From the IMG/VR virus record IMGVR_UViG_3300034066_002191: a stretch of 64,000 bases of DNA; one strand, 5' to 3'. The position numbers were made by a program, and so were the translations under genes. This stretch comes from a virus. Shown one piece after another: positions 1-64,000 of this stretch (position 1 is its first letter; every line of letters starts with the position of its first letter). A model generated the notes under the pieces. That model saw only the letters and a list, made by a program, of their open reading frames with translations. It searched no databases and was not told the origin of the DNA.

Positions 1-40
1 GGTACCAATTGACCAACCGTCCACCACAAGAATCTAAATA

Positions 41-253
41 ATGAAAACTGATCCCATATATATGCCAAGGGAATGGAACACTCCCAAGAGAGAACCCTGG
101 AACGCACCAATACATAATATCCTAAAAGCAATAGATAATCATACTCAAGAGTACTTTAAGAGTGGTGATATTTGGCATCTAGAAAAAGCAGATATGTTGA
201 GACAATACTTAAGAGAACTTAAGAGTTGGATACATAAATCAGAAGGAAGATGA
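41..253 (+). CDS. hypothetical protein (cyanophage-type)
   Basis: 70-aa ORF directly after late-promoter-like CTAAATA (34-40). Confidence 0.7.
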   Translation: MKTDPIYMPREWNTPKREPWNAPIHNILKAIDNHTQEYFKSGDIWHLEKADMLRQYLRELKSWIHKSEGR

Positions 254-420
254 AAAAAATTTTTCTTATTGGAATGTTGGTTATAAGACTCATCACCAAC
301 GAAGGAGTATTCAATGAAGGAAGAAGACCTCAACCAAAAAGACAATTCCCAGAAATCATCAGATTCATCCGAAGACCTGCCAAGCGTGGTAGGAAAAAAG
401 CACGGTTCATTATTGAATAA
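250..420 (+). CDS. small cationic peptide (56 aa, MKKIFLIGMLVIRLITNEG...RGRKKARFIIE)
   Basis: Translated by hand; ATGA start/stop overlap with the upstream ORF; overlaps 314..646 in another frame. Confidence 0.45.
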   Translation: MKKIFLIGMLVIRLITNEGVFNEGRRPQPKRQFPEIIRFIRRPAKRGRKKARFIIE

Positions 421-646
421 ACTTATTTTTGTAATCTGTTGTGCTGTAATTGGATTTGTTGGAATCAACTTCATTGCTTGCAATTTTATGGTCCCAGGTA
501 CAATCAATAGTGCTAATGTAAAAGGAGATCTAAAAAATCCCCCTCCTTTGGACTGCAAAGAATCCGAAAGAAGGGGATACGAAACACTTTTGACAATTTT
601 AACTACAGTGATTGCATTGAGAACTAAAGTCGAAGATAGCGATTAA
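314..646 (+). CDS. membrane protein, holin-like candidate
   Basis: SD GAAGGAG at 301-307; two hydrophobic segments (LIFVICCAVIGFVGINFIAC, YETLLTILTTVIAL); convergent with the lysozyme. Confidence 0.6.
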   Translation: MKEEDLNQKDNSQKSSDSSEDLPSVVGKKHGSLLNKLIFVICCAVIGFVGINFIACNFMVPGTINSANVKGDLKNPPPLDCKESERRGYETLLTILTTVIALRTKVEDSD

Positions 647-1134
647 GACATCCAGAGTTTTCCTTCCGCAGTTCTTCTTCTTGCCAATCCAACTTCAACT
701 TTAGTTCCAGGATTACGATAAAGATAAAGAGCATCAGGTACTTTATCCCATTCTTTATTCTCCAGAACTCTGGTTATAGTATTAAAATTAGAAGATCCGT
801 AGAAGCGAGCACCCAAATTATAACTAAAACTCAAAAGTGCTCCTTGTTGATTTTCATTCATTTCACTCCAATGTGGGATTCTTTGTAAGTGCGGAAGAAA
901 TCTTTGTTCAATATCAAAGATTAAAAGTTTATCGGCATACTCTTGAGTAATTTTTTTTCCTATCTTAAATGGTTGTCCATTAAAATCTTTAGTGCTTCCC
1001 CATCCAATAGTAATTGGCAATCCTCCCGTTAATGGGTCTGGATAAGCGTTTAAATGACAACCCTCAAACTCCTTTATTAATTCAATACCAACTAACGAAA
1101 CATTATTAGGGTTAGTTGGCGTTTCTACTTTTTT
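643..1134 (-). CDS. GH24 phage lysozyme (muramidase) domain, probably expressed as a -1 frameshift fusion to the upstream peptidase
   Basis: GIELIKEFEG..AYPD..TIGWGST catalytic motif, ALLSFSYNLG, GLARRR; no ATG start upstream of the domain. Confidence 0.9.
   Translation of the reverse strand, partial: KKVETPTNPNNVSLVGIELIKEFEGCHLNAYPDPLTGGLPITIGWGSTKDFNGQPFKIGKKITQEYADKLLIFDIEQRFLPHLQRIPHWSEMNENQQGALLSFSYNLGARFYGSSNFNTITRVLENKEWDKVPDALYLYRNPGTKVEVGLARRRTAEGKLWMS
1087..1134 (-). other. programmed -1 ribosomal frameshift signal
   Basis: A_AAA_AAG (1134-1128), then TAG, 7-nt spacer, hairpin GCCAACTAAC/GTTAGTTGGT (1120-1087). Confidence 0.75.
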
Positions 1135-1823
1135 GCATCGAAAATTCTTCCCCACCCATCATTACCTTTTGGAACCCACCTACGAGAAAGATCAGTTCTC
1201 TTATAGACAGCACCCTTACCATTAGTTACTGCACCAGTATAACCATCATTCAAACTCCCAAATGGATCATTAACAACATAATCACCACTAGGTGTTTTAC
1301 CAATCACAACTACCATGTGTCCTCCTGTGGGGTTAGATATAGGACCGCGATGAAGAATGCCAATAACAACAGGTCTATCAGCGGCAAGCTCTCTATCAAG
1401 ATCAGCAAAAGTAAGGCTGTAGGAAAAACTGGATTTAATGCCATATGACGCAAGAACCTTAGTCTGAACCAAGTGATCAGTGGTGTCACCGATTGAGAAA
1501 ACTTTTTGTACATAGGCATCGTCGCCTTTATCTCCTTTTAGTGTACCAGGTTTGAAATACTCAAGGCACATCGCACAGGCAGAAGAGTTGCAAGTTCTAT
1601 TTGCATCTCTATAGTTATCTGTCTGTGGATAGAAAGGAACAGGTAAAATTGATGATTTAGGTTTGTCTTCTTTAGTTCTAAAAATTCTCACCCAATTTGC
1701 ATTATCTTGTATCAACTCTTGTGCTTTCAGTTGCAAATCTTTTTCAAGTTGTTCAACCGCTGCAACATGCTTTGGATTTTTTTCATCATAAAACTTAAAA
1801 AAGTTATGAAGATCTATAAGCAT
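1125..1823 (-). CDS. C39-like cysteine peptidase (endolysin N-terminal module)
   Basis: Q..RTCNSSACAM (Cys), GGHMVVVIG (His), VVNDPFG (Asp). Confidence 0.85.
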   Translation of the reverse strand: MLIDLHNFFKFYDEKNPKHVAAVEQLEKDLQLKAQELIQDNANWVRIFRTKEDKPKSSILPVPFYPQTDNYRDANRTCNSSACAMCLEYFKPGTLKGDKGDDAYVQKVFSIGDTTDHLVQTKVLASYGIKSSFSYSLTFADLDRELAADRPVVIGILHRGPISNPTGGHMVVVIGKTPSGDYVVNDPFGSLNDGYTGAVTNGKGAVYKRTDLSRRWVPKGNDGWGRIFDAKK

Positions 1824-1824
1824 T

Positions 1825-1983
1825 TTAATACCTAAACTCGTCTAATCTATCTAGCAATTCATTTAAGTGTCTATTCGCTAATGCCTTTGGATCACTTGTG
1901 TAATATGATTCAGATAAAAGTTTGTGTTTTTGCTTCAATATTAGAACTTTAATCTCATCTTTTGTTATTTGATTTCTTGGCAT
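1825..1983 (-). CDS. hypothetical protein (52 aa, MPRNQITKDE...)
   Basis: Translated by hand; stop codon lies 1 nt before the peptidase start. Confidence 0.7.
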   Translation of the reverse strand: MPRNQITKDEIKVLILKQKHKLLSESYYTSDPKALANRHLNELLDRLDEFRY

Positions 1984-2019
1984 AAACAAAAAAACTCCGC
2001 TTCTTATTTAGAAGCGGAG
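1984..2019 (-). terminator. intrinsic terminator whose loop carries the late promoter CTAAATA
   Basis: 10-bp stem CTCCGCTTCT/AGAAGCGGAG, loop AAATA, U-tract. Confidence 0.8.
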
Positions 2020-2044
2020 CTTAAAAGTATATAAAGTTTTATTA

Positions 2045-2164
2045 TCAGAATACGCCTGGAATTAGTTGACCTGTGGTGAGATAAGTACCAACAGCAACCA
2101 CAAATGCCAGCATACTTAGCCTTCCGTTAATTAATTCTGCCTGTTCAGTCCATCCGAATTTCAT
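2045..2164 (-). CDS. hli: high-light-inducible protein (39 aa)
   Basis: MKFGWTEQAELINGRLSMLAF: AExxNGRxxM chlorophyll-binding motif; translated by hand. Confidence 0.9.
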   Translation of the reverse strand: MKFGWTEQAELINGRLSMLAFVVAVGTYLTTGQLIPGVF

Positions 2165-2310
2165 TTTTGATTCCTCCGTGTTGTGTTTTGAATTACGATA
2201 AATTTATCTTTGGGTAAAGTGCCTGCGACACAAACTTTGAGTTCATCATCGTTAGCCCAGGCACCAGATTCAACAAGTTCTTGGAGTGCAACTCCAAGTT
2301 GTCCTAGCAT
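2161..2310 (-). CDS. hypothetical protein (49 aa, MLGQLGVALQEL...)
   Basis: Translated by hand; ATGA overlap with hli. Confidence 0.65.
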   Translation of the reverse strand: MLGQLGVALQELVESGAWANDDELKVCVAGTLPKDKFIVIQNTTRRNQK

Positions 2311-2318
2311 ATCAGCAC

Positions 2319-2609
2319 TCACAGATTTTCTTCCTGTTCAGTGAGAATCACACAGTCACTAGTTGGATATGCTGTGCAAGTGAGAATAAACCCACCAGCA
2401 AGCTGATCATCATCAAGAAAGGTTTGATCTTCATTATCTACTGTACCAGAAATAAGTTTACCAGTACAAGCAGAACAAGCACCAGCACGACAGGAAGAAG
2501 GCAGATCGATTTCTGATGCTTCAGCAGCGTCTAGAATATATTGATCTTCAGGACACTCAAAAGTAGTCTCAGTGCCGTCAGGAGATTGTAGAGTAATAGT
2601 ATAATTCAT
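2319..2609 (-). CDS. petF: plant-type [2Fe-2S] ferredoxin
   Basis: [13 protein letters not shown]...LTC motif. Confidence 0.97.
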
Positions 2610-2695
2610 TCGTAAGTTTTTGATAGTTGATTTACAGAGTGTGCTAGTAGTACAAAGAATGCAATACTAGTTACGGTAAAGATAACTTCAGTCAT
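2606..2695 (-). CDS. small single-TM peptide (29 aa, [20 protein letters not shown]...)
   Basis: Translated by hand; start and stop overlap both neighbours. Confidence 0.55.
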
Positions 2696-2904
2696 CAAAA
2701 GATACCAAAGAAAAGTTTGCCAGTGAGAGCATAAGAGATGATACCAGAAACGACACCAATCATTGCCCAACGAGAATTCGCTTTTTCTGCCTTCACAGCA
2801 TAAGGTTCAAACCCATAACGCTCAATATCTTCTTGGGACATCCACATTGTTGGTTCTTTGGCAAACATATTCATTTGGCCAAATTCATTTTTTGTAACGG
2901 TCAT
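2695..2904 (-). CDS. hli: high-light-inducible protein
   Basis: AEKANSRWAMIG...TG motif. Confidence 0.88.
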   Translation of the reverse strand: MTVTKNEFGQMNMFAKEPTMWMSQEDIERYGFEPYAVKAEKANSRWAMIGVVSGIISYALTGKLFFGIF

Positions 2905-2931
2905 TTATTTTTTGTAAAGTTTTACAACAGA

Positions 2932-2960
2932 ATTATATAGGAAGGTGGGGGACATGTCAA
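2932..2960 (-). promoter_or_regulatory. sigma70-type promoter for the hli-petF operon
   Basis: TTGACA-N17-TATAAT, perfect consensus. Confidence 0.85.
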
Positions 2961-2978
2961 GCCCCCCATGTCACGAGA

Positions 2979-4445
2979 TCAGAACTTGAAGGTCGTCTGG
3001 ATTACGCCACCCCAGTTGGAATCGTTGTTAGCAAGACGCTGATTGTCACTACCGTAAATGATAGCAGGAGTAATGCTGATGTTATCGGACACTTGATACT
3101 TATAGAAGATTTCAAGAAGAGTGGACTTCTCAAGGTTCTCACCAGTAGGAGCTTGACCGATAGCAACACCAGCAGAGTTGCCATCAACAAACACATCATC
3201 CCAAGTTAGACCAGCAAACCAGGACTGACTATTGGTAGCATCACTTTGGGTGCCACTTACAGTGTTCCAACCATAACCTGCGGAGATGGAAGGTGCCCAA
3301 CCAGATTGGGTGGGTTCCCAGTATGCGTTGATGGCATAACCGTTAGAAGTTTGACCAGGAACCAGAGTACCTGATGCGCCGTTCAGACCATTGTAGGTAC
3401 GAACACGGGTGCCTTCAGTACCATAACGATAACCGAAAGCAGCGCCCCAGTTGGTGCCACGATAACCAATCTGTGCCAGAGTGTTTAGAGCGCCAGAACG
3501 ATCAAACTCACCAGTGGAACTATCGCTGCCGTTTTGTGCAACATAGTTTACACCAGCAACAAGACCTGTCTTCTTACCATATTGGATACCGAAACCAGAA
3601 CCAACTGCTTTGTTATAAACACCAGGAGCACCTGCTACTTGGAAGAAGTCAAGGATCTTAGATTCATATGCTGAAGGAACCCAAGCAATTTCAGTGTTGC
3701 GAACAAGAGCACCGGCAGTGATAGTTGTGGTGTTATTGAATGCAGGGAATGAATAGTACAGACGGTCAATAACTACATTGTTACCAACTTCACTGGAAGT
3801 GTTGTCTGCTTTATCCAGTTTGAAAATTGAAGAACTTGAACCAAAAGGATTGCTGCTGAAGTTAGCAGAACGCAGACGAGTGCGAAGCAGATCCTTACCA
3901 GTGAATGAAGTATCCAGGTTCAGACGCAGATCATAGTTAAATGCAGTGTGGGCAATATCACCATCTTTAGTTTTGTAATCATCAACACCACCGATTACGA
4001 AGTTTGCTTCACCACGAAGTTTAGTAGTGGTAGAGAACTGTTGTGCTTCAAGTGTAGTGACTTGTGCTTCCAGTTTGTCTACACGACCACGAAGAACAGC
4101 AAGTTCTTGTGCGAATTCTGCCTGAAGTCGCTTCAGTTCATCAGTAACTTCAGTCACACGATCCAGACATGCATTCAGAAGTGCTGCTGCCTCATAGCGA
4201 GTCATTGCACGACCACCACCAAAGGTTCCATTGGGATAACCAGCAACGCAACCATAACGCTCTACAAGGTTGCTGAGTGCCTGATATGCCCAATCGGTAG
4301 GACGAACATCAGAGAATTGAGTGATGCTAGTGACCTGGTCTTGTGAATATTGATTTACTCCAGATGTGAGGTCAGCAGCCATCGCTGCAGGAGCAACAAT
4401 ACCTAAAGCAACAGGTGCAAGCATCAGTTGTTGAAAAAATTTCAT
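2979..4445 (-). CDS. cyanobacterial outer-membrane porin (SLH domain + OprB-type barrel; Som/iron-uptake porin family)
   Basis: Signal peptide from MKFFQQ, FSDVRPTDWAYQAL..YGCVAGYP SLH motif, coiled coil, FSTTTKLRGE, C-terminal Phe. Confidence 0.92.
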   Translation of the reverse strand: MKFFQQLMLAPVALGIVAPAAMAADLTSGVNQYSQDQVTSITQFSDVRPTDWAYQALSNLVERYGCVAGYPNGTFGGGRAMTRYEAAALLNACLDRVTEVTDELKRLQAEFAQELAVLRGRVDKLEAQVTTLEAQQFSTTTKLRGEANFVIGGVDDYKTKDGDIAHTAFNYDLRLNLDTSFTGKDLLRTRLRSANFSSNPFGSSSSIFKLDKADNTSSEVGNNVVIDRLYYSFPAFNNTTTITAGALVRNTEIAWVPSAYESKILDFFQVAGAPGVYNKAVGSGFGIQYGKKTGLVAGVNYVAQNGSDSSTGEFDRSGALNTLAQIGYRGTNWGAAFGYRYGTEGTRVRTYNGLNGASGTLVPGQTSNGYAINAYWEPTQSGWAPSISAGYGWNTVSGTQSDATNSQSWFAGLTWDDVFVDGNSAGVAIGQAPTGENLEKSTLLEIFYKYQVSDNISITPAIIYGSDNQRLANNDSNWGGVIQTTFKF

Positions 4446-4514
4446 AGAAATGTTTTTGTTTGTTCTATAGGACAAAAGGTTAAGAATTGTAACAGAATTC
4501 CCAACCGAGTATTT

Positions 4515-4543
4515 ATTATAGGACGCTTCCCAAAATTTGTCAA
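4515..4543 (-). promoter_or_regulatory. sigma70-type promoter for the porin, overlapped by late ATAAATA
   Basis: TTGACA-N17-TATAAT followed by AAATA. Confidence 0.85.
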
Positions 4544-5331
4544 GCGTCTGACTTAGATGGTTCGGTAATCCGACCAAGATATGGGTCAAACGAAGTGATT
4601 TGATCTACCGTGAAATCAGCTCCTCTTTGATGCCAAAAATTTCTAATTCCATCATGACTATTACGATGAAAAATATCAATATGATCAGGATGGATTGATG
4701 AACCAAGTTCAATTTTATAGAGAAAAATTGGAGTAGCATAAGTACACCCAGAATTATAAATCAAATCATCGGCTACTGGACGAGGCTTAACTCCGTTATC
4801 AAGTTTATACTTATCCCCACGAATATGATACTTTATAAGTTTTTCTGCATGATGCCTTGTAATGACATAACAAGCAGTTGAGAAGTCATTGACAAATCTT
4901 GTATGAATTGGCACCACAATATCACCAGTACAAATGATGGCAAGTTGAATGACATCCCAACAATACGGAACTCTAGCAATAAAATCAGCCCAAGTAAAAT
5001 TCCAACAATGTGCAAGACTCATATCACAGTCATCTTCCATAATAATCGCATAAGGACTGTCAGAAGTATTATACCAGTGATTAATTGCTTTCAAATGTGA
5101 TGTAACACACCCAATTTCACCAGATGTCATCATATCTGGATACTTACCTTTAATAATGTCACTTAAATCATCATCTCTGCCATCATGCGCAGAGATTCTC
5201 ATATAATTTTCAATTTCCCAGTGTTTGAACTGAGATTCCATGTATTCCCACCTTTCTGGTTGATCGTCCAAATTAATACAGTAAACTGGACCAAAATTTT
5301 TTAGTTTGTGTGTAGATTTATTTTTTTCCAT
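4540..5331 (-). CDS. glycosyltransferase family 25
   Basis: YCINL, GEIGCVTSH, IMEDD motifs. Confidence 0.85.
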   Translation of the reverse strand: MEKNKSTHKLKNFGPVYCINLDDQPERWEYMESQFKHWEIENYMRISAHDGRDDDLSDIIKGKYPDMMTSGEIGCVTSHLKAINHWYNTSDSPYAIIMEDDCDMSLAHCWNFTWADFIARVPYCWDVIQLAIICTGDIVVPIHTRFVNDFSTACYVITRHHAEKLIKYHIRGDKYKLDNGVKPRPVADDLIYNSGCTYATPIFLYKIELGSSIHPDHIDIFHRNSHDGIRNFWHQRGADFTVDQITSFDPYLGRITEPSKSDA

Positions 5332-6137
5332 TAGATCCTTATCCACATTTCAGGTATTAAATCTTTTGTATTTTTATCAGAGTTACATTCCCCAAACCAT
5401 TTTATTGGTGCAATTACCTTTTCGGAATTTGCCAACCAAGCACCCCACCAAGAAAAAGAGGAATTCGCAATAATATGATATTTACACAAAGTCATAAGAC
5501 ATAAATCAACATAATGATCTCCAGATTCTGATATCATAAATCTATCGGAATTGAATATAGATTGCTCTTTGCACCATGCAATATCATCAGAAAAAATAAT
5601 AACTGGAATACCAGGATCCAAAAGTTCCAGTGCTTTGATGTAATAATCCAAATTCAATGGCGTGTGATTTAGATTGGTCAAGTAATCAGTGCGGCGAATA
5701 TGAAGGCTAACTGCGTCTCCGACTGATTTTATCATATCTTCGCAGGGTTTTAGAATTTCCTTTTTAAATACAAAATCTTCTCTGATTTCTTTTTCTATAT
5801 GTTTAAAGTATTTTTCTGATTGGAAAAATCCAGCAAGAGCAATTTCATCTGGACACATATTAAAAAGAACTTCGTCAAAATGAAAATGTCTTTCTTCTGC
5901 TATTGGGGCATATCCTCTGTCAAGCAACTTAATATTTCTCTGTTGGACATGAAGCATTTCGAATGGATAAAATAATTCTATTTTCATATCAAATCCATAA
6001 GGATCTTTAATTATATGACTATGATTTGGAATACAAAAATCATAGCCACGATTATGAGCAATACCTCTTAATGAAGCATACTGAAACATTTGATTTCCAA
6101 GTCTGCCCAACTGCCCCAAATGATTAAACGCTAACAT
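5331..6137 (-). CDS. GT11 alpha-1,2-fucosyl/colitosyltransferase
   Basis: GRLGNQMFQYA, HIRRTDY, IIANSSFSWWGAWL. Confidence 0.93.
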   Translation of the reverse strand: MLAFNHLGQLGRLGNQMFQYASLRGIAHNRGYDFCIPNHSHIIKDPYGFDMKIELFYPFEMLHVQQRNIKLLDRGYAPIAEERHFHFDEVLFNMCPDEIALAGFFQSEKYFKHIEKEIREDFVFKKEILKPCEDMIKSVGDAVSLHIRRTDYLTNLNHTPLNLDYYIKALELLDPGIPVIIFSDDIAWCKEQSIFNSDRFMISESGDHYVDLCLMTLCKYHIIANSSFSWWGAWLANSEKVIAPIKWFGECNSDKNTKDLIPEMWIRI

Positions 6138-6951
6138 TCAATTGGCTCCTTCTTTCTTTGATATAATTCTGCGACTCATAATATCTTGTTATTGTATCTC
6201 TATCCCATGTTCTGATGTTTTGCCAAAGATTGTGATTGTCCATAAACTTTGGATTATGGTAATGGGAATTAAAGGTCCTGGAATGTTCCAAGTGATACAC
6301 AATGTCATTTACTCTACCGACCTTATATCCGAGTGCCTGAAGTCGATAATAATATTCACAATCTTCTGCTCCCCAAGAAATAAAATTTTCATTCCACATA
6401 TAAGAATCAATATAAACTTGGCGTCTAATCATCTGGCCCCATCCCATAACAGATGGCTGGAGCTTTGATGTCGAATTCAATGCTCTCAGATCAAATCCAG
6501 ATTCAATAAAAGACTCAAATGATGAAATTGGATAATCTACTGCATATTGATATACTCCACATCCATAAGGATAAACAGCATCAAATGCACCACTAGAAAT
6601 CATTTCATATGCATTAACATAACTTGCAGTGGGATAAACAACATCAACATCATAATTATAGACAATCTCAGTATCAGATACCATCAGAAGATCATTGAGA
6701 ATCTTAGTCTTATGAAAAAACTGATCGTCGGATTTCTCAAATATATGAGCCAAATTATCAGGAGATTTACCAAAAATATTTTTAATTACTGGGATAGCAC
6801 TGGAAGAAAATACAGATTCTTTGTCTACTTCTTTTACAATTATTTTACTTTGAGGAAAGTGGTGCGTAATATAAGAAACTGAAGTAATTATATTTCTTAG
6901 TCTATCTTCACTCTCGATTCTACATGGCATTAAAAATGTAAGACTATTCAT
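6124..6951 (-). CDS. GT-A glycosyltransferase (GT2/GT7 C-terminal type)
   Basis: YDVD DxD motif, NENFISWGAED, YHLEH. Confidence 0.8.
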   Translation of the reverse strand: MNSLTFLMPCRIESEDRLRNIITSVSYITHHFPQSKIIVKEVDKESVFSSSAIPVIKNIFGKSPDNLAHIFEKSDDQFFHKTKILNDLLMVSDTEIVYNYDVDVVYPTASYVNAYEMISSGAFDAVYPYGCGVYQYAVDYPISSFESFIESGFDLRALNSTSKLQPSVMGWGQMIRRQVYIDSYMWNENFISWGAEDCEYYYRLQALGYKVGRVNDIVYHLEHSRTFNSHYHNPKFMDNHNLWQNIRTWDRDTITRYYESQNYIKERRSQLNVSV

Positions 6952-7795
6952 AACTCACCTCAACCCAACTATCCAAAAGAAGATCGTCCATATTATAATG
7001 ACTATACATAGATCCAAACCAAGGTTTAGGAGCAACAATAGGTTGTGTTGGATTCCCAATCAACCAAGCACCCCACCAGCTCATTGTGCTGTTGGCAATA
7101 ATTCCTCCGGTGCAAAGAGACATCATACATAAATCAAAATAAGGAATTAGTGCTTTTTGTCTTCCCTGAAGAGTGTCACAAGTTTGTGGGTACCTTTCTG
7201 TATATTCAGAAAGCATAAACCTATCATCCTGGAACAATTCTTGTTCTCTGCACCAATCAATATCGTCAGAAAATACAAGCACTAGAGAATTTGCATCAAA
7301 ATGCTCTAGTGCTTTTTCATAATAAGAGATCGGACAAGCTGGATGCGCCTCTGGTTTAACCAAATAATCTCCTCGTCGCACATGAAGAAAGATTGGGTCA
7401 GAAAGATCATCTACTATTTCTCTACAAGGATTTAAAATAACATCCTTAAAAGTATAATCTCCACGAATAATATCTTTTACATTTGAAAAATATTTTTCTG
7501 AGGTAAAGTAATCATGAAGATTAACATTGTCTGGACAACTATCAAAAAATTCCTGGACGAAATGGAATTCCCCTGTGGAAATACTTTGTGTATTTAATAT
7601 TCCAAAGTTACTTTCGACTACAGACTCCATTGTAAAGCAGTCAAACAATCCGTAGTTTGAGTCTCCGTAGCTATTTGGTGAAGGAATTGTCCAATCAAAT
7701 CCACGATTTGCTGCAATACCACGAAGTGCAGCATACTGAAACATTTGATTTCCCAAACGCCCATTTGATCCTAGATGATTATAACTTATCGTCAT
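6944..7795 (-). CDS. GT11 alpha-1,2-fucosyl/colitosyltransferase (second paralog)
   Basis: GRLGNQMFQYA, HVRRGDY, IIANSTMSWWGAWL. Confidence 0.93.
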   Translation of the reverse strand: MTISYNHLGSNGRLGNQMFQYAALRGIAANRGFDWTIPSPNSYGDSNYGLFDCFTMESVVESNFGILNTQSISTGEFHFVQEFFDSCPDNVNLHDYFTSEKYFSNVKDIIRGDYTFKDVILNPCREIVDDLSDPIFLHVRRGDYLVKPEAHPACPISYYEKALEHFDANSLVLVFSDDIDWCREQELFQDDRFMLSEYTERYPQTCDTLQGRQKALIPYFDLCMMSLCTGGIIANSTMSWWGAWLIGNPTQPIVAPKPWFGSMYSHYNMDDLLLDSWVEVSYE

Positions 7796-8613
7796 TATTT
7801 TTCCAAGTAAGTTTTATAAATGTAATCTTCATTGATAAGAAAGTTCTCAACAATTTCTAGATTTTCTTTTACCGCATCAAGTTTATCATAGTATAGTTCC
7901 TCTGTCAACTGAGAAAGATCAAAGTCATCAGTGAGTATGATGATGCCTTTTGGATTGAAAAACTTTCCAATATCGGGAGAACCATAATAAATTGGAATGG
8001 TTCCAGTAGCAAAACAATCTTGAATCTTTTCTGTAAAATAAGATTCATAAGAAGCATTTTCAATGGCCACAGAAAACATATAATCTACTAGACCTTCTTC
8101 TTTAGATTCAATTTCATTGAATCCCCTACCATAAAAATCAACTTTACCTTGAAGTTTTTGTGCCCAAGTCAGACGATGTTGATGTCCCTCACATATTACC
8201 TTATTAGAGCAAATCATGGAGACTAATTTAGTTTTATCATAGAGTTTTGGTTCGGTGATCCAACTTCCATACAAAGGAGCAAACTTAAATTTAGAATGCA
8301 ATTTAAGTAAATCTTTATGATGCGTAAAAATTGCATCATAAACTCGAACATAATAGAGGTAATTTCTCTTCACATCTTCAATGACCTCTGGACAAATATT
8401 TGCAGATTCTAATAACCAGGCATATTTCTTTTTGCTGTGCGTGTCATCAAAAGCAAGACTAATGTAGCGGTCTATATAAAAAGTTTCTTCTGCTCCAGAA
8501 TCAACCCACTTTATGAACTTTGATTCTTGTCTATGAATAGATGATGCTTTGTTGTTATTGTCGTAGTTGTTAAACCCACCACCAACTAAATTATATTTCT
8601 TTTTAATAGTCAT
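7795..8613 (-). CDS. GT10-like alpha-1,3-fucosyltransferase
   Basis: YMFSVAIEN..Y.TEKI.D.F..GTIPIYYG motif. Confidence 0.8.
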   Translation of the reverse strand: MTIKKKYNLVGGGFNNYDNNNKASSIHRQESKFIKWVDSGAEETFYIDRYISLAFDDTHSKKKYAWLLESANICPEVIEDVKRNYLYYVRVYDAIFTHHKDLLKLHSKFKFAPLYGSWITEPKLYDKTKLVSMICSNKVICEGHQHRLTWAQKLQGKVDFYGRGFNEIESKEEGLVDYMFSVAIENASYESYFTEKIQDCFATGTIPIYYGSPDIGKFFNPKGIIILTDDFDLSQLTEELYYDKLDAVKENLEIVENFLINEDYIYKTYLEK

Positions 8614-8639
8614 ACATAAGATAATAAATTACAAATTTT

Positions 8640-9323
8640 ATGAAAGTCATTTCTTTTTCGTTATATGGAGATAATCCAAAATACACAATTGGTGCAATAA
8701 AAAATTCCAAACTGAGAGAAAAGTTTTATCCAGATTGGCAAATGAGAGTATATCACAACGACTCTGTGCCCAATTATATATTAGAAGAATTAGGTGCCAA
8801 TAATGTCGTTTTGATCAATACCAAAATAGATCAAGGAGTCTGCAATGCAATGTGGCGCTTTGCTCCTGCATCAGAAGAAGGAGTAGAATGTTTTATTTCG
8901 AGAGATTGTGATTCTCGTTTATTTGAGAGGGATGTTGCTGCTGTAGAAGAATGGCTAGAATCAGATAAAAAGTTTCACATCATTCGAGATCATCCTGGTG
9001 GACATGCCTGGGAAATCAGTGCTGGTATGTGGGGATGTAGAAATAAGTTTATAGAAAACATCCAAGAGAAAATAGAGCAATATATCCAAACAAGTTCTTG
9101 GGTTACCGATAGGGCAGTAGACCAAAGATTTCTACAAGAGATAATTTATCCTCAAGCAATTACAAGTTTATTTCTCCACGACGAATACTTTAATTATGAG
9201 GAAATTGGCACTCCAATCAAAAGAGACCGTAAGTTAGATAACTTTGCCTTTATTGGAGAACCATTTGACGAAGATGATAATCAATTAGAAAATCATCGTG
9301 ACATGATTATTCAAAGATATTGA
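8640..9323 (+). CDS. putative GT-A glycosyltransferase, inverted within the cluster
   Basis: KVISFSLYG, MWRF, SRDCDSR, IIRDHP, AGMWG, DQRFL motifs. Confidence 0.7.
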   Translation: MKVISFSLYGDNPKYTIGAIKNSKLREKFYPDWQMRVYHNDSVPNYILEELGANNVVLINTKIDQGVCNAMWRFAPASEEGVECFISRDCDSRLFERDVAAVEEWLESDKKFHIIRDHPGGHAWEISAGMWGCRNKFIENIQEKIEQYIQTSSWVTDRAVDQRFLQEIIYPQAITSLFLHDEYFNYEEIGTPIKRDRKLDNFAFIGEPFDEDDNQLENHRDMIIQRY

Positions 9324-10018
9324 AGACTTTCTGGGAGAATCTTTTGTCTATAAAGTGAAAGATTTTTCTCATACAACATTTTATCAGATTGATAAGGAAT
9401 AGCAACTTTATTTGCTGGCAAAGAACAAACCTTAATATGCCGTAAATCTTTGACCGTATATCCAAAAGAATATGCACGATAGGACATATCACCATCAGCA
9501 TAATAATATTGGTACTCTGGATTATACATTCCAATTTCTCTGAATATCTTCTTACGATATAATCCATAATTCATCACAATTTCTCCACCAGAATCAGCAA
9601 CATTACATAAACACCATCCAGATGTATGATCTACACCATCCAACCAATCTGGATTTTTAGTTTCATTAAAAGATCCATACTTCCAATTAAAAAGATAAAA
9701 GTCGTGGTTTGATTGTGTTTCAATGACTACTTTTGACCAATCATTACATAAAATCACATCATCGTTCCACTGACATACTATTTCATGAGTTGACTCACGA
9801 ATGCCAATATTCATAAAATGTGGATAAGAACTTCTACCACCAATCTCAATCAATTTGATTTGAGGATGATTGAGTTGTTTAATATAATCTACTGTTCCAT
9901 CAGTGCTTCCGCCATCAACCAACACAAGTTCTAGTCTTTTATCAGAGAGAACTGTATTTGCAATTAGGTCAGGAAGCATCCTTACACGATTTAATGTGCC
10001 AGTTACGATACTAATCAT
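9311..10018 (-). CDS. glycosyltransferase family 2
   Basis: ISIVT, LVDGGSTDGT, NDD. Confidence 0.88.
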   Translation of the reverse strand: MISIVTGTLNRVRMLPDLIANTVLSDKRLELVLVDGGSTDGTVDYIKQLNHPQIKLIEIGGRSSYPHFMNIGIRESTHEIVCQWNDDVILCNDWSKVVIETQSNHDFYLFNWKYGSFNETKNPDWLDGVDHTSGWCLCNVADSGGEIVMNYGLYRKKIFREIGMYNPEYQYYYADGDMSYRAYSFGYTVKDLRHIKVCSLPANKVAIPYQSDKMLYEKNLSLYRQKILPESLQYL

Positions 10019-10788
10019 CTGTTTAAGTAATCTACGAATTCAAAATCATTTATTCCAATTATTAATGCAAGCAAACTAACATTTGAAAAACTGTACAAAA
10101 AGTGACTGCACTTTGAAAGCAAGTAAACGCTAGATAATACTTCCTCATTTACTTGAGAGCGATTTAAGCAATTGTGATGGATTGATTGAGACCCACTACT
10201 AATTTGAAGCGTGTTATCATAAATGATTCTACTACCATATCTATCCAACAAATACTCCAAGTAATATTTGTCGTCTGTTGCAACAAATATTTTTTCTCTG
10301 TCATTGGAATCAATTAGTTCAAAGACCGTTTCAATTTCTATTTCAGGAAGTTCTTCTTTTTTGTCAGTGCCTCTTATTTGAACCCCAAGTGTATCTCCAT
10401 CAATCCCCAATTTAACTCTCTTATTTTCAAATTTCTCTACATACTCATCTTTAATCCTAAGAATATTATTATAAACTTTATTCTTAACTTTTAAATTGTC
10501 TATATTTGCCGGAGTATGGGCATTATATTGTCCTTGATAGATTTGATTCGAAAAATATCTTTCCAACCACCATGACCCGACATTATAAAATTTATTCGAT
10601 TTTGGAGAAATGTTATCGAATAAATTCAATGTTTGACTTTCCACTACTTCGATATTAAAATTATCATTCACAATATAATGCTCCAAAGCCATATCAACAA
10701 TTCCACAAACAATAGAACAAAATCCCTTGTATGGGTAGTTAAATCTAGGATCAGAATATGATATGTAACCAGTTTCAGTCAATTCCAA
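10015..10788 (-). CDS. NodZ/O-fucosyltransferase-like GT-B protein
   Basis: LGVQIRGTDK, IFVATDD, LLSKC..SNVS GDP-fucose-binding motifs. Confidence 0.75.
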   Translation of the reverse strand: MELTETGYISYSDPRFNYPYKGFCSIVCGIVDMALEHYIVNDNFNIEVVESQTLNLFDNISPKSNKFYNVGSWWLERYFSNQIYQGQYNAHTPANIDNLKVKNKVYNNILRIKDEYVEKFENKRVKLGIDGDTLGVQIRGTDKKEELPEIEIETVFELIDSNDREKIFVATDDKYYLEYLLDRYGSRIIYDNTLQISSGSQSIHHNCLNRSQVNEEVLSSVYLLSKCSHFLYSFSNVSLLALIIGINDFEFVDYLNR

Positions 10789-11467
10789 TTACCTCATTAA
10801 GACCTTTGGAATGAATTGATTCTGGATAATTTCTAACATAATTATGCCTATAGATTTTTGGTTTTTCCATCTTATAAGAATTAACCATATCCAAAAACCC
10901 AGTTTGCATCATGTGGATTTCTTCGGCATTTTCAAGTAGTTTAATATAATCAAACATCTTAAATTGGTAATCATTACGAATGATCTTATGTTCATCAGTA
11001 ACTTTATCCATATCGATATTATATCCTCTTTTTAGATCATCCAAAACAAAGATATAATTTTCACCATTAGGGTTTAAAGCCCTACAAACTTCATCTTCCT
11101 TTTCTAAATCTCTTTCAAAATAAAACTCATCAAATCTAATTTGAAAATCAAGACCAGCAAGATGATAAAATGCCTCATCAAAAGTCATTTTTCCCAAACA
11201 GCCATCAAGATTTTCAAATCCAGGTTTGATGAGATTATTTTTGACCGTACTATTGTTTTCGACAAACCTTATAGCATCCTCCTCAACATCAAAATTAAAA
11301 ATTTCTAGATTACTTAGGTCACGATACATATAACTCACATTATCGTAATAATGAGTATAACAAAAAAGTACTACATTATCATATTTTTTACAAAAATGGC
11401 GAACCATACCATTACAAATGATATGGTCACCAAGACCCAAGTGATGATGAATATACTTGAGCGACAT
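10775..11467 (-). CDS. putative GT-B glycosyltransferase
   Basis: HHLGLGDHII N-terminal motif, LLENAEEIH; cluster context. Confidence 0.55.
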   Translation of the reverse strand: MSLKYIHHHLGLGDHIICNGMVRHFCKKYDNVVLFCYTHYYDNVSYMYRDLSNLEIFNFDVEEDAIRFVENNSTVKNNLIKPGFENLDGCLGKMTFDEAFYHLAGLDFQIRFDEFYFERDLEKEDEVCRALNPNGENYIFVLDDLKRGYNIDMDKVTDEHKIIRNDYQFKMFDYIKLLENAEEIHMMQTGFLDMVNSYKMEKPKIYRHNYVRNYPESIHSKGLNEVIGID

Positions 11468-11468
11468 A

Positions 11469-11813
11469 TCACTCAACTCCCTTATATAGTTTTACAGAGT
11501 CCTCACGGAGAATTCTTCCCGTTGCGATAGCATCATCCACAAGAAGATTAACTGCTTGCACAAGACGAGGACGCTTTACTTTAAAGCAAATATCAATCTT
11601 ACGCTTCAATTCGGCAATTTCAGTGTCAGTCTTTGCTTCTTGAATTGCATCTTCCAGCATCCACATACGAGTATGAAGAATTGAAAGTTTCTCAATCACT
11701 TCACCAAGATTATCTGTTTCGATGTATTCAACATTAGGAAGTTCTTTGCGCGAAAGAACCTCATCAATTGTTTCTTTGATACATTCATCAATTAAATCGC
11801 CAAACTTACTCAT
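11469..11813 (-). CDS. helical hypothetical protein (DUF4254-like)
   Basis: GEVIEKLSIL..MWMLED..R motif; in the sugar operon. Confidence 0.55.
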   Translation of the reverse strand: MSKFGDLIDECIKETIDEVLSRKELPNVEYIETDNLGEVIEKLSILHTRMWMLEDAIQEAKTDTEIAELKRKIDICFKVKRPRLVQAVNLLVDDAIATGRILREDSVKLYKGVE

Positions 11814-12982
11814 AATTCTCCCAACATAGTTTCTAGTAAATTCATATCTTTGTTTGAAACAAATTGATTGTTTCCGATGTAGACTCCATTTTCATGTATG
11901 ATATCTACATTTAAATTTTCGGTTTTACCACTAATACCATAAACATTAAGATATGGTTGTCTTAATAGATTACCACCAACAACAGGTCGGTATTCGATCT
12001 TATATTCGTTCAATAAAGAAATAAGTTTAGACTTGATTTCCTTTGTTTTACAAATGAAAGGGAAACAAAAACAACTGTTTCCTTCATTATACACTATTGG
12101 GTAGAAATTGTCTTTATTTTTCGGAGAAGACATGATTTCTATAAACCGATAATAAGTCTTATCTCTATTTTCAATGAACTTATCCAGTCTCTTAAGTTGA
12201 GATAACCCTAAAACTGCACCAAACTCAGTATTTCTAAAGTTATATCCATCGCTCACAAATAGAAAAGACTTTTCTATTTCAGGATTCCGATTTTGATAGT
12301 ATTTGAATTGTTCAGAAACTCTTGCAAGACCATGAGATCTCTTCATTTTCATCAAGTCATATAATTCCCAACTATTAGTAGAAATCATACCACCTTCTAC
12401 TGTAGACATATGATGCCCAAAGTAAAAACTAAAAGTAGCACCAAGACTAGTTTTACCTATCTTATTTCCACTTTTATCGAGGCATCCATGCGATTCACAA
12501 ACATCATCTATGAACAACGCATCAGGAAATACTTTACGATACTCTTCAATTTCAGCAGGGATACCTAATAAATGAGTCACAAATACTAGTTTGATATCAG
12601 GGTGGATCTCGGCAATAGTTTTAAGATTATCCAAATCAAAACTATAATTTTCAAGATTCACATCACAGAAAATTGGTGTAAGTCCTAGTTGAATGATCGG
12701 ATTAATATTTGTAACCCAAGTACAGGAAGGGACTAATACTTTATCGCCTTTCTTTAGTCCATAATTTTCTATAATAGAAGAAACTAATAAAAAGTTTGCA
12801 GTACTTCCTGAAGTTACAAACAAAGAATATCTACATCCCAACCATTTAGACCACTCTTTTTCAAATCGCTCAACATTTTTACCTTGAGTAAATTTGTCGG
12901 AAGTTAAAACAAATTTAGCAAGTTGAAATCTATCCCACAAAGAGATAGAGTTTTTCATAAGTGGCCACTTATAGTCGGACAT
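11810..12982 (-). CDS. ColD-like GDP-4-keto-6-deoxymannose 3-dehydratase (DegT/DnrJ fold)
   Basis: SGSTAN, DDVCES, FSFYFGHHMSTVEGG (His at the usual PLP-Lys position), RPVVGGN. Confidence 0.8.
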   Translation of the reverse strand: MSDYKWPLMKNSISLWDRFQLAKFVLTSDKFTQGKNVERFEKEWSKWLGCRYSLFVTSGSTANFLLVSSIIENYGLKKGDKVLVPSCTWVTNINPIIQLGLTPIFCDVNLENYSFDLDNLKTIAEIHPDIKLVFVTHLLGIPAEIEEYRKVFPDALFIDDVCESHGCLDKSGNKIGKTSLGATFSFYFGHHMSTVEGGMISTNSWELYDLMKMKRSHGLARVSEQFKYYQNRNPEIEKSFLFVSDGYNFRNTEFGAVLGLSQLKRLDKFIENRDKTYYRFIEIMSSPKNKDNFYPIVYNEGNSCFCFPFICKTKEIKSKLISLLNEYKIEYRPVVGGNLLRQPYLNVYGISGKTENLNVDIIHENGVYIGNNQFVSNKDMNLLETMLGEL

Positions 12983-13913
12983 AATTACTCCTATTTTTTA
13001 GGAACCAATCAATTGTAATCTTCAAACCATCTTCAAGTGAGGTTTTTGATTTCCACCCTAGAGAACTCATCTTCGATGTATCAAGTGCTCTACGAGGAGT
13101 ACCATTTGGCTTACTGGTATCCCAGATTAACTCACCATCATACCCAACAAGTCTTGCAACGATCTCAGATAGTTCCTTAATACTTACTTCTCTCTCAGGT
13201 CCAATATTAATAATTTCTGGGTCTTCGTAATTATCCATCAGAAAAACAAGACCATCTGCAAGATCATCAGAGAAAAGAAACTCTCTAGTCGGACTACCAT
13301 CACCAAAGCAGACAACATTCTCATTTCCAGAGTCTTTTGCTGTAACAAACTTATTAATAAAACTTGGAATTACATGACACTGTTCAATGATAAAATTGTC
13401 ATTGATACCGTAAAGATTATTGGGCATAACAGATACAGTGGAAAATCCATACTGATCTGTATATTTTTTACACATCATATACCCAGCAATTTTTGCTAGT
13501 GAATATGCAATGTTTGTTTCTTCGAGAGGTCCAGTCATCAAATATTCTTCTCTGATTGGAACTGGAGCATGTTTAGGATAAATGCAAGCAGATCCCAAAA
13601 ATAGCAGCTTTTTGCAGCCATTACGATATGCAGCATCAATTACATTTGTTTGTATCTGCAAATTTTCTCGAATAAAATCGGCAGGAATCGCTTTATTGTA
13701 ACCAATGCCACCTACCTTTGCTGCGCCCAAAAAAACATAATCTGGTCTTTCTTCAGCAAAAAAATCATCAACATCTTTCTGAATTCTTAAATCTAATTGT
13801 GCCCTAGAACGAGTCAAAAGATTTGTATGTCCATTAGATAATAGTTGTCTCGAAATTGCAGATCCTACAAGACCTCTATGCCCTGCAATAAAAATTTTAG
13901 AATCAATTTCCAT
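12969..13913 (-). CDS. fcl: GDP-L-fucose synthase (Fcl/WcaG; may act as ColC)
   Basis: [33 protein letters not shown]. Confidence 0.93.
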
Positions 13914-14910
13914 TAATACACATATCCTCAACTAATTGTTTAAAAGAAGTTTTAGGTTTCCAACCTAGAACTTCTTTTGCTTTCGTAGCATCACCTAATA
14001 AAGTCTCTACTTCAGCAGGTCGAAAATATTTAGGATTGACTGCGATAACCATATTACCACTATTCGTGTCATATCCTACTTCATCAAGACCTTCTCCATA
14101 CCAAGCAATCTTCATGTTAAAATAAGGTGCTGCCTCTTCGACAAATTGCCTAACTGAATATTGTTCTCCGGTAGCAATTACATAATCATCTGGTGTATCC
14201 TGTTGGAGCATTAGCCACATTGCCTCTACAAAGTCTTTAGCATGTCCCCAATCGCGCTTAGCATTTAAATTCCCGAGATGAAGTATATCTTGCTTCCCAG
14301 TTGAAATGCGTGATAATCCTCTAGTGATTTTTCTTGTGACAAAAGTTTCTCCTCTTCTAGGGGATTCGTGATTGAAAAGAATTCCAGAATTTGCGTGTAA
14401 TCCATATGATTCTCGGTAGTTCTTGACGATCCAGTATCCATAAAGTTTTGCGACTCCATACGGCGAACGAGGGTAAAATGGTGTTGTTTCTTTTTGTGGT
14501 ATTTCTTGAACTAATCCATATAGTTCTGATGTAGATGCTTGGTAAATTCTTGTTTTCTTTTCCATTCCAAGGAGACGGACAGCTTCAAGGATACGAAGTG
14601 TTCCTAACCCATCTACCATGCCTGTGTATTCTGGCATTTCAAAAGACACCTTTACATGACTTTGGGCACCCAAGTTATAAATTTCATCAGGCTGTACATT
14701 TTGTATGATTCTCACAAGATTGGTAGAATCAGTAAGGTCACCATAATGGAGAGTAATAGAACCATAGATATGATCAATACGGTGAGTATTAATAAGGGAT
14801 GCTCGTCGGACAATGCCATGAACTTCATAACCTTTTTCAAGTAGTAATTCTGCGAGATACGACCCATCTTGACCTGTGATTCCAGTACAGAGAGCAATTT
14901 TTTTAGTCAT
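13903..14910 (-). CDS. gmd: GDP-mannose 4,6-dehydratase
   Basis: [41 protein letters not shown]. Confidence 0.97.
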
Positions 14911-14969
14911 TTAATATAAAACCTCAGTAATGTCTAAATGCATATGTTGTTGTTTTTTTGTTTGCATTC

Positions 14970-15311
14970 CTATGTCCTTCCATATGCGTCTTCAATCCTA
15001 ACAATGTCTTCTTCATTGCATATTTTTCCAAGTTGGACTTCTACAATCATTATACCATCATTTCCACCAGAAATGCGATGTTTGGTTAAAACTGGAATAA
15101 AAACATAATCTCCAACTTTTATATTTTTAGTTTCTTCGTTTAATTCTAGTTTACCACCACCAGAAACTACAACCCAGTGCTCATCTCTTTGATTATGATA
15201 TTGCAAAGATATTTTTTGATTTGGATAGATATAGAGTCTTTTTACCTTGTATTCTTCGTTTTCTTTTAGATTTTCATACCAACCCCAAGGTCTATCAAAT
15301 CTATCTGTCAT
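14970..15311 (-). CDS. type II mannose-6-phosphate isomerase cupin domain
   Basis: RPWGWY, SLQYH..RDEHWVVV, EVQLG..EEDIVRIED.YGR. Confidence 0.9.
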   Translation of the reverse strand: MTDRFDRPWGWYENLKENEEYKVKRLYIYPNQKISLQYHNQRDEHWVVVSGGGKLELNEETKNIKVGDYVFIPVLTKHRISGGNDGIMIVEVQLGKICNEEDIVRIEDAYGRT

Positions 15312-16132
15312 ACTTCACAATTCGTAAAGTCTACTTGGCCGTTTCTAGTTGCCCAAATTGGATATTCTTTACCATAAGTATTCCAGATCCTAGCTTGTTC
15401 TGGTCCAACTGGAACTCCACTCATCCCAGCAGCATTCCAAATAGTTTCATAAGTATCATCCTCATGGAAAGTAAAATCATGTTCTTCAGACTTAATTTTC
15501 AATAAAAGAGAGAGGATCGATTGATCGTGTCTATGTTCTCTGAAAATCTCATTATTTGTCAATTTCGATGGACTATCATCTAGATATCTCCCATCATCTT
15601 TGACACAAATTGACATCCATTTTTCAACTAAATCTCGAATCATTTGAGTGTTTTTCAAAAAGAAAATTCCAGAAATTATTTGTTTTGTCATAAAATGTTC
15701 ATCGTCATCTCCCATAATATGACAATAAGTATCCATTTTTGTCCATTGAATTTCAGGTAAATTCAAAGTAAAAAACACTCCTTCAGTATCAATACATTCA
15801 TCATAATACTGATTCAATTTCACCAATCCATTTTTATTCAATTCACAACCAGAATCAACATACAATAGAATATCATTTTCTGGGATACTTTTTAGAGCCT
15901 CCAAAACAAAATAGGGTTTACATGCATAATATCCATAGTATCTCTGGTTTAATCCAGAACGAAGAGACATCATTGGTTTTATATGATTGTACCAAAAAGA
16001 ATTGTTCTCCAAGTCATCTTCCCCATATTCAAGTATTGACTTAAATATTCCAAAATTTTTTGCTTGATTTTTGATTCTCTTCTTTCCTATAGAAAAATTA
16101 TTATCCCCAAAATAAGTTAAGTGCAAATTCAT
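15308..16132 (-). CDS. putative glycosyltransferase-like protein
   Basis: KPY, LLYVDSGC, EHRHDQSILSLL motifs. Confidence 0.65.
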   Translation of the reverse strand: MNLHLTYFGDNNFSIGKKRIKNQAKNFGIFKSILEYGEDDLENNSFWYNHIKPMMSLRSGLNQRYYGYYACKPYFVLEALKSIPENDILLYVDSGCELNKNGLVKLNQYYDECIDTEGVFFTLNLPEIQWTKMDTYCHIMGDDDEHFMTKQIISGIFFLKNTQMIRDLVEKWMSICVKDDGRYLDDSPSKLTNNEIFREHRHDQSILSLLLKIKSEEHDFTFHEDDTYETIWNAAGMSGVPVGPEQARIWNTYGKEYPIWATRNGQVDFTNCEV

Positions 16133-16158
16133 ATGGCAGTAATCACTGATTCATACGC

Positions 16159-16193
16159 ATTATACCAAAAAAGAGGAGTTGTTGTCAACTCCT
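16159..16193 (-). promoter_or_regulatory. sigma70 promoter embedded in a terminator hairpin, heading the glycosylation island
   Basis: GAGGAGTTGacaaCAACTCCTC + U6; TTGACA-N18-TATAAT. Confidence 0.75.
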
Positions 16194-16199
16194 CCATCA

Positions 16200-16615
16200 G
16201 GTCTGCCATGCACGCCACCAATTCTTTAACTGGAAATTGGAAACCAGGCGGGAGTAACCTCCACATCCGCACCAGTCGTCATATTTAATGTCCATACGAC
16301 GAGGACAATTTTGGGTCACAATTGGCTCCACCACTTAGTTTTGAGAAACTAAGAAAAGTTGTGCTAATTTACTCAATTCAATCATACTAAAGAAAACACA
16401 TAATAACAACATATCCCATAATCTAAATTTAATTACAAAAGGAACAATAAGTAGTCCCCCAATAAACTTCAATAATAGACCACTTTTGAAATCTCCCCAT
16501 AACATAATTTGATAACCAATAATGAGAAAAAGATTTCCAAGGTACCTAAGAACACTAGTTTTAGACATAAGGGAAGCACTCCGACCAGGGCAAGTTTTAA
16601 GTCATTCCGAGACTA
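16200..16615 (-). ncRNA. cyanophage manA/wcaG-like structured RNA (tandem pseudoknot modules), interrupted by an ORF
   Basis: Four stem/pseudoknot modules each followed by UGGY(G/C); upstream of PMI/gmd/wcaG and near tRNAs, the known context of manA/wcaG motifs; family name from memory. Confidence 0.6.
16335..16568 (-). CDS. small membrane protein (about 3 TM)
   Basis: 77-aa hydrophobic ORF. Confidence 0.7.
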   Translation of the reverse strand: MSKTSVLRYLGNLFLIIGYQIMLWGDFKSGLLLKFIGGLLIVPFVIKFRLWDMLLLCVFFSMIELSKLAQLFLVSQN

Positions 16616-16619
16616 TTTA

Positions 16620-16844
16620 CTATGCAGGAACATCGACTTGAAGATCTTCACAAAGAAGGCTCAAAATTAACTCATAATCAGCTTCCGATTCCTGATAAAA
16701 CTGAATTCCTTGCTCTTCATAAAACTTTTTAACTTTCTTGAAGAGTTTTGGTTGATCATATTCTAGATCAATTTCTCGGTTTGCGGCACGAGTAAGAGTA
16801 TAAATTGATTTGCGAAACTTTGAATTGAAAGGATGATTAGACAT
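16620..16844 (-). CDS. hypothetical protein
   Basis: ORF from MSNHPF; TTGACA-N17-TATAAT promoter at 16895-16867. Confidence 0.7.
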   Translation of the reverse strand: MSNHPFNSKFRKSIYTLTRAANREIDLEYDQPKLFKKVKKFYEEQGIQFYQESEADYELILSLLCEDLQVDVPA

Positions 16845-16917
16845 TAGTTGAATTTGATTCGTTCCTATTATAAGATAGAATTGGTGGGATGTCAAGAGAA
16901 AATCAGATTAACAAATC

Positions 16918-17130
16918 TTATGATGCTTCCTCATGATCCGTATGAATTCTGATAAGATCGTCATCAGAACAAGTTCCACCAAATACTTCTACCATTTCAT
17001 TATATGGAACCATAATTGCATTTCCATGCTCACTTGTTATAATTAATGATTCACCATTTTCTACTCTTTCCATCAAATAGTCAAAATCAGATTGAAATTC
17101 TTCTACTGTAAATGATTGAAGTTCTGCCAT
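16918..17130 (-). CDS. Phd/YefM-like antitoxin-fold protein
   Basis: FTVEEFQSDFDYLMERVENGESLIIT..GNAIMVP pattern. Confidence 0.6.
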   Translation of the reverse strand: MAELQSFTVEEFQSDFDYLMERVENGESLIITSEHGNAIMVPYNEMVEVFGGTCSDDDLIRIHTDHEEAS

Positions 17131-17174
17131 TTTTATGAAATTAAATTTACACAGATTAGGTAACAAATTCCTAA

Positions 17175-17250
17175 TCCGGATACTCAGATTTGAACTGAGA
17201 TTATTCCTGCTCCCAAAGCAGGTGCCATGACCAAGTTAGGCGATATCCGG
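17175..17250 (-). tRNA. tRNA-Pro(UGG)
   Basis: CCTGC-TT-TGG-GA-GCAGG anticodon arm, TTCAAAT T-loop, 7-bp acceptor. Confidence 0.92.
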
Positions 17251-17259
17251 GAATTTAAG

Positions 17260-17376
17260 CTATTTATTATTTGAGTGTATGAACATAATACCAAAGATAG
17301 GAACCATTGTCAAGAGAAAACAAAGAGTTCCTAAAAATAGACTATTGTTTAATAGTGTTCCAATCAGATGTCCCAT
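17260..17376 (-). CDS. small membrane peptide (38 aa)
   Basis: Translated by hand: MGHLIGTLLNNSLFLGTLCFLLTMVPIFGIMFIH. Confidence 0.55.
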   Translation of the reverse strand: MGHLIGTLLNNSLFLGTLCFLLTMVPIFGIMFIHSNNK

Positions 17377-17486
17377 TCTTCTTTTTCGTCTTCATAAGTA
17401 CATGGTTCTTCAAAGAGTTCAATCATTTTTTGCTGTAGAACTCTGTGTTGCAATTTTTCTATATCTTCTTCTGTTAATTTAATCAC
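17364..17486 (-). CDS. hypothetical protein (40 aa)
   Basis: Translated by hand; GTG start coupled to the upstream stop. Confidence 0.5.
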   Translation of the reverse strand: MIKLTEEDIEKLQHRVLQQKMIELFEEPCTYEDEKEEWDI

Positions 17487-17641
17487 TTATATTTGCCTTC
17501 TCCTCCAAGAAATTTTTCTAGTGGATCTTTTCTTGTTTTTGATATTTCCACGGCTCTTTTATAAAACATATTATCTGTATTACCAGAAGCTTCGAATGTG
17601 GCTTTTATTTTTAACCAATTTTCGTATGTCCGTTGATCCAT
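17483..17641 (-). CDS. hypothetical protein (52 aa, MDQRTYENWLKIK...)
   Basis: Translated by hand; TTGACA-N16-TATAAT upstream (17692-17665). Confidence 0.65.
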   Translation of the reverse strand: MDQRTYENWLKIKATFEASGNTDNMFYKRAVEISKTRKDPLEKFLGGEGKYK

Positions 17642-17709
17642 TAGAATATATCATATTATCACTAATTATAATTGGTAAATTCTCAGTGTCAACCATATGT
17701 CACGAAATC

Positions 17710-18081
17710 TTAATAACCGTGATTGGTAATAGTTTTCGTGTACTTCCTTAAAATCTCTCCGGCTCTAGAATTTGCTTCATTTTCGCATTCACTTCCGGTT
17801 TCTCCGCTCATTTCTTTTCCACTTTGTTTTTGATGATAATGTACAAGTTCATGCGCAAGAGTCCTATAGACATCTAATGGATGTCTCTGTGAAGTCTGAA
17901 TTTTGATTTCGTCCGTGCCAAGATTAAAACAACCAAAAGTCTTATTGTCAATAGAGAACTTGGGGTCATCTATTACAATAACTTTTGGTAAAGTAGATAA
18001 CCCAAGTTCATCCTTGACAAAATTCATAAAATCTTTAACCTGAACTTTTTTTGATTCAGTAAGAAACTCTTTAAATCTCAT
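17710..18081 (-). CDS. HExxH zinc-metallopeptidase-like late protein
   Basis: TLAHELVH, ENEAN; ATAAATA upstream; MRFKEFLTE N-terminus. Confidence 0.75.
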   Translation of the reverse strand: MRFKEFLTESKKVQVKDFMNFVKDELGLSTLPKVIVIDDPKFSIDNKTFGCFNLGTDEIKIQTSQRHPLDVYRTLAHELVHYHQKQSGKEMSGETGSECENEANSRAGEILRKYTKTITNHGY

Positions 18082-18103
18082 GAGTTTTTTATGTATTTAT
18101 GAA

Positions 18104-18185
18104 CGGAGAATAATAGAATCGAACTATCAGGTGTTATCCCGGCATCGTTTTCAAGACGATTTACCGACCATCGGTGCTATTCTCC
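18104..18185 (-). tRNA. tRNA-Ser(UGA), non-canonical (8/4-type) cloverleaf
   Basis: ATCGT-CT-TGA-AA-ACGAT, long variable arm, G73, GGAGAATA/TATTCTCC acceptor. Confidence 0.8.
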
Positions 18186-18198
18186 ACATGTATGGGCA

Positions 18199-18450
18199 TT
18201 ACTTAACTTCAAAATCCAATCTACGAATTTTTCTTTGCCTTCTGGCCTCTTGCCACATAATATCTTCATTTGTCAAGACTCTAGTAGATTCTTTTTGATT
18301 ATAAGAATTCAACATTACTATCCTAGACAGATCTACTGCTGATATTTTATCGCCTTTGATGGTTGCCATATTTGAGCACCCACAAGATCTCGATTGCCCT
18401 GGATGTTCTGTCACCTCAGTATTGCATTCTTTGCATCTTATTTTTAACAT
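18199..18450 (-). CDS. hypothetical Zn-ribbon protein
   Basis: CKEC...CGC. Confidence 0.75.
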   Translation of the reverse strand: MLKIRCKECNTEVTEHPGQSRSCGCSNMATIKGDKISAVDLSRIVMLNSYNQKESTRVLTNEDIMWQEARRQRKIRRLDFEVK

Positions 18451-18544
18451 TTTGATTCATTATGAATTTATTTGATTTTATTATTTATCATTAAAAACTC
18501 ACCTTCTTATGGGGAAGGTGAGTGAAAAATGCTGTTAAGGATCA

Positions 18545-18615
18545 AGCGGGCAACGAGGATCGAACTCGTGACTGGAGCTTGGAAGGCTCAGATGTTACCG
18601 CTACACCATGCCCGC
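18545..18615 (-). tRNA. tRNA-Gly(UCC)
   Basis: GAGC-CT-TCC-AA-GCTC arm, GCGGGCA/TGCCCGC acceptor; promoter TTGACA-N17-TATAAT at 18656-18628. Confidence 0.93.
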
Positions 18616-18652
18616 AGTAATAAGGGAATTATACCCTATTTATGATTTTATG

Positions 18653-18841
18653 TCAAGGGTTCTTGTGTACTACTTCAAGATCAACACCAATAGCACGAAG
18701 CCAAGTATTTACATTTTCCATAAGAAATTCATCATCTGGATTTTCAAAGTTAATACGAATATCACGAATTGTGTCATGATTATCATTCCTAGAGGAATAA
18801 CTAAGATCATAAGAAACATTCAAAACTTGTTTTTTGGCCAT
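18653..18841 (-). CDS. hypothetical protein
   Basis: 62-aa ORF between tRNAs. Confidence 0.6.
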   Translation of the reverse strand: MAKKQVLNVSYDLSYSSRNDNHDTIRDIRINFENPDDEFLMENVNTWLRAIGVDLEVVHKNP

Positions 18842-18880
18842 AATTATTCAAAATACAATAAAGAGATAATTAATATCTCA

Positions 18881-18960
18881 TACTCGAAACAGGAATCGAA
18901 CCTGCAAGCCGAAGCGGTTGATTTTGAGTCAACTGTGTATACCAATTCCACCATTCGAGC
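18881..18960 (-). tRNA. tRNA-Leu(CAA)
   Basis: GTTGA-CT-CAA-AA-TCAAC, variable arm with TTCG loop. Confidence 0.92.
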
Positions 18961-19037
18961 TGGCGTCTCAGGTTGGATTCGAACCAACGGCTAACCGCTT
19001 AGAAGGCGGATACTCTATTCCACTGAGTTACTGAGAC
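18961..19037 (-). tRNA. tRNA-Arg(UCU), CCA encoded
   Basis: CCGC-CT-TCT-AA-GCGG; promoter TTGACA-N17-TATGAT at 19074-19046. Confidence 0.93.
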
Positions 19038-19075
19038 ATAAGACAATCATAAGACATTCATCTTAGATTGTCAAG

Positions 19076-19149
19076 TGGAAACACTGGGGATTGAACCCAG
19101 AACCTCACGCTTATAAGGCGTGTGCTCTAACCAGTTGAGCTATGTTTCC
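19076..19149 (-). tRNA. tRNA-Ile(UAU)
   Basis: CACGC-CT-TAT-AA-GCGTG; promoter TTGACA-N17-TATAAT at 19187-19159. Confidence 0.9.
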
Positions 19150-19187
19150 GATAGGGTAATTATACCATATAAAAGATGAAATGTCAA

Positions 19188-19262
19188 TACCCGTGGTGGG
19201 ACTCGAACCCACACTGTATAGATTTTAAGTCTACTGTCTGCTGCCAATTGGACTACACGGGC
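19188..19262 (-). tRNA. tRNA-Leu(UAA), short variable loop
   Basis: GTAGA-CT-TAA-AA-TCTAT; promoter TTGACA-N17-TATAGT at 19336-19308. Confidence 0.88.
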
Positions 19263-19319
19263 ATAAACTGAATTTAATGAACTTAAATCCCTTGGACCAA
19301 CAAGACAACTATACCACAT

Positions 19320-19715
19320 TCAAGGGCAGTTGTCAACCCACGGAGCACAAATTCGGATTTCTCCTCCCAGTGCTCGACACTCATCAGTATAGCACACAGA
19401 GGTGTCTACTGGTTTTTCTGAGCGCCTTGGTTCTGATATTATAACAGATCCATCGTCACCTGTCAAGCGTTCATACTCACGAATTGCCTTGTCTACAGTC
19501 CGCTCCACATCTCGTTCTACTATACCATGATCTTTTTGTAGTTCCGGTATTAGTGAGGAATCTGGTTGATATGTTTGCAGATATTCGTAAACAATGTCCC
19601 AAATATGTTTTTGATCTATCTTTAAGCACGAGGAAAGAGATGCTATTATTAAAGATAGGACTACAATAGTTTTAATAGGTGCTTTCTTTTTACCAAAATG
19701 AAATTTAACTTTCAT
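19320..19715 (-). CDS. hypothetical membrane/lipoprotein
   Basis: Basic N-terminus, hydrophobic helix ending LSSC (lipobox-like), Cys-rich C-terminus. Confidence 0.7.
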   Translation of the reverse strand: MKVKFHFGKKKAPIKTIVVLSLIIASLSSCLKIDQKHIWDIVYEYLQTYQPDSSLIPELQKDHGIVERDVERTVDKAIREYERLTGDDGSVIISEPRRSEKPVDTSVCYTDECRALGGEIRICAPWVDNCP

Positions 19716-19757
19716 AAGAAAAGGGGAGCATCAGTCCCCTTTATTTATTCTGTTGTA

Positions 19758-20426
19758 TTAAACTTCTACCATGATTAGTCGGTTAGCATACTCATGTGCA
19801 TAAGATGTGCGAGCACCATGATGTCCCCAACCAATCCAACTATACGCATAGTCCATGTAACGATTGATAGACTTACCAGGAGTTTTCATCCTGTCCTCAA
19901 TTCGTTGCCATTGAACTTCAGTCGTTAGATAACGAAGTTGCGTGTGAAGTGATGATGGAGAACCACCATACCTCTTAGCAAAATCACCCAATCCATAATA
20001 ACGATCGGCAGATGTCCATTGAATCAGTCCGTAACCACGACCGCAGTTACCCCAACTAGTTCTGCTACCACCTTCACATATATTAGGCACAAATGTTGAT
20101 TCCTGCATAATATTGCCCATGATGGTAGCAAGGGCGTTTCTGTCTTTAACACCACGATCCTGGAAAAATGCCAGGGTAGCATTCTCATGTTCATTACACC
20201 CTTTACAAATTAGCCTTGTCTGTTTTGGCTTTGGTGCTGCAACCTCTCGGATTGCTGTCTTCCTTTCATCTACAAGATCAAACTCTTTGATAATAACAAA
20301 TGGTTTGGTTGTTGGTTCAACTGGGGGAGGAGGTCCCTGCATCTTGTAGTTGACGAATGGCAGTGATGCCGTACTGGTTGTAACCGCTGCCAAGATGGGC
20401 ATGGCTACTGTAAAGAAATTTTGCAT
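19758..20426 (-). CDS. secreted lysozyme-like protein (phage tail lysozyme family)
   Basis: Signal peptide, ATIMGNIMQES, GYGLIQWT, TQLRYL. Confidence 0.78.
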   Translation of the reverse strand: MQNFFTVAMPILAAVTTSTASLPFVNYKMQGPPPPVEPTTKPFVIIKEFDLVDERKTAIREVAAPKPKQTRLICKGCNEHENATLAFFQDRGVKDRNALATIMGNIMQESTFVPNICEGGSRTSWGNCGRGYGLIQWTSADRYYGLGDFAKRYGGSPSSLHTQLRYLTTEVQWQRIEDRMKTPGKSINRYMDYAYSWIGWGHHGARTSYAHEYANRLIMVEV

Positions 20427-20436
20427 TAAAATTAAT

Positions 20437-20503
20437 TGAACTCTACATCCGTATAGGCAAAGGAGAAGTTCCCTCTTCTCAGAGGGCAGCGCCCACGGCT
20501 CTA
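20437..20503 (-). ncRNA. structured, pseudoknotted 5' leader RNA of the lysozyme-like gene
   Basis: CCGUGGGC/GCCUAUACGG stem enclosing CCCUCU-GAGA-AGAGGG; GAACUU pairs with downstream GAGUUC. Confidence 0.55.
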
Positions 20504-20583
20504 ATTGTCACGATCAAAGTCTCATAATAAAAAACCCTGCTCATAACAGGGATTTTACATTATAAGTGAATATTTAGGATTTG

Positions 20584-20766
20584 TCAATCAAGAGTCATGA
20601 TTTCGATATCATCATCTAAATCAGAAGTAAGCCACTCAGAAAATTCTTCTTCCAGTGCAATGGCATTTTCAATTTGGTTTTTCTTTGTCAATTTAGAAAA
20701 CCTATCGATACTCCAATCACGAATATCGAGAATCAGGTTTTCCATTGAGGTTTGGTCGTCAGTCAT
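20584..20766 (-). CDS. hypothetical protein
   Basis: ORF from MTDDQ; TTGACA-N17-TACTAT upstream. Confidence 0.65.
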   Translation of the reverse strand: MTDDQTSMENLILDIRDWSIDRFSKLTKKNQIENAIALEEEFSEWLTSDLDDDIEIMTLD

Positions 20767-20817
20767 AAATACTTGTTGATTCCAAATCATAGTAAACCAT
20801 AGTGGTAGGTCTGTCAA

Positions 20818-21234
20818 GTGTGGAATATAAAAGGAAAAGTGATCGATGAAGTGCCGGATGGCATGGAAGGATTTGTATATCTTATTACAAATCTGGAAAA
20901 TGGAAAAAAATATGTCGGAAAAAAAACTTTTTGGGAAAGAAGAAAAGACAGAAAAACCGGAAGAAGAAAAAAGAAAGAAGGTAATTGGAAAAATTACTTT
21001 GGATCTTGTGATGAATTGATTGCTGATGTGAAATTATTGGGGGAAGACAAATTTCTCCGCGAGATATTATATCTCTGTCCACATAAAAAATCCATGAGTT
21101 TCTATGAAACCATGGAACAGTTTAAAAGAGATGTAATTTTAAGAGAAGATTATTACAATACCAATGTAGAAGGTAAATTCTTTAGTTCAGAAAAAGACAA
21201 CATCTATGGTATCGTAATTAAATCTGAAGACTAA
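20818..21234 (+). CDS. GIY-YIG family endonuclease
   Basis: GFVYLITN..NGKKYVGKK, YFGS, E..., YYN. Confidence 0.85.
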   Translation: MWNIKGKVIDEVPDGMEGFVYLITNLENGKKYVGKKTFWERRKDRKTGRRKKKEGNWKNYFGSCDELIADVKLLGEDKFLREILYLCPHKKSMSFYETMEQFKRDVILREDYYNTNVEGKFFSSEKDNIYGIVIKSED

Positions 21235-21259
21235 AAAAGGGAGCTAGATGCTCCCTTTT
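21233..21259. terminator. bidirectional intrinsic terminator
   Basis: AAAAAAGGGAGC-TAGAT-GCTCCCTTTT between convergent genes. Confidence 0.85.
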
Positions 21260-21268
21260 GGCTTATGA

Positions 21269-22609
21269 TCAGCCTTCTAGATACATTTCAGTGAGTTCTA
21301 AAATTGACTCTTCTGAGAGATTTTCTAGAATTTCAAATGCATCTTCATAAGTATCAGCATAACCTTCATTAATAAAATCTTCTAGAATATATTGTGCTAG
21401 GAGTTCAAAATCAACTGATTCTCTTTGTGTTTCGGAATATCCAGCTCCTTTCAAATTAAGAGGCAATTGTCTTTTGCCGCTACCGCCTTTTGATTTTCTG
21501 GCAGCTCCAAATTTTCTTTGACCACCAGAAGGAACTTTTACATCAGCACCAGCACTTTTTCCTGCAACTGGTTTGGTAAATAAAGTGGTTTGACCAGACT
21601 TTTCAGTTGGATATCTTCTTTCAGAAGAAGCTGGAGTAGCAGAATCAACTGCTCTCTGTCTCATGCCAGTTGAAGCCTTTCTTTCTGCAGAAGCTCGTTC
21701 ACGAGCAGCAAATGAAGCGGGAGTTCTTGTCACAGAAGGTGTAGATCTACCGGAAGAGGTAGAACTGAATGGATCGCCAACTGCCTGTCTGGCAGCATCT
21801 GCTCTACGAGCATTATTTGCAGCAAGATCTGCTCTACTCATAGGTTTAGTTTCTCCAGAGCCCCTACCAGCTCTACCTACCATAGCTCCTGCCTTACGGA
21901 GAAGTCTACCAATAGTTTTACGCTTAGAGCCAGTTTTGCTAGCGGCTTCTATTCCGGCTGTTCTGGCTTTACTACGCGCCAAAACAGAAGACCCACCATA
22001 ACTAGCTCCAGCTGCGGAGGTTTGTGCTTTCTTTTGGGCTCCCTCACCAGATTTTTCAATTTTTTGTCCAGCAGCAGTGGCACCTTTACGAACGAGACCC
22101 TTCAGAGCAGCCATAGCTCTACCAGGAAGACCCTTAGCACGCTCATAAGCACCAGCAGCAGCTTGTTTGCCAGCTCTCATGGCACCCATAGCAGCAGATC
22201 CAGCACCAGTTGCCGCACCCTGCACTGCCTTACCTGCTGATCTGAGAGCACCAGTTACAGCAGCTTTTCTTGCTTCTTTTCTTGCTTGTGACTTTTCTCC
22301 AGAAACTTGCTGTAGAGTTGCTTGTCTTTCTGCTTTTCTTTGTGCCATCCTTTGAGGAGACATTCTAACGGCTTCAAATAGAGCCTCTTCTAGAATCACA
22401 TCATCAGAAAATACACTCTCAATTAAATTATAAGACTCATCAAGAGTATTACCATAATCCATAAACTCCCAAAGAAGAGATTCCATGACCTCTTCAATTT
22501 CCTCTTGCATGAGATAGTCTACGAATCTAAGATTCTCATAGAATGTCTCATCAGCTTTTCTTGGGTTGTATAGGTTACCGTAAGCTTCGGTTAAATAGTA
22601 TTTCGACAT
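21269..22609 (-). CDS. late protein, putative internal head/core protein
   Basis: TATAAATA at 22649-22642; LTEAY N-terminus, basic Ala/Arg/Gly-rich middle, acidic EGYADT C-terminal domain. Confidence 0.7.
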   Translation of the reverse strand: MSKYYLTEAYGNLYNPRKADETFYENLRFVDYLMQEEIEEVMESLLWEFMDYGNTLDESYNLIESVFSDDVILEEALFEAVRMSPQRMAQRKAERQATLQQVSGEKSQARKEARKAAVTGALRSAGKAVQGAATGAGSAAMGAMRAGKQAAAGAYERAKGLPGRAMAALKGLVRKGATAAGQKIEKSGEGAQKKAQTSAAGASYGGSSVLARSKARTAGIEAASKTGSKRKTIGRLLRKAGAMVGRAGRGSGETKPMSRADLAANNARRADAARQAVGDPFSSTSSGRSTPSVTRTPASFAARERASAERKASTGMRQRAVDSATPASSERRYPTEKSGQTTLFTKPVAGKSAGADVKVPSGGQRKFGAARKSKGGSGKRQLPLNLKGAGYSETQRESVDFELLAQYILEDFINEGYADTYEDAFEILENLSEESILELTEMYLEG

Positions 22610-22676
22610 TTGTATAAAAAAATTCTTATTTGTCTTTATGTATTTATAAAAAAAGGGAGCTTATGCTCCCTTAAAA

Positions 22677-23858
22677 TTAAAGTTTAAATCCGCTAAAAGT
22701 ATCAGTTTTCATATCTTGTTTGATGCCACCAATTAAGTATTGCTCTGCTTCCACTTCTTGTGGGGCCACTTGAAGACCTTTAGACTCAATCCAATGGGAA
22801 GTCCAAGGAAGTGGATTATTATTTGCAGCAATATTGTATTGTGGTTTTAATCCTATTGATTTCAATCTACGATTCGCAATCCATTCAACATATTGCTGGA
22901 GAAGTTTATCATTAAGTCCAATCATGCTACCATCTTTAAACAGATAATCTGCCCATTTCTTTTCTTCGTTTACTGCACGGTCAAACATTTTATAGACCCA
23001 TGCCTCTTCTTCTTTAGCAATTTGCTTCATTTCCGGATCATCGCCATCACGCCATTTGTTTAATATATTTTGAGTAATAACTAGATGTTGATTTTCGTCT
23101 CTGGCAATTAAAGAGATGATCTTTGCTGATCCTTCCATGAGCTTAAGTTCGCCGAATGCGAAACTACAAGCAAAACTAACGTAGAACCTAATACCTTCAA
23201 GAATGTTAACATTTGCGATTGCTCTATAGAGTTTTCTCTTAACATCGTTGAGTGTTTCCTTTGCGTATGTGACTCCCTCAAGATTATGCATCCAAGTATC
23301 GGATACACCATATTGTTGTGCGGATTGAATAAAGTCATCATAAGATTCTGTAACGCTCTTAGCACGCTCTAGAATGCGATCATCAGTAATGATAGTATCA
23401 AACACCTCAGATGGATCAGAATAAACATTTTTGATAATGTAAGTATATGAGCGACTATGAATCATTTCCATGAACCCCCACACTTCCATACATGCTTCCA
23501 GTTCAGGAAGTGAGCAATATGGAATAAATGCCATACCAGGGCCTCGACCTTGGATGGAATCAAGCATAATTTGATATTTCAAATTAGAAGTAAAAATATG
23601 CTTTTGTTCTGGCCTTAAAGTTTGATAATCTCCACGATCTTTTTGTAGTGAAACTTCTTCTGGTCTCCAGAAATAACTCAACTGCTGTTGAGTCAGTTTA
23701 TCAAAAATTGGATACTTGTACGAATCGTACCTCTGGACTCCCAGTGGCTTACCAAAAAACATTGGTTGTTTCTTGGTATTAACTTGTTCGGTGTTAAAGA
23801 CTGTCATTCCTTTAATTTTCGTTTGAGTATCTTCAGTAGAAGAAATTTTAAATTGCAT
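22677..23858 (-). CDS. nrdB: ribonucleotide reductase class Ia beta subunit
   Basis: FWRPEEV, EMIHSRSY, LEGIRFY, DENQH. Confidence 0.97.
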   Translation of the reverse strand: MQFKISSTEDTQTKIKGMTVFNTEQVNTKKQPMFFGKPLGVQRYDSYKYPIFDKLTQQQLSYFWRPEEVSLQKDRGDYQTLRPEQKHIFTSNLKYQIMLDSIQGRGPGMAFIPYCSLPELEACMEVWGFMEMIHSRSYTYIIKNVYSDPSEVFDTIITDDRILERAKSVTESYDDFIQSAQQYGVSDTWMHNLEGVTYAKETLNDVKRKLYRAIANVNILEGIRFYVSFACSFAFGELKLMEGSAKIISLIARDENQHLVITQNILNKWRDGDDPEMKQIAKEEEAWVYKMFDRAVNEEKKWADYLFKDGSMIGLNDKLLQQYVEWIANRRLKSIGLKPQYNIAANNNPLPWTSHWIESKGLQVAPQEVEAEQYLIGGIKQDMKTDTFSGFKL

Positions 23859-23892
23859 GTTAGTCCCCATTCACATTGAATATTTAAGCAAA

Positions 23893-26196
23893 TCAAATAG
23901 TACAACTTTCACAATCACTTTCCTGCGATTCCAAGATGTCATCCAATAATGATTGTAATTCTTGTTTTGGTTCTTCTGTTACCTCATCAGTTTTAATGTC
24001 ATAAGTGTTTTGGTAGTATGCCGTCTTATGTCCGTACTTATATGTGGTAAGAAAATCATTTGCCATCACTGAAACTGGCACCTCATTGTCTGGATAGTTT
24101 TCTGGATTATAAGACCAATTTCCAGAGATTGCCTGATCGAAGAACTTTTGCATCACAGCAACAATATTAATATAACCACGATTGGACTCCATATCCCAAA
24201 GAAGCGTATAATTGTTCTTAAGAGTGTGATATTGAGGAACAATCTGTTTGAGTGGACCTTTCTTGGATTTTTTAATGGACAAGTACCCTCTAGGAGGTTC
24301 AATTCCGTTGGTTGCATTTGACACAACGGAACTGCTCTCCGATGGCATTTGTGCGGACAATGTTGAGTGCCGAAGTCCATACTCCAAGATAGATGCTCTA
24401 AGAGTTTCCCAATCATGTTCCAAACCAATAGAAGAAATTTCGTCTACATCTTTTTTGTAAGTATCAACTGGAAGAATTCCATCAGCATACTTGGTACGAC
24501 CAAAGTATTCACAATGGCCTTTTTCTTTAGCAACTTGATTTGATGCCTTTAGAAGGTAATATTGAAATGACTCAGAAAGACCATGGACCGCATCCCATGC
24601 TTCTTGAGAATCATAATTGAATCCAAGTTTTGCCAAATAATGAGCGAGACCAATATACCCAATTCCCAATGATCTACGACGCTTTGTAAAGTTTTCTGCC
24701 GCTTTTACTGGATATTCCTGATAATCTATCAATTCATCCAAAGAACGAACGGTAAGATCACAGAGTTCTTCCAATTCTTCATCAGATTTCACTTTACCGA
24801 CATTAATAGCAGATAGAATACAGGTAGCAATCTCAGCATAATTATCATCGTCGATGTGCTGAATAGGTGTTGTCGGCTCAGTGATTTCTTGGCACAAATT
24901 ACTCATGGTAATTTGATCTTTATAAGAACTATGGGAATTACAATGATCTATATTCATTATGTAAATTCGACCAGTTTCTGCTCGTTCTTTTAAAACATTC
25001 AATATTAATTCTTGTGCCTTAACTTTTTTCTTTGGGATCGAAGGATTGTTTTCATAAGATACATAGAGATCATCGAATGTGGGTAGTCCAAAGTTATCAT
25101 AAAGTCCAGGCACATCGTTTGGAGAGAAGAGCGTGATTTCTTCATTTTTGATGAACCTCTCATAAAATATCTTACTAAATTGAATGGAATAATCTAGTTT
25201 ACGAACACGATTATCTTCTGTTCCTTTATTGTTTTTAAGAACAATAATATCTTCTATTTCTTGGTGCCAGATTGGGAAGTGGACTGTCGCGGATCCACCT
25301 CGTATGCCATTTTGCGTGCAACATCTGACAGTTGCTTCAAACTTCTTGAGAAATGGTACAACACCCGTATGTTGAACTTCTCCCCCTCTGATTTTGCCGT
25401 TGATGCCACGGATCCGACCAGCGTTGATGCCGATTCCCGCCCTCTGTGCAACATATCGACCAATAGCCATATCACTGCTAAAGATAGAATCGAGGGTGTC
25501 ATCAACATCAACAAGAACACAACTAGCAAATTGTCTAAGTGGCGTTCTAACTCCTGCCATGATGGGAGTTGGGATGTTGATTTTGTGCTTTGAGATTGCG
25601 TCATAATACCTCTTTATATAAGAAAGACGAGTTTCTTTTGGGTACCTAGAAAACATCGTAAGAGCAATCATAATGTACATAAATTGTGGGGTTTCGTACA
25701 ATTTGCCAGTACTACGATCTTGTACCAAATACTTATCTACGACTTGCCGTAATCCAGCATATGTAAACAAAAAGTCTCTGTCATGATCAATGTAAGAATT
25801 TACTTTATCAATATCTTCTTTTGAGTAATAGTCATAAATCTGATGATCATATATCTTCAAAGAAACGCAATTATTAATATGATCTTCCAAATGAGGAATA
25901 TCTATTGTCCCACCAAAGATTTTTTTACGAATAGAAAATAAAAGAAGTCGTGCCGCAACATACTGGTAATTGGGAGCTTCCAGAGAAATCAAATCAGAAG
26001 CAGATCTGATGAGTATTTCTTGGATTTCATCTGTGGTAATTCCATCATAAAATTGAATGCCAGATGTCATTTCTACTTGAGATGCAGAAACTCCGGAGAG
26101 CCCCCTACAAGCCTCACCAACCATCAGGTGCATCTTATCTAGAGCCAAACCCTCGATCCTTCCATTTCTTTTTTGGACTTTAATTCCGTTGGTCAT
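23893..26196 (-). CDS. nrdA: ribonucleotide reductase class Ia alpha subunit
   Basis: ATP cone, QFASC, SNLCQE, C-terminal CESC. Confidence 0.97.
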   Translation of the reverse strand: MTNGIKVQKRNGRIEGLALDKMHLMVGEACRGLSGVSASQVEMTSGIQFYDGITTDEIQEILIRSASDLISLEAPNYQYVAARLLLFSIRKKIFGGTIDIPHLEDHINNCVSLKIYDHQIYDYYSKEDIDKVNSYIDHDRDFLFTYAGLRQVVDKYLVQDRSTGKLYETPQFMYIMIALTMFSRYPKETRLSYIKRYYDAISKHKINIPTPIMAGVRTPLRQFASCVLVDVDDTLDSIFSSDMAIGRYVAQRAGIGINAGRIRGINGKIRGGEVQHTGVVPFLKKFEATVRCCTQNGIRGGSATVHFPIWHQEIEDIIVLKNNKGTEDNRVRKLDYSIQFSKIFYERFIKNEEITLFSPNDVPGLYDNFGLPTFDDLYVSYENNPSIPKKKVKAQELILNVLKERAETGRIYIMNIDHCNSHSSYKDQITMSNLCQEITEPTTPIQHIDDDNYAEIATCILSAINVGKVKSDEELEELCDLTVRSLDELIDYQEYPVKAAENFTKRRRSLGIGYIGLAHYLAKLGFNYDSQEAWDAVHGLSESFQYYLLKASNQVAKEKGHCEYFGRTKYADGILPVDTYKKDVDEISSIGLEHDWETLRASILEYGLRHSTLSAQMPSESSSVVSNATNGIEPPRGYLSIKKSKKGPLKQIVPQYHTLKNNYTLLWDMESNRGYINIVAVMQKFFDQAISGNWSYNPENYPDNEVPVSVMANDFLTTYKYGHKTAYYQNTYDIKTDEVTEEPKQELQSLLDDILESQESDCESCTI

Positions 26197-27167
26197 ACTT
26201 TTTTCCATTCGTTAAACTTAAGTTTTGCTTCTAAGCCAGAGTAAGTATTTAATTCTATCATAGATTGGACATTATGTCCAGACAGAAACATTTCATTTAC
26301 ATCTTTTTCTTTAATCGTAATTGGCCATATTACGATTGAATCGCCAGACTGAATTTTAGAATCCATTCTTTTATGAATTTCTATATTCCTCGGCTCATTA
26401 TCATAAACATAAACTGGACGAGAAATATTTAGATCTACTAAGTTCAAATCGGATCCACACATTGCAATTGAATTTTTAATAAATGTAGAATCGAATGGAC
26501 CTTCTAGTACATAAACGAATTGTTCCAAATCCACATCATCATAACCATAAAGTTTTGGAGAATCTTTATCTAACATTATGGTAATATATTTTATTGGACT
26601 AGGGTCCAACGATCTTCCCTGGAATCCAACTAATTCTTTTTTATAATACAATGGAATTATTATTCTAGGTTCTTCATATTTTAAACTTTTTTCATCAAAT
26701 GTATGGATTAAAGAATTGGTCCATTCTTTAAATTTTTCTGCGTAGTAAAATTTAGATGCGTCCAATTTTCTATATTCTAGATACCGTTTTGACCTTTCGT
26801 TTTCTGAAGCTTTAGGTAAATTTAATCTAGTTTTAAATTTAGGCGTTTGAAACTTAAATTTTGGAGCCTCTGCTGTGAAGTTCTTTCCAGTAAATCCGGA
26901 GGAATATTTTTCCAAACAATATTCTTGATGCAGAACTGGATCAAATGTTTTTAAGAAATTATTAAGTGACACATTAATTCCACAATTATGACACTTATAA
27001 TTTGTATTATTTTTTACAGAGTAAAAATATCCCCTTGCTCTGGATTTGTTCTTCCTAGAATCTCCACAAATTGGACATCTGCAGTTGTATAGATTCTGGT
27101 TCTTTTTCGCAAATTTATCTACTCTCGAAGATATAAGATTGATGTACTTATCATCAATTAGATCCAT
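26193..27167 (-). CDS. gp61: DNA primase gp61
   Basis: CPICGDS..CHNC, EGPFDS, YDNEPRN; promoter TTGACG-N17-TATACT upstream. Confidence 0.95.
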   Translation of the reverse strand: MDLIDDKYINLISSRVDKFAKKNQNLYNCRCPICGDSRKNKSRARGYFYSVKNNTNYKCHNCGINVSLNNFLKTFDPVLHQEYCLEKYSSGFTGKNFTAEAPKFKFQTPKFKTRLNLPKASENERSKRYLEYRKLDASKFYYAEKFKEWTNSLIHTFDEKSLKYEEPRIIIPLYYKKELVGFQGRSLDPSPIKYITIMLDKDSPKLYGYDDVDLEQFVYVLEGPFDSTFIKNSIAMCGSDLNLVDLNISRPVYVYDNEPRNIEIHKRMDSKIQSGDSIVIWPITIKEKDVNEMFLSGHNVQSMIELNTYSGLEAKLKFNEWKKV

Positions 27168-27226
27168 AATCTAAAATTAACCTTTGGTTCTTCAGTATAC
27201 CACCAATAGCCCAGAGCGTCAAGCCC

Positions 27227-27640
27227 TCACTTGAATGGTCTGTTTAATTGGTGGTGCTGTTGCATCTCTGATGGAGTCCACCAACCGGATGCCAAGGAAG
27301 ACAATGCTCCAGTCAGTACTACAAGAAGAACACCACAACCAACAGTCATCCATTTAATTTTATTAATTTCTTGTACTTTTTCTTCTATTGATTCTATTCT
27401 TCTTATGACTTGGGTATGATCTTTGTGATTATCTGCTTTAACATCATCTATCATTTTCACAATGATATTATCAGATTTATTACATTGTTCTATTCTTTCA
27501 TCGTGCACAGCTAACATTTTCATTATATTAGAATTGACTTCACTTAATTTTTCAATGGCGTCATCTAACTTATGTACTATATTAGAAAAGTCTAATAACT
27601 TTTGCTCTAGAACTGCTAACTTTACTGCTTCTTCTGACAT
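27227..27640 (-). CDS. coiled-coil protein with C-terminal TM
   Basis: LAVLEQK..MLAVHDERI, then a hydrophobic helix. Confidence 0.75.
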   Translation of the reverse strand: MSEEAVKLAVLEQKLLDFSNIVHKLDDAIEKLSEVNSNIMKMLAVHDERIEQCNKSDNIIVKMIDDVKADNHKDHTQVIRRIESIEEKVQEINKIKWMTVGCGVLLVVLTGALSSLASGWWTPSEMQQHHQLNRPFK

Positions 27641-27707
27641 GTTAGTGAATTTTAATTTTTCTCTGTCTTTAATCCACCAACAAATGAATTATACTAATAT
27701 TTATATT

Positions 27708-27941
27708 TTACAAGAGCCCCATTGACTTTAACCACTTTTCGTATTTCTGGTGATATTGTTTTGTTCTCTTATCAACTAAACCACCTATAGTTCTGCGAAA
27801 CATTCCCAATTCTGCTTTTGGGTCAAACCCGGCTGTTGGTCCTTCATTTGGAGAACTTCCGCTAAATGCTCCTCCCTGTCCTGGAGCATTTGCTACCATG
27901 TTTTCTCTTACAATTTGGATTACTCTGTCTAACTTACTCAT
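27708..27941 (-). CDS. hypothetical protein
   Basis: ORF from MSKLDRV. Confidence 0.7.
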   Translation of the reverse strand: MSKLDRVIQIVRENMVANAPGQGGAFSGSSPNEGPTAGFDPKAELGMFRRTIGGLVDKRTKQYHQKYEKWLKSMGLL

Positions 27942-28314
27942 TTGTAATTTTTTCCAATTCTTGTGCACAAAAAATATCTATTGGAATGTCATGTATATAC
28001 CCTCTTGGATACTCAGGCAGTTTATTCAAAAAGACTACAAAAGTTTTCATGTAAGGCCATAAATCATTATCAATTTTAAAAAACAACATTGGAGTAGTTG
28101 CTTCCCCAAATATATTATAAAGAATCACAAAATGGTTAATTAACAGGTGCGTTTTTAACACACCTGTATTTTTATACCTTCTGAATAATCTTTTTATATA
28201 TTTAAAATGATTTAAATCTCTATCAAAATCTTCTTTGGTCACTGCCTGAGGATTTTCATAATTTTTAATCGCAAATAAGAGAAAATTTTCCTCATTCAGT
28301 TCAGTAAACAGCAT
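27934..28314 (-). CDS. conserved T4-like hypothetical protein
   Basis: FAIKNYENP..HLLINH..LYNIFG. Confidence 0.8.
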   Translation of the reverse strand: MLFTELNEENFLLFAIKNYENPQAVTKEDFDRDLNHFKYIKRLFRRYKNTGVLKTHLLINHFVILYNIFGEATTPMLFFKIDNDLWPYMKTFVVFLNKLPEYPRGYIHDIPIDIFCAQELEKITNE

Positions 28315-28320
28315 GTAATA

Positions 28321-29082
28321 TCAAGCTAATGGATTTGAATCGTATAATGGGGTGTTTCCAGTTTGAATTCCAGACATTGCCACTAGGGTCTCAGTTTTAA
28401 CTCTAAGACTACCAGATGCGTCAATATATGTAGTCATCCCAACCCAACCAGCATGAGTTAGTGCATATGAAGTTGTTTGCGCAGAATCTAGTCCTGCGCC
28501 AGCAACACCATAGACTGAAGAATTCTGCTCTCCTGTCAATCTTGTAACAGTCACTTGAGCGCCAGATGCAATTGCAACATTAATTGTAGATGCAAGAGAA
28601 ACAATGGAGCCAGTAACTGAAGCTACTGACCTTGATACGGTACCACTAGCTAATGTATCTCCAGTCTGTATACCAGAAACTGAAACTAGAGTTACTTTAT
28701 CTGAGCCAATACCAGAAGTAGCTGCAGCTGATGTTCTAACAACTAGTGTTGTTTCTGCCGCTGATTGTGTTTTTTGAGTATATACACTGTCCCAAGTAGT
28801 ATACTTTGGCAGTTCACTTATATCAAATTGAACTCCAGAAATACTTGCACCACTAAGAGCAGAAGTAGAAGCAATGGAAAGTTGAGTAGTACTAGCAATC
28901 CCAACAATAATCGCATCACCAAAGTAACTGTTAGGTCTTGTGCCAAAACGAATTATATCTCCAATTGCAGCAGCACCAACTTGACCAAAAGTAGTTCCGC
29001 TACCGGTTACAACAAGAGTAGCGTAATCTAAAGATACTGTACCACCAGATCCTTTAGCATCATTATTTCCCCAGAGTGCCAT
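28321..29082 (-). CDS. virion structural protein (MALWG family)
   Basis: MALWG start, HAGWVG..RVKTETLVAMS; TATAAATA at 29122-29115. Confidence 0.75.
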   Translation of the reverse strand: MALWGNNDAKGSGGTVSLDYATLVVTGSGTTFGQVGAAAIGDIIRFGTRPNSYFGDAIIVGIASTTQLSIASTSALSGASISGVQFDISELPKYTTWDSVYTQKTQSAAETTLVVRTSAAATSGIGSDKVTLVSVSGIQTGDTLASGTVSRSVASVTGSIVSLASTINVAIASGAQVTVTRLTGEQNSSVYGVAGAGLDSAQTTSYALTHAGWVGMTTYIDASGSLRVKTETLVAMSGIQTGNTPLYDSNPLA

Positions 29083-29173
29083 GTCTTTTTTCCGTAAAGA
29101 TTATTTTATATGAATATTTATAAAAAAAGAGACCTACTAAGAAGGTCTCTTTTTAATTTATGTTAGCAAAAAA

Positions 29174-29344
29174 TCAGCAATTTTTTAGAAGTGCAGTTCT
29201 TACTGTTCCTGCAATTACATCATCAATATCGTTATCAGTTGTTTTTACATAACGCTCAAGTAGTTCTACTACAAGACGCTTAGTATGACAAGAGTTCAAT
29301 GCAGCAATAAGAAGTGGCTTTACGACCTCTACTAATACTCCCAT
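29174..29344 (-). CDS. hypothetical protein (56 aa, MGVLVEVVKP...TTDNDIDD)
   Basis: Translated by hand; SD AGGAGG. Confidence 0.7.
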   Translation of the reverse strand: MGVLVEVVKPLLIAALNSCHTKRLVVELLERYVKTTDNDIDDVIAGTVRTALLKNC

Positions 29345-29385
29345 AATGTCCTCCTTTGTAATTTTTGGATAGTATCCAAAAATAT

Positions 29386-29805
29386 TTAGGAATTAACAAC
29401 ACTTTGACGATAATAATCTATAAATTCTTTCAATCTTAGAGAAAGTTGTCTTGTTTTTGGCTTTGGTAATTTTGAACTTTTTTCTGGTTTTTTCAATTTT
29501 GGTTTCTTGTGCGGCTTAACCTTCAAATCTTTTGGGGCAGGAAATTCTGGAATCCACTTTTGAACATATTGTTTTGGCGTGGAAGAAACTTGCTTTTGTG
29601 GTTTTGGAGTTTGTTCAGTTTCTGGTGCAACAGTGACATATGAAACCCCCCCACCAGTTTTCTGTATTGGAGAACGATCTCTTCTAGTACTAACTCTAGC
29701 TCTTTCTGCTGGAGTTAGCACATCTCTTCCTTGTGGTCTGGGCCTAGATCCAGAAATATTTGCCTCATCAATTCTCGAAAGAAGTTGATTAAATGTTATT
29801 GACAT
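29386..29805 (-). CDS. basic Pro/Lys-rich late protein
   Basis: ORF coupled to the upstream gene. Confidence 0.65.
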   Translation of the reverse strand: MSITFNQLLSRIDEANISGSRPRPQGRDVLTPAERARVSTRRDRSPIQKTGGGVSYVTVAPETEQTPKPQKQVSSTPKQYVQKWIPEFPAPKDLKVKPHKKPKLKKPEKSSKLPKPKTRQLSLRLKEFIDYYRQSVVNS

Positions 29806-29807
29806 TT

Positions 29808-31079
29808 TCAATTTTCAACTTTTTTAGGTAGACCTTTATGTGAAGTTTTCGCGTATTTGCGAATCTGAGCTTCACTCATTTCATCTACAATATCAAGAAC
29901 TTGTTGACTAACTTCAGATCTTGAAGTTTCTCCTCGTTTAACAGAAAGTGCCAAACCAAAAATCTTCTGTTGTTGCTTGCTTTCTGCTTTCTCTAAAAGA
30001 AATAATTCAATTTCTTCTCTGACTCCGCCAGGGCCAACACCTCTAGTAATCCCCCTGAGAAATGTCCCAGCTGCAGTACCAGCAGCACCAGCACCCGATG
30101 CTCCCCTTTCTCTCGCTTTCTTGGCTGCTCCAGCAGCTTCAACACCGGATAATACAGTTCTTGCCAGATCTCGTTTTCCTCTCTTGACTACATCAGATAA
30201 TGCAGTTCTTAATGTTTCTTTTGTCTCTGGAGATGTGACAAATTTTTTAACCTTTTGTGCCGCATTTTCAAATCCTTTTGGTTTAGTTTGAGATGGTACT
30301 GCAGCACTAACGGACTTATTTCCTTTGTCCACAGTAACTTTTTGCGCAGCAGTTGGCTTCTTTTTGGCTGCTTCTCTAGCATCAATTTCTGCTTTTATTT
30401 CTTCATAAGATTTTCCGCCCTTTCTTTTCTTAGCTGCTCTTGCTTCGGTCAAAATAAGATCTTCCGAGACACAGAAGACATATTCAATAAATTTATCCAC
30501 TCCGAGATCTTGAATTACCATCTGAAGTCCCTCTTCATTCAAACCCTGCTCATAAAAATACTCGGTGGCAATGTCGATAATTTCATCAACATATTCTTCA
30601 GTCAACTCTACACTTTCGCCTATATTAACATTAGGGTTAATATCTACTTTATTGGCAATACCAGAACGCTCTTTGATTTGTCTCTGCTTTGCATCTTCGA
30701 TATCTGATTCGACATCTCCTACTTTTTCATATAAATCATACCTCCAATCAGAATATGATTCATCCATTTTTTTCTTTTTTCTTTTTGGTGGATCTCCGTC
30801 TGGGGTGCGTCCCATAGCTCTTTGTATTGCATTATGCCTTGATCCAAGAAATTCGTCTTCTCCACTTTCTACTTTGCCATCTTCATCATAATCAGCGTCT
30901 GCTTCATCACCATCGTCATCATCATTATCTTTCTCATCTTCATCGTCATTCTTCATCTTCTTATTCTTTTCTTCAATATACTGAAGATATTCATCCCTTT
31001 CTGAGACCACAAGACCAGAAACAGATTCCAAGTAAATCTGCTTCATTTCATTTAGACTTTCTACAATACGTTCAGACAT
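29808..31079 (-). CDS. modular late protein, putative internal head protein
   Basis: Acidic DxDxDG segment, LTE motifs, C-terminal SKQQQK..KRGE..KGLPKKV (DUF3008-like). Confidence 0.7.
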   Translation of the reverse strand: MSERIVESLNEMKQIYLESVSGLVVSERDEYLQYIEEKNKKMKNDDEDEKDNDDDDGDEADADYDEDGKVESGEDEFLGSRHNAIQRAMGRTPDGDPPKRKKKKMDESYSDWRYDLYEKVGDVESDIEDAKQRQIKERSGIANKVDINPNVNIGESVELTEEYVDEIIDIATEYFYEQGLNEEGLQMVIQDLGVDKFIEYVFCVSEDLILTEARAAKKRKGGKSYEEIKAEIDAREAAKKKPTAAQKVTVDKGNKSVSAAVPSQTKPKGFENAAQKVKKFVTSPETKETLRTALSDVVKRGKRDLARTVLSGVEAAGAAKKARERGASGAGAAGTAAGTFLRGITRGVGPGGVREEIELFLLEKAESKQQQKIFGLALSVKRGETSRSEVSQQVLDIVDEMSEAQIRKYAKTSHKGLPKKVEN

Positions 31080-31106
31080 TTGTATAAATTCTTAAAACCT
31101 ATACAG

Positions 31107-32330
31107 TTATTTATTGTTTAAACTCTTTCTATATTTTTTAATAAAATTTTTAATTTTTTTAGTATCGCTCATACGCATTGCATATTCTCTATATGGATCG
31201 GTTCCTACCAGTCTTTGATCGGCAGGAACTCCGGAAATATTAGTCCACTCTGTTAAATCTTTTATCCAAGACTTAAACATAATTCCATCTTCAGTTACGC
31301 AAATCAAATAGTTAGGACCACGACGAGTCACTTTACCAACTAAACCAGTATTTAAATTTTCTACTATATCACCAACATTAAATATTTTTTCTTGGTAGTA
31401 TTGTTCTCTCAATCCCAATAAATCTAATTTTGGTGCATATTCCCAGACTTCTTGTACTTCTTTTGGTGCTTTCTTTCCGAGCATAGTTCTCTGGACAGCA
31501 AAAAACATTGCCTGAGAGTCTTTATCTTTCATTCTTTTTGGTACTCCAGTTTTAAATGACTGGAAATTGTCGTCAACTGCGGCTTTTCTGAGTTTGGATG
31601 CCGACATACCAGAGACTCCATCGGCATCTGGATCTCTCGGACCAGCAGGAACTACATTAATCTCATCAAAAGAATATATCTGCCCATTATATTGGCCTGC
31701 CAATCTTTCAAATTCTGGTAGTCTTTCTGATCCAACAACAATATTGACTTTTTTATATCCATCTTCGTTTGCGGCAATTAAAACATCAAATATTGTTTTC
31801 ATTTTGTCATCATTAACAATGTTTTCCGTGAAATCAGGAAACATCTTTTTCATGTACTTAACTTTAGATGCTGGATCTAATGGATTCTTTTTTGTATCTT
31901 GTGTTCTTGAAGGATAGATCTTAAAATCGCCACCGGCAGCAATTTCTTTTGCTTTTTTGATGAGCTTTTCGTGACCAATTGTTGGTGGATTAAATCTACC
32001 AAAAACTACAGTTAAAGGAACTTCTTTATCTATTTCAGGTGGTGCTGGTTCTTGTTTTGGTGGCTTTATTCCTAATCTTTCCTTTGGTGAAGGAGGTGGT
32101 GCTATAGCTCTTTCTGCAGTTCTTGGTCCTTTTGGTTCTGGCTCTGGTTTTTCTGGGGATGGACTCTTTTTACGAATCATCTCCAAATCACCACCAACTG
32201 TTTGTGCTATTACCTTTCCACTTCTGTCCACCCAGTTCCCATGTCCATCAGAAGTCAGGCCAAGGCGATATGCCTTTTCTGATGCTCTGGATCCTCGAAA
32301 TTCTAATATAAATTGCGAAAACTTTTTCAT
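31107..32330 (-). CDS. HIGH-superfamily nucleotidyltransferase (cyanophage cytidyltransferase)
   Basis: FGRFNPPTIGH, VVGSER, MSASKLR. Confidence 0.88.
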   Translation of the reverse strand: MKKFSQFILEFRGSRASEKAYRLGLTSDGHGNWVDRSGKVIAQTVGGDLEMIRKKSPSPEKPEPEPKGPRTAERAIAPPPSPKERLGIKPPKQEPAPPEIDKEVPLTVVFGRFNPPTIGHEKLIKKAKEIAAGGDFKIYPSRTQDTKKNPLDPASKVKYMKKMFPDFTENIVNDDKMKTIFDVLIAANEDGYKKVNIVVGSERLPEFERLAGQYNGQIYSFDEINVVPAGPRDPDADGVSGMSASKLRKAAVDDNFQSFKTGVPKRMKDKDSQAMFFAVQRTMLGKKAPKEVQEVWEYAPKLDLLGLREQYYQEKIFNVGDIVENLNTGLVGKVTRRGPNYLICVTEDGIMFKSWIKDLTEWTNISGVPADQRLVGTDPYREYAMRMSDTKKIKNFIKKYRKSLNNK

Positions 32331-32369
32331 TCTTGTGTGGAATTCCTTACTTATTTATTTTGTATATAA

Positions 32370-32999
32370 TCAACCTCTTGGTGGATTACTATCATCACTA
32401 TATCTCGTAGATCTTCTTCTTGTGGATCTAGTTCCGGGAGCAACTGCCCTATTTGGGTCATCTGCAGTTTGAATTACAGGTTTTCCTGGTTTTATTTGAT
32501 CGCCTTTTCTGAGAATATCATAAGTTAATGGCTTTCCTTGTGAAGCTAATGGCTGTCTTCCACCTGGACCAACAAATGTTGGAGAGGCAGTTGGTCTTTT
32601 TGCTTCTGCTTCTCTACCTGCTCCTGTTGATCTATTCCTTCTCAAAATAGCATCTGCTTGTTGCCCAGTTCTTTGTTGCGCTGTAGTTTCCCTTCCTTGT
32701 CCTGGAGTAGATAAATTCATAGTTCTAGATTGTACTCTACCTCCAGAAGATGAAGCTCCTCTACTTCTTATCCCTGCTCTGATTGCAGCTGATTGATCTA
32801 CATCAGTTTGCGATATTCCCAACATCCTTCTTCTTTCTTGTGATGCTGCTCTTTTTGCGGCTCTTTCTTCCGGAGTTAATACTTCGTTTATAAGTTCACC
32901 ATACCAATCATCACTAACTACCTTTAATATTTTTAGTGCCGATACTATATCATCAGCAAATCTATTTTCTACTAGGTATTCAGCTATGTATAATTCCAT
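32370..32999 (-). CDS. late Arg-rich protein, putative internal head protein
   Basis: TATAAATA at 33032-33025; IAEYLVENRFADD domain plus basic tail. Confidence 0.68.
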   Translation of the reverse strand: MELYIAEYLVENRFADDIVSALKILKVVSDDWYGELINEVLTPEERAAKRAASQERRRMLGISQTDVDQSAAIRAGIRSRGASSSGGRVQSRTMNLSTPGQGRETTAQQRTGQQADAILRRNRSTGAGREAEAKRPTASPTFVGPGGRQPLASQGKPLTYDILRKGDQIKPGKPVIQTADDPNRAVAPGTRSTRRRSTRYSDDSNPPRG

Positions 33000-33058
33000 T
33001 ATTTTAATATTAGAACTTTTTTACTATTTATAAAAAAACCTCCCGAAGGAGGTTTAAA

Positions 33059-33235
33059 TCAAACAATAATTTTTTCCAATTCTTGATCTAATTGTACTAA
33101 GAGAGATCGAAGTCTTTCAATTCGTTCTGGAACAAATTCTTTACTATATCCCGCAGTTGACATATCTAAAACTTGAAGTAGTTCTAGTCCTGTCTTTACA
33201 TCAATTTTTAATGTTAGTTGTTTTTGTTTTGCCAT
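33059..33235 (-). CDS. hypothetical protein (58 aa, MAKQKQLTLKID...)
   Basis: Translated by hand; follows mazG; terminator at 33033-33055. Confidence 0.7.
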   Translation of the reverse strand: MAKQKQLTLKIDVKTGLELLQVLDMSTAGYSKEFVPERIERLRSLLVQLDQELEKIIV

Positions 33236-33652
33236 TCAAACATCCCCATCTTTTCGATTTTCAGAACGATATACATCAAATGTTCCTTCCGGATAACGAG
33301 CACTCAACTTTTCGTAATTCATTTGAAGAATCTCATCAAATGTAGTATCAAGTGCCATACATGCTTGAGCAAGATACCAACAAAGGTCTCCTAATTCTCG
33401 TTTCATATGAAAAACATTTTCTTCGTTATATGGTTTTCCTTGTAGAAAAATTTTCTTTACCACTTCAGTAAATTCACCTGCTTCTGCACTCAGTCCATAA
33501 GCAGCAGTCATAAGACGAGGGATATCGGCATCTTGTGCTTCCAACTCTGATAACCTAGAAAGAAGAGAAGAAAAGTCAGAACTAGCAGAACTCGTAGTTT
33601 GGCGAACAAAATCAATGTACTTGTCGTTATCAATTTTTTGATCATTTTTCAT
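33236..33652 (-). CDS. mazG: MazG nucleoside triphosphate pyrophosphohydrolase
   Basis: EAGEFTEVVKK, ELGDLCWY, KLSARYP. Confidence 0.93.
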   Translation of the reverse strand: MKNDQKIDNDKYIDFVRQTTSSASSDFSSLLSRLSELEAQDADIPRLMTAAYGLSAEAGEFTEVVKKIFLQGKPYNEENVFHMKRELGDLCWYLAQACMALDTTFDEILQMNYEKLSARYPEGTFDVYRSENRKDGDV

Positions 33653-35034
33653 CAGAAAGTAAAGCTCCTAAATTTTTGTTTGAAATCAGATTGGTGTTCC
33701 TCGTCATTATACTCTTCTTCCTGTCCGGAGTCAAGTATGTCCTTTTGTGCTGATTGATCAACATCATAAAGACGCATTTTTGACCTATCAATACCAATGA
33801 CAAATTTTTTATATGTCGATTTGTCACTGTACCTATTTTTTAGTTGCTTGACCAAAATTTGATTTAATTGCTCTAATTCATCAGTTGATATCAAAGCAAA
33901 AAGAAAATCGGCAGTCGCTGGAAGACCAAAAGACTCAGAGGTATCAGTCAATTCTGGATCAGAGGAAGCAAATCCAGATCTAGTAGTTTGTGTGGCACTC
34001 ATAATTGGAACATTAAATTCTACCGCAAGACCCCTAAGTTCTTCTGCAATAGATTTTACATATGAGTATGAGTTCACAGAAATATTTCCTTTGTACCTAC
34101 TAGATGAGCATATGTTCAAATAATCAATAAAAATCACATCAGGTTTAAATGATTTTTTAAGTGCTAGCTCATTTAATAGTGCTTTAAAGTGTCCAGCATG
34201 AGCAGATGCAGTCGGATACTCTTTAATAATCAAAGATCCCTGAGTCTTCTTTGAAATGTTATTAATTTTGCTTTCAAATGTAGATTTAGTTAGATCTTTA
34301 ATATCTTTAATGTTTACATTCATTTGATTTGCATCAATTCGCTCAGCAATTTTTTCCTCTGCCATTTCAAGCGTAATGTATAGTACATTCCGTCCTTGGA
34401 GCAAGTAGGAGCCAGCCACATGGCACATGAATAAAGATTTGCCGACATTTGTACCAGCAAGTGCGATGTTAAGAGTTTTAGGAGAGAGCCCACCATTCGT
34501 AATTTTGTTAAAGTAATCCAGATCAAATTCAAGTTTATTCTCCTTTCTATTATAATACTCATAGCGTTGATCATAATCTTGAAGGTAATCATGACCAACA
34601 TGATTATCAAAACTTACTGATAATGCATCTGATAAAATTGATGGTATGGAATCTCTGTTTTTATCTTCATTTTTACCGTCAGCAATTTGAATAGACTCCA
34701 TAAGTGCAAGATAAATTGCCCTATCTCTGCACCATTTTTCAGTAGTGTCAATCAACCACTGAAGTTCTGCTGGAGAATTATCAAAAGAATCTACAATTGA
34801 TACTATCTCTTTATAAAAAGTTTCATTTAGATCCGTTCTTTTGTCCACCTCAATTAATAATGCTTCCTTAGTAGCTGGTTTATTGTATTCATTAATGAAA
34901 GAGTATATCTCATCAAAAATAATTTTTAGATTATAATCTTGAAAATAATCCTTCCGTAAAAAAGGAAGTACTTTCCTAATGTAGTCTTCGTTGTAAATTA
35001 GATTTCTTAAAATTAAAAGCTCAATTTTTTCCAT
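33652..35034 (-). CDS. gp41: replicative helicase gp41
   Basis: AGTNVGKS, ITLEMAE, IKEYPT, IDYLNI, SESFGLP. Confidence 0.96.
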   Translation of the reverse strand: MEKIELLILRNLIYNEDYIRKVLPFLRKDYFQDYNLKIIFDEIYSFINEYNKPATKEALLIEVDKRTDLNETFYKEIVSIVDSFDNSPAELQWLIDTTEKWCRDRAIYLALMESIQIADGKNEDKNRDSIPSILSDALSVSFDNHVGHDYLQDYDQRYEYYNRKENKLEFDLDYFNKITNGGLSPKTLNIALAGTNVGKSLFMCHVAGSYLLQGRNVLYITLEMAEEKIAERIDANQMNVNIKDIKDLTKSTFESKINNISKKTQGSLIIKEYPTASAHAGHFKALLNELALKKSFKPDVIFIDYLNICSSSRYKGNISVNSYSYVKSIAEELRGLAVEFNVPIMSATQTTRSGFASSDPELTDTSESFGLPATADFLFALISTDELEQLNQILVKQLKNRYSDKSTYKKFVIGIDRSKMRLYDVDQSAQKDILDSGQEEEYNDEEHQSDFKQKFRSFTF

Positions 35035-36038
35035 TAATTACCATAACTAAATTGTGACTTTGCAATTTCATCAAGCTTTTGCATTATTTCATCAGTGAAA
35101 TGTTCTTCTGGATTTGCTAATATTTGCTTACCATATATTTTCTTTCCATTGATTTCATATCGACCAGCTTTATTTTCCCAAAGTCCGCCAAGTTCTCCAA
35201 GTTCAAGAAGCCCATAGTATCGATCTAAACCACGCTCATCATAAAACAAACGAACCTCCACATCTTTGTTTTCTTTACTTAGACGAGACTTGGCAGTTTT
35301 TGCTTTGATAATATTTCCAACAATTTCTGTTCCATCTTTTTCTTTTTTCTTACTGAGATATACGATAGTAGAAGCGGCGTACTTAAGACCACTACCACCA
35401 CCCATCTCCTTAGTAGGAACATAAGCACCGATGACATCATAAGTATGATTAGTAACAATCATTGGAATTTTTGCTTGTCCAAGTTTCAATGTAAGCATAC
35501 GAAATGCTCCTTTAATTAATTGAGATTTGGTCATGTCCCGAACTTCCTTATCATTCAGTGCATCATTAATCTCCTTACTTGTGGAAAGCATTCCCAAAGA
35601 GTCTAGCACAAACATACAAGGATTGCGTTCACCTTCAGGTTTTTTCATATACATATCTACTGCCTTGAGCGCCGTTCCACGAAACTCTTCAACAGTAACA
35701 ACATTGACAACCACAAGACGAGAAGTATCAATTCCACGAGATTCTAGAAGAGATTTAGTGATAGCAGCTTCAGTATCAAAGTAGAGACAGTAACCATTGG
35801 GATGAGTATCAAGAAAATTCTTAACAACGGCGAGCGAGAAGAAAGTTTTTCCAGTACTAGACTCTCCAGCAATAGCAGTAATCTTGTTCCCAGATACACC
35901 ACCAAATATGCTACCTGAAACCAGTGCATTAAAAATGTACGAACCTGTGTCAACATAAGTCTCAGTTTCATCAATATCAGAAGCGAGTTGCGTATACTCA
36001 CCACCAATTTCTTTTACGATGTCCTTTAAAAAATCCAT
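35034..36038 (-). CDS. uvsX: RecA-like recombinase UvsX
   Basis: GESSTGKT, FDTEAA, MGGGSG. Confidence 0.96.
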   Translation of the reverse strand: MDFLKDIVKEIGGEYTQLASDIDETETYVDTGSYIFNALVSGSIFGGVSGNKITAIAGESSTGKTFFSLAVVKNFLDTHPNGYCLYFDTEAAITKSLLESRGIDTSRLVVVNVVTVEEFRGTALKAVDMYMKKPEGERNPCMFVLDSLGMLSTSKEINDALNDKEVRDMTKSQLIKGAFRMLTLKLGQAKIPMIVTNHTYDVIGAYVPTKEMGGGSGLKYAASTIVYLSKKKEKDGTEIVGNIIKAKTAKSRLSKENKDVEVRLFYDERGLDRYYGLLELGELGGLWENKAGRYEINGKKIYGKQILANPEEHFTDEIMQKLDEIAKSQFSYGN

Positions 36039-36068
36039 AAGTTTCTCCTTAATAATTTCAATATACCA

Positions 36069-38570
36069 CTAAACAAAAAAAGAATCAAGTGTTGTTTTTT
36101 TCTCAATATTCCACCCAATAATATCTAGAATCGCTCTTAATGGTTTGAGAAAGGTTTTTTCAAACTGCATTTCATAATCTACATATTTTTTTAGTTCAAA
36201 CTCTGGAGGCAAAGTTTGAATAAAAGCAATTACATTTTCGTGAATTGGATTTGGTAATTTGAGATAACAAAACTTAATTTTTTCTCCATTTTTAATCATT
36301 GAATATTTTTTCTGTAACTTATATTCTTTGATGTAATGATTATAGAGAATTGATCCTCTAACATGAATTGGCGTAGACTTGACATACATTGTCAAATTAG
36401 ATTTAAATTTTGTCAATTCATTTACTGACTTGGGAAAAGAAACTTCTTCCGGAGTCAATTCGAAAAAATCTCTTCTTGCAGTTGAAATGAAATCGATCAA
36501 TTCATCTTCCGTTGATGTCATAATAAGCTTAATTGCTTTTTTAATCCTATCTCGACAGAAAGCAGGAGTAGAAGATCTAATAGCTTCGATTCCAGTCATA
36601 GCCAGTTCTGGCTCTGAATATCTTACTCCCTCATTGTCCCAAACATTAGCAATGTATCTTTTTTTAGAAATAAAAACTGCTCGATCAGTTATCTTTTCTC
36701 GTTTCATATGCAATTTATGTGCATATGCATTCAGATATTCTGCTAGTTCTTTATAAGAACAATCAACATATTCTTGAATTTTCGTAGAGAAAATTTGATC
36801 CAGAAAATCAATAATTTCCAATTTGGATGGATTTTTGTTTTTATAAATCATGTCCACTAATGGCTTCATGTTCAAAAACGCAGAATCAGTGTCGCAATAC
36901 ACAACATAATCAGTATCTTCAGTTTTCAAAATTTTGTTAAGATACTGGTTGAATTTCATTTCAATCCAACGAATTGCTAGCTGTCCAGTGTAAGTTACTG
37001 CCTCTGCGTTTCTCAGATCATAAAACCTAAAATATGGATTCCCAGTTGCACCATAACAAGAATTCAAACAAACTTTAATTGATTGTTCTTTTACACTATA
37101 CATCGAAATTTGCTTTTTGAGTTTTGTTTCGTGAGTTTTTTCGTACTCTTTCTTCAACTCTTTCATCTTGTCTTTGTATAGCTTTCTTTTCTGAAACATC
37201 TTATCAAGAAGTTCAGGAAGAAATCCCATTTTATCTTTTTTATACATTGATCCATTTGGACAAACTGAATACTGATAATCTGTTGGTATCTGTGCAGTTT
37301 TATTCAAAATAGAATCAATTGATATATTAGAAAATCGTTTCTCAACTAATGTGTCTGGACTTATATTCAATCCCATCATAATATGAGGATACAGAGAAGT
37401 TAAGTCCATACTTACAACATAATCATAAGAACCAGGAATCGGCTCTTTTACAAATGCACCAACAAATTTGTCTGATTTCTCTTTCCCCTCGCCTTTGAGT
37501 GGAATCACAATATTTTTACGACGAAGGTAATTGTAAATGATTGTGTCCCACATTCTAACTTGATAGAAAACATCTTCAAAATTAGTTTTAGAGTCGTATG
37601 CAAGCATAATTGCCAATTCGACCATATGAAGTTTGTCTTCTAGTTTATTGACCAGTTCGGTATCAATGACATTATACTCTACAAATGTGTCCCAATCACT
37701 ATCATAAAAATCTTTAAAAGTTTCATATTGGCTGTGATCTAATTTATTTTGGCCCAGCTCATTAAATGCAATCGTATCTAGTCTAAAGTTTTCAGGTTTT
37801 TTGAATGAATACTTTTTATATAGATCGAAATAATCTATAATAGACACTCCAAAAATATCATAGATTGTTTGTTTTTCGCCTATTCTAACTTCAACTTGCT
37901 TATCGGAAATCCAATTATAAGGAGACAACTTTCTCGTCTCCTTTTCTCCTATCAATCTATACATCCTACCAATGATGTAAGCAAAGTCATAGTATAGACA
38001 ATTCCAACCAGTAACGATCTCTGGTGTATTATTTTGCCAAAAATCAAGAAAAGAATAAATCAAAGCCGTTTCATCTACACAATAAAAATACTTATGATTT
38101 TCTAATTTTTTTCCAAATTTCCTTGTCCCCCAAGTATAGATCTTTTTTGATACATAGTCTTGAATTGTAATCAGTAAAATTTCTTCGTCGCAAGTTTTTG
38201 GGTCAGGAAATCCGTTTTCGGATGAAACCTCAATATCTATTGCCCAAATAGAAATTTTAGAGATATCGTAATCGATTTGTTCTTCTGAATAATTATCGGA
38301 AATATACTGATAAATCGGAGTCTCATTCCCATAAATTTTAAAACCTTCTACATCTTTATACTTATCAATATATTCTCTGGACTCTTTGATTGTTCCTGGT
38401 TGTATTGGCTTTACATATTTCCCATCTAGTGTTGTATATTCTGCTTTTACATTAGATGAGACATAAAAAGTAGGACGATAATCTATAGTTTGAGTAAATT
38501 TTTCTCCGTCCTCATATCCTCTAACATATATCTTGTTTCCAAGCTGTTTGACATTTGTGTACCAACGCAT
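36069..38570 (-). CDS. gp43: family B DNA polymerase gp43
   Basis: DIEV exonuclease motif, DLTSLYP, KVCLNSCYG, YCDTDS. Confidence 0.97.
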   Translation of the reverse strand: MRWYTNVKQLGNKIYVRGYEDGEKFTQTIDYRPTFYVSSNVKAEYTTLDGKYVKPIQPGTIKESREYIDKYKDVEGFKIYGNETPIYQYISDNYSEEQIDYDISKISIWAIDIEVSSENGFPDPKTCDEEILLITIQDYVSKKIYTWGTRKFGKKLENHKYFYCVDETALIYSFLDFWQNNTPEIVTGWNCLYYDFAYIIGRMYRLIGEKETRKLSPYNWISDKQVEVRIGEKQTIYDIFGVSIIDYFDLYKKYSFKKPENFRLDTIAFNELGQNKLDHSQYETFKDFYDSDWDTFVEYNVIDTELVNKLEDKLHMVELAIMLAYDSKTNFEDVFYQVRMWDTIIYNYLRRKNIVIPLKGEGKEKSDKFVGAFVKEPIPGSYDYVVSMDLTSLYPHIMMGLNISPDTLVEKRFSNISIDSILNKTAQIPTDYQYSVCPNGSMYKKDKMGFLPELLDKMFQKRKLYKDKMKELKKEYEKTHETKLKKQISMYSVKEQSIKVCLNSCYGATGNPYFRFYDLRNAEAVTYTGQLAIRWIEMKFNQYLNKILKTEDTDYVVYCDTDSAFLNMKPLVDMIYKNKNPSKLEIIDFLDQIFSTKIQEYVDCSYKELAEYLNAYAHKLHMKREKITDRAVFISKKRYIANVWDNEGVRYSEPELAMTGIEAIRSSTPAFCRDRIKKAIKLIMTSTEDELIDFISTARRDFFELTPEEVSFPKSVNELTKFKSNLTMYVKSTPIHVRGSILYNHYIKEYKLQKKYSMIKNGEKIKFCYLKLPNPIHENVIAFIQTLPPEFELKKYVDYEMQFEKTFLKPLRAILDIIGWNIEKKTTLDSFFV

Positions 38571-38866
38571 CAGTTTCTAATTAGAGTTTTGTACTTATCG
38601 AGAATTGAAGTTTTAGGATCAATGATTGTAAGTATCTTATCTGAACTCATCAAAAATACTTTTTGTTCTGTTACTTCCATTAACCATGGTCTCAGCGTAA
38701 TTGTTTCCAAAAGTTTATCAGTAACAATTAAATATGGATCAGAAAGTTTACAATTTGGTTCTCCTATGTCTGCTACCACTTCTTCGATTTTAGCTATCAA
38801 TCTTTGTCCATTTTCTAAGACTAATAATTTTATAAATTCACTGGACTCAATAGTTGCCTCTTCCAT
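38570..38866 (-). CDS. conserved hypothetical (Sm-like fold)
   Basis: 98-aa ORF coupled to gp43; promoter TTGACT-N17-TATAAT at 38916-38888. Confidence 0.75.
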   Translation of the reverse strand: MEEATIESSEFIKLLVLENGQRLIAKIEEVVADIGEPNCKLSDPYLIVTDKLLETITLRPWLMEVTEQKVFLMSSDKILTIIDPKTSILDKYKTLIRN

Positions 38867-38965
38867 GGTTCTCCCTCAAGAAGCCCTATTATAGCACAAA
38901 AAAATGGGGGAGTCAACTGGATTTTGCCAGTCCCCCCCTTTGCGCCGACGATATTCAATTACTAT

Positions 38966-39397
38966 TTAGAACCAAACTTTTTTCTTTTGGTGCTCCGGTA
39001 CTATCTTTACTAATTTAACAGAAAGAAGTCCATCATCAAATGTAACTTCTTTAACTTCAACATCATCAGATATGGTCCAAGATCTGGCGAATGCTCTTTG
39101 TGCCAAGCCATGATGGACATATTCTTTTCCGGAATCTAATTCCTTTTCGCCTTCAATGAATAATTTATTATTCTCTGTATATACCGTAATTTGATTTTTC
39201 TTGAATCCGGCAAGAGCAAGTTCTAACCTAAATTCTGTGTTGCTTTCTTTAATGACATTGTATGGAGGGTAGTTTGATTCTGTCTGATGTAATGCGCCAA
39301 ACCTGTGGAACCATTCGTCCATTCCAATAGAATATTTTTCAACATCATTTAAAAATTTTTCAATATTTCCAGTATTATATTGAACTAATGCGTTCAT
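38966..39397 (-). CDS. hsp20: small heat-shock protein Hsp20
   Basis: NYPPYNV, LALAGF, F.DGLL.V.L..IVPE. Confidence 0.95.
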   Translation of the reverse strand: MNALVQYNTGNIEKFLNDVEKYSIGMDEWFHRFGALHQTESNYPPYNVIKESNTEFRLELALAGFKKNQITVYTENNKLFIEGEKELDSGKEYVHHGLAQRAFARSWTISDDVEVKEVTFDDGLLSVKLVKIVPEHQKKKVWF

Positions 39398-39503
39398 TTG
39401 TGGTCTCCTTTAAAAGCGAGTGTAAATGTCAAACCCGAAGCATTTGACATTACTATTTTATAAGAGAACATAAAAAAAGGGAAGTTCGGAACTCCCCACA
39501 ATT

Positions 39504-39941
39504 TTATTCGGTTTCCATTACTTTTTTCTTAGATCCTATCGAGTATTTTGCTTCAAGGATCCAATCATCCTTCTCTTTGTAAGGAAGGACTTTAATTTGA
39601 TTTAATGGTGCAATATCAGAAACTTTATCTGGGTTTACTACCGTGACTAATCCCCAGTCAGATAGAAGTTTAATGATGCGATTGCGACGCTGAACATCAT
39701 TAACTGTCAGATTAGCGTGTTTGCCGTCAAGGGCAAAAAGCTCTTTAAAACTCACCAAATAATATTTCCCTTGTTTATGTAAGATATGAACAGATTGATA
39801 TAGCTTTTTTTCTTTTCTTGAAGCAACACCAATTCTAGTTAGAGTTTCTCTTACTTTAAGGAAGTCATCAGGCTCAGATAAAATTATCTCAACCATCATG
39901 TCAGGTGTCCATTTTACCTGAGGTTCATTAATACTAGTCAT
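39504..39941 (-). CDS. regA: translational repressor RegA
   Basis: DFLKVRETLTRIGVAS, HILHKQG, FKELFALDG. Confidence 0.96.
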   Translation of the reverse strand: MTSINEPQVKWTPDMMVEIILSEPDDFLKVRETLTRIGVASRKEKKLYQSVHILHKQGKYYLVSFKELFALDGKHANLTVNDVQRRNRIIKLLSDWGLVTVVNPDKVSDIAPLNQIKVLPYKEKDDWILEAKYSIGSKKKVMETE

Positions 39942-40330
39942 CTCGTTCCACCAATATCAAGTTTAGATTTAATAAAGTTAATTTGATCTTCAGACAGAAT
40001 TTTCAAAATTTGAGAGGCTTTCTCATCATTATATCCATAATATTGTTTTATGTATTCTAAATTCTGTATTTTATCCTTTGTGATCCAAGAAGAAAATCTC
40101 TTCTTTTTTCTTATACTATTTAGATAAAACAAATATTGCATATCTTTATTAAGACTACAATTAATATTCATTTCATTTGCAAACAAGATAGTATCAATGT
40201 GTGCAGAAAGACATCTATTGATAATATATGGTGGATACGATTTGATGTTATCCGAATCACTAAGTATTAGGTTTTCTTTTGTTGAATTTATAGAATTCAA
40301 CCAATCTTTTAATTCGTATTTTATTTCCAT
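39938..40330 (-). CDS. gp62: clamp loader small subunit gp62
   Basis: YPPYIINRCLS, YYGYN.EKA. Confidence 0.92.
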   Translation of the reverse strand: MEIKYELKDWLNSINSTKENLILSDSDNIKSYPPYIINRCLSAHIDTILFANEMNINCSLNKDMQYLFYLNSIRKKKRFSSWITKDKIQNLEYIKQYYGYNDEKASQILKILSEDQINFIKSKLDIGGTR

Positions 40331-41259
40331 TCTACTTCACACATAATTTCAGTAAGACACGCAAGAAGATTTATTTCGTTATCTGCAACAAAAGCACTTC
40401 TATACTGATACTTAGAAATGACCAGAATTGCTGCTGGTATAGTTGATTCTACAGCAGAATCATATAAACAATCATATACTTTTCTAAGAACAATATTTGG
40501 GTCATTATCCATATTTTGGACAACCCATTTACGAACTTCTGTAAAATTCCTATCTTTTAAGAATTTTACCAATCCTGAAATCTTTACCTCATATACATTT
40601 GCTAGTATACCAGAATCGACTTTTCCTCCAGAAGAATACCTCTGTATCTCGTTAAGAGTTCGCCTGAAATCGGGAAAATATTTATTAATCAATCCAACAA
40701 TAGCTGCAGTCTCGTATTCAATTTTTTCTTTGCTGAGAATATCAACAATCCTCTTCATAAAATCTGCTGCTAGTTTTGGCTTTTCTTTTGGTGGAATAGA
40801 AAAATCAATAACGGCAGTCCGAGAATGTAGTGGCGGAATTAATTTATTTTTATAATTACAAGTGAAAATAAAAGTACAATTTGTCTGCAGTTCTTCTATT
40901 GATGCTCGTAATGCCAACTGTGCATCATTTGTTAGATTGTCAGCTTCATCAATTAGTAGTATCTTCTTACCAGTATTGGAAAGAGACAAAGTAGAAGCAT
41001 AATTTTTGACTTTGTTCCGAATAACATCAATAGATCTCTCATCAGATCCATTGATGACCATAAAATCCCTGTCTAATTCATTGGCTAAAGCTTTAATAGT
41101 AGAAGTCTTTCCAATCCCAGGTGGACCAGAAAGAATCATATTTGGAACTTTACCAGAATCTCTGGTCTCAGTAAAAAATTTTTTTATTGACTCTGGCAGA
41201 ATACATTGCTCCACTGTTTGTGGGGCATATTTTTCGACAAAAATAAAATCACGGTTCAT
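40321..41259 (-). CDS. gp44: clamp loader large subunit gp44
   Basis: VEKYAP, GPPGIGKT, IDEAD, PLHSR, FPDFRR. Confidence 0.95.
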   Translation of the reverse strand: MNRDFIFVEKYAPQTVEQCILPESIKKFFTETRDSGKVPNMILSGPPGIGKTSTIKALANELDRDFMVINGSDERSIDVIRNKVKNYASTLSLSNTGKKILLIDEADNLTNDAQLALRASIEELQTNCTFIFTCNYKNKLIPPLHSRTAVIDFSIPPKEKPKLAADFMKRIVDILSKEKIEYETAAIVGLINKYFPDFRRTLNEIQRYSSGGKVDSGILANVYEVKISGLVKFLKDRNFTEVRKWVVQNMDNDPNIVLRKVYDCLYDSAVESTIPAAILVISKYQYRSAFVADNEINLLACLTEIMCEVEWK

Positions 41260-41281
41260 AATCAATCAATTCAAATTTTAG

Positions 41282-41794
41282 TTAAATCCAGTCGGGTTTT
41301 CGCTCTGGCATACGAAGATAATTGTTCCTCGCCCAAGGTTTGGATGCAATGTACATCTTGTAAGCAGTGAAGGTATCAATGCTATTGTCGAGTTTATACT
41401 CATCTGGCATCGCTCTAGTAAATGATTTCACTTCAGTGATCTTTCCTTTAGGAAAAAGGTAATAAGCATCAACCAATGTTTTATAACAAGAGTGGATTTT
41501 ATTATACCTCAAAGTATATTCATCACATAAGTTAAGTCCATGCTTAATCAACCAATAAGCGTTATGGGTATTTTCCATTGCCCACTTGGTGCAGGGATGG
41601 TTGCGGAAAGCTCCTTTGTCTGTTTTGTAAGGAGTCTCATCCGCTTTAAAAAGATGGCCATATCCATGTCCCCATTTATCCGAAGCAACAATAGAGAGCA
41701 TTTGGCAGCATTCCAGAGGCATCTTGACAATGTGTTTATCTGGAAGACAAATAGCACTCTCAGCTGGCCATGGAGATGTCACGAAGATGTTCAT
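41282..41794 (-). CDS. pyrimidine-dimer DNA glycosylase-like protein (DenV-related family)
   Basis: MNIF..DKHIVKMPLE..QMLS, NHPCTKW, EYTLRY.K.H. Confidence 0.75.
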   Translation of the reverse strand: MNIFVTSPWPAESAICLPDKHIVKMPLECCQMLSIVASDKWGHGYGHLFKADETPYKTDKGAFRNHPCTKWAMENTHNAYWLIKHGLNLCDEYTLRYNKIHSCYKTLVDAYYLFPKGKITEVKSFTRAMPDEYKLDNSIDTFTAYKMYIASKPWARNNYLRMPERKPDWI

Positions 41795-41805
41795 AATAAA
41801 ATCAA

Positions 41806-42474
41806 TTAATCATTAAAAACAGAATCAGGCTCAAGTGCAATATGATACTTAAGTTTCCTCGATTTACTATCAAACCTAGCTAGGAGTCGCTTAGAAATTG
41901 TAACATCATATGATCCTGGAACAATTTTAATGTTTTCTACTTTGAAATTCATAGTGAACTCATTTTCGGTTTCACCAACAATAATAGAAAATTCATTTGA
42001 TGTGTCATTTTTTTTATCCCTAACTACCATACTAATAACACCATTTTCGCCAACCGCTGCCAAATCCGGAAGCTGATAGATATTCGATGCTTTAAGTAGT
42101 TTTTCTAGCTGAGAGTGATCCAATTGAAATTGAACATCATCACTTGGAACTACAATTTCCTTTTCTGGCGGAGAAACAATCACAGAAGGATCAGCAAAAA
42201 AGTATTTTACTTTACGCTTACCTTCACGGATCGTAAGATATGAATCATTAGAAAAATCCAATTCTGGATTGTCATGTAATCCAATGCCGTTCAGAAATTG
42301 ATTCAGATCGTAAATAGCGAAGTTTTTTGGGAACTCTTCTTGTACTGTTGCCTCGGCAAGAACATTCTTCATCACCGACATTGTTTTCAGTACATTTCCT
42401 TCTTTAACAAAAATAGATTGGTTAATGGAAGCAAAATTTTTAAGAATAATCAGGGTATCACTGGAAAGATTCAT
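41806..42474 (-). CDS. gp45: sliding clamp gp45
   Basis: LKNFASINQS, FAIYDLNQFL, IALE. Confidence 0.95.
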   Translation of the reverse strand: MNLSSDTLIILKNFASINQSIFVKEGNVLKTMSVMKNVLAEATVQEEFPKNFAIYDLNQFLNGIGLHDNPELDFSNDSYLTIREGKRKVKYFFADPSVIVSPPEKEIVVPSDDVQFQLDHSQLEKLLKASNIYQLPDLAAVGENGVISMVVRDKKNDTSNEFSIIVGETENEFTMNFKVENIKIVPGSYDVTISKRLLARFDSKSRKLKYHIALEPDSVFND

Positions 42475-42866
42475 TTGTTTTCAATAAGATTTAGGTGATT
42501 GATCAGGAGAATGGTGTAATGTAGAACTTTGAAAAGATCTGCACGAGGAGTTCCTTTCGTATCATAACGGTCAATGTACTTAGTCACATTACCTGCACAA
42601 AATCCTTCACGACGATTGTGCTTAATTTTGTCTAGCGTTTGTTCCGTCCCACCACCAGTTCGGTCAACATAATGTTGACTATATGTGCTAGAAATATATT
42701 GCTCTAATTGCTTTAGGATCTTGTCTTCATTGTATTTCCAAAATCCATTGGAATTAGTTTGATCATTCATGAGTAAAATTGTCTTTTCAAGGTTAATTGT
42801 GTCATCAGCATTTACCGAAAATTTATACTGATGTTGTAAATTTCTTTCGTCTTCCGGCCCAAACAT
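42471..42866 (-). CDS. DUF3310-like hypothetical protein
   Basis: TYSQHY, GFCAGNVTKY..RY..KG..DLFKVLHY. Confidence 0.7.
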   Translation of the reverse strand: MFGPEDERNLQHQYKFSVNADDTINLEKTILLMNDQTNSNGFWKYNEDKILKQLEQYISSTYSQHYVDRTGGGTEQTLDKIKHNRREGFCAGNVTKYIDRYDTKGTPRADLFKVLHYTILLINHLNLIENK

Positions 42867-42891
42867 AATAATATATCAAATTACAATAATA

Positions 42892-43992
42892 TCATGCTTC
42901 TTCTGATTTGTCAATCTGCTGATCTTCATCTTTATTAAATTCTTCATCAATTTTATCATATAGTTCAATGAAAGAAGATTTTGTGTCATCATCAAATCGT
43001 GCAATTGATAGTTTAATGGCTTTTGCTTTGTTTTTGAAAATTGCATATGCCTTTAGTAGATGAATCAAACGACGAGTAGAAATCAATTCATCGATGCCGC
43101 CATCATAAAATGTCTTGCGGATTGTATCACTCCAACTTACCAGTTTTTTAATGAATTCTTCTTCTCCTTCGAGTCCAATAGATTTTGCTAACTTAGTAAG
43201 AATTTTAATTTCAATAGAATTCGCAGGATAATTTTGCTCAAATGTAACACTAAACCTCTCTAGGAATGCTTCATTAAGTACATTAGTGCCAATAAATCGC
43301 CCATCATCGGATCCTTTTCCTTTTGTATTGGCAGTTGCAATGATGTTAAATCCTGGTTTCGGGTAGATGACTTTACCAATTTTTTTAAGAAATAGTGATT
43401 TCCCTTCTAGAACAGATTGTAAAACCATGATTTTATTCGATGCCAAATCGCATTCATCAAGAAGAAGAATGGCACCTCGCTCCATCGCCTCTACTACTGG
43501 GCCATTATGCCAAACTGTGTCACCATTCTGTAGTCGAAACCCACCGATAAGATCATCGGAGTCAGTTTCTACAGTAACATTAAAACGAATCAACTCACGC
43601 TTCAATTGTGCACAAGCTTGCTCCACACACATTGTTTTTCCATTACCAGAAAGACCAGTAATGAAAACTGGATAAAAAATTCCAGAAGAGATAATTTTTT
43701 TAACATCAGAAAAACAACCAAAAGAAACAAATCCAGAATCTTTTTCTGGAACTAGATCTTTTTCCGTATCTGGAATCACAGAAGGAGCATTATACGAATT
43801 TTCAATTGCAGCGACTGCTTCTGTTGTCACTTCAAGATTCCACTTACCATGGCCAGTTTTATATCCATCTAAACGACGAGTCACAGTCGGATAAGAAACA
43901 TTTTTCATGGCACAATAAGCACGAACATCAGCAGAAGTGATATTGGCACCAAACATGTCCATTAGATCGGAGATGATGTTTTGTTCTGTCAT
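42892..43992 (-). CDS. cobS: CobS/MoxR-like AAA+ ATPase
   Basis: GLSGNGKT, DDLIGG, LLLDE, TANTKGKG, NEAFLERF. Confidence 0.9.
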   Translation of the reverse strand: MTEQNIISDLMDMFGANITSADVRAYCAMKNVSYPTVTRRLDGYKTGHGKWNLEVTTEAVAAIENSYNAPSVIPDTEKDLVPEKDSGFVSFGCFSDVKKIISSGIFYPVFITGLSGNGKTMCVEQACAQLKRELIRFNVTVETDSDDLIGGFRLQNGDTVWHNGPVVEAMERGAILLLDECDLASNKIMVLQSVLEGKSLFLKKIGKVIYPKPGFNIIATANTKGKGSDDGRFIGTNVLNEAFLERFSVTFEQNYPANSIEIKILTKLAKSIGLEGEEEFIKKLVSWSDTIRKTFYDGGIDELISTRRLIHLLKAYAIFKNKAKAIKLSIARFDDDTKSSFIELYDKIDEEFNKDEDQQIDKSEEA

Positions 43993-44082
43993 TTTTTTGT
44001 ACATGGTCTGAAGGTTGAACAAATATATTATAACAGGCCCAAAGACACTATGTGCTCATGATGGGCCAGTTTAAAAATTGGT

Positions 44083-46194
44083 CTACGCAATAAGATCTAT
44101 AAATTGCGATAGAATCTTCTTATTCATTTTTTTAGATTGTAATGATTTTTTAAACGCATTTCTAATGTCAGTAACAGATGATGATTCCTCAACATTAAAA
44201 TCGCTGGAACTATTCAGGGCACCAGAATATATCCCAAAATACGAATCATATCCAGTACATTTAAGCATACATGATTTGTTCTTTTTCCATTCCTCCATAA
44301 TTTTATTATAAGAATCAGAATAATTATTATTCTCTAAATGACCACGAACAAAACCTGTTATTTCTCCACCACTAAGAAGTCGAATTCCAATAAAATTGAC
44401 ATGAGGATATACATCTTTAAGATGTCGTAAAAGCACATCACTGAATCTATGCGTTGCATAATAAGAATATTTTGGAAACCTATATGTTGTTTTTAGTTTA
44501 TCGTCCTTCAAGAAACAATTGTCTCCGATTGGTAACACACCTGAATTAGAATGCCTAGGTAATGCACTTGCTTCACCATCTGTTAAGATGACACATTGGA
44601 TTTTTTGTACTTTAGTTTTCTTTTGAAATTCTGGGATGATATGATGCAAAGTTACTAATGATTCATTCAATGGGGTACCAGAAAGATTCAATTGATTTGG
44701 ACAAGAGTAAGAACAAATTCTACTTTTGTTATAGTATGCCAAACGATACAAGTTTTTCATGTGAATGTCCAAGGTAGAAGAATTTACCTTGCTTGAAATC
44801 ACATTGAGCAAATTGAAACAACCATCAATAGAAATCGAATTATTGTCTGATTGACTATTTTTCCCATAAGAATATGACCAATTATTAGTAAATGCATAAA
44901 CTTCAAATGGAATAGAAACTTTTTTACAGAACCAAACTAGATTGAATAGTTGGCGACATGTATCTAGAATTACTGTATCCATTGAGCCGGACCAATCTAA
45001 AATAAAAATCAGCCCATGATTTTTTCCATCAGCAACTGTAATAATTTTTTTAAAAATATCATCGTTAAATTTATAAGAGTGTAGAGAACTACAATCTAAG
45101 ATACCAGTTTTAGACTCTGAAGAACGAGCATATGACTCTGCTGCTTTTTTACATTCAAATTCTTTGACCAAATAGTTTACTTCTTTTTTAGCAGATGACT
45201 TAAATGACGAATAATCAGAATCAACTAAAAAGAAATCTTCTTGACTATTATGCGTATTCCAATAGCGTTTACATAGAGAATGTATAGATTTAGTGTCAAC
45301 AATAATTTTGTCCAAATCTAATTTTGGAATACGGACATAATTAATTTGTTCCGTTTTTGACGCTGACAATTTGTTAATTGCCTTTTCAAACGAGGAAAAT
45401 GTTTTTACATAATCTGAATTAGATGCCGGATCGTAGTCATCTGCATTTTTCTTTTGTTCATCTAATTTTTGTCCATTATCAGTAGAATTTTGTGAATTAT
45501 TGTCTTCTACATTTTGTTCTTTATCTGATTGTCCATTATTGTTTTTATTGCAATTTTCTTCTGGTTGCTGATTGGTGGCAATTTGTTGTTCAGAACTAAT
45601 TCCAGAACCAGATTCAAATGAAATAGAATCAATAGTCTTCTGCTGTTCTACATCTTTGCAATATTCATATAATTTTTCTGCGCAGCGAACTGCATCTATA
45701 AATGTTTCTGCTGCTCCAATCTCATCGAGAATGACTTTTTCCTCATCATTAAAATCAATACTAATAAAGTTACCAATTTTAAAATAGAGATTAATCCTAT
45801 CCGCTAAATTATACTTGCCAATATCTTCCCCACTAATGGCAAAAAAATCTTCTTCATGCAATTCTTTATATCCACCAAAAAATGTCTTTTTAAGTCCAGG
45901 GTAACGACGCTTCATCAATTTCTCGATTCTAACATCTTCTGTCACATTTAGAAACTGCATAGGAACACTAGTGAGTTCCGTCCAATCTTGATTTGGAGTG
46001 TAAATTGCATGTGCTGATTCGTGACTCAAAAGTAACTGATATACGATATCAGATGCCTTCTCCCAAATAGGAAGAGTAAGAGTCCTAGTTTCTACATTAA
46101 AGCAGGCAGTATCAACATTTGAATGTTCAATATTAAGATTTTCAGTTGAAAGAAGGCGAGCCAGATTTCCGTGAATTTCGTGGTTGTGCCGCAT
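44083..46194 (-). CDS. CobT-like peptidase/VWA protein, partner of the AAA ATPase
   Basis: HESAH, NVTEDVRIE, LDWSGSM (MIDAS), SGTPLNE, LTDGE. Confidence 0.85.
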   Translation of the reverse strand: MRHNHEIHGNLARLLSTENLNIEHSNVDTACFNVETRTLTLPIWEKASDIVYQLLLSHESAHAIYTPNQDWTELTSVPMQFLNVTEDVRIEKLMKRRYPGLKKTFFGGYKELHEEDFFAISGEDIGKYNLADRINLYFKIGNFISIDFNDEEKVILDEIGAAETFIDAVRCAEKLYEYCKDVEQQKTIDSISFESGSGISSEQQIATNQQPEENCNKNNNGQSDKEQNVEDNNSQNSTDNGQKLDEQKKNADDYDPASNSDYVKTFSSFEKAINKLSASKTEQINYVRIPKLDLDKIIVDTKSIHSLCKRYWNTHNSQEDFFLVDSDYSSFKSSAKKEVNYLVKEFECKKAAESYARSSESKTGILDCSSLHSYKFNDDIFKKIITVADGKNHGLIFILDWSGSMDTVILDTCRQLFNLVWFCKKVSIPFEVYAFTNNWSYSYGKNSQSDNNSISIDGCFNLLNVISSKVNSSTLDIHMKNLYRLAYYNKSRICSYSCPNQLNLSGTPLNESLVTLHHIIPEFQKKTKVQKIQCVILTDGEASALPRHSNSGVLPIGDNCFLKDDKLKTTYRFPKYSYYATHRFSDVLLRHLKDVYPHVNFIGIRLLSGGEITGFVRGHLENNNYSDSYNKIMEEWKKNKSCMLKCTGYDSYFGIYSGALNSSSDFNVEESSSVTDIRNAFKKSLQSKKMNKKILSQFIDLIA

Positions 46195-46270
46195 GAGAAA
46201 AAATTTGAACTTCTATAATTATACACAAAAAAACCACCTAATGGTGGCCAAGTAGACAGTATTTCATCTG

Positions 46271-47986
46271 TCACAATGTTTGCAGAATAGAAAAATTTCC
46301 TCTCTTTTCAAATTCTATAATACTGTCAAATTTATCTTGAACCCCATCTTTATGGGAGATCACAAATATATTAAAATCCTTCACTACATATCTAATAATT
46401 TTTAGAAAGTCATCAATACCAGATGAATCCAAAGAAGAATCGAATATTTCATCCAAAATTAGTAAATTAACATTTGTTGAATTTTTTATTTTAGCCAATT
46501 CTCTCCAAGAAAAAAGAAGAGCTAAATTGATTCTTTGTTTTTGTCCCTCCGAGAAACTACCATAACTAAAATCTTCATACACTGGAGTTTTTATATGTTC
46601 ATTGAATTCTTCATCTAAATTGAAGTTAATATAAAAATCCATCATTTGGAGATACTTATTCACATTTTGATTAATTAATGGAAGATATTTTTTAATTATT
46701 TTTGACTTAACTCCATTATCTTTTAGTAAAGAATGGATACATTCATAGTATTGAATTTTTTCTTTTTTATCTACAAATTGATTTTTTATATCCAGAAGGC
46801 TCACTTCGAGAATTTTTAGTTTATCGTGTTCTATATTTTTATTTTTTATCTTTTCTTGAATTTTTTGTATCTCCAATTCAAGTTCTTTGATTTGATTTTT
46901 GGATTGCTGAACTTTAAGATTATTATTCGATATTTTATGATTAGTATCTAGTAATTCCTTTGATATATTTGCGAATTGAGTTTCTCGCTCCTCCTCTTCT
47001 CTGATCGTATCTTTCAATTTTTCATACGCATCTTCCAATTCTTTTATAGAGGACTCATACTCAGAACATTTTTTAAGTTTCAACTCGGAATCTATGTGTT
47101 GTGTGCATGTAGGACAGATTGAATTATCAAGAAAGAAATCACGATCATCAACAACTGTGGATAACTTTTGAGATAACTTCCCCTTCAAAGTTCCCAACTT
47201 TTTCAGCTTATTTGGACTTTCATTAAGAGAAGTCAAACTAGAATTTAATTCTTCCGTCTTCTTCAATAAAATTCTATTCTCTTCATCCGCATCTCTAAAA
47301 AATATATTTAATTTTTGTATTTTTTGTCTTCTCTGTTCAATTTGGAGATTACTTTCTTTTTCTATTTCTTCTATGAAATTAGATTGCATCTTCACTTTGT
47401 CAGACAAAGAGTCCTTCTTTATCTCCAATAATTTAACTTCGTCTTTTATAGTTTTTATTTTATCCTTTACGACAATATTCATTGAAGAAAATATTTTAAT
47501 GTCCAATAAGTCCTCAATGACCTCTCGTCTACTCGCTGCAGTAAGTTGCATAAACGGAACAAAGTTACTGTTTCCCAATATAACAATTTGAGTAAAAGAC
47601 TTATAATTCATCTTTAAGACTGTCTGCTCAAACCATTTTTGCTGATCAATAGCAGAAGAACTCTGGTCTAATAAACTGTCATTTTTATAGATTTCAAATA
47701 TAGTAGGTTTTTGTCCCCTTCTTACTTTCCAATCAATATTACCAATTGAGAATTCTATTTCTACCAAGCAATCTTTTTCATTTACTGAATTAATTAATTG
47801 CGGCTTATTAATAGGACGATATGACTTATTAAACAAAGCATATGTAATTGCGTCCATGAAGGAACTTTTTCCACTTCCATTTTTTCCAATAATACAAGTA
47901 TTGTGATGTGTATCTAAACTTATTTCAGTGAATTTATTTCCAAAAGAAAGAAAGTTCTTAAATCTTACTTTTTTAAAAGTTATCAT
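46271..47986 (-). CDS. gp46: recombination endonuclease subunit gp46 (SbcC/Rad50-like)
   Basis: GKNGSGKS, CPTC hook, FSEGQ, LDEIFD. Confidence 0.96.
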   Translation of the reverse strand: MITFKKVRFKNFLSFGNKFTEISLDTHHNTCIIGKNGSGKSSFMDAITYALFNKSYRPINKPQLINSVNEKDCLVEIEFSIGNIDWKVRRGQKPTIFEIYKNDSLLDQSSSAIDQQKWFEQTVLKMNYKSFTQIVILGNSNFVPFMQLTAASRREVIEDLLDIKIFSSMNIVVKDKIKTIKDEVKLLEIKKDSLSDKVKMQSNFIEEIEKESNLQIEQRRQKIQKLNIFFRDADEENRILLKKTEELNSSLTSLNESPNKLKKLGTLKGKLSQKLSTVVDDRDFFLDNSICPTCTQHIDSELKLKKCSEYESSIKELEDAYEKLKDTIREEEERETQFANISKELLDTNHKISNNNLKVQQSKNQIKELELEIQKIQEKIKNKNIEHDKLKILEVSLLDIKNQFVDKKEKIQYYECIHSLLKDNGVKSKIIKKYLPLINQNVNKYLQMMDFYINFNLDEEFNEHIKTPVYEDFSYGSFSEGQKQRINLALLFSWRELAKIKNSTNVNLLILDEIFDSSLDSSGIDDFLKIIRYVVKDFNIFVISHKDGVQDKFDSIIEFEKRGNFSILQTL

Positions 47987-48245
47987 AATGTATTTTTGGT
48001 GGAACTACGATATCATTAGGGGTTATAACAGTATATAAATTACCAGTAACTTCACATGTTTTTATGAGTATATCATCATCATATTCAATTACATGAGTTT
48101 CTGGCATACCCTGCTCTTCTAGCATTATTGCATATCTGACGGCATCATCTTCCTCCTGAAAAAAGAAAATTACTTTTTTTCCATCTTGATTTAGTACTGA
48201 ATATGCACCTTCATCTTCTTTTCCATCAAGAGTTATCAAAAACAT
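47973..48245 (-). CDS. conserved cyanophage hypothetical protein
   Basis: EGAYSV, FQEEDDA.RYA, VITPNDIVVPP. Confidence 0.75.
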   Translation of the reverse strand: MFLITLDGKEDEGAYSVLNQDGKKVIFFFQEEDDAVRYAIMLEEQGMPETHVIEYDDDILIKTCEVTGNLYTVITPNDIVVPPKIHYDNF

Positions 48246-49282
48246 TATACTAACTCACATGCCTCCGAATATGTCTCTTTTAAAATATTTTTTAACATAT
48301 TTTTATTCAATGTAGAATCACTTTCTTCTACAAATTTTTGAAGTAGAGAAAAAGTATCTTCATTCTCTAACGAAATGTCCAAATCTTGATCGTCAAAAAA
48401 CGAATAATTTTCTATAATTTTTAATTCTGCAATATTAGCGTTATATAACTTATCAACGAAATCTTCAAATAATTTAACTTTGGTTTTTTTTCTAACTACA
48501 AGTTTTACTATTTTATTTTCTAATTCGGTCACATTTAATAATTGATTTGGTGTATCATCGTAATAAAGATTGTAGTGCATTTTATATGGATTATCAACAT
48601 AAAAATGCTCTAAACTTTCAGTGTCAAATATTACAAATCCTCTAGTTTCATCTATATCATTAAAGTATATTTCATATGGATTTCCCATATAGAATATCGT
48701 TCCATTATCAGATCTATTATGGAAATGACCAGAAAATACTTTTTTAAAATTATTGAATATTTTGGGATCTCTACCATCCTCCATAGTATGTCCTTTATGT
48801 GCTTCAAATCCGTTTAATTCTAAATGTCCCATTACAACATTAGAACTTGTTCTTTTCAATAATTTGTAAGTATCATGTTCATTTTCCTGATTAATCCAAG
48901 GAACAAAAACCAAATCAAGACCACCAATATTTACTTCCGTTGGTTCTGAATATACTTGTATATTTGGGTATTCTTGGAGTAACAGATCTGGTGAATTTAT
49001 TCTATTAGTGGATTTAAAATATACATCGTGATTTCCACTTATCAAATGTACTTTATATTTTGAGAGTGGATCTAATACTACTCGTTTTGTCCATTCTAAA
49101 CCAAAAAAATCTATAGACTTTCTATTGTCAAATGCATCTCCCAAATGAATGACAGTATCAATTTTTAGTTCTTCTAATTTAGGAAAGAAAATGTTTTTAT
49201 AAAAAAGTTCAAAATAATCTTGAAAGAGTTTTGATGACTTTCTTGCGGACCAATGGGTGTCTGTAAGCAATGCAACGAGCAT
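48245..49282 (-). CDS. gp47: recombination endonuclease subunit gp47 (Mre11-like)
   Basis: TDTH, LGDAFD, GNHD, GHLE, SGHFH. Confidence 0.96.
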   Translation of the reverse strand: MLVALLTDTHWSARKSSKLFQDYFELFYKNIFFPKLEELKIDTVIHLGDAFDNRKSIDFFGLEWTKRVVLDPLSKYKVHLISGNHDVYFKSTNRINSPDLLLQEYPNIQVYSEPTEVNIGGLDLVFVPWINQENEHDTYKLLKRTSSNVVMGHLELNGFEAHKGHTMEDGRDPKIFNNFKKVFSGHFHNRSDNGTIFYMGNPYEIYFNDIDETRGFVIFDTESLEHFYVDNPYKMHYNLYYDDTPNQLLNVTELENKIVKLVVRKKTKVKLFEDFVDKLYNANIAELKIIENYSFFDDQDLDISLENEDTFSLLQKFVEESDSTLNKNMLKNILKETYSEACELV

Positions 49283-49286
49283 TATG

Positions 49287-49784
49287 TCAATTCCTTAATT
49301 TACTGTGAACTGCATCTTTAATACTATTATAATCGGAATAGTTTCCTCCGTCAAGTGTGTTGTCATCAACAAACACTTCATCAAACCCAGATCTTTCCAG
49401 TATTTTTCCCTTAATTTCTAATTGCCTTTTTTCTTTGGTTATTCTTCGTATAAAAGCATAGTGAATTACCTGAGTAAAATAAGCAAAAGGATTTGTTGAT
49501 TTTTGGGGATCAAAATTTAAAATATATTGAACGCAATTTTCAATTCCGTCAGAAATCATATCTTCTTTGAACATATAATTGACAAAATTTGGTTTAAATG
49601 ACAAATGCGTCGCTATCTTTAAAAAACATTCTCCTATATAATTTGGAATTACTGGCTGCGGTAAATCTTTATCTTTTGCAATTTTAACCAAATGCCGATA
49701 ATCGATCAGGGCAGCCAAGAACTCTTTATTATTGACATAGTGAACACTACGCTTTCTTTTAGTCATGACGGCTGTTGTAATCAT
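49287..49784 (-). CDS. gp55: late sigma factor gp55
   Basis: HYVNNKEF, DMISDGIENC, NPFAYFTQ. Confidence 0.96.
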   Translation of the reverse strand: MITTAVMTKRKRSVHYVNNKEFLAALIDYRHLVKIAKDKDLPQPVIPNYIGECFLKIATHLSFKPNFVNYMFKEDMISDGIENCVQYILNFDPQKSTNPFAYFTQVIHYAFIRRITKEKRQLEIKGKILERSGFDEVFVDDNTLDGGNYSDYNSIKDAVHSKLRN

Positions 49785-49844
49785 AATACCTTACAAATAA
49801 TATATATTGATATTATAACACAAAGAAATTGATTTGACAAGGGG

Positions 49845-49873
49845 TTGACACGCCTATCGAAAGTGAGTATAAT
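49845..49873 (+). promoter_or_regulatory. consensus sigma70 promoter pointing antisense, with no downstream gene
   Basis: TTGACA-N17-TATAAT on the + strand. Confidence 0.75.
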
Positions 49874-49996
49874 CAGCTTTGTCAGCGATGAAACTCATTT
49901 TATTACTTAATAATACTAGATACATTAATAAACAATAAAGATAAACATATAGGTAATTTCCGAAGGAAATGTTCCCGAAGGGAACTAATAAAGTAC

Positions 49997-50398
49997 TTAA
50001 TGATCCTTAAATAACTTTTCTAATGATTTTTTTGCTTCTTCTATATTTGAAATATATCCCATTTCTTTAGTAAGTTCAAAATGGTTCATTCCAAAATTTG
50101 AATTGTTCTTTTCTTTTTGTTTGACAAATTTATCATATACTGATATGATTTCTAAATCACTTGTTTCCGTCATCGTCATGATATTTTTCATATCAATGAT
50201 AAAAATATCATCTTTTGTTGTTTTCATCCATGGCTCTACTTTATAAGCAAATCCATATCTAGTTTTTACTTCAGTGATAACTATTGGATCGCAAACCAAT
50301 AATACCAAATTTCCATGTTCCTCAGAAGAAATAACCTTTGCAAATATCTCTTCTCCACTTATCAATTTTAAACTTGCATAAAAATCTTCTTCCATCAT
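49997..50398 (-). CDS. conserved hypothetical (Sm-like)
   Basis: LKLISGEEIFAKV, EPWMK. Confidence 0.75.
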   Translation of the reverse strand: MMEEDFYASLKLISGEEIFAKVISSEEHGNLVLLVCDPIVITEVKTRYGFAYKVEPWMKTTKDDIFIIDMKNIMTMTETSDLEIISVYDKFVKQKEKNNSNFGMNHFELTKEMGYISNIEEAKKSLEKLFKDH

Positions 50399-51870
50399 TT
50401 GTTTAAATTTACTGGTATAATTTCGTAATTGAATTCCTCTTCATTATACAATTTTATTCTTTCTATAAAGTGATTTAAGGTGTAATTTTTTTTATTTTTA
50501 TAAGTACAGTCATCAGAAATATCGTACAATATTGCTTTATCTTTGTTTTTTCCCTTTCTCAGTACTCTTCCTATGCTTTGTAAATTTCTGATTTTCGATT
50601 TACTTGGAGAAGCAAATATAACATTATGTAAATTTCTGATAGATATTCCAGTACTAAAAACCCCATAACTTGCAACTATAATTGCATTTGACTCTCTTTC
50701 AGTTATTTCTCGTACTTCTTCCCTTTGGTTAACATCTACTCCTCCGTGAACAAAAAATATTTTTCTGTTCTTTTCGCTGTTACTATTTATTAATTCGTAT
50801 AATGGCTTACCATGTGTATCTACTCTAGAAAATAACACTAAGGTATTTCCTTTTAAATCTAAAGCAAGGTTTTTTATGAAGTTATTTCTTTTTTCGTTTG
50901 ATATTAAAAATTGAATTTCATCTTCGTATTTATCGAACTGTTGTGATGTATGTTTCAATATCAAACAATGAATATCTAATTGGGATGCTCTTCCCTTTTC
51001 GATCATTTCTTTTGTGTTGATTGTTTTGTATGTTGGACCAAAAAGACCTGATATTACCCATTCGTGTGTCTGTGAGTCTTTTCCTCCATTTGAAAGAGTA
51101 CCAGTAAAACCAAATCTATACTTTGCATGATGGCATTTTTTCATGATATCAATTAAAGATTTTGATTTTGCTTGATGGCTTTCATCAACTATCACGCAAT
51201 CAAATTCTTCAAAAAACGATTTCTCCATTTTAAAAATAGATTGCCAAGTCGAAAGAGTGACTGGAAGATCTGTATTTTTTTCTCTTCCTGAATATATCAT
51301 GTGGCAATTATTCTCTGGACTCCACCCATACTCAGAAAAATCTTTATGCATTTGATGAATCAAAGAAGTAGTAGGAAAAATAATCAGGGTTTTCAGTTTC
51401 TTATTTGTGTAATATCTTGCTAGTGCATAAATGATTAAAGATTTTCCAGAAGCAGTTGGAGAAATGATAGTTTTCCTATTGTATCTAAGGCACTCATAAA
51501 CTGCATTTATTTGATAGTCATATGGCTCATATGAACATATTGCATTCATATAGCCTTTTACCCCCTCCAGTGAAATCTCTTCGTTTATCTCAAAAGGAAG
51601 TCCATAATATTTGTTTTCTTTAAATTCGTATGTATAATTATGTGACTTTATTTTTGCTATTACTTTATCTAGAAGTCCAGCATATATTTCTCCAGTAGAA
51701 ACCGACAATAGATGAATCGTCCCATCCCACCCAGTTTTTCTAAACTGAGGCATAAATTTTGCGCTATCTACTTCAAATGTAAAATGTGGTTGAAGTTCAT
51801 ATAAAATATGGGGTTCGCATTGTAATTTAATAAAAACTTCATTTTTCTTTATAATTGTTATGTCAGCCAT
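50395..51870 (-). CDS. uvsW: SF2 DNA helicase UvsW
   Basis: SPTASGKS, DESH, GFTGT, QSIGRVLR. Confidence 0.95.
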   Translation of the reverse strand: MADITIIKKNEVFIKLQCEPHILYELQPHFTFEVDSAKFMPQFRKTGWDGTIHLLSVSTGEIYAGLLDKVIAKIKSHNYTYEFKENKYYGLPFEINEEISLEGVKGYMNAICSYEPYDYQINAVYECLRYNRKTIISPTASGKSLIIYALARYYTNKKLKTLIIFPTTSLIHQMHKDFSEYGWSPENNCHMIYSGREKNTDLPVTLSTWQSIFKMEKSFFEEFDCVIVDESHQAKSKSLIDIMKKCHHAKYRFGFTGTLSNGGKDSQTHEWVISGLFGPTYKTINTKEMIEKGRASQLDIHCLILKHTSQQFDKYEDEIQFLISNEKRNNFIKNLALDLKGNTLVLFSRVDTHGKPLYELINSNSEKNRKIFFVHGGVDVNQREEVREITERESNAIIVASYGVFSTGISIRNLHNVIFASPSKSKIRNLQSIGRVLRKGKNKDKAILYDISDDCTYKNKKNYTLNHFIERIKLYNEEEFNYEIIPVNLNK

Positions 51871-52291
51871 ATCCAGAAATATATTTTTGGTACTCGATAC
51901 TATTTTTTACTTGATAAGTTCTACTATGTATCATTTTGAGGATATCGCTCAAATAATTTAACATAGCATCGTAATATTCAATTTTTAATGATGCATTTGA
52001 TATGTCTTCATCTGCATTCATGCAATTCTGCAAGTGCTCTTTATCTCTTATTTTTTTCTGATATATTTCTTTGTATTCCTCTGGATCTGCTTTTCCAGTA
52101 TAATATTCGTATTTTTTGAGTCTTATTTTGTTCTTATCTTCTAATGCTTTTTTCTTTAATAATAAAATATTATTAAATATCTCATAATATTTTGAATGTA
52201 ATTGTGGAATTTTTAAGGATTCTAGATGCAAATTGTCAGGATCTATGTAAGAATCCTCTTTCCACATTGATTGCACTTCATTGATATTCAT
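51863..52291 (-). CDS. uvsY: recombination mediator UvsY
   Basis: ESLKIPQLHSKY, YYTGKA, RTYQVKN; synteny. Confidence 0.9.
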   Translation of the reverse strand: MNINEVQSMWKEDSYIDPDNLHLESLKIPQLHSKYYEIFNNILLLKKKALEDKNKIRLKKYEYYTGKADPEEYKEIYQKKIRDKEHLQNCMNADEDISNASLKIEYYDAMLNYLSDILKMIHSRTYQVKNSIEYQKYISGYG

Positions 52292-52850
52292 ATAGTAAAT
52301 TTCCCTTATTGTCAGTTATTTCATAGTAAGTATATTTAAACTTTACTTCGGCAGTAAAGTATTCGGCATCATTATCAGTAGCATCAAATAATAGTGTAGT
52401 TAAATCATATGGAAACAAATCGTAAAACTTTACTTGAAAATTTGGTCTTTGACTACTAGTTAAAACTTGTAGAGTCCCATCTGAATATAAATTTAATGTT
52501 GAGTTTATTTTTGTATCTATTTTTTGATTTTGTCTCTGTAATGTATATATCTGGTCCAATGATTCTGGATAACCAAGACCTCTAATCCAATTTTGAATTT
52601 CCATGTAATTTTCTAATCCTTCATCTACTAAAAAGCGTAGATTGAAATCTTCAAATTTTATCTTATCTCCTGGTTGAGCAATATCTTTTAGATATGTAGG
52701 TTGATTTGCTATTCCCAAACTCAAAGAAGGTATATTAGCAGTATTTGAAAAAAATGCTACTTTTGGCGATCTCGTGATAGTAAATCTAAATTGTGTTGGA
52801 GATAGAAAATTTCTATTTTGTATTTGATTACTAAATGCGTTTCCGGCCAT
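52278..52850 (-). CDS. gp3: tail completion/tube terminator gp3
   Basis: NRNFLSP, PGDKI.FED..FLVDE..ENY; TATAAATA at 52867-52860. Confidence 0.88.
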   Translation of the reverse strand: MAGNAFSNQIQNRNFLSPTQFRFTITRSPKVAFFSNTANIPSLSLGIANQPTYLKDIAQPGDKIKFEDFNLRFLVDEGLENYMEIQNWIRGLGYPESLDQIYTLQRQNQKIDTKINSTLNLYSDGTLQVLTSSQRPNFQVKFYDLFPYDLTTLLFDATDNDAEYFTAEVKFKYTYYEITDNKGNLLYEYQ

Positions 52851-52875
52851 TTTTTCTACTATTTATACTTGGTAA

Positions 52876-52902
52876 TAAAAAAGGGACCCGAAGGTCCCTT
52901 TT
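52876..52902 (-). terminator. intrinsic terminator after gp23
   Basis: GGGACC-TTCG-GGTCCC + U-tract. Confidence 0.9.
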
Positions 52903-52921
52903 GGAATTTATACAAGAAGAA

Positions 52922-54346
52922 TCACATTAGGTTCTTAACTTGTACTCTACGATAGTAGCGGTTTGAATTGATTTGTAGACGACCCAAACCTTGTGCAGTT
53001 GCATCACCTTCAGCAAATGGATTCGCTACCATTCCGTAGCGAGTCTTGAATCCAATTTTTGGCTGGAAGGTGTTCTCGCCAACAGCACGAACCATTTGGA
53101 GAGGAACATAAGGGCAGTAGAATAGACCAGCATCATAGGGGGAAGTACCCTTATAGCCGACAACATAATACTGACCACCATCAGCGCCAGGATTGGTACC
53201 ACCAGAATAAGGATCGATATAAACACGATACTTACCCATTAGAACACCAGCAAAAGTATTACCAGTGTCATCTACATTTAGGTTAGCATTTAGTGCAGGG
53301 GTGTAGTCGAGTACGCCTGCCATGGTTAGAGCAGAAGCAACATCAGAGGAGCACATGATCACATTACCCTTTCCTCTACGAGTTCTGATTGCAATTGCGT
53401 TTGCATCACGCTCGATTTGGAAAAGTAGACCCTTGAACTTCTCAACAGACCAACGACCATTGGAGTCGATATCTAGGTCAAATACACCTGCGGTAGCAAC
53501 ATTAGTTGCAGCGCCTTGCTCAGCTACCTTGTAGATAGTTCTGATTACTTCGCGGTTGATCTCAGCAAGAATCTCGGTGGAGAGAATATTTGCGAGTTCT
53601 GCTTCTGCGTTTAGACCATGGATAGCCTTTAGATCTTGTGCAAGCTCTAAGCTATACTCGGCCTTTAGTGCTCTAGACTTTGCTTCAACTAGGATTTTCT
53701 CGATAGAGAAAGCCATTTCGTTGAACTGGCCACCATTAGAAGCGCCGAGAGCCTCAGCATCACCAGTCTTCATTGCCTGGCCAACATTATAGCCAAGTGA
53801 AGATGCGGTACCAACTGGGTTTAGAATTCCAGGATTGCTTCCAGTTTGTCTTCCACCTGTAGTACCTAGACCAGCAATAGCATCAGTTGCATTGGTTGCA
53901 CTGTTGTTTGCATTGGTACCAGAGAATGCAGTATTTACTTCATTATAGAAGGCTTCGGTTCCGCTCTGGTCGTTGTAGCGTGAACGCATTGCGAAAATGA
54001 GTCCAGTAGGACCAGTCATTGGTTGTACGCCAGCTAGGTCATATGCGACCAAGTTAGGCATGGAACGACGAATTAGGCTGATTAGTACAGGATCAAAACC
54101 AGCTACAGGGCCACCAGCGGTAGCATTACCACCAAAAGCGCCACCAGCGCCAGCAGCATTACCTGAATTAGTTGGTGATTCCATTAGGACACCATGAGAG
54201 AAGGCTTGTTCTTCTCTTAGGAATTTTTCTTGGTTTTCGAGCAAGACAGCGGTTACTGCTTTACGATGAGAATCTCTGATTGGATCAAGACCATCATAGT
54301 TGAGAAGCGGTGCCCACTTTTCTTGCAGATGCTCGGATTGGAACAT
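52922..54346 (-). CDS. gp23: major capsid protein gp23
   Basis: EKWAPLL, GVQPMTGPTGLIFAMR, ELAQDLKAIHGL, FQPKIGFKTRYG. Confidence 0.99.
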   Translation of the reverse strand: MFQSEHLQEKWAPLLNYDGLDPIRDSHRKAVTAVLLENQEKFLREEQAFSHGVLMESPTNSGNAAGAGGAFGGNATAGGPVAGFDPVLISLIRRSMPNLVAYDLAGVQPMTGPTGLIFAMRSRYNDQSGTEAFYNEVNTAFSGTNANNSATNATDAIAGLGTTGGRQTGSNPGILNPVGTASSLGYNVGQAMKTGDAEALGASNGGQFNEMAFSIEKILVEAKSRALKAEYSLELAQDLKAIHGLNAEAELANILSTEILAEINREVIRTIYKVAEQGAATNVATAGVFDLDIDSNGRWSVEKFKGLLFQIERDANAIAIRTRRGKGNVIMCSSDVASALTMAGVLDYTPALNANLNVDDTGNTFAGVLMGKYRVYIDPYSGGTNPGADGGQYYVVGYKGTSPYDAGLFYCPYVPLQMVRAVGENTFQPKIGFKTRYGMVANPFAEGDATAQGLGRLQINSNRYYRRVQVKNLM

Positions 54347-54399
54347 TTGCTTTTACCTCTTAAAAAATGTGTTTGTTTTTGTTTGATTTAATGTTAAAA

Positions 54400-55569
54400 T
54401 CAGTTGTTAGCCAACATAGAAAGGGCTTTCATGTATGTGCCCATCGATGGGGAATAATCCTCAGCAGATGAGACTACACCTTCTGAAAGGGTTTCAGGTT
54501 GAGCAGTTGGAGATGTAGTTCTAGTTGGGAAATATGATTCCCTTAAAGTCCCCAATTTTTCACGATATTCTTCTTCACTTTCAAACTCAACACTTTCGGC
54601 AAGTGAAGCGAGCTTTTCTTTCTGAGTGATGGCTAAACCATCAGATACTACATCAAAAATTCTATCAGCAACCGACTCTGAGAGTCTTCTGTTGAGTTGA
54701 ATATTTCTCTCAATTTGCTCGTTGAGTTTTGTCTCCATTTCATCAAGTTTTTCTACCATATTCTCAAGTACATCATATTTTTCTTCAGGGAGTTGTACAT
54801 AATGTTCTTCAAAAAGATTCTTGAGGTTGCTCAAGAATGATTCACTTAGTTGCTCTTTAATGCCATATTCAATAGCAAGAGTATTTTCTTGCATCCACTC
54901 ATCAGCAACATACTCTAGATAAGAATCTACACGCTCTTGTAGTTCTTCTTTCATAGAGCTTACCTCTTCGTATAAGCTTTCTTCATATGCTTGTTGGTAC
55001 TGTTCATCAAGCACCTCACGAATTTCATTTACTTTACTGCGAAGAGCAGCCTCAAAAATTATTTTTGCTTTATCTTTGAATTCTTCTGAAAGATCTTCTC
55101 CTTGGACGAGAGCTTGAACATCTGCTTCGATGTCAAATTCTTCTTCTAATTCTTCCTCCTCATCATCTTCATCATCTTCTAGATCTTCGTCGTCTTCTAG
55201 ATCTTCGTCGTCTTCCTCTACTTCTTGTTCTTCGTTGAGTTCGTCCTCATCAATTTCTTCTTCGTCTTCAGCTTCCTCTTTTACTGCCATTGTTTTCATG
55301 GCTTCGGCAGCTTTTGCCTTTGAATTTACTACATCACTCACACTCTTAAGTGTTGCAGCAGGATCTTTAATTTTTGCTGAGTCGTCGTCAGACTTGTAAT
55401 TTTCTGGTGTAGGTCCACCAAGATCTTCCCAACCAGTGGCACTCTGGCCATCAGGAATACCAGTTGTTAGATGTGGCATTGGCTCTGCTGGTTTTGCACT
55501 TGCATTTACAGCAGATTTGGATTGCTTTGTGCCTACTTCCATTTCTTGTAAGTTTTTTCCACGAGACAT
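54400..55569 (-). CDS. gp22: prohead scaffold gp22
   Basis: EDLGGPTPENY, LSEEFK.KA..IFEAA, YLEYVADEW. Confidence 0.93.
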   Translation of the reverse strand: MSRGKNLQEMEVGTKQSKSAVNASAKPAEPMPHLTTGIPDGQSATGWEDLGGPTPENYKSDDDSAKIKDPAATLKSVSDVVNSKAKAAEAMKTMAVKEEAEDEEEIDEDELNEEQEVEEDDEDLEDDEDLEDDEDDEEEELEEEFDIEADVQALVQGEDLSEEFKDKAKIIFEAALRSKVNEIREVLDEQYQQAYEESLYEEVSSMKEELQERVDSYLEYVADEWMQENTLAIEYGIKEQLSESFLSNLKNLFEEHYVQLPEEKYDVLENMVEKLDEMETKLNEQIERNIQLNRRLSESVADRIFDVVSDGLAITQKEKLASLAESVEFESEEEYREKLGTLRESYFPTRTTSPTAQPETLSEGVVSSAEDYSPSMGTYMKALSMLANN

Positions 55570-55625
55570 TTGAACTCTCCGATTTAGCTATGTATTAAAT
55601 CTATATTTATTTATAATTTATGAAA

Positions 55626-56270
55626 TTACAAAGAATTTAAAAATTCATCAAATAATTGAATTTTTCTTTCATCTAGTTGTTTTGTGTCAACTAGATGATT
55701 TATTTTTTTCTTAGCATTTTCTAGTAACCAAGAATTTCTTGATACATCATATATCCATTCAACTCCTTCCATGATCCCATTTACAAATGCATCAGGAGCG
55801 GAAGGATCTGCAACTATGTCAGCAGCAGTAGCCAACATAAAATCATCAGAGACATAACGAACACCATTTCTTTCTACTAGTGAACCAATTCCACGAGAAG
55901 AAACTCCTAGTTTTACTCCTTCAGAAATCAAAGAAGAAGCTATCTTACCCATTGGTGTATCTAGAATTTTTGCTTTGCCGACAAAGTTATTTCCATCTTC
56001 TCTCAAAGATGTGATCATATGAGAAACTCTATCTAGATTTACTGTTGGTCCATCTGGGTGGCCCAACTCACCTAAAGCTCTTCCTTTTGAAATGTAATTA
56101 TCAGTATATCTAGTTACTTCTCTGGCAAGAGTTTCCATCGGGTAACATCTACCATTACGATTTTTTATATCAGCCTGAAGGAAAATTCCCTCTATATAAA
56201 GAGATTTTTTTCCATTTTTTTCTTCGGTGATAAATTTTACCTTAGAAATTTCTTCTGTGATTAGTTTCAT
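55626..56270 (-). CDS. gp21: prohead protease gp21
   Basis: MKLITE, NRNGR.Y, GELGHP, GVSSRG.GS, DIVADPSAPDA. Confidence 0.97.
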   Translation of the reverse strand: MKLITEEISKVKFITEEKNGKKSLYIEGIFLQADIKNRNGRCYPMETLAREVTRYTDNYISKGRALGELGHPDGPTVNLDRVSHMITSLREDGNNFVGKAKILDTPMGKIASSLISEGVKLGVSSRGIGSLVERNGVRYVSDDFMLATAADIVADPSAPDAFVNGIMEGVEWIYDVSRNSWLLENAKKKINHLVDTKQLDERKIQLFDEFLNSL

Positions 56271-56274
56271 TTTA

Positions 56275-56541
56275 CTAGTTGGTAAATCCTACTTTCGCTG
56301 CTTTAATTGCTGAAGAAGTCCAAATTACATCAGTTGGAAGTTTTTCTAAAAACTCAACTGAATTTCCTGGCATTGAGAAATAATTAGTTGTTGCTGCCCC
56401 AACAATAGTTGAGACTCCAACTGTAACTATTCCAGAAGTATTATTGTGAAGACGAACGCAAGTAGCCTTTGTAATACTACTTGCACCACCAGCGGTTATT
56501 ACCGTGGAAATTTCAGTCTCAATTATTTTGGTTCTTTGCAT
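56275..56541 (-). CDS. conserved small virion protein
   Basis: ATCVRLHN..LEK..D..KVGFTN. Confidence 0.75.
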   Translation of the reverse strand: MQRTKIIETEISTVITAGGASSITKATCVRLHNNTSGIVTVGVSTIVGAATTNYFSMPGNSVEFLEKLPTDVIWTSSAIKAAKVGFTN

Positions 56542-56576
56542 TTTTATGATAAAGTTCTTATTAGTTATTTATCAAT

Positions 56577-56701
56577 TTATCTTTGTTCAATCCACAGTTC
56601 AGAATTGCGAGTGCTTTTTTGTTAGTATTAAGACTTGTACAAACAAGAGTATAAGTATCACTGATTGTTCCAATACCACTTATATTTGTTTGAATTACCA
56701 T
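56577..56701 (-). pseudogene. frameshifted C-terminal remnant of a paralog of 56704..58632
   Basis: SGIGTISDTYTLVCTS..ALAILN, then (2-nt shift) WIEQR*; parallels ELTLVCAS..ASLDWEEISR. Confidence 0.5.
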
Positions 56702-56703
56702 AA

Positions 56704-58632
56704 TTATCTACTAATTTCTTCCCAGTCCAGGGAAGCAAAAACATCGGCACCAGCAGTATTAGATGCACATACAAGTGTTAGTTCATAAGGAGTTCCAGTC
56801 AGTCCATTTCTTTCTAACTGAAACTTAAATAGTGCTTCTTTCAGAATATCTACCGATGTGGAAGATTGATTGGTTGATGAGAAGAAACCAGATGCTAATA
56901 TTCTTCCACCACTCACGGTTCCTCCATCAATCTTATATTCCACTGCACTATCAACACCAGCACTGACCCAAGTGCCTCCACTTGTAGTTGCTGATGCTCT
57001 CACTTGCCAGTTGTATTCTGGTCCATTTCCAATACCCATCAGTGATAGTGCGGTCAAAATTACAATCGCATCTAATCTATTTGGAGAAGTTTTGAGACGA
57101 ATAGAAATAACTGGATAATAAGTTCCCGCAGGAGAAGGTAAATCTACTGGTGCTGTAATTGGAGTATTTACTGCCTGTTGCAATCCACGCAATTCATAAC
57201 CACCTTCCGAAATTACGGTAGAGCAAACTTGTTTGAGTGTGCTGCTGCTTGTAGTAATTGCAGTATTAGCAATCTCATATCTCAAAGGTAATGATGCTGT
57301 TGTGATATAAGTTCCTTCAATTACATTTGCGTGATGGAATGAATGGCAGTGAATAAATTGTCCGTTGATTACAAATCCCATTCTTACGGTTCCAAGTCCC
57401 AACCACTCAATATCCATCCACATAATTTGTGCTTTTGTGGTGTCTAATGTGATACCAGAAGCACCAGTTCCATCTAACCTATCAATATTCCAACTTGATT
57501 GTGCGACTCTGGTTGTGGTTGCGGTAGATAAACTTCTTTCTACAAAATATAAAGTATTCCCATCAAGTTCCAGATACATTCCATTATCAGCACCAAAATA
57601 TCCAACTCTTTGTCTTAGATTTGTTTTTGGTGCATTCATTACAAAAGTGTTTAAAACCAATAATGATTTTCCTGGTTGATATGAGAATACTTTTGTTGTT
57701 TCTCTAATTGCAGAACAACCAGCAGTAGTTCCAATACCAATATTAATCAAACCTTGTGCTGTTACAAATCCAACTGTAGAACCAGTTCCTACAACTAAAC
57801 TTTCCCAAAGATTATTGTCTCTATATCTGTGAGAACTATCAAAAAGTGTAAGTGGATTTGATACTCTCAGTCTTGCAAATGCATCAGTTTGAGTAGGTGG
57901 TAGAGTAACTGGCAATACTGCTGTTGTAGAAATTCCAACAGTTCCAGTTACGGGAAATGGATTAGAAGAACTTACTGGTGCATTATTAACATTGATTGAT
58001 ATTTGCCCTGTTGTTCCAATTCCTACTGTTCCCTGAACTGTGACTGTTGAACCAATACCTGATACTGCGACTGTTGTGACTGGATTGGTTACATAGAAGG
58101 AAGTATTGGATATTGATACTGTATTTGCAATAGAAACAGTTCCTCCAACAGTTACAGAGGTGACTGGATTTAAGACATAAAAACCAGTATTTGCAATTGA
58201 TACTGAACCACCAATTCCAGTTACATAGAATGAAGTATTGGAAATTGAAACCGATGAACCAAAACCAGAAATATAAAAACTTGTATTAGATATTGCTACG
58301 GTATTCAGTAATGAAGAAATGCCAACTGGAAGATATGTAAGATTTAGATTTACTGTTCCAACACCAACTGGAAGATATGGAACAGTTAAAATGCTACTTA
58401 TCCCAACTTCTGTGATGTGAGTATGAACTGGATTTTCTGGAGTGCTTGAAACATCTACAGTTGCTCCAATACTCACATCACCATTAATCGTAATATTTGA
58501 ACTTCCAAGAGATACTGGAAATGGATTTTCAAAAGAAACTGGATTACCATCTTTTGTGGCAATCATCGGTACTTCAAAAAGACTTCTTTCTTGATTTAGG
58601 AAGTCTTGATTAACTTTATTCCACTGTGCCAT
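56704..58632 (-). CDS. large beta-rich virion structural protein with internal repeats
   Basis: MAQWNK start, NPFPV, about 4x VSI(S/A)NT(S/G)FY repeats, DAFARLRVS.P, YQPGKS, WLGLG. Confidence 0.75.
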   Translation of the reverse strand: MAQWNKVNQDFLNQERSLFEVPMIATKDGNPVSFENPFPVSLGSSNITINGDVSIGATVDVSSTPENPVHTHITEVGISSILTVPYLPVGVGTVNLNLTYLPVGISSLLNTVAISNTSFYISGFGSSVSISNTSFYVTGIGGSVSIANTGFYVLNPVTSVTVGGTVSIANTVSISNTSFYVTNPVTTVAVSGIGSTVTVQGTVGIGTTGQISINVNNAPVSSSNPFPVTGTVGISTTAVLPVTLPPTQTDAFARLRVSNPLTLFDSSHRYRDNNLWESLVVGTGSTVGFVTAQGLINIGIGTTAGCSAIRETTKVFSYQPGKSLLVLNTFVMNAPKTNLRQRVGYFGADNGMYLELDGNTLYFVERSLSTATTTRVAQSSWNIDRLDGTGASGITLDTTKAQIMWMDIEWLGLGTVRMGFVINGQFIHCHSFHHANVIEGTYITTASLPLRYEIANTAITTSSSTLKQVCSTVISEGGYELRGLQQAVNTPITAPVDLPSPAGTYYPVISIRLKTSPNRLDAIVILTALSLMGIGNGPEYNWQVRASATTSGGTWVSAGVDSAVEYKIDGGTVSGGRILASGFFSSTNQSSTSVDILKEALFKFQLERNGLTGTPYELTLVCASNTAGADVFASLDWEEISR

Positions 58633-58635
58633 GAA

Positions 58636-58953
58636 TCAAATCCACTCTAGTTTTGATGGGTGATATCTTTGTGCGTTTTTAATATTGAAATTCTTTTCCT
58701 CTGCAGGATAAATTTGATGAACAATTGCCCCAGGATATTGTCTCTGAAGTTCTTCACCAAGTTCTTGTTTAGATGGTAAACCAGATCTAGTTACTAGTTC
58801 TAGTCTATACAAACTACCTTGCCACATAACATCTGCAACATAACTCTCGCCAACCTGTTGAGGTTGTTCTGGTTGAGAATTGATATAGAGATTTCCAGTA
58901 AAATCGCCAGCAATATTAACCGATTCAGATATAAATTGCTTGAATGATTTCAT
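58636..58953 (-). CDS. prohead core-like protein with capsid-targeting-type N-terminus
   Basis: MKSFKQFISE; position after gp20. Confidence 0.7.
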   Translation of the reverse strand: MKSFKQFISESVNIAGDFTGNLYINSQPEQPQQVGESYVADVMWQGSLYRLELVTRSGLPSKQELGEELQRQYPGAIVHQIYPAEEKNFNIKNAQRYHPSKLEWI

Positions 58954-58954
58954 A

Positions 58955-59107
58955 TCAATCTTCTTCATTATCAAATAATGAAGCAGCAACTGCAGGTCTA
59001 AATCCGTTTATTTTATCTGATGACTTTTGATAAAGAATATCCTTGATTTTATCACTAATCTGTGAAGGAGATTCGTCAGAAGCAATCATATCCATTAAGT
59101 CTTCCAT
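58955..59107 (-). CDS. small prohead core protein (gp67-like position, 50 aa)
   Basis: Translated by hand: MEDLMDMIASDESPSQISDKIKDIL; late promoter upstream. Confidence 0.7.
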   Translation of the reverse strand: MEDLMDMIASDESPSQISDKIKDILYQKSSDKINGFRPAVAASLFDNEED

Positions 59108-59141
59108 AAAATTAAAAAATGTATGTTTTTATTATTTAGAT

Positions 59142-60824
59142 TTAAATTTCCCCACCTTTTGGCGGTTCTACTATTTTTTCATTTGCTTGAGGTTCGATTG
59201 GTACTTTTCCCAACTCGCCTTGTACATTATCTCCAATTTCTAATGGTATACCAGTATTTGGATCTACTGGTATACTAGGATCTGGTATTATTCCTTTTTG
59301 TATTTCTTTTTTAATTAATTCGTCTTGTTCTACTATTTCTTGGTCGGTTTGTCTCAATATATTTCTTCTCACATAATCTTGGGAATAATATTTTCCAATG
59401 TAAGGTTCAGCCATAGAAAGCATATTTAACCTATCAGTCATGAGCTCAGAGTTTTTCAATTCTGCAAAATGGTTATCATAAAGAAAATCATATTGTATGT
59501 GTTCATTCATTTGATTCCAATCTTCTGGAGTAATGATATTTTTTAGTATCAATTGAGTTTTTAGCATATCACTAAACATATTAGAAAATCTTTTTCTGAG
59601 TCTTCCTACAAATTTGCTGAATTTTAATTCATCACGAAGAATCTCAGAAGATCTACCTAGATTGAACCCACCTTCTCCATCAATTCTAGAAGATGGTACA
59701 TTTAAAGATTTGTATAATTTGCTCTGGAAGTAATTGATATCAGTTATTTCTCCTAGATTTTGTCCACCAGGTAAAGTGTCAATTTCTGTTCCTCTACCAC
59801 CTTCACGACGAGGGAGCCAAAAATCTTCTAACATGCTCATAAATTTTTTATCATCACGAATTTCTCCAGTGGATGCATCATAAACTAATTTATTACGATA
59901 TCGCATCATGACATCACGAAGATATTGTTCTGCCTTTACTTTTGGTAAGTTGCCAACATCAATATAAAAAATTCTACGCTCTGGTGCACGAGATAAACGA
60001 TAAATTACCAAAGAATCTTCAATCATTCTTAGTTGATTGAGAGCCTTGATTGCCTTATTCAAATAGGATAATGTAGTTCCTTTATTTCTATCTACTAATC
60101 CAGAAGTACAATAAGTAATTGCATCTTTTGCTATTTTAACTCCTCTGTCTGGAGATGCTGTCCCCATATTTGCAATACCACCACCAACAGGATATGAACT
60201 TTTTGGATCATATATGAAATATTCTTCTATCTCTGGGAATTTAAAATTCATTGGATTTTGATCACCAACCAATGGATTAGTCATTCTTGGTGAATTTTCT
60301 TCCTTTTTATTTTTTTTCTCTTGTCTCACATAACGCATTTTCATGGAATCTATATATCTCAATTCTTGAATTCCATCATGTGGCCTTTTCAGATCTATTA
60401 CTTTATGGTAATATAATCTTCCATCAATGTACCAGTTTCTGTATATTTCGTGAGCTTTTTTGTCAAAATCCAATAGTTCTAGTATGTACTTAAACTCTTC
60501 TCTTATTTTCTGCTTTAGTCCATCACTTGCATTTAAGTTTGATAATTCAATTTGGATGGGAGAATCATTAGTATCTGATACTATTGCCTCATTTACTATA
60601 TCTTCAATAGCACTATCAACTTCTGGGTGAAGTGCCATTTCTCTATATCTTTTGATTAAATCAAATTCGGTTCTATATACTCCTTCAATATCTACATAAG
60701 ATCCAAAAAAACCGCTAGTCAAATAGTGATCAACCCCATCCTCGTCATTGCGAGGAATGGGGGACAATGTAGATGGGGATATTTTTTCAGAGTCTTCAAT
60801 CGAAAAACCAAACAATCTAGCCAT
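59142..60824 (-). CDS. gp20: portal protein gp20
   Basis: MARLFGF, WYIDGR, RAPERRIFYIDVGNLP, EDFWLPRREGGRGTEI. Confidence 0.98.
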   Translation of the reverse strand: MARLFGFSIEDSEKISPSTLSPIPRNDEDGVDHYLTSGFFGSYVDIEGVYRTEFDLIKRYREMALHPEVDSAIEDIVNEAIVSDTNDSPIQIELSNLNASDGLKQKIREEFKYILELLDFDKKAHEIYRNWYIDGRLYYHKVIDLKRPHDGIQELRYIDSMKMRYVRQEKKNKKEENSPRMTNPLVGDQNPMNFKFPEIEEYFIYDPKSSYPVGGGIANMGTASPDRGVKIAKDAITYCTSGLVDRNKGTTLSYLNKAIKALNQLRMIEDSLVIYRLSRAPERRIFYIDVGNLPKVKAEQYLRDVMMRYRNKLVYDASTGEIRDDKKFMSMLEDFWLPRREGGRGTEIDTLPGGQNLGEITDINYFQSKLYKSLNVPSSRIDGEGGFNLGRSSEILRDELKFSKFVGRLRKRFSNMFSDMLKTQLILKNIITPEDWNQMNEHIQYDFLYDNHFAELKNSELMTDRLNMLSMAEPYIGKYYSQDYVRRNILRQTDQEIVEQDELIKKEIQKGIIPDPSIPVDPNTGIPLEIGDNVQGELGKVPIEPQANEKIVEPPKGGEI

Positions 60825-60854
60825 AATTTATTTTCGTATATTATCTTATATTTA

Positions 60855-61493
60855 TTACTTGATAATATTGGTAGATCCAGCCTGATCTGCTGTTGTTTCT
60901 CCAGCAGTCCAGTAAAGAATTTGGAATTCTACGGTATAAGTTTCAATATCATCTGCAGTATCATATGAAAGATCGATCTGACTCACATTAGTTGGGAAAA
61001 TCTGATAAAATTTATATGTTCTAAGTGGTGTTAATGGCCCACCATTTGCATCACTGAAGTTAGATGTAGATTCCTTAGAAGAACCTCTTCCAAGTTGGTA
61101 GACATATGCATCGACCATATATGAATTTGGGTCTGTAGCACCAGTTGCATTTTCCAACTTATTAATGTGATTCATCCACTTCTCAAATGCAGTTCTTAGT
61201 CTGAAGTTTTCATCATTTATGATAGTAACAGTCCATGGATCGAAAGTTCTATCACCAGCTACTTTCAGTGTACGGCCCCTAAATGGCACATCTATTGGAT
61301 TGACATTAGAAGCTGGTAGGGCAGCAGTTTTACATAAAAAACTAAATAACTCAGATTCTTGTCCGGCCCCAGTTCCCCAATTAGAAGAAATTGCTGAAGG
61401 AAATGCAGGAATACTAACTTCGAATAGATTAGGACGAGCACCACCACCAACTAATTTGGATTTAAATTGAGAGATTGTTCTTAATTGTGACAT
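60855..61493 (-). CDS. gp19: tail tube protein gp19
   Basis: GGARPNLFEV, FRGR.LKVAGDRTF. Confidence 0.97.
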   Translation of the reverse strand: MSQLRTISQFKSKLVGGGARPNLFEVSIPAFPSAISSNWGTGAGQESELFSFLCKTAALPASNVNPIDVPFRGRTLKVAGDRTFDPWTVTIINDENFRLRTAFEKWMNHINKLENATGATDPNSYMVDAYVYQLGRGSSKESTSNFSDANGGPLTPLRTYKFYQIFPTNVSQIDLSYDTADDIETYTVEFQILYWTAGETTADQAGSTNIIK

Positions 61494-61526
61494 TGTTAAA
61501 TTCTCCTTTTGTAGTCGATTTTAAAT

Positions 61527-63707
61527 TTAAACTCTTCCTGTCACTTCTTCGAAGCTAACTCCAGTTCGAGTAGCAACGAAAGTTAGAGTTACATAATTAA
61601 TTGATTTAGTTGGCTTCAAGAATATGTCAGCTCTAAATTCATTGTTATCAATGACATCGGGTGTATTATTTGTTTCGTCACAAATGACTCTAAAATCATA
61701 CACACCTCGCTTGGCCTGAATATCACGGAGATATGGCTCAACAATGTTTACAAAGTTTGCACGAGTTAGTGGATCATTTAATTCAAATAATTGAGCCTGT
61801 GCTGTTCTTTCCAACGCTTGTTCTACAGTCAAGAATAATCTACGAACATTAATTCTATCAAATGCGGAAGCATATCCAAGAGCTGTTTTATCCCCAAAAA
61901 GAATTATACCAACACCAGGTTGATTTACTATTGAGTTTATTCTTATTGGATACAAGCGATCTCTTTGTGCTTTTGTTGGATTGTATGCAAGCTTAATCGC
62001 ATTATTTAAAACTCCTCTCTGTTGGCCAGCAGGGGAATACCAGGGATACGAGTTTATACTAGTCCTGACCATTAAACCAGCAATGTCTGGATTGCATGGA
62101 ATGTAGCGGAATCTATTGTTAAAACGATCATAAGTGTACTTATATCCACTGTCAAATACAGTATATGAAGAAGAAGACAAAGGACTGAAAAATTGTACAA
62201 TTTGATTGGTTTGATCTTCTGTATTTGTTCTATTTACTACATCCGTTCTATGGGTAGAGATTACTGCCATGCAATCTTTTCTAGAATTAGCAATAGAAAT
62301 CAATTCTTGCGCTTTTGCCTGTGATTGCGTTTTTTCTGTTAGTCCAGGACCCATAATGAGATAATCTACTGAAACCTCATCTTTATTCGAAAACAGTCTA
62401 TATGATGTAACCAAATCACCTAATTGCGCTTCCATTCCATTATTATCGCCATAATCTTTTCCTCCGGAAAGGGTATAGGTCACATTTCCAATCGCACTAA
62501 ACACCTTATTTTGTGCATCGGTATTCCACAATCCAGCAGCAGTAGTCAATCCAACATAACCGGAAGAGAAGCCAGTTTGGTATATGGATTCGTTATTTTG
62601 GCCATCTGATGGATTGTCTCCAGCATAAACATAATTTGATAATTGTGCCAAATAATCTTTCCACCAAATTTTTTGCGGAGAATTTACTGCAGAAATAGAA
62701 TCAGTTGCTTTTGATAAGAATAAATGCTTCTCTATGAGATTGCCTTGAATTCCAGTTACATTACCAGTGTCATCAATAATTGCAATGTGCAACGCATCAT
62801 TTTTTCCGTTTCTTTCCGCTACATATTGATTTGTAGTTGGCTTTGGTGCCAGGGACTTCCAATATACTGTGCTGTTAACGAGCCCAAGAGTTTGTTGGTC
62901 ATACCAATCTAAAACTGAATTTGCCCCAGAAAGAGTAGTTGACCCAATTCCACTTTGAGATTGGCTGCTAATTATTACGGAATTGCCAACAAAAAACGAT
63001 TTTAGTTGATTTCTTTCTGCATAAGAGATGCTCTCCTCTACTCCATTAGTTGTTACAGTGGAAATAATTTTTACATCTATAGTTTGACTAGTTGTATTGA
63101 TACCAGTAATTATTGATTTTAAGTGGCCATTAAATAATTGGGTTTCCCCATTTGCAATTATTGTTTGGTCCACCAAATTGGTTGTTACCGCATATCCAAC
63201 TTGAGCAAATGTGATTGCGGAACCTACTGTAAGAGTTTGATCCGCTTTATCGTCAATGACGCAAACCTTCAAATCATTGGACCATGACCCTGGAGTTTTT
63301 GCGGCAAATACATAATTTGCAGTATCTTCGGAATAAGTTGATTCATATTGATCAAAATTTTTAATCAATAGGGTAGCATTCCCAACAGTAGAAACACCAG
63401 ATACATTTCTGGCAGCATTTGCATTCACTAAATTTGGTCCAGAAGTTCTTACTACTTTAAGAACTCCACCATAAGTTAAAAATGAAGACGCGCTCATCCA
63501 ATACTCATATTGAGCATCGTTTGACATTGGTTTCCCAAAAACATTTATTAGTTGCTGTTCTGTGGCAATATCTACTGGTTCATCTACAGGTCCGATTGCA
63601 AATGGTCCTGCAATTGCCCCAATATTATCCAGTACATTGTCAGCTCTTCCTACAGTTAAATCAACCTCTCTGACAAGTACGCCTGGAGATAATTGAGGAG
63701 TAGCCAT
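61527..63707 (-). CDS. gp18: tail sheath protein gp18
   Basis: SPGVLVREVDLT, PWYSPAG, FDRINVRRLF, KPTKSINY. Confidence 0.98.
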   Translation of the reverse strand: MATPQLSPGVLVREVDLTVGRADNVLDNIGAIAGPFAIGPVDEPVDIATEQQLINVFGKPMSNDAQYEYWMSASSFLTYGGVLKVVRTSGPNLVNANAARNVSGVSTVGNATLLIKNFDQYESTYSEDTANYVFAAKTPGSWSNDLKVCVIDDKADQTLTVGSAITFAQVGYAVTTNLVDQTIIANGETQLFNGHLKSIITGINTTSQTIDVKIISTVTTNGVEESISYAERNQLKSFFVGNSVIISSQSQSGIGSTTLSGANSVLDWYDQQTLGLVNSTVYWKSLAPKPTTNQYVAERNGKNDALHIAIIDDTGNVTGIQGNLIEKHLFLSKATDSISAVNSPQKIWWKDYLAQLSNYVYAGDNPSDGQNNESIYQTGFSSGYVGLTTAAGLWNTDAQNKVFSAIGNVTYTLSGGKDYGDNNGMEAQLGDLVTSYRLFSNKDEVSVDYLIMGPGLTEKTQSQAKAQELISIANSRKDCMAVISTHRTDVVNRTNTEDQTNQIVQFFSPLSSSSYTVFDSGYKYTYDRFNNRFRYIPCNPDIAGLMVRTSINSYPWYSPAGQQRGVLNNAIKLAYNPTKAQRDRLYPIRINSIVNQPGVGIILFGDKTALGYASAFDRINVRRLFLTVEQALERTAQAQLFELNDPLTRANFVNIVEPYLRDIQAKRGVYDFRVICDETNNTPDVIDNNEFRADIFLKPTKSINYVTLTFVATRTGVSFEEVTGRV

Positions 63708-63774
63708 GTTTTTCTCCCTAAAATACTCAGTTTCTCTAAAAAATATTTATGTAAAACTTTATTTTCAGAGTAAT

Positions 63775-64000
63775 TTAAAAATTATATTGCCAAAGAGATG
63801 CCATGTCACCATACTCGTCCACATACCACCTGTCACCTTCCGCATCAACAAAATTGTCAGATTCTCTTCCATCAACTATAAAGCCAAAAGGAGACATGTC
63901 CTGCTCTAGTTGATTTTGCTGTTCTTCATATAATCTTTTTCGGACATCATTATCTGTCATTTCTTTGAAATAATCTTGGACAATGAGCCAGGCAAAAATT
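63775..64000 (-). CDS. gp17: terminase large subunit gp17, C-terminal fragment
   Basis: FAWL..QDYFKEMTDNDVR..EQDMSPFGFI; synteny; truncated by the window edge. Confidence 0.85.
   Translation of the reverse strand, partial: IFAWLIVQDYFKEMTDNDVRKRLYEEQQNQLEQDMSPFGFIVDGRESDNFVDAEGDRWYVDEYGDMASLWQYNF

Follow-up and report, generated by a model that had tools for sequence, protein, structure and literature searches.

A lysozyme frame without an ATG start

How is a lysozyme translated when its reading frame offers no ATG? The question is raised by a T4-like cyanophage from lake water, represented by a 64,000-nt stretch of DNA (the window), in which a 232-aa peptidase ORF on the minus strand (1823..1125) is followed in the -1 frame by a lysozyme. 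Coordinates are read on the minus strand throughout. The peptidase ORF ends ...TTC GAT GCA AAA AAG TAG. Between the slippery heptamer at this end and a downstream stem lies a spacer of 7 nt (1127..1121), and the stem arms, GCCAACTAAC (1120..1111) and GTTAGTTGGT (1096..1087), form nine Watson-Crick pairs plus one G-U pair. Past the heptamer the -1 frame reads KK-VETPTNPNN and continues into the 161-codon lysozyme, which ends at 643; the predicted long product has 393 aa (232 + 161). The features of the junction are as follows.

1125..1823, minus strand: 0-frame ORF for a predicted Peptidase_C39_2 cysteine peptidase of 232 aa, the short product (ORF listing, Pfam, phrog, AF2)
1668..1823, minus strand: predicted N-terminal helical module, residues 1-52, common to both predicted products (two-copy complex model)
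1153..1155, minus strand: GTG in the -1 frame; no other common start codon precedes the lysozyme (ORF listing)
1147..1153, minus strand: GGGGAAG, a run of purines that resembles an SD element and lies 12 nt before the heptamer (sequence)
1128..1134, minus strand: A_AAA_AAG, the slippery heptamer, of the form X_XXY_YYZ when read in frame with the peptidase (sequence)
1125..1127, minus strand: 0-frame stop TAG adjoining the heptamer (sequence)
1087..1120, minus strand: putative stimulatory hairpin with a 10-bp stem, 14-nt loop and 7-nt spacer (sequence, folding)
643..1128, minus strand: -1-frame segment comprising a 9-residue linker and a predicted GH24 lysozyme, 161 codons plus stop (Pfam, phrog)

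A preliminary description of this locus had given the same coordinates, heptamer, stop, spacer and stem and had noted GGGGAAG upstream, all of which proved exact when the minus strand was read again. Its product lengths of 232 and 393 aa agree with the arithmetic above, and the ORF listing bears out its statement that the lysozyme has no ATG and that a GTG inside the peptidase (1155..1153) is the only alternative start. Its assignment of the two domains to a C39-like peptidase and a GH24 lysozyme is likewise backed by Pfam scores above the respective cut-offs.

Peptidase and lysozyme domains

The 232-aa ORF matches Peptidase_C39_2 (PF13529; 9.9e-13, 49.3 bits against a cut-off of 24). An AF2 model of the peptidase alone, based on a 101-sequence alignment, has a pLDDT of 86, and its Foldseek matches are C39 peptidase domains, the C39-like peptidase 3erv of Bacillus anthracis, staphopain and the pseudomurein endoisopeptidase PeiR (E-values of 2e-5 to 6e-3). 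Residues C78, C83, H169 and D186 are invariant across the 101 peptidase sequences. By HMM score, predicted papain-like fold and conserved Cys/His, the ORF has the expected characters of a Peptidase_C39_2 enzyme. Searched against PDB sequences, the peptidase profile gave no match at E-values up to 1, and an NCBIfam search of the peptidase gave none. In a two-copy complex prediction the peptidase scored 0.63, against 0.00 for the best of three controls, with the predicted interface restricted to residues 1-52; the model thus supports dimerization through the 52 N-terminal residues that both products would share. AF2 was also applied to L030, a natural fusion, at full length (16-sequence alignment), but the resulting model was dropped as too poor (pLDDT 65, pTM 0.39).

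The -1-frame ORF matches Phage_lysozyme (PF00959; 2.2e-22, 80.1 bits against a cut-off of 22.3), and the catalytic Glu of the E-F-E-G motif is kept in 62/62 lysozyme sequences; on these two characters the segment is assigned to GH24. Complete lysozyme ORFs are intact in 62/62 relatives (155-172 codons) and have a median dN/dS of 0.20, values indicating that the start-less lysozyme is under purifying selection.

Both ORFs of the window are spanned by a single protein family, phrog_3617, which consists of in-frame peptidase-lysozyme fusions from ACG-2014f-type cyanomyoviruses: the peptidase ORF aligns to positions 1-235 of 405 and the lysozyme segment to positions 229-404. The domains of these fusions are homologous to those of the window, but they are encoded as a single ORF without need of recoding. 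The lysozyme-peptidase fusions of the S-CREM1/S-CBP type (phrog_10051) are also single ORFs with homologous domains, in the opposite order.

Conservation of the slippery site

The junction was surveyed in 130 non-redundant homologous peptidase-lysozyme junctions. In 65 of these, including those of the laboratory phages S-PM2 and S-CAM7, the lysozyme occupies the -1 frame and a slippery heptamer is present. Because heptamer, stop and hairpin recur in 65/130 junctions, the layout of the window is more than chance, and the dnaX/IS3-type -1 frameshift architecture proposed for it in the preliminary description gains a comparative basis. The heptamer is A_AAA_AAG in 63 of the 65 frameshift-type junctions and T_TTT_TTT in the other two; it abuts the 0-frame stop in 55, precedes it by 3 nt in 8 and by 6 nt in 2. 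Its A-site Lys codon is AAG in 63/63, although AAG accounts for just 32% of Lys codons in the rest of those ORFs, and its first A is kept although the codon to which it belongs varies (GCA, GTA, ACA, GAA, ATA). This constancy across five codons, together with the invariant AAG, points to selection on the heptamer at the nucleotide level. The conservation of GGGGAAG, by comparison, is uninformative on a stimulatory role, because it sits within the codons of an invariant G-W-G-R motif, found also in loci without frameshifting, and this coding constraint could account for the same bases.

In Escherichia coli, a single tRNA-Lys(UUU) is the condition that makes A_AAA_AAG shifty; tRNA-Lys is absent among the seven tRNAs encoded in the window. 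The site of the S-CAM7 lineage is a run of eight T's, a type on which E. coli ribosomes shift poorly according to an excerpt of a 2016 recoding review (PMC5009743), and may work differently from A_AAA_AAG. The tree used was a quick one, with SH-aLRT support only and a midpoint root, and counts of gain and loss drawn from it are thus rough.

Natural in-frame fusions read ...GWGRIFDAKVE... and match the trans-frame sequence ...GWGRIFDAKKVE... across the junction, and the sequence of the predicted fusion is reproduced exactly in two variants with seven A's (L030 and L111), which retain the hairpin. In ACG-2014f the ORF is in frame and combines A_AAA_AAG and a hairpin with a stop in the -1 frame one codon further on. 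In current annotations, the 'putative lysin' of S-PM2 and the 'lysin' of S-CAM7 are fragments of 72-90 aa started at internal ATGs, and S-SRM01 carries two 'endolysin' genes.

The downstream hairpin

The 60 nt after the heptamer of the window fold with a minimum free energy (MFE) of -12.0 kcal/mol (z = -2.0 against shuffles). Across the frameshift class the mean MFE is -15.8 kcal/mol (z = -3.4), the hairpins begin 0-9 nt downstream of the heptamer, and 57/65 junctions reach -12 kcal/mol or lower. Mean values are -7.4 (z = -0.26) for the class with a heptamer plus an ATGA start and -6.7 (z = -0.45) for the ATGA-only class. The hairpin therefore tracks the missing lysozyme start: it is present in start-less loci and absent where the lysozyme has an ATGA-overlap start.

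The preliminary description had proposed an alignment of homologous loci, in which heptamer and hairpin are found to be kept; the stem sequences vary between lineages, and within lineages there are compensatory changes. In lineage A2, 97.5% of cells are paired, with double changes at 3/9 pairs, and in lineage A3, 95% of cells are paired, with double changes at 4/11 pairs. The covariation scores of both stems were reached by 0/500 shuffles, and slid-stem controls were only 21-59% paired. An Rfam scan of 950-1300 returned sub-threshold chance matches only and no curated frameshift element. A pseudoknot in the window between GAAAC, just after the stop, and GTTTC in the loop was rejected: its connecting loops would have zero length, which is sterically implausible, and the pairing is lost in the related stems of L007, L048 and L061.

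Alternative explanations

A split of this kind could come from a homopolymer error in sequencing or assembly, to which such runs are prone, or mark a recently frameshifted pseudogene, and two metagenomic contigs do carry seven A's. In the preliminary description, seven A's would have meant a plain in-frame fusion; in contigs assembled by three lake-metagenome studies, each independent of the others, the run is exactly six A's long and free of indels. Runs are identical between two S-PM2 records and among three S-CAM7 isolates, the frame relation is common to 65 distinct junctions, and no +1 split occurs without an inserted gene. The intact lysozyme, with its dN/dS of 0.2, is contrary to decay, and the chance that artefact or decay accounts for the locus appears negligible. 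Transcriptional slippage, in which the polymerase would add one A in the A6 run and a subset of A7 mRNAs would encode the fusion, has some points in its favour: at this homopolymer a single added A is enough to restore the frame, as in L030 and L111, and the T8 run of S-CAM7 comes nearer to the run lengths that cause bacterial polymerases to slip. We nevertheless consider it improbable. With only six A's and then an invariant G, the window falls short of the runs of nine A/T on which bacterial slippage is described in the excerpt of PMC5009743. Slippage would favour a longer run, yet base seven is G in 63/63 even though Lys is more often encoded by AAA. A covarying hairpin downstream is typical of ribosomal stimulation and plays no part when a polymerase slips. 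In a single metatranscriptome contig that covers the site the run has six A's, which is weak evidence because contigs give the majority form only and minority A7 transcripts would be invisible in them.

The lysozyme might instead be translated apart from the peptidase, with no fusion, either from GTG 1155 or by termination-reinitiation at the peptidase stop. Unlike in most relatives, GTG 1155 is open in the -1 frame of the window, 21 nt upstream of the heptamer; a GTG, TTG or ATG lies near the junction in ten other relatives, and relatives with an ATGA overlap, such as S-SRM01, are clearly able to express the lysozyme as a separate gene. Loci with an ATG of their own, however, have lost the hairpin, and 46/65 frameshift-type relatives have no ATG, GTG or TTG before the lysozyme homology. 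The competing account named in the preliminary description, independent initiation at GTG 1155, is contradicted by 52/65 relatives, in which a stop between the GTG position and the heptamer closes the -1 frame, so that it opens a single codon ahead of the heptamer. The frame is closed in the closest relatives of the window (L007, L008, L009 and L010; peptidases 90-93% identical), and GTG 1155 itself arises incidentally from the Gly-Trp codons GGG TGG and is not kept among relatives as a usable start. Separate translation is on these grounds an unlikely source of the lysozyme; some independent initiation at GTG 1155 may occur in the window phage alone.

Proposed mechanism

The reading that we favour, with a probability of about 85%, is a conserved dnaX/IS3-type -1 programmed ribosomal frameshift that joins the peptidase to the lysozyme. 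Judging from the sequence comparisons, the lysozyme is most likely translated only by way of a -1 slip at the end of the peptidase gene, in the window phage and about 65 relatives. A ribosome at A_AAA_AAG would hold tRNA-Lys in both its P site and its A site and would meet resistance to unwinding from the hairpin 7 nt ahead. The majority would terminate at the adjoining TAG, yielding the 232-aa peptidase; a fraction would re-pair on AAA_AAA one base back to give ...DAKK-VETPTNPNN..., and would pass the short linker into the GH24 lysozyme to complete a 393-aa peptidase-lysozyme. The muramidase would then be made solely as a C-terminal extension of the peptidase, in an amount set by the efficiency of the slip. 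We infer that the slip occurs on the ribosome, as we do its efficiency; at lysis, peptidoglycan would presumably be cleaved by both domains, and the shared N-terminal module would bring the short and long forms together.

Comparison with known recoding systems and lysins

The tau/gamma site of E. coli dnaX has A_AAA_AAG in common with the window, as well as a stem-loop within a few nucleotides after it and, possibly, an SD-like element before it, and, as predicted for the window, gives two products with a common N-terminus from one locus. The dnaX slip, however, yields the short product through a -1 stop one codon later, whereas the slip in the window would yield the long one; the 0-frame stop of the window abuts the heptamer, and its gene encodes a phage lysis enzyme rather than a polymerase subunit. 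The reversed dnaX layout exists in a few bacteria, according to the excerpt of PMC5009743. IS3-family OrfA/OrfAB elements (IS911, IS150) combine A_AAA_AAG with a downstream structure, as the window does. In these elements, unshifted ribosomes produce a short N-terminal protein and shifted ribosomes the fusion. This product logic is the same as that proposed here, although proteins and biology are unrelated, and the stimulator of the window is a simple hairpin, whereas that of IS911 is a three-way junction (excerpt of PMC5009743). The tail assembly chaperones G/GT of dsDNA phages also use a conserved -1 frameshift to make a short and a long protein with a shared N-terminus, but serve structure or assembly, whereas the window gene would serve lysis. 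Their product ratio is believed to matter, and their slippery sequence, G_GGA_AAG in lambda, is usually without a stimulatory hairpin.

Two isoforms able to co-assemble come from one lysin gene in Enterococcus phage Lys170, Clostridium CD27L/CTP1L and staphylococcal 2638A, where an internal in-frame start gives isoforms that share the C-terminal wall-binding domain. In the window, unlike in these lysins, no internal start is involved: the two frames differ by -1, and the predicted isoforms would be products of recoding that have the N-terminal module and peptidase in common, not the C-terminus. A full-text literature search found no description of a frameshift in a phage lysis enzyme, and the word endolysin is absent from the excerpt of the 2016 review (PMC5009743). 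As far as that search shows, the locus would, if the frameshift is real, be the first programmed frameshift in such an enzyme. It would also correct a long-standing annotation error in model cyanophages, namely the lysin fragments of S-PM2 and S-CAM7. Cyanophages are major agents of cyanobacterial mortality, and the site would provide a compact, easily mutated handle on how they dose wall-degrading activities at lysis. In-frame, frameshifted and separate-gene relatives form a natural series for the origin and loss of recoding sites.

A further, tentative proposal, which we regard as possible but rather doubtful, is that the frameshift sets the stoichiometry of a heteromeric endolysin: the two forms would pair via the 52-residue module, the slip rate would fix the number of muramidase heads per peptidase assembly, and selection would act on the pair of products, reached by opposite routes in different lineages. 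Under this proposal, most lineages would slip to make the long form, whereas ACG-2014f would slip to make the short form, like E. coli dnaX, and the T-run site of S-CAM7 would have been acquired independently.

Organization of the peptidase-lysozyme junction

The locus lies on the minus strand of the window and comprises the following features.

1823..1125, minus: ATG-initiated peptidase ORF of 232 aa (ORF listing), 3' end ...TTC GAT GCA AAA AAG TAG
1134..1128, minus: slippery heptamer A_AAA_AAG (sequence)
1127..1125, minus: 0-frame stop TAG (sequence)
1120..1111, minus: hairpin 5' arm GCCAACTAAC, 7 nt after the heptamer
1096..1087, minus: hairpin 3' arm GTTAGTTGGT, separated from the 5' arm by a 14-nt loop

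The peptidase ORF matches Pfam Peptidase_C39_2 (9.9e-13), and the -1 frame, which reads C-K-K-V-E-T-P-T-N-P-N-N and extends 161 codons to a TAA at 645..643, matches Phage_lysozyme/GH24 (2.2e-22). One PHROG profile, phrog_3617 (405 positions), spans both ORFs (peptidase 1-235, lysozyme 229-404); a fused protein family therefore exists. All coordinates and product lengths (232 and 393 aa) of the preliminary description were correct on the minus-strand reading. The hairpin is formed by nine Watson-Crick pairs and one G-U, and the 60 nt 3' of the heptamer fold at -12.0 kcal/mol (z -2.0 versus shuffles). No Rfam family matches the locus. A pseudoknot pairing GAAAC after the stop with GTTTC in the loop (1087-1127, minus) was judged unlikely because its connecting loops would have zero length and related stems do not preserve the pairing.

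The window derives from a T4-like cyanomyovirus of the Kyanoviridae, and the records nearest to it are those of Synechococcus phages S-SRM01 and S-PM2 (~72% nucleotide identity across the locus). Lake-water metagenomes contain near-identical DNA. A 54-aa ORF of unknown function (phrog_566; 1825-1989, minus) ends 1 nt short of the peptidase ATG, and hli-like, ferredoxin (petF) and 536-aa porin-like ORFs lie upstream on the same strand (2319-4589, minus); S-SRM01 likewise has an annotated porin gene in the corresponding region.

Conservation of the junction

Three queries retrieved 185 IMG/VR loci, from which 130 non-redundant junctions were sorted by script. An ATGA start denotes a lysozyme ATG overlapping the peptidase stop.

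Table. Classes of homologous junctions (n of 130)
Lysozyme in -1 frame, slippery heptamer, no ATGA start: 65 (63 A_AAA_AAG, 2 T_TTT_TTT)
Heptamer plus ATGA start: 6
ATGA overlap only: 15
In-frame junction: 17
Lysozyme in -1 frame, neither heptamer nor ATGA start: 1
No lysozyme detectable downstream: 19
Lysozyme upstream of peptidase: 6
Lysozyme in +1 frame behind an inserted gene: 1

Among the 65 junctions of the first (frameshift) class, the 0-frame stop follows the heptamer after 0 nt in 55, 3 nt in 8 and 6 nt in 2. The -1 frame is shut by a stop one codon ahead of the heptamer in 52 of them, and 46 lack ATG, GTG and TTG upstream of the lysozyme homology. The lysozyme ORF is intact in every locus that reaches its end (62/62; 155-172 codons), with the catalytic Glu kept in all 62 and a median dN/dS of 0.20. 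AAG serves as the A-site Lys codon in 63/63 A_AAA_AAG junctions but accounts for only 32% of the Lys codons in the rest of these ORFs, and the first A is kept despite being the wobble base of five codons (GCA, GTA, ACA, GAA and ATA). The heptamer is thus under selection at the nucleotide level. Taking the comparative evidence together, we estimate a probability of about 0.85 that these junctions are recoding sites using a conserved dnaX/IS3-type -1 frameshift, rather than broken or separately initiated genes.

Structure follows the same classes. The 60 nt after the heptamer average -15.8 kcal/mol (z -3.4) in the frameshift class, with 57/65 at or below -12 and the stem beginning 0-9 nt 3' of the heptamer in 63/65; corresponding means are -7.4 (z -0.26) with heptamer plus ATGA and -6.7 (z -0.45) with ATGA only. 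The hairpin thus occurs precisely in those loci whose lysozyme lacks its own start. Stem sequences differ between lineages, as the six arm pairs compared illustrate.

Table. Hairpin arms by lineage (5' arm/3' arm)
GCCAACTAAC/GTTAGTTGGY
AATCAACAYCAC/GTGGTGTTGATT
CGACATCACA/TGTGGTGTCG
AGCTCTACT/AGTAGAGCT
AGTTCTATTCC/GGAATAGAACT
GTAGAACC/GGTTCTAC (S-CAM7 and one further locus, L168)

Covariation was counted inside two well-aligning lineages, A2 (22 sequences) and A3 (20 sequences). Paired cells amount to 97.5% in A2 and 95.0% in A3, with both-side changes in 3/9 and 4/11 pairs, respectively; the covariation score was reached by 0/500 shuffles in each, and sliding partners by 1-3 columns left 21-59% (A2) and 33-51% (A3) paired. 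The 3' arm codes for the start of the lysozyme domain (G-V/I-E/D-L) and the 5' arm for a variable linker, and synonymous or conservative 3'-arm changes are matched by 5'-arm changes. The compensatory stem changes anticipated for homologues were thus borne out.

Alternative explanations

A homopolymer error, raised as a concern in the preliminary description, does not account for the run. Over 1123-1162, assembled contigs from three separate lake-metagenome studies agree with the window at every position, and none was reported with an insertion or deletion in the A run. The only adjoining variants, at 1135 and 1140 (G>A on the plus strand), yield TTT GAT GTA AAA AAG, a form common in relatives, with the -1 frame shut by TGA. 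The original S-PM2 record is likewise identical at the junction to a later deletion-mutant genome, as are three S-CAM7 isolates to one another. Independent lysozyme initiation at GTG 1155, which is open in the window, possibly contributes in this phage. However, this GTG is made up of the third base of a GGG Gly codon and the TG of the invariant Trp codon, and in L007-L010, the closest relatives (peptidases 90-93% identical), a stop intervenes between its position and the heptamer. Initiation there does not represent the conserved mechanism.

Transcriptional slippage in the A run would also yield a fusion, but we consider it very improbable: the window run has only six A's, the G after it is invariant and the hairpin 3' of it covaries, all of which favour ribosomal slippage. 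Slippage of this kind in bacteria has been described on runs of 9 A/T (PMC5009743). One metatranscriptome contig crosses the run with six A's, although contigs cannot reveal minority species. For the T8 run (T_TTT_TTT) of S-CAM7 (L005:1100-1150) and L168, which is followed by the hairpin GTAGAACC/GGTTCTAC, transcriptional slippage is somewhat likelier, and the mechanism there possibly differs.

Predicted fusion product and evolution of the junction

Uninterrupted peptidase-lysozyme proteins are encoded by 12 marine-type loci and the ACG-2014f group. At the junction these proteins read ...GWGRIFDAKVE(E)KK..., in alignment with ...GWGRIFDAKKVE..., the sequence predicted for the trans-frame protein; by this comparison, the fusion appears to be the functional product. 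Two contigs, L030 and L111, carry seven A's (GTA AAA AAA GTA GAA; L030:2160-2260), encode exactly the predicted fusion and keep the hairpin. L030 falls among six-A loci (99% SH-aLRT, quick tree), and the extra A of the two contigs could be either a real single-base reversion to a plain fusion or a homopolymer assembly error.

In the ACG-2014f fusions (L006:1100-1190, from ACG-2014f_Syn7803US26; L088, L089), GCA AAA AAG is read in frame and the hairpin GGAGGGTAAGTTGCCCTCC follows 5 nt after the heptamer (-16 to -20 kcal/mol). The -1 frame reads AAA AAA GTC TGA and so closes after one codon; a slip would thus produce the peptidase alone, an outcome of the E. coli dnaX type. This arrangement is confined to a narrow clade (at least 95% identical), the heptamer is absent from 12 other in-frame loci, and its occurrence may be due to chance.

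A tree from a quick search (midpoint root, SH-aLRT support only) placed the T-run S-CAM7 pair within a mostly in-frame clade of 17, which suggests a second, independent origin of the frameshifted junction. A_AAA_AAG junctions predominate in the other clade (110 loci), with scattered shifts to ATGA-coupled separate genes, lysozyme loss or domain reordering. Loci with heptamer and ATGA start, lacking the hairpin, look like intermediates.

Protein models

The peptidase model, built from a 101-sequence alignment (pLDDT 86, pTM 0.71), groups in Foldseek with papain-like cysteine peptidases (E 2e-5 to 6e-3), including the C39 domains of PCAT1 and ComA, Bacillus anthracis C39-like protein 3erv, staphopains, phytochelatin-synthase-like Alr0975 and pseudomurein endoisopeptidase PeiR. 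C78, C83, H169 and D186 are invariant in the 101 sequences. Because it is fused to a muramidase, the peptidase probably cleaves peptidoglycan peptides. A two-copy model scored 0.63 versus 0.00 for the best of 3 controls; the mark was reached by 20/30 proteins solved as pairs of one chain and 1/23 solved single, rates that apply only roughly here because our own alignment was used. At least 97% of contacts are shared between runs (partner pLDDT at least 83), and the interface is limited to residues 1-52. The model supports self-association through this module, which both products would carry, so short-long heteromers are possible.

Relation to known systems and annotated phages

The -1 frameshift of dnaX/IS3 type is a textbook mechanism, and the signal described here is a canonical cassette of that type. 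Its product logic, with the short protein unshifted and the fusion shifted, is that of IS3 OrfA/OrfAB and the tail chaperones G/GT. No frameshift in a cyanophage or any other endolysin was found in the literature searched; what is undescribed there is the gene family and its biological use of the mechanism. No tRNA-Lys occurs in the window's seven-tRNA cluster (17175-19263, minus; Pro-TGG, Ser-TGA, Gly-TCC, Leu-CAA, Arg-TCT, Ile-TAT, Leu-TAA), so frameshifting would depend on host tRNA-Lys.

Annotated relatives gave an early hint of the pattern. S-PM2 (GAT GCA AAA AAG TAA) and S-CAM7 (GTT TTT TTT CCA CAG TAG) have the lysozyme in the -1 frame, in S-PM2 without a start codon; in S-SRM01 the heptamer is retained but accompanied by an ATGA overlap start; peptidase and lysozyme form a plain in-frame fusion in ACG-2014f and are separate genes in DSL-LC02; and S-CREM1 has the domain order reversed. 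Public annotations of S-PM2, S-CAM7 and S-SRM01 miss the recoding, and their lysin entries stand to be corrected if it is real. The annotated lysins of S-PM2 ('putative lysin', 72 aa; L002:1557-1775) and S-CAM7 (L005:1359-1631) begin at internal ATGs and are fragments of 72-90 aa, so that 240-270 nt of conserved lysozyme coding sequence lies outside the annotation; S-SRM01 (L001:601-1763) carries two annotated 'endolysin' genes. Between its peptidase and lysozyme genes, DSL-LC02 (L004:1237-1620) carries an inserted lipoprotein-like ORF (MKKVFALIFLASISS...). Many loci (L029, L040-L045 and others) have an ATGA-coupled gene beginning MTI(N/K)F(L/I)DA..., which adds a module of ~55 aa ahead of the lysozyme domain or replaces that domain.

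Follow-up and report, generated by a model that had tools for sequence, protein, structure and literature searches.

The window analysed here is a 64,000-nt stretch of T4-like cyanomyovirus DNA, whose closest named relatives are Synechococcus phages, for example S-SRM01 and S-CAM7; megablast returned no close DNA relatives among GenBank phages. On the minus strand, the region of interest runs from a promoter through a 74-aa ORF, a first structured RNA unit (module A), a 77-aa ORF and three further RNA units (modules B, C and D) to a terminator with a second promoter, followed by sugar genes. Seven tRNA genes lie upstream of the array region in the window. The features are, in order of transcription:

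16867-16895, minus strand: predicted sigma-70-type early promoter, TTGACA-17-TATAAT (12/12, consensus match)
16620-16844, minus strand: 74-aa ORF, phrog_552, a PHROG family without assigned function (profile match)
16580-16616, minus strand: unit 1 (module A), A-type (covariance model R1)
16566-16582, minus strand: clamp of unit 1 and start codon of the nested ORF (read from the sequence)
16335-16568, minus strand: nested 77-aa gene, phrog_2318 (ORF and profile match)
16313-16356, minus strand: unit 2 (module B) (covariance model R2)
16204-16308, minus strand: units 3 and 4 (modules C and D), wcaG RF01761 (Rfam model)
16166-16195, minus strand: predicted intrinsic terminator, 10-bp stem (16195-16172) and T-run (consensus match)
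16159-16188, minus strand: predicted promoter of the downstream operon, TTGACA-18-TGgTATAAT (12/12, consensus match)
15308-16132, minus strand: first gene of the sugar operon, 274 aa, weak GT34-like match, outside the RNA (ORF and profile match)

The promoter at 16895-16867 is likely the start of the transcript that carries the array, and 16895-16166 on the minus strand reads as a single short early transcription unit, from predicted promoter to predicted terminator, in which both small genes lie together with the four structured RNA units. The 74-aa ORF, whose family is also found upstream of arrays in other contigs, has its stop codon 3 nt before unit 1. All four modules of the original prediction were recovered on the minus strand close to where it had placed them, C and D by Rfam match and A and B by models R1 and R2. 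Single-sequence folding is weak for the units (z = 0 to -1.5, against z = -3.7 for the terminator); the support for the modules is comparative.

Modules C and D, together with the small hairpin between them, match the wcaG model (RF01761) at 16308-16204 with 68.4 bits against a gathering score of 42 and over the full length of the model (positions 1-98). The P1, P2 and P3 hairpins are present, as are both UGGYG anchors (UGGUG at 16274-16270 in unit 3, UGGCG at 16217-16213 in unit 4), and the middle clamp hairpin between the two modules is GGAGGUUACUCC. The pseudoknots claimed for C and D pair GUCC with GGAC in unit 3 and CUGG with CCAG in unit 4, and they are backed by a flank-loop complementarity that is locus-specific, both in core units (3.19 vs 2.78 +/- 0.08 nt) and in terminal units (4.03 vs 3.72 nt), with 0/500 permutations as good in either comparison. 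Of the two Rfam families suggested for these modules, wcaG stood, with the full-length match, and manA (RF01745) was rejected, giving no match in 16100-16700 even at E <= 10. By these model searches, C and D are the published wcaG motif, not manA.

The wcaG motif was defined in 2010 as a riboswitch candidate from marine metagenomes and cyanophages, about 98 nt long, with two UGGYG elements and located ahead of polysaccharide genes (Weinberg et al., 2010; PMC2864571). The supplement to that paper remarks that UGGYG is present twice, which 'sometimes' points to a site for a dimeric protein. In the literature searched, we found neither functional work on wcaG after 2010 nor a report of its ligand. 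Units 3 and 4 share with the published motif the three hairpins, the two UGGYG elements, the cyanophage source and the position before polysaccharide genes. As published, however, wcaG is the ~98 nt alone, whereas here and in most relatives it forms the tail of an array of 2-5 units. The array adds an A-type unit that is absent from the Rfam model as well as protein genes between the units, and it stops at a terminator and promoter instead of running into a regulated gene.

Unit 1 is of this A-type. It consists of a stem AGUC/GACU, a loop UCGGAAU, an A-rich tail and the anchor UGGUC (16587-16583). A covariance model (R1) built from 95 distinct A-type units of other contigs, with the window excluded, matches it at 16616-16580 with 42.2 bits (E ~1e-11), the sole match in the 64 kb. 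The class is defined by a 3-5 bp stem, a 7-nt loop NYGGRNN and a UAAAA-rich tail followed by UGGU(C/G), and in 1.1 Mb its units occur 165 times on the RNA strand versus 3 times antisense. Compensatory changes are found at 4/4 stem pairs among the 95 distinct units, while the percentage of stem pairing is inflated by the choice of the stem by regular expression. No such selection bears on a tertiary pair that joins position 2 of the loop to position -4 of the tail and is C-G in 63 units and U-A in 32, thus present in 95/95. The original prediction had assigned module A the same topology as C and D. This unified topology had to be given up: A is rather a 4-5 bp hairpin whose second loop base is Watson-Crick paired with the A-rich tail. 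In the alternative pairing of the loop YGG with CUG of the anchor both sides are invariant, and the covarying contact is loop-2/tail -4. The clamp of unit 1 carries a Shine-Dalgarno-like GGAG (16582-16579), UUCCC and, after a 10-nt spacer, the AUG of the nested gene (16568-16566), and the junction ...CGGGAGCAAACCCCUUAUG that follows unit 1 recurs among other contigs.

Unit 2 (module B) is made of UUUC, the hairpin CUUAGUU/AACUAAG, UGGUGGAG and a clamp GCCA..UGACCC, and is matched at 16356-16313 with 55.6 bits (E ~4e-12) by model R2, which was built from 38 distinct B-type units of other contigs, again excluding the window. The class shows the hairpin, UGGUGGAG and a GUCA..UGACCC clamp, always with UUUC before the hairpin, and compensatory changes at 4/7 stem pairs among the 38 distinct units. 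B-type units give no pseudoknot signal (98/500 permutations were as good), in agreement with the earlier remark that B lacks a pseudoknot partner. Covariation is present in the stems of A and B, in the pseudoknots and in the tertiary pair, and the grouping of A and B with C and D holds up against independent models and a conserved array. By these models, units 1 and 2 are further members of the unit family to which units 3 and 4 of wcaG belong.

More than 120 viral contigs were gathered using the exact wcaG core, and 123 cyanomyovirus contigs entered the unit census. This set lacks arrays whose cores diverge from the exact pattern used to gather it, and the design of the pattern also fixes the 5' pseudoknot strand of unit D. 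The census is crude but strand-controlled and counts 494 units on the RNA strand versus 8 antisense; the parser is heuristic, some of its 'H:oth' calls being Shine-Dalgarno-like UGGUGAUCC and one A-like call lying within an ORF. As a rule, the Rfam wcaG motif closes an array of 2-5 units on the 3' side, and each unit follows the same grammar: a helix, directly followed by a single-stranded UGGY(G/C) anchor and then by a short G/C clamp. In H-type units the helix forms a pseudoknot with the 5' linker, and in A-type units it docks onto the A-rich tail of the unit. Four flavours are distinguished by the sequence after the anchor, namely cgg (UGGUCGG...), gag (UGGUGGAGUCA...), core (UGGUGCGGAUG...) and terminal (UGGCG(A/U)GC(C/A)UG). 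Their order is mostly kept, with cgg and gag able to swap, and at the gag slot, as now and then at the core slot, A-type and H-type hairpins can replace each other. The 2010 notes on wcaG mention matches that 'trash P1', probably because of this exchange of hairpin types. In phage Syn30, a lone A-type unit stands directly ahead of the start codon of a 2OG-Fe(II) oxygenase, with no wcaG in the 3-kb locus. The units are autonomous, with 2 to 5 of them per array, hairpin types that swap and an A-type that can stand alone. The modular RNA that had been proposed is what the strand-specific census, the variable number of units and the interchangeable hairpins reveal.

The exact core pattern has 27 matches in 185,579 species genomes. 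Twenty-four are chance occurrences in GC-rich genes, and the remaining three carry the array grammar on short, low-GC, phage-like contigs in unrelated MAGs. No bona fide cellular copy of the array was found among these genomes, and the array looks phage-restricted because only those 3/27 matches show its grammar, all of them on phage-like contigs.

The 77-aa ORF matches phrog_2318 (E = 3.8e-19) and has 186 homologous clusters, those listed being 71-90 aa long, with 30 invariant columns in the family alignment. Its predicted fold has three transmembrane helices (pLDDT 75); no significant fold match in the PDB and no Pfam match were found. The ORF is a genuine, conserved gene, predicted to encode a membrane protein with three transmembrane segments. 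A language model suggests DUF6552 for the protein, which is a lead only. The gene lies between A and B and its end forms part of B, as had been noted: UUUC and the 5' arm of unit 2 are the last codons, and the UAA (16337-16335) falls in the 3' arm. The layout had been thought unusual but turns out to be a family trait, with the 77-aa ORF between units 1 and 2 in 49/123 arrays, the commonest single architecture. Other arrays hold a second, unrelated ORF family between units 2 and 3, with its own Shine-Dalgarno sequence ~35 nt past the unit, or further ORF families, and about 35 contigs carry ORF-free arrays, for example Sf-CH11, where A adjoins three further units. Nested genes use two recurrent inter-unit slots, one of which is filled by the 77-aa gene. 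The view that the ORF is inserted into the RNA, in a slot between modules, is supported because the junctions are fixed (the ORF begins directly after ...CCCCUUA of the unit-1 clamp) and because the same array exists without an ORF or with others. All of the small ORFs travelling with arrays belong to PHROG families without assigned function, and no RNA-binding partner was recognised among them by PHROG family.

At its 3' end the array runs into the predicted terminator (16195-16166), and the -35 of the next promoter (16188-16159) lies inside the terminator loop, an arrangement that the original prediction had described correctly. Among the 102 arrays with enough downstream sequence, 92 have a predicted intrinsic terminator 5-20 nt (median 8) past the terminal motif; 81 of these 92 terminators have a -10-like hexamer right behind the T-run, and 75 arrays have a TTGaca-like -35 within the hairpin, promoters and terminators being consensus matches here as in the relatives. 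Composite terminator/promoter elements called PeSLs have been described in T4-type phages (PMC2839356, PMC4122927), and the element at this locus is one of them: a terminator-like stem-loop is fused to a near-consensus, sigma-70-like early promoter in a T4-type hyperplastic region. A PeSL is a DNA-level regulatory and recombination cassette, and as such accounts for the end of the array, not for the units. Because it ends in the PeSL terminator/promoter, the array is placed at the 3' end of a short early transcript rather than in the leader of the sugar operon. Downstream of the second promoter are a GT-like gene, a mannose-6-phosphate isomerase-type cupin, gmd and a GDP-fucose-synthase-like epimerase, in a co-directional operon of ~11.6 kb that would be driven by the predicted PeSL promoter and in which no convincing internal terminators were found. 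Across contigs, ~70% of the first downstream genes encode sugar-nucleotide or glycan enzymes, in agreement with the published association; these cases are not independent, because the loci are syntenic. Processive antitermination of the EAR or put kind was considered, but nothing supports it: a predicted promoter precedes the operon, and convincing terminators were not seen within it.

Our leading reading, held tentatively and with somewhat less than even confidence, is that the array is a multivalent docking platform on an early RNA. Each unit would by itself dock one trans-acting partner, which would recognise a helix end together with UGGYS and may be either an RNA-binding protein that forms oligomers or a tRNA through its NCCA 3' end. 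With each unit as its own docking site, the early RNA would act as a multivalent platform or sponge. Effects in cis could follow: a partner on unit 1 would overlap the GGAG 10 nt before the nested AUG, and ribosomes ending the nested gene would have to melt unit 2. Since the sugar operon is preceded by a predicted promoter, the array would not control it as a riboswitch acting on the terminator. We infer this reading from the strand-specific census, the swappable hairpins, the stand-alone unit of Syn30 and the variable ORF content, and further from the terminator and promoter at the end of the array, the lack of terminator/core complementarity and the phage-only spread. The duplicated UGGYG noted in 2010 as a possible protein site, and UGGY as the complement of RCCA abutting a helix, point the same way, as do the Rfam and covariance-model matches, the covariation and the nearness of many arrays to same-strand tRNA genes. 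The earlier idea of a multivalent protein-binding sponge is a reasonable extension of the remark in the 2010 supplement. On the other side, the flavours are conserved and mostly ordered, which could mean one integrated fold rather than equivalent sites, and the ~70% of sugar or glycan genes directly downstream could be what is expected of a cis-regulator, with shared synteny as the alternative. The co-travelling small ORFs without assigned function and the non-significant extended complementarity to tRNAs (below) also count against a docking platform.

Sponges of this kind are known. In CsrB and RsmZ, many similar short sites are carried on hairpins along one non-coding RNA, with GGA in the loop. 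The array likewise repeats short sites, and its A-type loops (NYGGRNN) contain GGA; it differs in that its invariant element is UGGYS 3' of a helix and its units are heterogeneous and mostly ordered. In type III toxin-antitoxin systems, the antitoxin RNA (ToxI-like) repeats almost the same sequence in tandem, and behind it come a terminator and the gene of an endoribonuclease toxin. Such a system was rejected for the array, given that the units are heterogeneous in sequence and that the place of the toxin gene is taken by a GT-like gene here and by sugar-enzyme genes in relatives.

A tandem small-molecule riboswitch is a possible but not a likely alternative to the docking platform. Each unit would then be a minimal pseudoknot aptamer for one metabolite, e.g., a sugar nucleotide, and the output would be translation of the nested ORF via the GGAG clamp, read-through of the terminator into the sugar operon, or both. 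Unpaired nucleotides are highly conserved within the pseudoknotted fold, and the published candidacy with its exopolysaccharide-gene association, together with the prevalence of sugar/glycan enzymes among the first downstream genes (~70%), fits this view. The two outputs also have plausible sites, an SD-like GGAG in the clamp 10 nt ahead of the nested AUG and a terminator that starts a median of 8 nt past the last unit. However, pairing between the terminator 5' arm and the core is not locus-specific (-10.23 vs -10.07 +/- 0.14 kcal/mol; 37/300 permutations), and an antiterminator expression platform was rejected on this negative outcome of permuting terminator arms against cores. The predicted 12/12 promoter inside the terminator would serve the downstream operon independently, and members of the second nested ORF family are preceded by a separate SD, ~35 nt past the unit. 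The exchange of A-type and H-type hairpins, which occurs even in the Rfam core, is hard to fit to one ligand pocket; nor was a host-encoded counterpart found in the 185,579 species genomes or a ligand in the literature searched. The known tandem riboswitches, such as the glycine riboswitch and the glutamine glnA RNA of cyanophages, have host counterparts, defined ligands and positions in 5' leaders. The array resembles them as a series of repeated, related aptamer-like folds in marine phage/cyanobacterial sequences, but it is phage-only, its place is the 3' end of the transcript and ORFs lie between its units.

The tRNA version of the partner can be stated more strictly: the units would dock the free NCCA of uncharged tRNAs through UGGN, stacked on the unit helix in the manner of a T-box or a primer-binding site, and the bases after UGGN would pair on into the acceptor strand, each tail suiting certain tRNAs, among them tRNA-Pro and tRNA-Leu. 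We consider this unlikely. UGG(U/C) is indeed complementary to (A/G)CCA and is always found directly at a helix end. The arrays also lie close to clusters of phage tRNA genes, 82/123 being within 1 kb of a same-strand tRNA gene. Extended pairing was assessed in two sets of tRNAs. Against 214 distinct phage tRNA ends, the anchor tails did no better than shuffles, save for a lean toward tRNA-Pro. The second set comprised the 43 tRNAs of one 2.9-Mb cyanobacterial genome, which may not be that of the phage host, and was compared with composition-matched shuffles. Here the tRNA-Pro(CGG) end, CAUCCCG-A plus CCA, is an exact 11-nt complement of UGGUCGGGAUG (P = 0.017, with a range of 0.017-0.19 for the cgg flavour), and the UGGUC-GG of this flavour mirrors the C1-G72 pair of the tRNA-Pro genes of that genome. 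For tRNA-Leu(CAG), 9 contiguous pairs can form with the unpaired UGGUGCGGA of the core (P = 0.08), and the gag tail has an 8-nt complement (P = 0.15), whereas no tRNA partner of the terminal unit extends past 5 nt (P = 0.6-0.7). Over the four flavours, a hand-calculated Fisher combination gives P ~0.1, and an extended, primer-binding-site-like complementarity of tails to tRNA 3' ends was rejected as not significant overall against shuffles. Exact complements of the core occur in 85/201 cyanobacterial genomes, mainly large ones and not those of small picocyanobacterial size, and invasion of the acceptor stem is energetically unfavourable.

T-box leaders have a discriminator whose UGGN bulge pairs with the NCCA end of tRNA. 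As in a T-box, the array has UGGN beside a helix and then a terminator, with tRNA genes nearby. It carries several UGGN units per RNA, however, and the UGGN element is the only one common to both: a T-box match in Rfam, a Stem I/specifier equivalent and a mutually exclusive terminator/antiterminator switch were all absent from the array, and the host phylum is not known for T-boxes. Were tRNA docking true all the same, an early RNA beside phage tRNA genes would sense or sequester several uncharged tRNAs at once, making it a virus-encoded, multi-site T-box-like device, and the orphan wcaG RNA would have found its partner.

An RNA processing or stability element strikes us as improbable as well. 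As compact folds, the units would keep host nucleases (RNase E, RNase J, 3' exonucleases) away from early mRNAs and from precursors of tRNAs, or they would mark sites of processing that lie between tRNAs, small ORFs and the terminator. Such a role accords with the phage-only distribution, the position at the transcript 3' end ahead of the terminator and the fact that every array starts immediately behind the stop codon of an ORF or the 3' end of a tRNA; six start 0-6 nt after a tRNA, and five are followed by a tRNA at ~30 nt. Yet 112/123 arrays are not directly beside a tRNA, the terminator hairpin already protects the 3' end, and the invariant single-stranded UGGYS and the distinct conserved clamps would be left unexplained.

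That the core instead encodes a small peptide and is conserved as coding sequence is very improbable: in one frame, the terminal variants CGA-GCC-UGA and CGU-GCA-UGA both read R-A-stop, the stop codon at +9 of the terminal motif is in that frame in 64/100 arrays and an in-frame upstream AUG is present in 30/100 (ORFs of 23-71 aa, mode 31-32 aa), but such an AUG is absent from 51/100, the length of the clamp insert is not a multiple of 3 in 42/100, no frame is open through the core in >52% of arrays and changes in the stems restore RNA pairing but alter the encoded residues, and the coding reading was rejected on these frame and indel statistics (100 arrays).

These results bear on an RNA that has been an orphan riboswitch candidate since 2010 and has been treated as a ~98-nt leader of sugar genes. 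Because the array is modular and phage-only, its units are autonomous, genes lie between the units and a terminator precedes the operon promoter, the search for the partner of wcaG should turn from a single metabolite to tRNA ends or a multivalent protein. The A-type unit is uncatalogued, and defined minimal units are now at hand for binding assays. Beyond the question of the partner, the array is a clear example of genes nested in a conserved structured RNA, in which translation and folding would be physically coupled.

The number of units in the array differs even between cultured phages, as shown by S-CAM7 (MT586120), in which four units lie between the homologue of the nested 77-aa ORF and the terminator:

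L003:1284-1700 (S-CAM7 locus), units following the 77-aa ORF homologue: a gag-type unit, one additional unit with a GCCC/GGGC pseudoknot and UGGCG at its end, and then the Rfam core

Synechococcus phage Syn30 (NC_021072) carries a single A-type unit (L002:1502-1538; 28 bits with R1, the covariance model built from A-type units of other contigs), and no wcaG core was found in the 3-kb locus. The start codon of a 2OG-Fe(II) oxygenase gene lies immediately 3' of this unit. Because the annotated GTG start of the gene falls within the anchor of the unit, the ATG located 17 nt downstream is probably the real start.

Nested genes are also not limited to one family. Between units 2 and 3 of comparison loci L008, L013, L018, L026, L027 and L038, another family of nested ORFs (65-72 aa) was identified, which begins with MSKTPYELRFEIFKQAY, is preceded by a CA-rich leader (ACACACAUACACAC) and its own AGGAG, and has no match in either Pfam or PHROG. 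Its 3' end forms a hairpin that overlaps the stop codon, immediately 5' of the GGUUUC of the next unit. The terminal-motif variants UGG-CGA-GCC-UGA and UGG-CGU-GCA-UGA (window 16213-16204 and relatives) are synonymous in one frame, and a stop codon occupies this position in 64 of 100 arrays; despite this frequent stop codon, the wcaG core is not coding in a consistent fashion.

The heptamer 3' of the core anchor exactly matches the acceptor strand GCGGAUG of tRNA-Gly(GCC) in G003, a 2.9-Mb cyanobacterial genome. The discriminator of this tRNA is U73, for which a mismatch with the U of UGGU is expected, and its 3' strand CAUCCGC is shared with the tRNA-His of G003.

In the window, an additional small ORF is flanked by tRNA-Pro and the promoter of the array:

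16918-17166, minus strand, 82-aa ORF weakly matching Phd/YefM antitoxin (E = 0.002)

The equivalent position in Syn30 is annotated as 'Phd-like antitoxin', and no partner toxin for the window ORF was evident. At 18960/18961 (minus strand), tRNA-Arg(UCU) carries a gene-encoded CCA end, and tRNA-Leu(CAA) comes immediately after it with zero spacer.

Three predicted sigma-70 promoters match the consensus perfectly (12/12):

16895-16867, minus strand, sigma-70 promoter
16188-16159, minus strand, sigma-70 promoter
4543-4515, minus strand, sigma-70 promoter

These promoters divide the stretch into an RNA/ORF unit of about 0.7 kb, a glycosylation operon of about 11.6 kb and the next unit, an arrangement which suggests that the entire island is expressed early, driven by the host RNA polymerase.
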